NCBI RefSeq assembly: GCF_003334385.1
Contig: NZ_QOWN01000234.1
Length of the DNA stretch: 201 nt
Source: Escherichia coli
Lineage (GTDB): Bacteria; Pseudomonadota; Gammaproteobacteria; Enterobacterales; Enterobacteriaceae
Reading direction: 5' to 3' (one strand)
Shown here: in pieces, positions 1 through 201 of the stretch
How the letters are laid out: every line of letters begins with the position of its first letter
How positions within the stretch are numbered: position 1 is the first letter of the stretch
Made by a program: the position numbers and the translations under genes
Notes under the pieces: generated by a model
Databases searched by the model: none
Seen by the model: the letters and a program-made list of their open reading frames with translations, nothing else
What the model was told of the DNA's origin: nothing

Positions 1-53
1 GACACCGCCCTTTCACGGCGGTAACAGGGGTTCGAATCCCCTAGGGGACGCCA
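1..53 (+). tRNA. gltT: tRNA-Glu (anticodon UUC), partial: 5' end lies before the window; 3' end with encoded CCA at 51-53. Spacer tRNA of an rRNA operon (gltT/gltU/gltV/gltW family; the exact copy cannot be assigned).
   Basis: Seen in sequence: anticodon stem CCGCC (5-9) pairs with GGCGG (17-21) around the 7-nt loop CTTTCAC (10-16), placing TTC at 12-14. T-stem AGGGG (26-30) pairs with CCCCT (38-42) around the loop TTCGAAT (31-37), which carries the conserved T-loop motif. The 3' acceptor strand AGGGGAC is 43-49, discriminator G at 50, CCA at 51-53. The whole stretch matches my recollection of E. coli tRNA-Glu from about its position 24 onward. Gene symbol is a family placeholder, since the four rrn-linked copies are identical in the tRNA itself. 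Confidence 0.95.
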
Positions 54-86
54 CTTGCTGGTTTGTGAGTGAAAGTCACCTGCCTT

Positions 87-126
87 AATATCTCAAAACT
101 CATCTTCGGGTGATGTTTGAGATATT
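87..126 (+). promoter_or_regulatory. boxB-like stem-loop of the spacer antitermination region: long imperfect hairpin capped by a C(UUCG)G tetraloop.
   Basis: Seen in sequence: the outer stem AATATCTCAAA (87-97) pairs with TTTGAGATATT (116-126), 11 bp. A 2x2 internal mismatch follows (A98/C99 opposite T114/G115). The inner stem TCAT C (100-104) pairs with G GTGA (109-113), including one G-U pair (103:110). The loop is TTCG (105-108) closed by C104:G109. Its position directly upstream of boxA matches the boxB-boxA arrangement of rrn antitermination regions. The functional assignment is inference. Confidence 0.65.
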
Positions 127-141
127 TGCTCTTTAAAAATC
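127..141 (+). promoter_or_regulatory. boxA antitermination element (spacer copy) of an rRNA operon; RNA binding site for NusB/NusE(S10) in the rrn antitermination complex.
   Basis: Seen in sequence: TGCTCTTTAAAAATC at 127-141, which closely matches the rrn boxA core (leader form TGCTCTTTAACAATTTA) and the spacer boxA as I recall it. It sits right after a hairpin and inside an rRNA-operon spacer, as expected. Confidence 0.8.
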
Positions 142-167
142 TGGATCAAGCTGAAAATTGAAACACT

Positions 168-185
168 GAACAACGAAAGTTGTTC
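168..185 (+). other. Short hairpin with a GNRA (GAAA) tetraloop in the pre-23S spacer; probable structural or processing element of the rRNA precursor.
   Basis: Seen in sequence: GAACAAC (168-174) pairs with GTTGTTC (179-185), 7 perfect Watson-Crick bp, with loop GAAA (175-178). A T167:G186 wobble could extend it. Function is inferred. Confidence 0.55.
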
Positions 186-201
186 GTGAGTCTCTCAAAT
201 T

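Follow-up and report, generated by a model that had tools for sequence, protein, structure and literature searches.

Assignment of a 201-nt stretch of Escherichia coli DNA to the tRNA-Glu-type 16S-23S spacer of an rRNA operon

rRNA (rrn) operons carry boxA copies upstream of both the 16S and the 23S gene, and boxA is the assembly site of the Nus factors, S4 and SuhB. The rrn boxA consensus is UGCUCUUUA, and boxB followed by boxA is the order typical of rrn operons (PMC6614797). For the binding of NusB/NusE to boxA and its support of antitermination and 23S synthesis, the cited literature is Berg 1989 and Pfeiffer & Hartmann 1997. A Rho-dependent stop between tRNA-Glu and 23S has been described in vitro, which would explain why the spacer has a boxA. 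The rRNA ends themselves are brought together in leader-trailer helices, which are RNase III substrates; the 23S helix is given as 27 bp in the literature, and for 16S a model has been proposed in which polymerase-tethered boxA helps the leader and the trailer meet. The stretch in front of 23S has also been described as StyR-44, an RNA of ∼109 nt located upstream of 23S in all rrn operons, which was cloned from S. Typhi and occurs in all seven operons (PMC2943607).

Here, we compared these systems with one 201-nt stretch of E. coli DNA, which is called the window below. The content of the window is already known; it is textbook rrn anatomy, with no hidden gene or defence system.

Identity and layout of the window

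The window is almost certainly part of the 16S-23S internal transcribed spacer of a tRNA-Glu-type E. coli rRNA operon. In K-12 MG1655, all 201 bases are matched exactly by rrnC (locus L004, positions 209–409) and by rrnE (L006); the two other Glu-type spacers of this strain, rrnB and rrnG, have 4 and 16 mismatches, respectively. Of 5426 complete E. coli genomes, 5425 gave a Megablast match to the window. A single place spans 80% or more of it in 5394 genomes, and the identity of the best place was at least 99% in 4986 records. The median number of places per genome is 7, counting partial matches to the Ile/Ala spacers.

Identical copies are located between annotated 16S and 23S genes in K-12 rrnC and rrnE as well as in strain 120899, and the annotated order around them is 16S, tRNA-Glu, 23S and 5S. 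In strain 120899, the identical copy belongs to rrnG, which lies between clpB and kgtP. By annotation, 16S occupies positions 3851–5392, tRNA-Glu 5478–5553, the window 5501–5701, 23S 5747–8650 and 5S 8745–8860; the window thus begins after 108 nt from the 16S end, and 23S starts 46 nt downstream of it. The original prediction had recognized an rrn spacer with tRNA-Glu from the sequence, and it expected near-identical BLASTN matches in several rrn operons per genome, with 16S upstream and 23S downstream. Both the identification and the expected flanks were borne out, and no evidence that we obtained contradicts the assignment. The window is transcribed within the long rRNA precursor.

The features of the window are as follows:

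1–53, plus strand: 3′ part of tRNA-Glu(UUC), tRNA nucleotides 24–76 (Rfam RF00005, ARAGORN on the full locus, fold, RefSeq gltU/gltV)
4–22, plus strand: anticodon arm of tRNA-Glu, with loop CUUUCAC at 10–16 and anticodon UUC at 12–14
26–53, plus strand: T arm (26–42), 3′ strand of the acceptor (43–49), discriminator G50 and encoded CCA (51–53) of tRNA-Glu
54–59, plus strand: short 3′ trailer of the tRNA, CUUGCU, unpaired in all folds
60–84, plus strand: hairpin H1, pairs 60–62/82–84 and 65–68/76–79, loop GUGAAAG at 69–75 (fold)
87–126, plus strand: hairpin H2, boxB-like, directly 5′ of boxA, pairs 87–97/116–126 and 100–104/109–113, loop UUCG
127–139, plus strand: spacer boxA UGCUCUUUAAAAA, a NusB/NusE loading site according to the literature (match to the rrn boxA consensus)
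131–201, plus strand: match to Rfam StyR-44 (RF01830), 81.5 bits (gathering score 54), covering model positions 1–71 of 107, 3′ end cut
140–159, plus strand: predicted 5′ strand of the outermost leader-trailer helix segment, pairing with +34 to +53 after the 23S 3′ end (cofold)
164–188, plus strand: hairpin H3, predicted side arm interrupting the leader-trailer helix (fold; part of the StyR-44 consensus structure in Rfam)
191–201, plus strand: predicted 5′ strand of the middle leader-trailer helix segment, 191–197 (UCUCUCA) pairing with trailer positions +26 to +32 (cofold)

The tRNA-Glu 3′ portion, the encoded CCA, boxA and the flanking hairpins named by the original prediction are thus all present, at sensible coordinates. 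Its statement that essentially every base is accounted for is also correct and can be refined at two points: the predicted 5′ strand of an extended 23S leader-trailer helix, and not hairpins alone, makes up the 3′ third, and the first hairpin bears an invariant loop.

The tRNA part fits the cloverleaf of tRNA-Glu(UUC), with anticodon UUC and an encoded CCA. The Rfam tRNA model RF00005 matches positions 1–50 with 34.6 bits (gathering score 29), its 5′ end being cut. ARAGORN called no tRNA in the 201-nt window, because the tRNA gene is truncated there; on the full rrnC locus, it found a complete tRNA-Glu with anticodon ttc at L004:186–261. As the window occupies positions 209–409 of the same locus, window positions 1–53 are therefore tRNA nucleotides 24–76. 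tRNA-Glu is released from the rRNA precursor by RNases, and the trailer at 54–59 is probably where the endonuclease releasing the tRNA 3′ end enters, as in general E. coli tRNA 3′ maturation.

Hairpins H1 and H2 and the invariant loop of H1

To collect related spacers, we ran a pattern scan over one genome per species, in which the 3′ half of tRNA-Glu had to be followed by boxA. The scan returned at least 117 stretches, which represent numerous genera of Enterobacterales along with a few Aeromonadales; it is not exhaustive, since Escherichia coli, an exact fit to the pattern, is absent from its output. Spacers of the enterobacterial tRNA-Glu type were also seen at L096 and L124, in records titled Chryseobacterium mucoviscidosis (a 249-nt contig) and Oxalobacter (a MAG), which are probably due to contamination or binning error.

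Covariation of the hairpins was scored on an alignment of 49 distinct Enterobacterales spacers. For H1 and H2 together, 93.4% of the cells hold standard pairs, compared to 26–44% when the partner was slid, and 19 of the 23 pairs show changes on both sides; no shuffle equalled the observed covariation. Taken separately, both-side changes occur in 6 of 7 pairs of H1 and in 13 of 16 pairs of H2, and 96–97% of the H2 cells are paired. H2 is an inverted repeat, with a folding energy of −16.3 kcal/mol (z = −5.6). In K-12 rrnG, the apical stem of H2 is wholly different yet still complementary. H1 and H2 are real RNA structures.

Different from its stem, the GUGAAAG loop of H1 shows no variation in the 49-spacer alignment. 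All of the Enterobacterales spacers (108 of 108) carry the loop, set in 42 different stem contexts, while the adjoining bases and the stems vary; its invariance is solid. GUGAAAG is also the exact complement of CUUUCAC, the anticodon loop of tRNA-Glu in the same window. H1 could accordingly be read as a mimic of an anticodon arm, whose loop shows the Glu codon GAA and kisses the tRNA-Glu anticodon loop, a reading that we consider unlikely. The kissing contact would be made either inside the precursor (in cis) or with the mature tRNA-Glu (in trans), and it would affect the release, folding or use of the tRNA; we hold this part to be just as doubtful.

Several observations agree with such a contact. 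All seven of the loop-loop pairs are Watson-Crick pairs, with a duplex energy of −6.5 kcal/mol; CUUUCAC occurs a single time in the whole operon transcript, namely in the anticodon loop; and the invariant block of H1, kept unchanged through all of the stem contexts, is just as long as the anticodon loop. However, the match was spotted post hoc, and 4.2% of dinucleotide-preserving spacer shuffles contain the 7-mer. The anticodon loop itself is without any variation, which makes a covariation test impossible. Moreover, nine Aeromonadales spacers share the same tRNA 3′ half and lack GUGAAAG, and the invariant loop could equally be the recognition site of a protein or an RNase. We regard a nuclease or protein recognition site as at least as likely as the kissing contact. 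No literature on a spacer loop complementary to an anticodon loop was found among the papers searched, few of which were older subscription papers.

The would-be parallel in tRNA-Ala spacers did not hold either. The E. coli Ala spacer first seemed to be a second case, with UGCAAA facing UUUGCA; when folded, its loop is the tetraloop GCAA. Across 32 metagenomic spacers of the Ala type, the loop at this place is a GNRA tetraloop (GCAA, GAAA or GCGA), and in the closest relatives of the E. coli Ala spacer (L142 and L161), the tRNA-Ala anticodon loop is still UUUGCAC despite the change of the tetraloop. By eye, we saw no complement of the tRNA-Ile anticodon loop in the spacer. A rule by which hairpins of the spacer show the codon of the adjacent tRNA was thus rejected, as the tRNA-Ala case failed. 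H1 was also considered as a T-box or another tRNA-sensing leader; no T-box or riboswitch family was found among the Rfam matches up to E = 1, and the window has no terminator-like site. If the kissing contact were true, it would couple the maturation or availability of tRNA-Glu to rRNA processing in Enterobacterales.

BoxA and the strand leading into 23S

The element TGCTCTTTAAAAA at 127–139 matches the rrn boxA consensus; as UGCUCUUUA(A), it has a hairpin upstream and a large rRNA gene downstream. Its 10-mer TGCTCTTTAA occurs in exactly two copies in the whole operon, one in the leader and one in the spacer. Seven aligned E. coli spacer sequences, including that of the Ile/Ala-type rrnH, show no variation from position 125 onward, and thus none in boxA. 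Positions 127–136 are invariant across genera as well, but this 10-mer was required by the scan pattern itself. From the literature, NusB/NusE and the other antitermination factors would load through the boxA RNA onto RNA polymerase before it enters 23S. One E. coli operon, the rrn operon near yrdA in CFT073 (L002:2478–2860), carries a chimeric spacer. It is Glu-type up to window position 151, continues with the last 16 nt of tRNA-Ala (CCGCATAGCTCCACCA) and then with an Ala-type spacer; the chimera therefore contains two boxA copies and is ∼100 nt longer.

The sequence that follows boxA was cofolded with the sequence after 23S. In these cofolds, pairing runs on past the window into the known helix adjoining the 23S ends. 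Both flanks were at hand for 34 operons from many genera; in 29 of them, the 20-nt equivalent of 140–159 forms a strong duplex with the trailer of the same operon (z ≤ −3.6 relative to shuffled trailers). Pairing of the spacer begins no more than 16 nt from the start of boxA in 33 of the 34, and the full cofolds contain a median of 57 intermolecular pairs.

The 5′ strand at 140–159 is variable at two positions only, and both of them covary with the predicted partner. Position 142 forms U-A in 22 operons and C-G in 6; position 146 forms U-A in 12 operons and A-U in 19. The trailers retain a GAGAGA(C) block, and the downstream partner block UUUUCGC/UGCUUAC varies, as judged by eye, together with the trailer. 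The complementarity of the 5′ and 3′ flanks of 23S is thus kept through compensatory change. The E. coli H3 is short, and most other Enterobacteriaceae have a far longer version; the alignments show this length variation, with both arms kept.

Owing to the cofolds and the trailer covariation, we conclude that the chief role of 140–201 is probably that of leader strand in an extended 23S leader-trailer helix, broken by the variable H3. Prediction and covariation together suggest the outer extension of this helix; it may already be drawn in older papers, and we make no claim of novelty for it. Past boxA, the remaining RNA of the window would pair with the sequence after the 23S 3′ end, ∼3 kb downstream. 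The resulting long helix would join both ends of 23S, and its inner part would be the RNase III substrate. The known RNase III cleavage region by the 23S ends lies ∼40 nt past the end of the window. A 23S helix that reaches back to the spacer boxA would fit a polymerase-held boxA helping the ends of the large rRNA to meet. The reach of the helix to boxA, together with the fully conserved 7-base loop beside tRNA-Glu, may be of use to the ribosome biogenesis field.

The same region could instead be an independent small regulatory RNA, StyR-44 (131–201), with a compact fold and targets of its own. The Rfam match is strong and lies above the gathering threshold of RF01830; in addition, StyR-44 has been cloned, and it gives a northern signal in S. 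Typhi and E. coli that is regulated by growth phase (PMC2943607). However, the describing authors themselves cautioned that it may be a metastable processing intermediate (PMC2943607). The local helix of the StyR-44 model, 150–159/198–206, shows zero compensatory change in the 49 spacers, and its central pairs are broken in about a third of them; what this 5′ strand covaries with is the 23S 3′ trailer. We therefore rejected 150–159/198–206, which reaches past the window (198–206 is L004:406–414), as a conserved structure. Promoter-like and terminator-like sites were also lacking in the window. An independent regulator is, in our judgement, improbable, even more so than the kissing contact of H1. 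Because of the covariation results, we favour the processing intermediate, and StyR-44 is most likely a processing by-product; the RNA would be the remnant of the 23S leader strand after processing.

The least probable explanation, which we hardly credit, is that the window comes from a captured tRNA-Glu spacer, or from a pseudo copy of one, on a plasmid, phage or genomic island, outside a working rrn operon: 10 of 37 958 places in complete E. coli genomes are plasmid-borne, and coverage of the window reaches 80% or more in 20 plasmid and 9 phage records, but the window is base for base that of the functional rrnC and rrnE. By record length, the plasmid matches are mostly records of 0.5–5 Mb, some with 4–8 places, or contigs of ∼7–22 kb, which points to mislabelled chromosomes, chromids or assembly fragments and not to mobile capture. 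The full-length phage matches are, by the same measure, unannotated records of ∼1.6–7 kb or bacterial genome contigs, and one match labelled as a Staphylococcus phage is 96% identical to E. coli; these records suggest host or contaminant DNA, or mislabelling. Over the plasmid and phage collections together, the short unannotated records span ∼1.6–9 kb and resemble rrn fragments. Capture by a mobile element was rejected on these plasmid and phage record lengths, and the tRNA-Glu pseudo-copy in a genomic island, which the original prediction had named as the scenario that would overturn it, found no support.

The remaining candidates were dismissed on the window itself. It contains three ORFs, all on the minus strand, the longest of 26 aa; none is credible. 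With no credible ORF and no terminal repeats, a protein-coding gene, toxin, defence system or mobile element was rejected, in agreement with the earlier view that no such system and no small protein is encoded here. Apart from the hairpins, the only repeat in the window is one 10-nt direct pair (61–70/182–191, 90% identity), which we take as chance. Weak Rfam matches to snoRNA, plastid and tymovirus families fall below their gathering thresholds and were likewise dismissed as chance.

Comparison with known rrn and nut systems

The window does not differ from the K-12 rrnC and rrnE spacers of the gltU/gltV region, in which the order is 16S, tRNA-Glu, boxB-like hairpin, boxA and 23S. The rrnB spacer differs from it by the four substitutions given above; most of the 16 substitutions of rrnG are owing to the swapped apical stem of H2.

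Different from the Glu-type spacers, the Ile/Ala-type spacers contain tRNA-Ile plus tRNA-Ala in place of tRNA-Glu, and they are without H1. Like the window, rrnA, rrnD and rrnH of this type carry the sequence of 125–201, which comprises boxA, the predicted leader strand of the 23S helix and H3, and which is identical bar one base; for rrnH, 125–201 is the only stretch in common with the window. The boxB-like hairpin of the Ile/Ala type also differs, as it is capped by a GNRA tetraloop. We observed that the hairpin before boxA in Ala-type spacers (L007:388–426; L125–L163) ends in GCAA, GAAA or GCGA, like lambda boxB-like folds. The H2 loop of Glu-type spacers is UUCG or variable.

Compared to Rfam RF01830, window positions 131–201 correspond to model positions 1–71; the window is without the last 36 positions of the model, whose outer local helix lacks covariation.

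Relative to the boxB-boxA-boxC region of the rrn leader and to lambda nut, the window shares the boxA core UGCUCUUUA, with a hairpin before it. A separate boxC, as in the rrn leader, was not identified in the window. After the boxA core, the spacer copy reads AAAAAUC, whereas the leader copy reads ACAAU. In lambda nut, the order is boxA then boxB, the reverse of that in rrn. As predicted here for 23S, the leader-trailer helix of 16S likewise begins just past the boxA of its leader.

Follow-up and report, generated by a model that had tools for sequence, protein, structure and literature searches.

Organization of the tRNA-Glu-to-23S spacer

The 201-nt window, that is, the whole stretch of DNA that was analyzed, consists of the 3' 53 nt of a tRNA-Glu(UUC) gene followed by the first 148 nt of the spacer between tRNA-Glu and the 23S rRNA gene, and by its sequence it is part of the 16S-23S internal transcribed spacer (ITS), tRNA-Glu type, of an Escherichia coli-type rrn operon. 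All features described here lie on the plus strand. The tRNA part (positions 1 to 53) matched the Rfam tRNA model at 1 to 50 (34.6 bits, 5'-cut) and includes the anticodon stem (5 to 9 paired with 17 to 21), the loop CTTTCAC at 10 to 16 with the anticodon TTC at 12 to 14, and the CCA end at 51 to 53. It is identical to the 3' 53 nt of the K-12 genes gltU, gltV, gltT, and gltW, and the BLAST matches of the window in complete E. coli genomes carry a tRNA-Glu annotation. ARAGORN called no tRNA in the window because the tRNA-Glu gene is truncated at the window edge. In E. coli E69 (CP089930.1; L022:12574-12783), the T arm of tRNA-Glu showed a 1-nt deletion, GAAT-CCC for GAATCCCC, which is probably a homopolymer assembly error.

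The exact K-12 matches are located in the rrsC-rrlC and rrsE-rrlE intervals, with no rRNA inside the window and the 5' end of 23S 46 nt past the window end. BLAST matched the window in 5,425 of the 5,426 complete E. coli genomes, at a median of seven places per genome, since all seven rrn operons share its 3' half. The first part of the tRNA-Glu-to-23S spacer, the tRNA-Glu 3' trailer at 54 to 86, was delimited in the alignment of the four Glu-type K-12 operons and has no alignable counterpart in the Ala-type spacers of rrnA, rrnD, and rrnH.

Downstream of the trailer, a boxB-like hairpin at 87 to 126 consists of a lower stem of 11 bp and an upper stem of 5 bp capped by a cUUCGg tetraloop at 104 to 109. 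Its folding energy was -16.3 kcal/mol (z = -6.05), and none of 200 shuffled sequences was as stable. Covariation supports the hairpin: among rrnG and the other genera, both partners have changed in three pairs of the upper stem, with 99.6% of the cells in the comparison paired. Located directly 5' of boxA and conserved in structure, the hairpin has the stem-loop character of the rrn boxB-boxA-boxC element. In place of this upper stem, K-12 rrnG and the copies in Citrobacter, Kluyvera, Cedecea, and Enterobacter have a different sequence that still pairs.

The spacer boxA, TGCTCTTTAAAAA, follows at 127 to 139. It occurs once per spacer in all seven K-12 operons and was invariant in every genus sampled; the leader boxA, TGCTCTTTAACAA, is found upstream of the 16S gene in each of the seven operons. 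As far as its function is described in the literature, boxA is the NusB/NusE-binding element of the rrn antitermination complex (PMC10250234; Pfeiffer and Hartmann 1997), and the rrn antitermination element is described there as recruiting NusB/NusE, SuhB, and S4 to RNA polymerase and as needed for efficient 23S synthesis.

The adjoining stretch TCTGGATCAAGCTGAAAATTGAAAC at 140 to 164, a boxC-like region, is identical in all seven K-12 operons and in all other genera sampled except Cedecea, which has two changes. It is followed by a hairpin at 164 to 188 with a GAAA loop of the GNRA class at 175 to 178 (-11.4 kcal/mol, z = -3.1), which corresponds to the paired part of Rfam StyR-44 and contains variable sites at 174 (C/T) and 177 (A/G). 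Both the GNRA class and the closing pair are retained with G177, which gives the loop GAGA in rrnB, and with T174, which gives a U.G closing pair in rrnG and rrnH. From about position 165 to the window end, the sequence is replaced by an unrelated one in most other genera sampled, that is, all but Enterobacter mori. The Rfam model RF01830 (StyR-44) matched at 131 to 201 with 81.5 bits, above the gathering score of 54 (E = 3e-13; model positions 1 to 71 of 107); the match starts inside boxA and is 3'-cut at the window edge.

Sequence block variable between the K-12 operon copies

All seven rrn operons of K-12 MG1655 (NC_000913.3) were used as the reference in an exact-string search and alignment. 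At positions 78 to 82 of the trailer, the window carries the block ACCTG, which is the rrnC/rrnE type and the majority allele in E. coli, and the alternative GCCGA is present in rrnB and rrnG. The initial annotation had drawn attention to this region as a departure from the K-12 rrnB spacer, for which it quoted a string. The departure is real, with A in place of G at 78, T in place of G at 81, and G in place of A at 82, and the quoted string was accurate, as GAAAGTCGCCGACCTTAAT is contained verbatim in rrnB of NC_000913.3 (gltT-rrlB spacer, L002:2466). The corresponding window string GAAAGTCACCTGCCTTAAT is likewise present, but it extends from 71 to 89, and the interval of 71 to 86 assigned to it ended three bases short. 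A fourth difference between the window and rrnB, A versus G at 177, had been missed.

The rrnC (gltU-rrlC) and rrnE (gltV-rrlE) spacers were identical to the window at 201 of 201 positions, including ACCTG, C174, and A177. The only difference between the two lies about 23 nt past the window end (ATCGAAAG versus ATCGTAAG), so that the window cannot be attributed to either one. The rrnB spacer, with 197 of 201 identical positions, agrees with the window in the tRNA, the boxB-like hairpin, boxA, and the downstream hairpin but carries the block GCCGA (G78, G81, and A82) together with G177, and with these four mismatches (78, 81, 82, and 177) the window is not the K-12 rrnB spacer allele. The rrnG (gltW-rrlG) spacer has the same architecture as the window and shares GCCGA with rrnB; it differs from the window at 16 positions, namely, 78, 81, 82, 86, ten in the top of the boxB-like hairpin, 121, and 174. 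The ten replacements in the hairpin top keep the boxB-like hairpin paired.

Given the identity to rrnC and rrnE, the variant is a difference between copies within one genome and no sign of a non-K-12 strain or another species. An exact match of 54 to 201 to a K-12 copy had been expected to mean that the quoted reference was wrong and that there was no variant; such a match exists in rrnC and rrnE, but neither consequence holds: the quoted rrnB sequence was right, and the variant exists inside K-12. The suggestion that the block might mark a particular operon copy is correct inside K-12, where rrnC and rrnE carry ACCTG and rrnB and rrnG carry GCCGA, but not across strains, in which the block is not bound to an operon. 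From the sequence comparison, the flagged stretch is ordinary rRNA operon-copy variation of an already known kind, with both alleles in the K-12 reference genome.

Allele frequencies in complete E. coli genomes

The alleles were counted in the 5,426 complete E. coli genomes with 41-mers centered on the block, neither of which can seed on the alternative allele. For the window-type block ACCTG, approximately 16,535 places were found in 4,960 genomes; the median was four per genome, corresponding to all four Glu-type operons, and at most 466 genomes were without this block. The rrnB-type block GCCGA was found at approximately 4,286 places in 2,069 genomes, a count that includes the rrnG-type variant with one mismatch, T86C. 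ACCTG is thus the majority form in E. coli and GCCGA the minority form, and both alleles occur together in at least 1,603 genomes (4,960 + 2,069 - 5,426), K-12 among them. The intermediate GCCGG was not found in the complete E. coli genomes. About 800 Glu-type copies fall outside both 41-mer counts (21,638 places minus the sum of 16,535 and 4,286).

The whole window had 100% BLAST matches in K-12 MG1655, C600, ATCC 8739, CFT073, and the type strain DSM 30083, and it therefore cannot be attributed to K-12. According to an evenly spaced ranking of the matches, the best copy was exact in approximately 54 to 56% of the complete E. coli genomes, and the same was observed for positions 54 to 201.

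Linkage of the block with neighboring variable sites

In K-12, the block is linked to the length of the spacer between 16S and tRNA-Glu, which is 171 nt in rrnB and rrnG with GCCGA and 85 nt in rrnC and rrnE with ACCTG. This linkage is broken in the species as a whole. A synthetic query combining the long spacer with ACCTG had an exact match in about 930 to 1,120 E. coli genomes, and the combination of the short spacer with GCCGA was found at 99% identity or more in 826 E. coli genomes. In the O157:H7 genome (Z1836), the operon adjoining clpB, which is the rrnG position, has the short spacer with GCCGA. The block was therefore rejected as an indicator of whether the 16S-tRNA-Glu spacer is long or short, a role that holds in K-12, as both recombinant haplotypes are common species-wide. 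In metagenome contigs, ACCTG was seen with A177, with G177, and with T174, so that the states of sites 174 and 177 are independent of it. The mosaic of block, spacer length, and sites 174 and 177 fits gene conversion between paralogous rrn operons.

The long, rrnB/rrnG-type 171-nt spacer itself was present in 2,786 of 5,398 matching records (5,394 genomes), and the rest had only the short one.

A match in strain XL1-Blue was considered as a case of gene conversion within the K-12 lineage and rejected, as it falls in jumbled repeat fragments at the assembly end. In that region (NZ_CP081007.1, 4653881-4662234; L036), at the end of the chromosome, RHS, ISAs1, and tRNA fragments are intermingled with pieces of the tRNA-Glu spacer. 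This appears to be debris from misassembled repeats, and it gave a spurious best match.

Block variants in other genera and in anomalous contigs

Other genera were scanned with the block left open, exact flanks required, and one genome per species, a design that is uninformative for Salmonella and Shigella. The scan yielded 16 loci in genome contigs, and a scan of metagenomes yielded 11, with only three forms of the block over both, the metagenomes adding no new one. Outside Escherichia, ACCTG was found in Citrobacter sp. R56 and Enterobacter mori, and GCCGA was found in Kluyvera, Cedecea, and Enterobacter sp. JUb54. The third form, GCCGG, was seen only outside E. coli, in Citrobacter youngae and Citrobacter sp. 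Awk 4. Every non-Escherichia copy differs from the window elsewhere. With both alleles in other genera, the polymorphism either predates Escherichia or was exchanged between genera, and the block alone does not identify a species.

An exact match in an Oxalobacter sp. metagenome-assembled genome (MAG) was rejected as an occurrence in another phylum. The contig (L017:9909-13266) contains an ITS identical to the window and approximately 2.8 kb of E. coli-like 23S; beyond this, in the final 600 nt of 23S, the mismatches per 200 nt rise to 9, 20, and then 37, and the 6.9-kb flank of the contig had no E. coli match. The contig is a chimera whose junction lies within the 23S gene. In the Chryseobacterium mucoviscidosis VT16-26 assembly, a short contig (L021:1-249; named length 268, coverage 1.5) contains 249 nt of tRNA-Glu spacer of the E. 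coli type, which differs from the window only by G177 and is almost certainly contamination. Two Bacteroidales/Muribaculaceae MAG contigs (L014:6454-6479 and L015:6201-6226) contain a degenerate 26-mer with TATCA and no other similarity to the window, and they amount to chance or unrelated matches.

Origin and persistence of the block polymorphism

Directly observed were the sequence identities, how frequent each allele is, the loss of linkage across the species, and the occurrence of both forms outside Escherichia. They are explained, with high probability in our judgment, by an old and probably neutral or near-neutral 5-nt block polymorphism, ACCTG/GCCGA, of three linked substitutions that has been shuffled by gene conversion or recombination. 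According to this explanation, the three substitutions in the tRNA 3' trailer would be an old polymorphism of little or no effect on fitness, located in a spacer segment that would be removed during processing. Gene conversion or homologous recombination would copy the block between paralogous rrn operons and between lineages and so would leave a mosaic, with no linkage of the block to the neighboring variable sites. Neutrality, and gene conversion as the shuffling process, are the parts of the explanation that we infer. Both alleles across genera could also reflect selection keeping two forms, or horizontal exchange, instead of drift and conversion.

An alternative assigns a structural role to the block. 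A mini-hairpin was predicted at 60 to 84, with pairs 60-62/82-84 and 65-68/76-79, a loop at 69 to 75, and the variable sites in the 3' arm. The block might then be the 3' arm of a functional hairpin after tRNA-Glu, acting for example in tRNA 3'-end processing, with structure-preserving alleles. The same hairpin (60-63/81-84 and 65-68/76-79) is predicted for either allele. Each of the three substitutions faces a U residue, and pairing is kept or gained, with changes from U-A to U.G at 66/78, from U.G to U-A at 62/82, and from U/U to U.G at 63/81; Citrobacter youngae has C-G at 63/81. However, an A/G transition opposite U keeps the pairing trivially, and only three block variants are known. Over 14 variants, 97% of cells were paired compared to 15 to 53% in slid registers, but the structure was derived from the same sequences, which biases this control. 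In none of the pairs had both partners changed, and the observed values were reached by 401 to 500 of 500 shuffles (14 variants); covariation in the mini-hairpin was accordingly discarded as indistinguishable from shuffles. The z-scores of the fold were only -1.1 for the window allele and -1.9 for the rrnB allele, and the weaker helix, with a U/U mismatch, belongs to the majority allele.

A functional hairpin at the block is thus improbable. Slightly less probable again is the more specific proposal that a trailer hairpin affects the 3'-end maturation of the spacer tRNA, with the alleles as structure-preserving variants under weak selection. If it were true, weak selection on the hairpin would explain the persistence of the same two forms across several enterobacterial genera. 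The fit of the three substitutions to the small predicted hairpin could indicate a weak structural constraint, which would count against the neutrality in our preferred explanation of an old polymorphism shuffled between operons.

The main suggestion of the initial annotation, that the block points to a non-K-12 strain, to Shigella, or to another species, drew on the differences from K-12 rrnB, four of which exist in the window, and could also appeal to the occurrence of ACCTG in Citrobacter sp. R56 and Enterobacter mori. It is very unlikely, as the window is identical at 201 of 201 positions to rrnC and rrnE of K-12 MG1655 and is shared with thousands of other E. coli genomes, and the ACCTG-bearing Citrobacter and Enterobacter copies differ from it at position 64, in the top of the hairpin, or in the part that starts at 165. 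As a necessary inference, non-K-12 origin is ruled out by the exact rrnC/rrnE match. A sequencing or assembly error, or a faulty reference string, which the initial annotation had itself marked as not looked up, can be dismissed, given that the quoted string is exact in rrnB of NC_000913.3 and that each allele recurs in thousands of independent complete genomes.

Value of the block for typing

As a strain- or species-diagnostic marker, the block failed, with the window allele in 4,960 of 5,426 E. coli genomes and additionally in Citrobacter and Enterobacter. The allele occurs with the long and with the short upstream spacer, against a restriction to one operon. Since the block is not operon-bound across strains and both alleles occur in other genera, it has little value alone for the typing of strains or species. 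The exact 201-nt sequence provides almost no strain discrimination either, because it is present in more than half of the complete E. coli genomes. A mismatch to the textbook rrnB spacer does not point to another strain or species, since the seven rrn operons within a single genome vary and the rrnB block is the minority form. In ITS typing and read assignment, sequences should be compared with all operon copies and not with a single reference copy.

Comparison with known rrn elements and spacer variation

The order of elements at 87 to 139, a hairpin and then TGCTCTTTAAAAA, corresponds to the rrn boxB-boxA-boxC element (Berg, Squires and Squires 1989; Pfeiffer and Hartmann 1997; PMC10250234), of which a second set is located upstream of 23S (PMC10250234). 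All seven K-12 operons have this order of elements ahead of the 23S gene. The flagged block at 78 to 82 is 5' of this element and outside it.

The block is also left out of the match to StyR-44 (RF01830), named after Salmonella Typhi npcRNA 44. StyR-44 appears to be a piece of the pre-23S leader in every rrn operon and not a stand-alone small RNA gene, and the RNA is probably a processing fragment and not the product of a separate gene.

The spacer diversity of the ECOR collection is said to consist of variable blocks in a mosaic arrangement. Sequence diversity of the intergenic spacer region (ISR) in this collection was studied by Anton et al. (1998, J Mol Evol 47:62), as represented in the works citing that study. 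Gene conversion between E. coli rrn operons has been measured and is frequent, at approximately 3.6e-4 per genome per generation (PMC8022953), and conversions of the spacers between the operons are attributed to Harvey and Hill 1990 as cited in PMC8022953. The block described here belongs to the same phenomenon as the published ISR heterogeneity and rrn gene conversion in E. coli, namely, variants between operon copies, spacers included, and compared to the published ISR heterogeneity, the frequencies over 5,426 genomes are only a newer tabulation.

Follow-up and report, generated by a model that had tools for sequence, protein, structure and literature searches.

In the rrn operons of E. coli, a boxB-like element followed by a boxA-like element has been described in the leader as well as in the 16S-23S spacer; this order is the reverse of that in lambda, and boxA has been regarded as the essential part (PMC6614801, PMC8632103, PMC10250234). 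All three papers cite Berg, Squires and Squires (1989, J Mol Biol 209:345) for this; the spacer element was reviewed by Condon et al. (1995), and rrn spacer boxB is defined by Berg et al. (1989) and in later reviews as a stem-loop 5' of boxA whose structure, and not whose sequence, is conserved. BoxA is the NusB-NusE binding motif (PMC2800207, PMC3177189, PMC8632103). Previous studies showed that boxA is both necessary and sufficient, and that boxB is dispensable under most conditions (PMC8632103, PMC10250234). For example, deletion of the leader boxB had little effect on 30S activity or growth, and the presence of boxB in rrn operons has been called 'puzzling' (PMC10250234). The rrnTAC is formed when NusA, NusG, SuhB and S4 join the NusB-NusE recruited by boxA. 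It is resistant to Rho, makes elongation faster and retains the nut-like RNA, whereby the 5' strand of the processing helix is offered to a 3' partner that lies far away (PMC6614801, PMC8632103); the contacts listed for the rrnTAC from cryo-EM are with boxA and the boxA-boxC linker, not with boxB (PMC8632103). The boxB of lambda lies 3' of boxA and is a 15-nt hairpin with a 5-bp stem and a GNRA-like pentaloop, which is bound by the arginine-rich motif of N (PMC8632103, PMC10250234).

The DNA studied here is a stretch of 201 nt (the window), which has 100% identical matches in nearly all of 5,426 complete E. coli genomes, at a median of 7 places per genome, and these matches lie under or beside tRNA-Glu. 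The window is a tRNA-Glu-type 16S-23S spacer of an E. coli rrn operon, the type being Glu because the 3' part of tRNA-Glu forms its beginning (Table 1). An annotated rrn operon locus downstream of clpB (L001) shows the order 16S (851-2392), tRNA-Glu (2478-2553), hairpin (2587-2626), boxA (2627) and 23S (2747 onward); window positions 87-126 correspond to 2587-2626 of this locus and window position 127 to 2627. The mature 23S would start at the window-equivalent position 247, and about 120 nt separate the end of the hairpin from the annotated 23S start. The boxA core TGCTCTTTAA has exactly two sites in this locus, at 707 in the leader and at 2627 in the spacer, where about 0.01 would be expected by chance. 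Its spacer copy begins at window position 127, immediately after the end of the hairpin at 126, and the linker between the two is therefore 0 nt.

There is no RefSeq annotation under the hairpin, and no Rfam family was found over 87-126 at gathering score. Matches obtained there at permissive E-values (SNORD24, ceN33, Spd-sr07, DicF and mir-8315) were rejected as sub-threshold chance matches. The StyR-44 family matched the window with 81.5 bits against a gathering score of 54 (E = 3e-13, model positions 1-71 in Rfam), and this covariance-model match covers only the part listed in Table 1, so that the hairpin is not a member of StyR-44.

Table 1. Features of the 201-nt window, in window positions
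Feature	Positions	Strand	Basis
tRNA-Glu 3' part (anticodon UUC)	1-53	+	Rfam tRNA match at 1-50; RefSeq tRNA-Glu end is window-equivalent 53 in L001
boxB-like hairpin, whole element	87-126	+	MFE fold, folds in larger context, covariation, RNAalifold
Outer stem 5' arm, pairs with 116-126	87-97	+	Both-side changes in homologues; 87 is a non-conserved terminal pair
2x2 internal loop, 5' side (AC), opposite 114-115 (UG)	98-99	+	Unpaired in MFE fold
Inner stem 5' arm (UCAUC), pairs with 109-113 (GGUGA)	100-104	+	Both-side changes in homologues
UUCG tetraloop, closing pair C104-G109	105-108	+	Sequence and MFE fold
Inner stem 3' arm	109-113	+	MFE fold, covariation
Outer stem 3' arm, ends directly at boxA	116-126	+	MFE fold, covariation
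Spacer boxA (UGCUCUUUAAAAA), NusB-NusE binding motif type	127-139	+	Core motif match; function from literature
StyR-44 5' part (pre-23S leader fragment)	131-201	+	Rfam match, starts inside boxA, 5 nt after hairpin

The element at 87-126 reads AAUAUCUCAAA-AC-UCAUC-UUCG-GGUGA-UG-UUUGAGAUAUU and is the sole long inverted repeat (I1) of the window. Its minimum-free-energy (MFE) fold consists of an outer stem of 11 bp, a 2x2 internal loop and an inner stem of 5 bp, which includes one wobble (U103-G110) and carries the C(UUCG)G motif. The stem is AU-rich, with only 4 of its 16 pairs being G-C. The folding energy was -15.8 kcal/mol (z = -5.27), and none of 200 dinucleotide shuffles was as stable (RNAfold). 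The same helix was retained when positions 80-145 or the whole window were folded. The architecture that had been proposed in the first-pass annotation, i.e., stems of 11 and 5 bp separated by a 2x2 loop and capped by C(UUCG)G, is therefore exactly that of the MFE fold, and the placement of the hairpin directly 5' of boxA also holds, the last paired base being followed at 127 by TGCTCTTTAAAAA.

For comparison with homologues, one-genome-per-species contigs were scanned with a degenerate spacer-boxA pattern anchored outside the hairpin, and 120 loci from Gamma- and some Betaproteobacteria were obtained. The 18 distinct Glu-type Enterobacterales spacers alignable to the window made up the alignment (A1); they represent Escherichia, Enterobacter, Citrobacter, Shimwellia, Rosenbergiella, Brenneria, Rahnella, Photorhabdus and one metagenome contig. 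A metagenome scan anchored on tRNA-Glu and boxA gave two loci, one of which was alignable. In the 18 spacers 96.1% of the pair cells were paired, compared with 21-46% when the 3' partners were slid by 1-3 columns. Changes on both sides were found in 7 of the 16 pairs, in the outer as well as in the inner stem; as the set consists of related taxa and several of these changes are common to sister lineages, the independent events are fewer than the cell counts suggest. The covariation score was reached by none of 500 column shuffles. In the outer stem the both-side changes fell in columns 9-51, 14-46, 15-45 and 16-44 (UA to GC, CG to UA and AU to UA), and in the inner stem in column pairs 22-37 (GC in 11, CG in 5, AU in 1 and GU in 1), 25-34 (UA in 13 and CG in 5) and 21-39, so that G-C to C-G and U-A to C-G changes are included. 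RNAalifold returned the same helix without the structure being supplied, with compensatory pairs at 8 of the 16 positions. The covariation that had been looked for between 87-97 and 116-126 is thus present, and it extends to the inner stem.

Not every part of the element is equally conserved. The outermost pair, 87-126 (columns 8-52), was unpaired in 8 of the 18 homologues, which limits the conserved outer stem to 88-97/116-125; the internal loop can be closed by a pair in some homologues (G-C in Rosenbergiella). Among divergent alleles of E. coli, variation was present only at 78-87, with the A87G allele retaining a G·U pair, and 88-126 was invariant in the alleles inspected, which is consistent with constraint and adds no compensatory events. 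The UUCG tetraloop had also been put forward as an argument for a conserved RNA structure rather than chance pairing. That argument proved only locally valid: the helix is conserved, but the loop itself varies. Most Enterobacteriaceae have UUCG, UACG, UGCG, UCCG, CUCG or CACG (UNCG/YNCG), and a UNCG loop was present in about half of the 18 homologues, with other loops outside Enterobacteriaceae; the other loops observed were GCGA (Brenneria), UAAC (Rahnella), UGGA/CUGA (Photorhabdus) and triloops (Shimwellia and one Citrobacter). Judged from the aligned sequences, the conserved entity is the helix and not the UUCG loop.

The flanks of the hairpin showed their own patterns. The block CUUGCUGGUUUGUGAGUGAAAGUC at 54-77, directly 3' of the tRNA, was near-invariant across Enterobacteriaceae and Rosenbergiella, and its GUGAAAG was kept even in Photorhabdus and Rahnella. 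Positions 78-86, just 5' of the hairpin, were hypervariable even within E. coli. A second hairpin with a GNRA loop (CACUGAACAAC-GAAA-GUUGUUCGUG) lies at 163-188 within the StyR-44 region, and its sequence varied between operons and species with the pairing being maintained. Its counterparts are GACACAC-UUUUAA-GUGUGUUC in the Ile/Ala spacer of E. coli and GACACACAGCUCAUGUGUGUUC in E. cloacae, and some Citrobacter and Shimwellia spacers had a longer insert in place of this region.

Based on these results, the hairpin is very probably the already described boxB stem-loop of the spacer nut-like signal (boxB then boxA) of the E. coli rrn operons. The identification rests on this being the sole stable hairpin between the tRNA and boxA, and not on the drawing of Berg et al. 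(1989). Like rrn spacer boxB, the hairpin lies in the 16S-23S spacer, 3' of the tRNA and directly 5' of boxA; it shows the order boxB-boxA and conservation of structure rather than of sequence, and it is a structure of the sense-strand RNA. No difference from rrn spacer boxB was detectable in this comparison, which was made by description and not by the sequence drawn by Berg et al. The suggestion that the hairpin is the boxB-like partner of boxA is accordingly upheld by its location in the spacer, its contact with boxA, the positive covariation and the literature on boxB-boxA in leader and spacer. A literature search with the hairpin sequence as a string gave no match among the papers searched, and a paper on the Sodalis ITS mentions only box A and RNase III sites.

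Two related assignments were considered and rejected. The hairpin shares with boxB of the lambda nut site its name, its contact with boxA and its nature as a hairpin in an RNA signal that loads Nus factors. However, it is situated 5' of boxA, is 40 nt long and has a 16-bp stem with an internal loop and UUCG, and a boxB of the lambda type was rejected because the hairpin is on the wrong side of boxA and is without the GNRA-like pentaloop. We know of no N homologue in E. coli that would bind it. The hairpin is also not the RNase III processing stem of pre-23S, a long-range duplex that joins the 5' and 3' flanks of 23S and is cut a few nt from the mature ends, since its helix is local, with arms lying within 40 nt and covarying with each other, and ends about 120 nt upstream of 23S.

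The boxB of the leader in the same operon (rrnG leader, L001 683-706, GCCGCUGAGAAAAAGCGAAGCGGC) is likewise a hairpin just upstream of boxA, in the order boxB-boxA, and it shows no sequence similarity to the spacer hairpin. It has a GC-rich stem of 6 bp, a 12-nt A-rich loop and a 2-nt linker (AC), whereas the spacer hairpin has an AU-rich bipartite stem of 16 bp, a UUCG tetraloop and a linker of 0 nt. The leader element is then followed by boxC (UGUGUGGG), and no boxC-like motif was seen after the spacer boxA within the window. Leader boxB is situated a few nt downstream of the expected transcription start of the P2 promoter, whose hexamers (TTGACT...TATTAT) lie at L001 642-669. If the -10 hexamer has been placed correctly, leader boxB would be close to a 5'-terminal stem-loop in P2 transcripts. 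StyR-215, a 62-nt RNA derived from the leader, was reported 123 nt upstream of 16S (PMC2943607), a position that would cover the region of leader boxB (L001 640-720).

A similar arrangement was found in the Ile/Ala-type spacer of E. coli and other Enterobacterales, where a hairpin (ACUUCAGAGUGUACCUGCAAAGGUUCACUGCGAAGU) occupies the same place, 0-2 nt 5' of an identical boxA. In an E. coli spacer of this type (L124) the hairpin has 36 nt at about 384-419 and boxA is at 422, leaving a gap of 2 nt. The hairpins of the two spacer types are alike in their length of 36-40 nt, in having a bipartite stem with an internal loop and in showing compensatory changes of their own, which in the Ile/Ala-type family were found in 7 of 13 pairs across 8 taxa. 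They differ in that their sequences are unrelated and in that the Ile/Ala-type loop is GNAA-like (UGCAAA/UGAAAA context) rather than UUCG. E. coli, Enterobacter, Citrobacter, Photorhabdus and Rahnella each had two unrelated hairpins preceding the same boxA, one in the Glu-type and one in the Ile/Ala-type spacer. In Rosenbergiella gaditana, the tRNA-Ala and the tRNA-Glu spacers (L017 and L018) both carried the Glu-type hairpin; the hairpins therefore behave as exchangeable blocks, and this pattern suggests block exchange or gene conversion between operons.

Among the other Gamma- and Betaproteobacteria sampled, most also had hairpins of unrelated sequence at this position. When the 50 nt upstream of boxA were examined, the last hairpin ended 0-1 nt before boxA in 53 of 84 distinct spacers, compared with 22 of 84 control windows displaced by 50 nt, and the corresponding numbers for an end at most 3 nt before boxA were 70 of 84 and 34 of 84. 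Four contigs from metagenome-assembled genomes (MAGs) of Ruminococcus, Blautia, Alteromonadaceae and Oleiphilus (L042, L086, L075 and L087) had the 19-nt boxA pattern without the downstream AAGCUGA and without an adjoining hairpin. These matches are probably chance or non-rRNA occurrences, which slightly dilute the statistics on the 84 spacers.

As a spacer boxB, the hairpin would belong to the 30S precursor, being transcribed once tRNA-Glu has been completed and some 120 nt ahead of the mature 23S, and would fold locally on leaving RNA polymerase. BoxA would emerge next and be bound by NusB-NusE (S10). NusA, NusG, SuhB and S4 would then join, and the rRNA antitermination/chaperone complex would be formed or re-established for the 2.9-kb 23S gene. 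What matters for the action of the hairpin is presumably shape and position, not a particular sequence or loop. The hairpin may constitute a structural boundary of the nut-like RNA that is held by the polymerase-bound factors during 23S synthesis.

A role in processing or stability, instead of or besides antitermination, is unlikely but has to be taken into account. The hairpin could mark an endonucleolytic boundary, or it could protect a spacer fragment or the tethered nut RNA from nucleases. StyR-44 was reported as a fragment of 109 nt that arises by processing of longer rrn precursors and can be detected in both E. coli and S. Typhi (PMC2943607). This stable rrn-derived fragment starts 5 nt after the hairpin, inside boxA, and its start at 131 therefore implies that an RNA 5' end is generated beside the hairpin; however, the position of that end was derived from a cDNA clone and the boundary of an Rfam seed and could be imprecise. 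With its 109 nt, StyR-44 would extend to about the RNase III site that immediately precedes 23S, and it is possibly a metastable intermediate of maturation. Canonical RNase III substrates have about 22 bp. The helix of the hairpin, with 16 bp and an internal loop, is shorter than these. On the other hand, the helix is strongly conserved although boxB was reported to be dispensable, which leaves room for another selected function, and leader boxB, within a few nt of the predicted P2 start, resembles protective 5' stem-loops. That selection retains the hairpin for a purpose other than antitermination, i.e., as a nuclease boundary or protective cap for the tethered nut RNA after tRNA excision, or as the end of a fragment of the StyR-44 type, is somewhat more doubtful still.

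A further possibility concerns how a spacer boxB would serve the adjoining boxA. The hairpin could act as an insulator, sequestering neighbouring sequence so that boxA stays single-stranded for NusB-NusE, but the calculations make this mechanism improbable. Partition functions were computed for 133-nt nascent RNAs of 86 spacers, a thermodynamic treatment without co-transcriptional kinetics or proteins. Scrambling of the 5' arm lowered the mean unpaired probability of boxA from 0.67 in the native RNAs to 0.63 (Wilcoxon p = 0.002), and in the E. coli Glu spacer from 0.86 to 0.72, which speaks for an insulator. However, deletion of the whole hairpin left boxA equally accessible, with a mean of 0.68 and a value of 0.89 in E. 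coli (p = 0.32). Therefore, the hairpin merely neutralises its own 3' arm in silico and there is no net gain.

An intrinsic terminator or a hairpin-dependent pause site inside the operon is very improbable. The hairpin resembles a Rho-independent terminator in being stable and followed by a U-rich, pyrimidine-rich stretch (UGCUCUUU, 5 U in 8 nt), and a naive scan had been expected to score it as one; contrary to this expectation, the consensus terminator scan flagged no site on either strand. Instead of a G+C-rich stem with an uninterrupted U-tract, there is an AU-rich stem (4 of 16 pairs G-C) that contains an internal loop, followed by an interrupted U-run, which is none other than the conserved boxA motif. 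Moreover, stopping before 23S in each rrn operon would be self-defeating, and the element was found in 5,349 of the 5,426 E. coli genomes, in about 4 operons each.

The structure could finally be read from the DNA or from the opposite strand. The wobbles of the stem in the homologues comprised 25 G·U and 0 A·C cells, and the sense fold (-15.8 kcal/mol) was more stable than the antisense fold (-12.1 kcal/mol), as is typical of a structure under selection in the transcript of rRNA sense. Together with its private 5' flank, the hairpin had a median of 4 copies per E. coli genome, equal to the number of Glu-type rrn operons. Although the hairpin is a near-perfect inverted repeat in the DNA and also folds as antisense RNA, a DNA-level feature (a palindromic protein-binding site, a cruciform or a REP/ERIC-like dispersed repeat) or chance complementarity can for practical purposes be set aside, because wobbles of G·U alone are those expected of sense RNA and speak against a DNA palindrome or an antisense RNA, the copy number speaks against a dispersed repeat, and the z-score and the covariation exclude chance. 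The heptamer UCUCAAA of the 5' arm (91-97) recurs at 193-199 in the 23S leader, and the 3' arm (UUUGAGA, 116-122) could pair with either copy. Pairing with the copy at 193-199 was rejected, as it is without covariation; in Photorhabdus the hairpin arm is changed and the downstream UCUCUCAA is kept.

The hairpin, as the spacer boxB, is a real and evolutionarily kept RNA structure that is already known, and it is ordinary rather than new. The value of the finding lies mainly in annotation, since automated scans will keep rediscovering the hairpin as long as it is without a RefSeq feature or an Rfam family. It also provides a clean, strand-specific case of covariation for spacer boxB as a selected RNA helix, and it documents, within a single genome, two unrelated hairpins that fill the same place in the two types of spacer. 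Because the helix is clearly under selection and its presence has been called puzzling in reviews, rrn boxB likely has a function beyond antitermination as seen in the classic reporter assays. If it were true, a role as boundary or cap would explain why rrn boxB is structurally conserved across bacteria and yet dispensable in antitermination assays.

Follow-up and report, generated by a model that had tools for sequence, protein, structure and literature searches.

The spacer boxA of an Escherichia coli rRNA operon and the pre-23S leader strand that adjoins it

Layout of the 16S-23S spacer

The window, by which we mean the whole stretch of 201 nt analysed here, is found letter for letter in the 16S-23S spacer of the E. 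coli K-12 operons rrnC (L005 2359-2559) and rrnE (L007 2398-2598), and its features are collected in Table 1. It opens with the end of a tRNA-Glu gene, annotated by RefSeq as gltU at L005 2336-2411, the end of this annotation falling on window 53; a run of ARAGORN on the window returned no tRNA, because the window edge cuts the gene. Overlapping the CCA end of this tRNA, a 7-bp hairpin (CACUUGC...GUGAGUG) is predicted at window 52-71, by MFE prediction only. Further along lie a predicted hairpin, the boxA and the 5' strand of the outer pre-23S leader-trailer helix, and the first base of mature 23S rRNA is expected at window coordinate 247.

The sequence is present in almost every E. coli genome that we searched. 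Megablast located window 1-201 in 5,425 of 5,426 complete genomes, the median per genome being 7 places, and these copies sit under or beside tRNA-Glu. The 80-nt stretch 122-201, which contains the boxA, was likewise found in 5,425 of the 5,426 genomes (median 7 places), and its best copy is at least 95% identical in every E. coli record but one. About 10 of the roughly 37,900 matching places for the two queries are on plasmids and the rest are chromosomal. In this genome collection, RefSeq annotates zero features under window 122-201, the spacer boxA included.

Table 1 Features of the 201-nt window (positions are those of the window)
Feature	Position	Strand	Basis
3' part of tRNA-Glu(UUC) with CCA end (gltU/gltV in MG1655)	1-53	+	Rfam tRNA match at 1-50; RefSeq gltU
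Predicted boxB-like hairpin, C(UUCG)G tetraloop at 104-109	87-126	+	MFE folds, -16.0 kcal/mol
Spacer boxA, NusB/NusE binding motif, RNA form UGCUCUUUAAAAA	127-139	+	Match to leader boxA, match to consensus, conservation
Part of Rfam StyR-44 (RF01830), a 109-nt RNA running from window 131 to 239	131-201	+	81.5 bits for the part inside the window
5' (leader) strand of the outer pre-23S leader-trailer helix	138-159	+	Cofolds, cognate duplex energies, covariation
Internal 23S-leader hairpin, GAAA loop, branching from the leader-trailer helix	164-188	+	Folds; inner helix of the Rfam StyR-44 model
Further leader-strand stretch TCTCTCA, predicted partner TGAGAGA in the 23S trailer	191-197	+	Cofold of rrnC 23S flanks; prediction only

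Sequence and conservation of the spacer boxA

The initial annotation had read window 127-141 as the core of an rrn boxA. The letters there are indeed TGCTCTTTAAAAATC, the boxA proper being 127-139 (TGCTCTTTAAAAA); bases 140-141 (TC) lie outside it and form part of the helix strand that comes next. This 13-mer has a single mismatch to the E. coli leader boxA TGCTCTTTAACAA and is the only site in the window, on either strand, within three mismatches of it, with 0.10 such sites expected by chance. Window 128-138 also matches GYTCTTTAANA perfectly, which is the gamma-proteobacterial boxA consensus derived by Baniulyte et al. (PMC5725501), and 0 of 200 dinucleotide-preserving shuffles contained a match. 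The crystal structure of NusB-NusE-boxA has nucleotides 1-8 contacted base-specifically, and both binding and function are lost when boxA carries a transversion at position 2, 5 or 6 (PMC3177189). At these essential positions, to which the initial annotation had pointed as a check, the spacer copy is intact: window 127-134 (TGCTCTTT) is the same as EcBoxA nucleotides 1-8, there is no transversion relative to EcBoxA at positions 2, 5 or 6, and the sole change, C11 to A, falls at the N of the consensus, beyond the eight contacted nucleotides. The site is on the same strand as the rRNAs, 74 nt 3' of tRNA-Glu and 120 nt 5' of 23S. We are highly confident in reading window 127-139 as the boxA of an E. 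coli rrn spacer.

This spacer boxA is real and conserved, and it is an already known element, not a new one. It has been described since 1989, and Pfeiffer and Hartmann (1997, J Mol Biol 265:385) are said to have studied it experimentally, including the effect of its mutation. The value of the present check is the correct label: the site is real, and RefSeq carries no annotation of it.

Each of the seven rrn operons of MG1655 contains exactly two sites within two mismatches of boxA, one 5' of 16S and one 5' of 23S, and at the same threshold there is none on the opposite strand and none within the rRNAs of these operons. The leader site TGCTCTTTAACAA lies 144 nt 5' of 16S, and the spacer site TGCTCTTTAAAAA lies 120 or 111 nt 5' of 23S, the distance of 111 nt being that of rrnG (L003) and rrnD (L004). 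The initial annotation had placed a second boxA copy in the spacer before the 23S gene, which agrees both with these paired sites and with the literature, where boxA elements are described upstream of 16S and 23S alike (PMC5725501, PMC4807359) and a second nut-like element is located in the spacer (PMC10250234, PMC8632103, PMC6614801).

For the comparison between genera, one genome per species was scanned, and the scan was anchored on a 31-nt stretch of the 23S 5' end instead of on boxA, because circularity was to be avoided. Up to 450 nt upstream of the anchor were searched on the sense strand, and regions of at least 250 nt were counted. The perfect consensus occurs upstream of 23S in 82 of the 102 regions, that is, in 49 of 60 gamma-proteobacterial species and 21 of 28 genus labels, and as controls the antisense strand of the same 102 regions and an equal length of 23S gave 0 occurrences each. 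Conservation at the spacer position, the other check that had been proposed, is thus borne out in all seven operons and in most of these species. Position 11 of the boxA is C in Pantoea, Tatumella, Vibrio and Marinomonas and A in Escherichia, Citrobacter, Enterobacter, Cedecea and Pseudomonas. Near-variants that depart from GYTCTTTAANA at a single position stand at the spacer position in Xanthomonadales (GTTCTTTGACAA; L058, L066, L068, L069), Thiolinea (GTTTTTTAACAA; L093, L094) and Ferrimonas (GCTCTTTTACAA; L072). The most divergent E. coli copy retrieved, that of strain 7CC (L128), has C at position 11 of its spacer boxA, which is the leader form. One contig of Pantoea sp. 1.19 (L065, 9849-10098) carries two copies of the 23S 5'-end anchor 219 nt apart, and this pair is either a short duplication or an assembly artefact.

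Five species of Acinetobacter (L008, L009, L035, L039, L077-L082, L119) had no consensus upstream of 23S and nothing within three mismatches of the 13-mer, in a search span of about 310-450 nt (650 nt in two species). Because Acinetobacter and a few other lineages are without the consensus upstream of 23S, boxA in its consensus form is not universal. A. junii has ATCATTAA in common between its 16S leader and its spacer, and Acinetobacter ANC 4633 carries ACTCATTAACA; these sequences may be divergent forms of boxA.

Structures flanking the boxA

Directly before the boxA, the MFE folds place a 16-bp, interrupted hairpin (87-126) whose last base precedes the first base of the motif. The spacer hairpins of MG1655 have three sequences (one of Ile/Ala type, one of Glu type and, in rrnG, a variant of the latter), which without exception fold at the same place, and hairpins also fold ahead of boxA in the MG1655 16S leaders. 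Among the 86 unique gamma-proteobacterial spacers, the hairpin ends no more than 6 nt from boxA in 80; the mean dG of the spacer hairpins is -14.2 kcal/mol, compared with -6.8 kcal/mol for shuffles, and the inner stems differ between genera via compensatory changes. Judging from these folds, the predicted hairpin is the boxB-like element of the rrn nut-like site. In the predicted MFE folds, whether of the window or of the sequences flanking 23S, the boxA bases 127-137 stay unpaired, and some cofolds that include the 5S sequence are predicted to pair a few boxA bases.

As for the bases that follow the boxA, the initial annotation had suggested with reserve that 141-153 may be a boxC-like part of the element. 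No stretch at or near 141-153 comes within three mismatches of the conserved, GU-rich boxC sequence (UCUGUGUGGG), whose usual place is about 18-19 nt 3' of boxA, with the 16S leader as control giving a perfect match, and membership of 141-153 in boxC by sequence is therefore rejected. Over the whole spacer, the sole boxC match at three mismatches is 62-71, which lies 5' of boxA. The 6-mer AATCTG, common to leader and spacer, was also set aside, as by our estimate it is at chance level for sequences that long. The structural part of the suggestion holds: the outer pre-23S leader-trailer helix, to whose 5' strand 141-153 belongs, already begins within the final bases of the boxA, and boxC plays the same structural role 5' of 16S. 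For the "boxC-like" bases, the proper label is leader strand of the 23S processing helix. In the cofold of the 23S flanks, 138-143 (AATCTG) pairs with CAGATT, 146-148 (TCA) with TGA and 150-159 (GCTGAAAATT) with AGATTTTCAGC, and these trailer partners are located 40-70 nt downstream of the 23S 3' end.

The same arrangement recurs across genera. Of the 36 loci having both flanks, 35 show pairing between the trailer and the 30 nt that follow boxA, despite sequence differences between genera. For the pair counts given below, the trailer partner segments were chosen by RNAduplex, so that those counts lean to pairing. The comparison of cognate with non-cognate trailers is free of that bias, and here the mean duplex energy is -26.2 kcal/mol for cognate leader and trailer, -16.3 kcal/mol for trailers of other genera and about -14 kcal/mol for shuffled leader segments. 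Covariation was scored on two alignable groups, after one MAFFT alignment of leader plus trailer from all genera had lost structural register because the helix lengths differ. In the Enterobacterales alignment, 85.8% of the cells are paired (25-45% with the partner slid by 1-3 columns), two pairs changed on both sides, and the covariation score is 0.122. The alignment of Pseudomonas, Shewanella, Vibrio and Xanthomonadales has 87.4% of its cells paired (27-44% with the slid partner), seven compensatory pairs and a covariation score of 0.327, which exceeds the shuffled mean of 0.163 and is reached by 0 of 500 shuffles. The 16S leaders (L001-L007, e.g. L005 565-620) share this layout: directly after boxA comes the leader strand of a 31-bp duplex with the trailer (-49.8 kcal/mol), and boxC lies inside it. 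For this 16S helix, structure outweighs the boxC sequence (Warner et al., PMC10250234). Three points might be new: that leader strand and boxA abut strictly, that this abutment is conserved at the 23S site, and that it is connected with StyR-44, as discussed below.

Function and alternative readings

NusB/NusE bound to boxA RNA form, together with NusA, NusG, SuhB and S4, a ring at the polymerase's RNA exit channel (PMC8632103), and the leader and spacer nut-like elements are held to nucleate this complex, in a model of RNA delivery (PMC8632103, PMC6614801). According to that model, which is stated for both elements, the held nut-like element loops out the nascent rRNA (PMC6614801), and the 5' strand of the RNase III helix is thereby presented to the 3' strand on its emergence (PMC6614801). 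In vitro, reconstituted rrnTAC, the rRNA antitermination complex, suppresses both pausing and termination by Rho and remains bound for minutes, and its stable assembly with looping raises co-transcriptional RNase III processing of pre-16S (bioRxiv 10.64898/2026.03.17.712431). One group contests antitermination as the main role at rRNA (PMC4807359). The structural and single-molecule work concerns the 16S leader element, not the spacer element, with NusB/NusE seen on the same sequence 5' of 16S in crystal and cryo-EM structures (PMC3177189, PMC8632103). The initial annotation had interpreted the spacer motif as a NusB/NusE antitermination site; this interpretation is supported and the boxA identity stands, with the refinement that antitermination makes up only part of the present view, in which several groups favour an RNA-chaperone or delivery role.

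For the spacer copy, the binding of proteins, their re-loading and the weight of antitermination against delivery are taken over from the literature, including published studies of the leader copy. In the transcript UGCUCUUU, predicted to be single-stranded, would be bound by the NusB/NusE(S10) dimer, which together with NusA, NusG, SuhB and S4 would build or rebuild the rrnTAC on a polymerase about to enter 23S. RNase III excision of pre-16S would remove the first boxA from the transcript, and because that boxA is cut off, a new tether would be needed at the spacer. The modified polymerase would elongate faster and resist Rho, and the boxA-bound complex would keep the adjacent leader strand (138-159) close to the RNA exit channel while about 3 kb are transcribed; once the complementary 23S trailer has emerged, the leader-trailer helix would close and RNase III would cut. 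What we observed directly, namely the identity, position, strand and conservation of the boxA, its flanking hairpin and the abutting, covarying helix, fits the published picture for the spacer copy in every respect that can be tested on sequence, and adds to it the direct adjacency of leader strand and boxA at the 23S site across gamma-proteobacteria. The spacer boxA would contribute to efficient production and correct folding of 23S rRNA, which makes it relevant to ribosome biogenesis and to Nus factors and SuhB as drug targets.

Other readings of the motif differ greatly in how probable we consider them. That the motif arose by chance, or that it acts at the DNA level, for instance as a promoter or terminator in the spacer, is hardly credible: we found no point in support of this, and the consensus is missing from all shuffles and shows strict strand specificity, being absent from the antisense strand of the 102 regions. 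The promoter or terminator variant was rejected, as the window is without promoter-like or terminator-like sites. A purely structural or processing role for the motif is very improbable, even though the StyR-44 RNA has its 5' end inside the boxA (window 131) and the last two boxA bases (138-139) are predicted to pair with the trailer. Against it, bases 127-137 are left unpaired in the predicted folds, the motif is kept as sequence while the helices on its flanks vary and covary, and NusB/NusE occupy the same sequence 5' of 16S in the structures cited above.

The alternative that deserves serious weight, and to which we give a little less than an even chance, is that the spacer boxA is a Nus-factor loading site mainly for RNA delivery and chaperoning, so that the 23S leader strand is tethered for the leader-trailer helix to form, 23S being largely resistant to Rho without boxA. 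The leader strand adjoins boxA at the 23S and 16S sites and covaries with the trailer, as such a role would have it, and the argument against antitermination as the major role (PMC4807359), the published model (PMC6614801), the gain in RNase III processing of pre-16S through looping (bioRxiv 10.64898/2026.03.17.712431) and the lower 30S activity after insertions between boxA and boxC (PMC10250234) all point the same way. However, rrnTAC does suppress Rho termination and pausing in vitro (bioRxiv 10.64898/2026.03.17.712431), and older reporter work, as relayed by PMC4807359, describes boxA-dependent read-through of Rho terminators. This alternative is a matter of emphasis and is compatible with the identification of 127-139 as the spacer boxA.

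Compared with known systems, the spacer boxA is closest to the boxA of the E. coli rrn leader (UGCUCUUUAACAA), which belongs to a boxB-boxA-boxC nut-like element: 12 of 13 bases are the same, including all 8 read by NusB/NusE, and both copies have a hairpin before them and the 5' strand of a leader-trailer helix directly after. The spacer copy differs in having A instead of C at position 11, in lying 5' of 23S rather than 16S, in not being followed by a boxC sequence and in the distance to its helix partner, which is about 3 kb for the spacer site and about 1.7 kb for the leader site. In phage lambda nutL and nutR, a boxA (CGCUCUUA) bound by NusB/NusE and a boxB hairpin nucleate a termination-resistant polymerase (PMC2724277, PMC3177189). 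Relative to the lambda boxA, that of rrn carries one additional U and is bound by NusB/NusE with about 10-fold higher affinity (5-8 nM vs 80-90 nM; PMC2800207), and the rrn complex works without the N protein of lambda, SuhB and S4 participating instead (PMC8632103). The same GYTCTTTAANA is also described as recruiting Nus factors in boxA elements of protein-coding and CRISPR transcripts (PMC5725501, PMC7665894). These other boxA elements regulate protein-coding or CRISPR transcripts, whereas the spacer boxA is located in an rRNA precursor and is coupled to a processing helix.

Since the boxA and the pre-23S leader strand overlap by one or two bases across gamma-proteobacteria, in a layout that the 16S site shares, we also considered that the boxA may be a built-in hand-off device. 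NusB/NusE would hold nucleotides 1-8, the next bases would await the trailer, and closure of the helix with the RNase III cut would release the tether, StyR-44 being the footprint of this event. This extension of the spacer boxA reading is speculative, and we consider it rather unlikely. The delivery model itself is published for 16S (PMC6614801). StyR-44 was reported as Salmonella Typhi npcRNA 44, and its discoverers say that it is derived from a ribosomal operon and is possibly a maturation intermediate (PMC2943607). The full match to its Rfam model scores 124.9 bits at L005 2489-2597, and this score and that of the part inside the window (Table 1) are both above the gathering threshold of 54 bits. 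Its 5' end is within the boxA, after UGCU, and its 3' end is 8 nt before mature 23S. The position of the 3' end fits the RNase III cut by which 7 extra nucleotides are left on the 23S 5' end, and StyR-44 resembles an excised leader strand of 23S. The pairing of 150-159 with 196-205, which the Rfam model has as its outer local helix, was rejected, as its energy of -11.5 kcal/mol is no better than the -12.1 kcal/mol of non-cognate leaders; strand 150-159 with the 23S trailer reaches -23.4 kcal/mol. In E. coli strain 7CC, the differences other than that at boxA position 11 fall in the hairpin equivalent to 164-188, which carries compensatory changes and a 2-nt insertion. StyR-44 is a cloned 109-nt RNA species and, unlike the spacer boxA, not a functional class; its part within the window begins inside the motif and runs over 131-201.

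Follow-up and report, generated by a model that had tools for sequence, protein, structure and literature searches.

A conserved stem with a variable loop in the spacer upstream of 23S rRNA is probably a structural side arm of the pre-23S leader in Enterobacterales

In the precursor of 16S rRNA the leader and trailer sequences pair to form an essential helix, which is interrupted by the leader helices hA and hB of about 10 bp; deletion of hA/hB causes a modest loss of activity together with fidelity defects (PMC10250234). Variable leader-leader and trailer-trailer helices are described as general in prokaryotes, 23S rRNA included (Gemler et al., 2024, PMC11404451). For pre-23S rRNA the leader-trailer helix is quoted as 27 bp, and a second boxB-boxA-boxC set exists before the 23S gene (Warner, Bundschuh and Fredrick, 2023, PMC10250234). 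RNase III cuts within the classical stem at -7/+7, and rnc mutants retain up to about 100 extra nucleotides at both ends of 23S (PMC8708148). A further line of work concerns StyR-44, which was cloned from S. Typhi as a 109-nt RNA with seven copies and described as "part of ribosomal operon"; a northern signal of about 109 nt, regulated with growth phase, was obtained in S. Typhi and in E. coli, and its authors allowed that it might be a metastable maturation intermediate or a by-product of rRNA maturation (PMC2943607). The RNA sYJ118, which is identical to StyR-44, was reported to be induced by tigecycline and ampicillin in Salmonella, with the by-product caveat repeated (PMC3511261).

We analysed a stretch of 201 nt of Escherichia coli DNA (the window), for which an earlier note had pointed to a GNRA-capped hairpin at positions 168-185 and had placed it in the spacer of an rRNA precursor. 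This placement is correct. E. coli rrn spacers match the window with 100% identity, and a match is found in 5425 of 5426 complete genomes, at a median of seven places per genome; ten of the 37,958 window matches in E. coli genomes are plasmid-borne and not chromosomal. At locus L001, between clpB and kgtP, the annotated order is 16S, tRNA-Glu, 23S, 5S, and the 23S gene begins at window coordinate 247, which makes the window part of the tRNA-Glu to 23S internal transcribed spacer of an E. coli rrn operon and puts the hairpin 79 to 62 nt ahead of the mature 5' end of 23S. All of the features described below lie on the plus strand. Positions 1-53 hold the 3' two-thirds of the gene for tRNA-Glu(UUC), which is cut by the start of the window (annotated end at L001 3553; Rfam tRNA match at 1-50). 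As the gene is truncated, ARAGORN reported no tRNA in the window, and its identity was taken from Rfam and the annotation. We note that CTTTCAC at 10-16, in the region of the tRNA-Glu anticodon loop, is complementary to GTGAAAG at 69-75 in the spacer.

Several elements surround the hairpin. Positions 87-126 form a hairpin before the spacer boxA, with 16-nt arms that are 88% complementary and a C(UUCG)G cap; it fits the position of boxB 5' of boxA, and our label boxB-like refers to that position alone. The K-12 alignment shows that rrnG differs in the apical half of this hairpin, with compensated arms, and that the Ile/Ala operons carry a wholly different hairpin at the same site. The sequence UGCUCUUUAAAAA at 127-139 is named spacer boxA, the NusB/NusE site of the rrn antitermination complex, from its match to the boxA consensus UGCUCUUUAACAA; it is invariant in seven of seven K-12 operons. 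Beyond the window, at coordinates of about 207-226 (L001 3707-3726), the leader has a second small arm that directly precedes the classical RNase III stem; K-12 rrnG and rrnD have an arm 9 nt shorter than that of the remaining five operons. In Glu-type spacers only, TTTGAGA at 116-122 is perfectly complementary to TCTCAAA at 193-199. This pairing would compete with the 3' arm of the boxB-like hairpin and with the leader-trailer helix Y described below; the complementarity is probably due to chance, and we set it aside as an alternative pairing because the Ile/Ala spacers have no 5' partner. Weak Rfam matches to SNORD24, ceN33, mascRNA and others, with E of 0.1-0.8, were dismissed as chance.

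An inverted-repeat search confirms the proposed stem and loop. GAACAAC (168-174) and GTTGTTC (179-185) form a perfect 7-bp inverted repeat across a 4-nt gap, GAAA (175-178), and this is the sole perfect 7-bp hairpin with a loop of 3-8 nt in the 201-nt window. The loop is a GNRA tetraloop by definition, with the closing pair C174-G179. The stem extends outward through the pairs C164-G188, A165-U187 and C166-G186, with U167 bulged, to give an arm at 164-188 with three basal pairs, the bulge, the 7-bp stem and the GAAA loop, 10 bp in total, which is delimited by the inverted repeat, the predicted fold and covariation. Folding energies of -10.3 kcal/mol and -7.4 kcal/mol are predicted for 164-188 and 168-185, respectively. 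When the window was shuffled 5000 times with its dinucleotide composition preserved, 7.5% of the shuffles contained a perfect 7-bp hairpin with a loop of 3-8 nt; the figure fell to 1.5% for a 4-nt loop and to 0.08% for a GNRA loop. Judged from this single sequence the hairpin is mildly unusual, which is suggestive and not compelling; that it is maintained is seen from the comparative evidence.

The first of these frequencies is what a chance palindrome would have in its favor, and a transcription signal, such as a terminator or pause hairpin with no role as RNA, would belong to the same class of explanation. We regard such an origin as very improbable, since it is already contradicted by the comparative data set out below, which show stem covariation and an arm in all 54 listed variants. 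Furthermore, a scan for terminator- and promoter-like sites, the terminator part of which covered L001 3450-3800, found none, and the operon is antiterminated. The hairpin was rejected as an intrinsic terminator, with two G-C pairs among its seven inner pairs and a U-run that begins 12 nt downstream of the stem. The arm itself was also rejected as an RNase III substrate, as such a substrate needs near-continuous duplex over about two helical turns (around 20 bp) and the E. coli arm has 10 bp.

The hairpin is the inner stem-loop of the Rfam StyR-44 element and is in this sense already catalogued. The match to RF01830 occupies 131-201 of the window, where it is truncated at its 3' side and scores 81.5 bits; on the complete spacer the full model matches L001 3631-3739 (window coordinates 131-239, ending 8 nt before 23S) with 124.9 bits and E = 7.8e-22. 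Both scores exceed the gathering score of 54. The portion <<<-<<<<<<<____>>>>>>>>>> of the RF01830 consensus structure aligns to window 164-188 with zero non-canonical pairs. Each of the seven K-12 operons, whether of the Glu or the Ile/Ala type, has the StyR-44 block ahead of its 23S gene, in agreement with PMC2943607; by this alignment the hairpin lies in a block common to the two types and is not specific to Glu-type spacers.

To describe variation within E. coli we aligned the seven operons of K-12 MG1655 and counted variants in all complete E. coli genomes. As the earlier note had suggested, K-12 rrnB has GAGA in the loop, the other six K-12 operons having GAAA; in rrnH and rrnG, C174 is replaced by U, giving a U.G closing pair. 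Counting used 45-nt megablast queries centred on the loop, in which loop variants cannot cross-match because every 28-nt seed must span the loop. The form CAAC-GAAA is found in 20,480 operon copies, CAAC-GAGA in 11,866, CAAU-GAAA in 4,256 and CAAU-GAGA in one; the loops GGAA, AAAA and GAAG account for 23, two and zero copies, respectively. An allele with 8 bp, GAAUAGUC-GAAA-GAUUAUUC, occurs in 306 operon copies of 165 genomes and also in E. albertii, and combines a compensated change of C-G to U-A with one extra pair. Together the eight queried variants cover 36,934 of about 37,958 copies (97.3%), all but two of them GNRA-capped, while about 2.7% (about 1,000) of the E. coli operon copies fall outside all eight. 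Such counts of copies do not represent independent events; for this reason, and because two of the four possible loop transitions keep the GNRA class, these figures are modest evidence for a constraint on the loop.

For a broader comparison we scanned one genome per species across Enterobacterales, with an anchor placed solely in the conserved upstream block CTTTAANAATNTGGANCAAGCTG. This returned at least 120 loci, a sample outside which Salmonella, Klebsiella and many other genera fall. Among the loci listed, the segment between the conserved flanks, ending in GAAAAUUGAAAC on one side and starting with GAGUCUCUCAA on the other, is hypervariable, and each of the 54 distinct segments (54 of 54, from 16 genera) forms a single hairpin at this site. 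The arms of these listed variants are 21-60 nt long with 8-21 bp, and have z-scores of -2.4 to -6.8 against shuffled sequences. GNRA loops occur in seven of the 54, all among the shortest forms: GAAA or GAGA in Escherichia and Superficieibacter, GAAA on a different stem in Pseudenterobacter, and GCGA on another stem in Enterobacter sp. EA-1. The remaining variants include loops of GCUCA in Enterobacter cloacae, UUUAU or UUUAAU in E. asburiae, GUGACA in Citrobacter amalonaticus, ACCGA or GCCGA in Photorhabdus, and GAAU or GAAC in Xenorhabdus, as well as a UAG loop. The expectation that the loop would vary only within the GNRA class holds within E. coli, for at least 97% of copies, and fails across Enterobacterales, where 47 of the 54 listed variants have other loops. 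GCUCA, UUUAU, ACCGA and others are loops of the very kind that the earlier note had named as speaking against its proposal, and they are found at the family level.

Two further observations were made in the course of this comparison. In Enterobacter sp. EA-1 (CP025776.1; L062, L063), two of the five operons are without a 'TC' in the otherwise invariant GAGTCTCTCAA and have 1-nt indels nearby, which may be assembly errors rather than real variants. The longer arms carry apical motifs of their own. Those of Citrobacter, Silvania and Shimwellia have the apical loop CCGUAAUA, in which the long arms of Escherichia sp. ESNIH1 and Enterobacter sp. JUb54 also end, the loop being identical over differing stems (examples are L023-L025, L026, L044, L073, L077 and L125-L128). 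The arms of Yersinia, Serratia, Rahnella and Lonsdalea have in common an apical UCCGUAG or UCCGUGC (L049, L055, L086, L092, L105). These conserved apical motifs of the long arms are absent from the short E. coli arm.

The stem behaves differently from the loop. Thirty short and medium forms were aligned with MAFFT and the E. coli pairing was imposed on the alignment; in this alignment (A1) a 10-nt 3' anchor, which lies outside the counted pairs, was set to AGTCTCTCAA in all rows, from which the originals differ by at most two bases. Across these 30 variants the paired fraction of stem cells is 79.7%; shuffles give 62.8%, and sliding the partner strand gives 30-53%. Cells in which both partners have changed number 56 against an expectation of 23.6, and eight of the ten stem pairs show changes on both sides. 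None of 500 shuffles reaches the observed paired fraction, number of double-change cells or covariation score, and RNAalifold recovers the same stem register. The covariation that had been suggested as a check on the stem is thus present. Selection maintains the stem; conservation of the element does not extend to its GNRA loop.

The loop might nevertheless be functional in its own right: through a specific tertiary contact or recognition by a protein, it could direct how the precursor folds or is processed. The E. coli data lend themselves to this explanation, with GAAA, GAGA or GGAA in 36,932 of about 37,958 operon copies and the two transitions that break the GNRA class nearly absent (AAAA in two copies, GAAG in none). 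GNRA loops also recur on three unrelated stems, with GAAA in Escherichia and in Pseudenterobacter and GCGA in Enterobacter sp. EA-1, and are found in three of about nine listed lineages with 4-nt loops, compared with 1/32 by chance. However, the same enrichment is also expected from selection for the stability of a short stem, and GAGA in E. coli may be one old change that was spread by descent and gene conversion. The 47 listed variants with non-GNRA loops, which are of 3-14 nt, include close relatives in Enterobacter and Citrobacter with identical flanks; moreover, arm length varies threefold, so that the loop cannot hold a fixed place in space. We therefore consider a specific function of the GNRA loop unlikely, while accepting that its near-exclusive use as a cap within E. 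coli could reflect more than stability.

Consideration of the sequences on either side of the arm gives insight into its setting. The hairpin lies 25 nt 3' of spacer boxA, between the conserved leader strands GCUGAAAAUU (150-159) and GUCUCUC (191-197). Each of the two has its complement in the 23S-5S spacer, in segments next to each other, from which we predict that a leader-trailer duplex brackets mature 23S. When the E. coli leader was folded together with the trailer and the 3' end of 23S, 138-143, 146-148 and 150-159 pair with trailer nucleotides at about 34-55; we refer to 138-159 as the predicted leader strand of the distal leader-trailer helix X. Positions 191-197, the predicted leader strand of helix Y, pair with GAGAGAU of the 23S-5S spacer, 202-206 pair with GCGGA, and 227-254 contribute to helix H1 and the classical RNase III stem. 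Two side arms stay intramolecular, the hairpin at 164-188 and a small one at 211-223. Between helix X and the hairpin, GAAA at 160-163, inside a conserved UUGAAAC block, is a putative single-stranded junction linker, being unpaired in the leader-trailer co-folds and partly paired in the leader-only fold; it is conserved in most of the Enterobacterales variants among the matches listed.

The same architecture was predicted independently in 18 of 18 operons from about 15 species, among them Xenorhabdus, Photorhabdus, Yersinia, Providencia, Lonsdalea, Serratia symbiotica, Zophobihabitans and Ca. Steffania. In these predictions, that for E. coli included, the hairpin is placed between leader segments that pair with the trailer, which is the arrangement of a leader-leader helix. 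When the distal trailer alone was shuffled, in 11 operons, the energy rose by 13-32 kcal/mol (z of -4.2 to -9.9). The search pattern left three leader positions free, 137, 141 and 146. Position 146 and its trailer partner are T:A 13 times and A:T 14 times, the partner of 137 is G only when 137 is C, and at 141 A:T replaces C:G. In an alignment of strand X with the trailer strand, 85.1% of cells are paired, compared with 27-45% when the strands are slid, and there are 10 double-change cells against 5.4 expected (reached in 2 of 500 shuffles), a thin signal because the search pattern fixed most of the leader strand. The pairing region of the trailer was bounded by the co-fold, a sequence anchor, AGATT, recurring inside GAAGATTTT; as its boundaries come from the co-fold, the choice of region depends in part on complementarity, and the slide control is still valid. 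Helix Y has no covariation, which is uninformative either way because its two sides, the GAGUCUCUCAA block and the GAGAGA motif of the trailer, are both conserved across genera among the loci listed.

The trailers themselves vary in ways that we record here. Nucleotide 13 after the 23S 3' end, which faces leader U at about 230 and is close to the RNase III site, is A in rrnC (a U-A pair), G in rrnA and rrnE (U.G), and C in rrnB, rrnG, rrnD, rrnH and the operon of the window (a U/C mismatch; L001-L008). In Enterobacter cloacae DSM 26481, loci L011 and L012 have identical leaders and different trailers, GACAGACACTCAAATTTCAGCTC and GACAGATTTTCAGCC, both of which are predicted to pair.

Taken together, these thermodynamic predictions give a duplex that would run from the ends of mature 23S almost to boxA, with the hairpin protruding at a three-way junction; the shuffling and sliding controls and the covariation with the 23S-5S spacer support this arrangement. 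The predicted duplex of about 100 nt is much longer than 27 bp, and fits the extra nucleotides, about 100, that are kept in rnc mutants. We do not claim that an extended duplex is new.

An alternative arrangement would be a purely local fold of the leader. Positions 150-159 would pair with 197-205, the trailer would have no partner in the distal leader, and the leader-trailer helix would not extend past the classical 27 bp. The local fold is that of the Rfam consensus structure, whose outer helix has GCUGAAAAUU as its 5' strand and AAUUUUCGC (197-205) as its 3' strand, of which the window holds the start (197-201); in Enterobacteriaceae the helix forms with a probability of about 0.8-0.9 when the leader is folded alone, and the published helix has 27 bp (PMC10250234). 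Outside Enterobacteriaceae, however, this outer helix is poorly predicted, with a probability of 0.19-0.77 and with different partners, whereas pairing of the same strand with the trailer is predicted in all 18 operons, tracks changes in the leader, and is better with the real trailer than with shuffled ones by the margin given above. The hairpin forms everywhere when the leader is folded alone, and also forms in the leader-trailer folds. The local and leader-trailer folds share one strand, are compatible, and are best read as successive states; an exclusively local fold appears to us quite unlikely.

The identity of the region with StyR-44 and sYJ118 raises the question of whether it encodes a trans-acting small RNA, of which the hairpin would be a structural or stability module. 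The northern band of about 109 nt and its growth-phase regulation (PMC2943607) and the induction by tigecycline and ampicillin (PMC3511261) are what such an RNA would show, but both studies allow that rRNA maturation may generate the RNA as a by-product. On its 3' side StyR-44 ends at window coordinate 239 or -8, at the RNase III site, as the cut falls at -7/+7, and its 5' end is inside boxA. In addition, conservation coincides exactly with complementarity to the 23S-5S spacer, and the hairpin, the sole part free to meet a target, is hypervariable. We know of no target for this RNA, and have considerable doubt that a trans-acting role accounts for the hairpin.

We propose that in Enterobacterales the hairpin is, with fair probability, an architectural leader-leader side arm of pre-23S rRNA, and that its E. 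coli form, a minimal stem, depends on a stable tetraloop. The arm would fold as soon as it is transcribed, which would shorten the leader and bring strand X next to strand Y; in Enterobacteriaceae the local helix with 197-205 may hold strand X for a time. With boxA tethered to the NusB/E-modified polymerase, the leader would be held compact and clear of the nascent 23S. The trailer, emerging about 3 kb later, would then zip onto X and Y and complete the substrate of RNase III. On this model the existence of a stable arm would matter, and its sequence, length and loop would not; the arm of E. coli would have been reduced to a minimal 10 bp, its GNRA tetraloop serving mainly as a thermodynamic cap for the short stem. 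After the RNase III cut at -7, the leader fragment bearing the hairpin would persist for a while as the RNA of about 109 nt known as 'StyR-44'. The suggestion that the hairpin is a folding or processing determinant is plausible for a structural arm rather than for a GNRA recognition motif.

A more active role may be imagined, in which the arm is a quality-control module of 50S biogenesis and no passive spacer: the GNRA loop of E. coli would dock on the leader-trailer duplex or on a factor of assembly or processing, the CCGUAAUA and UCCGUAG loops of the long arms would do likewise, and the arm would act with the boxA-tethered polymerase to time formation of the duplex of about 100 nt. We give this extension a low probability. 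Returning to the architectural side arm, the hairpin alone matters little, as an ordinary and catalogued piece of the most studied rRNA operon. Our analysis provides a clear negative result, that the GNRA loop is not a conserved determinant, and a concrete picture of the pre-23S leader, in which a strand of about 110 nt from boxA appears to pair with the 23S-5S spacer and the hairpin is the main side arm. If confirmed, this picture would extend to 23S the boxA-tethering model for 16S, explain the existence of the 'small RNA' StyR-44, and offer a basis for designing the leaders of engineered or orthogonal ribosomes.

Comparison with known systems places the arm in a familiar class. It resembles hA and hB of pre-16S rRNA as a short leader helix of about 10 bp that would branch from a long leader-trailer helix downstream of boxA, and in both cases the short helices vary between genera while the leader-trailer helix is kept. 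In contrast to hA and hB, which belong to the 16S leader and have been studied by deletion, the 23S arm is known from sequence and prediction; the analogy also crosses from the 30S to the 50S subunit, and any effect on 50S assembly may differ. The arm likewise agrees with the class of variable local helices decorating a conserved leader-trailer pairing, for 23S as well, that Gemler et al. (2024, PMC11404451) describe. With boxB of the rrn and lambda nut sites it has in common that it is a short hairpin by boxA in an antiterminated transcript; 168-185 was rejected as boxB, since it lies in an arm 25 nt 3' of boxA and the hairpin on the 5' side is that at 87-126. It is like the GNRA hairpins of structured RNAs in its G-N-R-A loop, its C-G closing pair (U.G in some operons) and its regular stem, and unlike conserved GNRA motifs in that the GNRA class is here limited, among the loci listed, to Escherichia and a few relatives. 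Finally, StyR-44 is the same locus and the same RNA, and the first stem-loop of its model is this hairpin, with 3+7 bp and a bulge; the consensus loop of the family is uAAa and not GNRA, and where Rfam has a stand-alone 'gene' with a local fold, the evidence presented here favors an RNA that RNase III sets free as the leader strand of a leader-trailer duplex.
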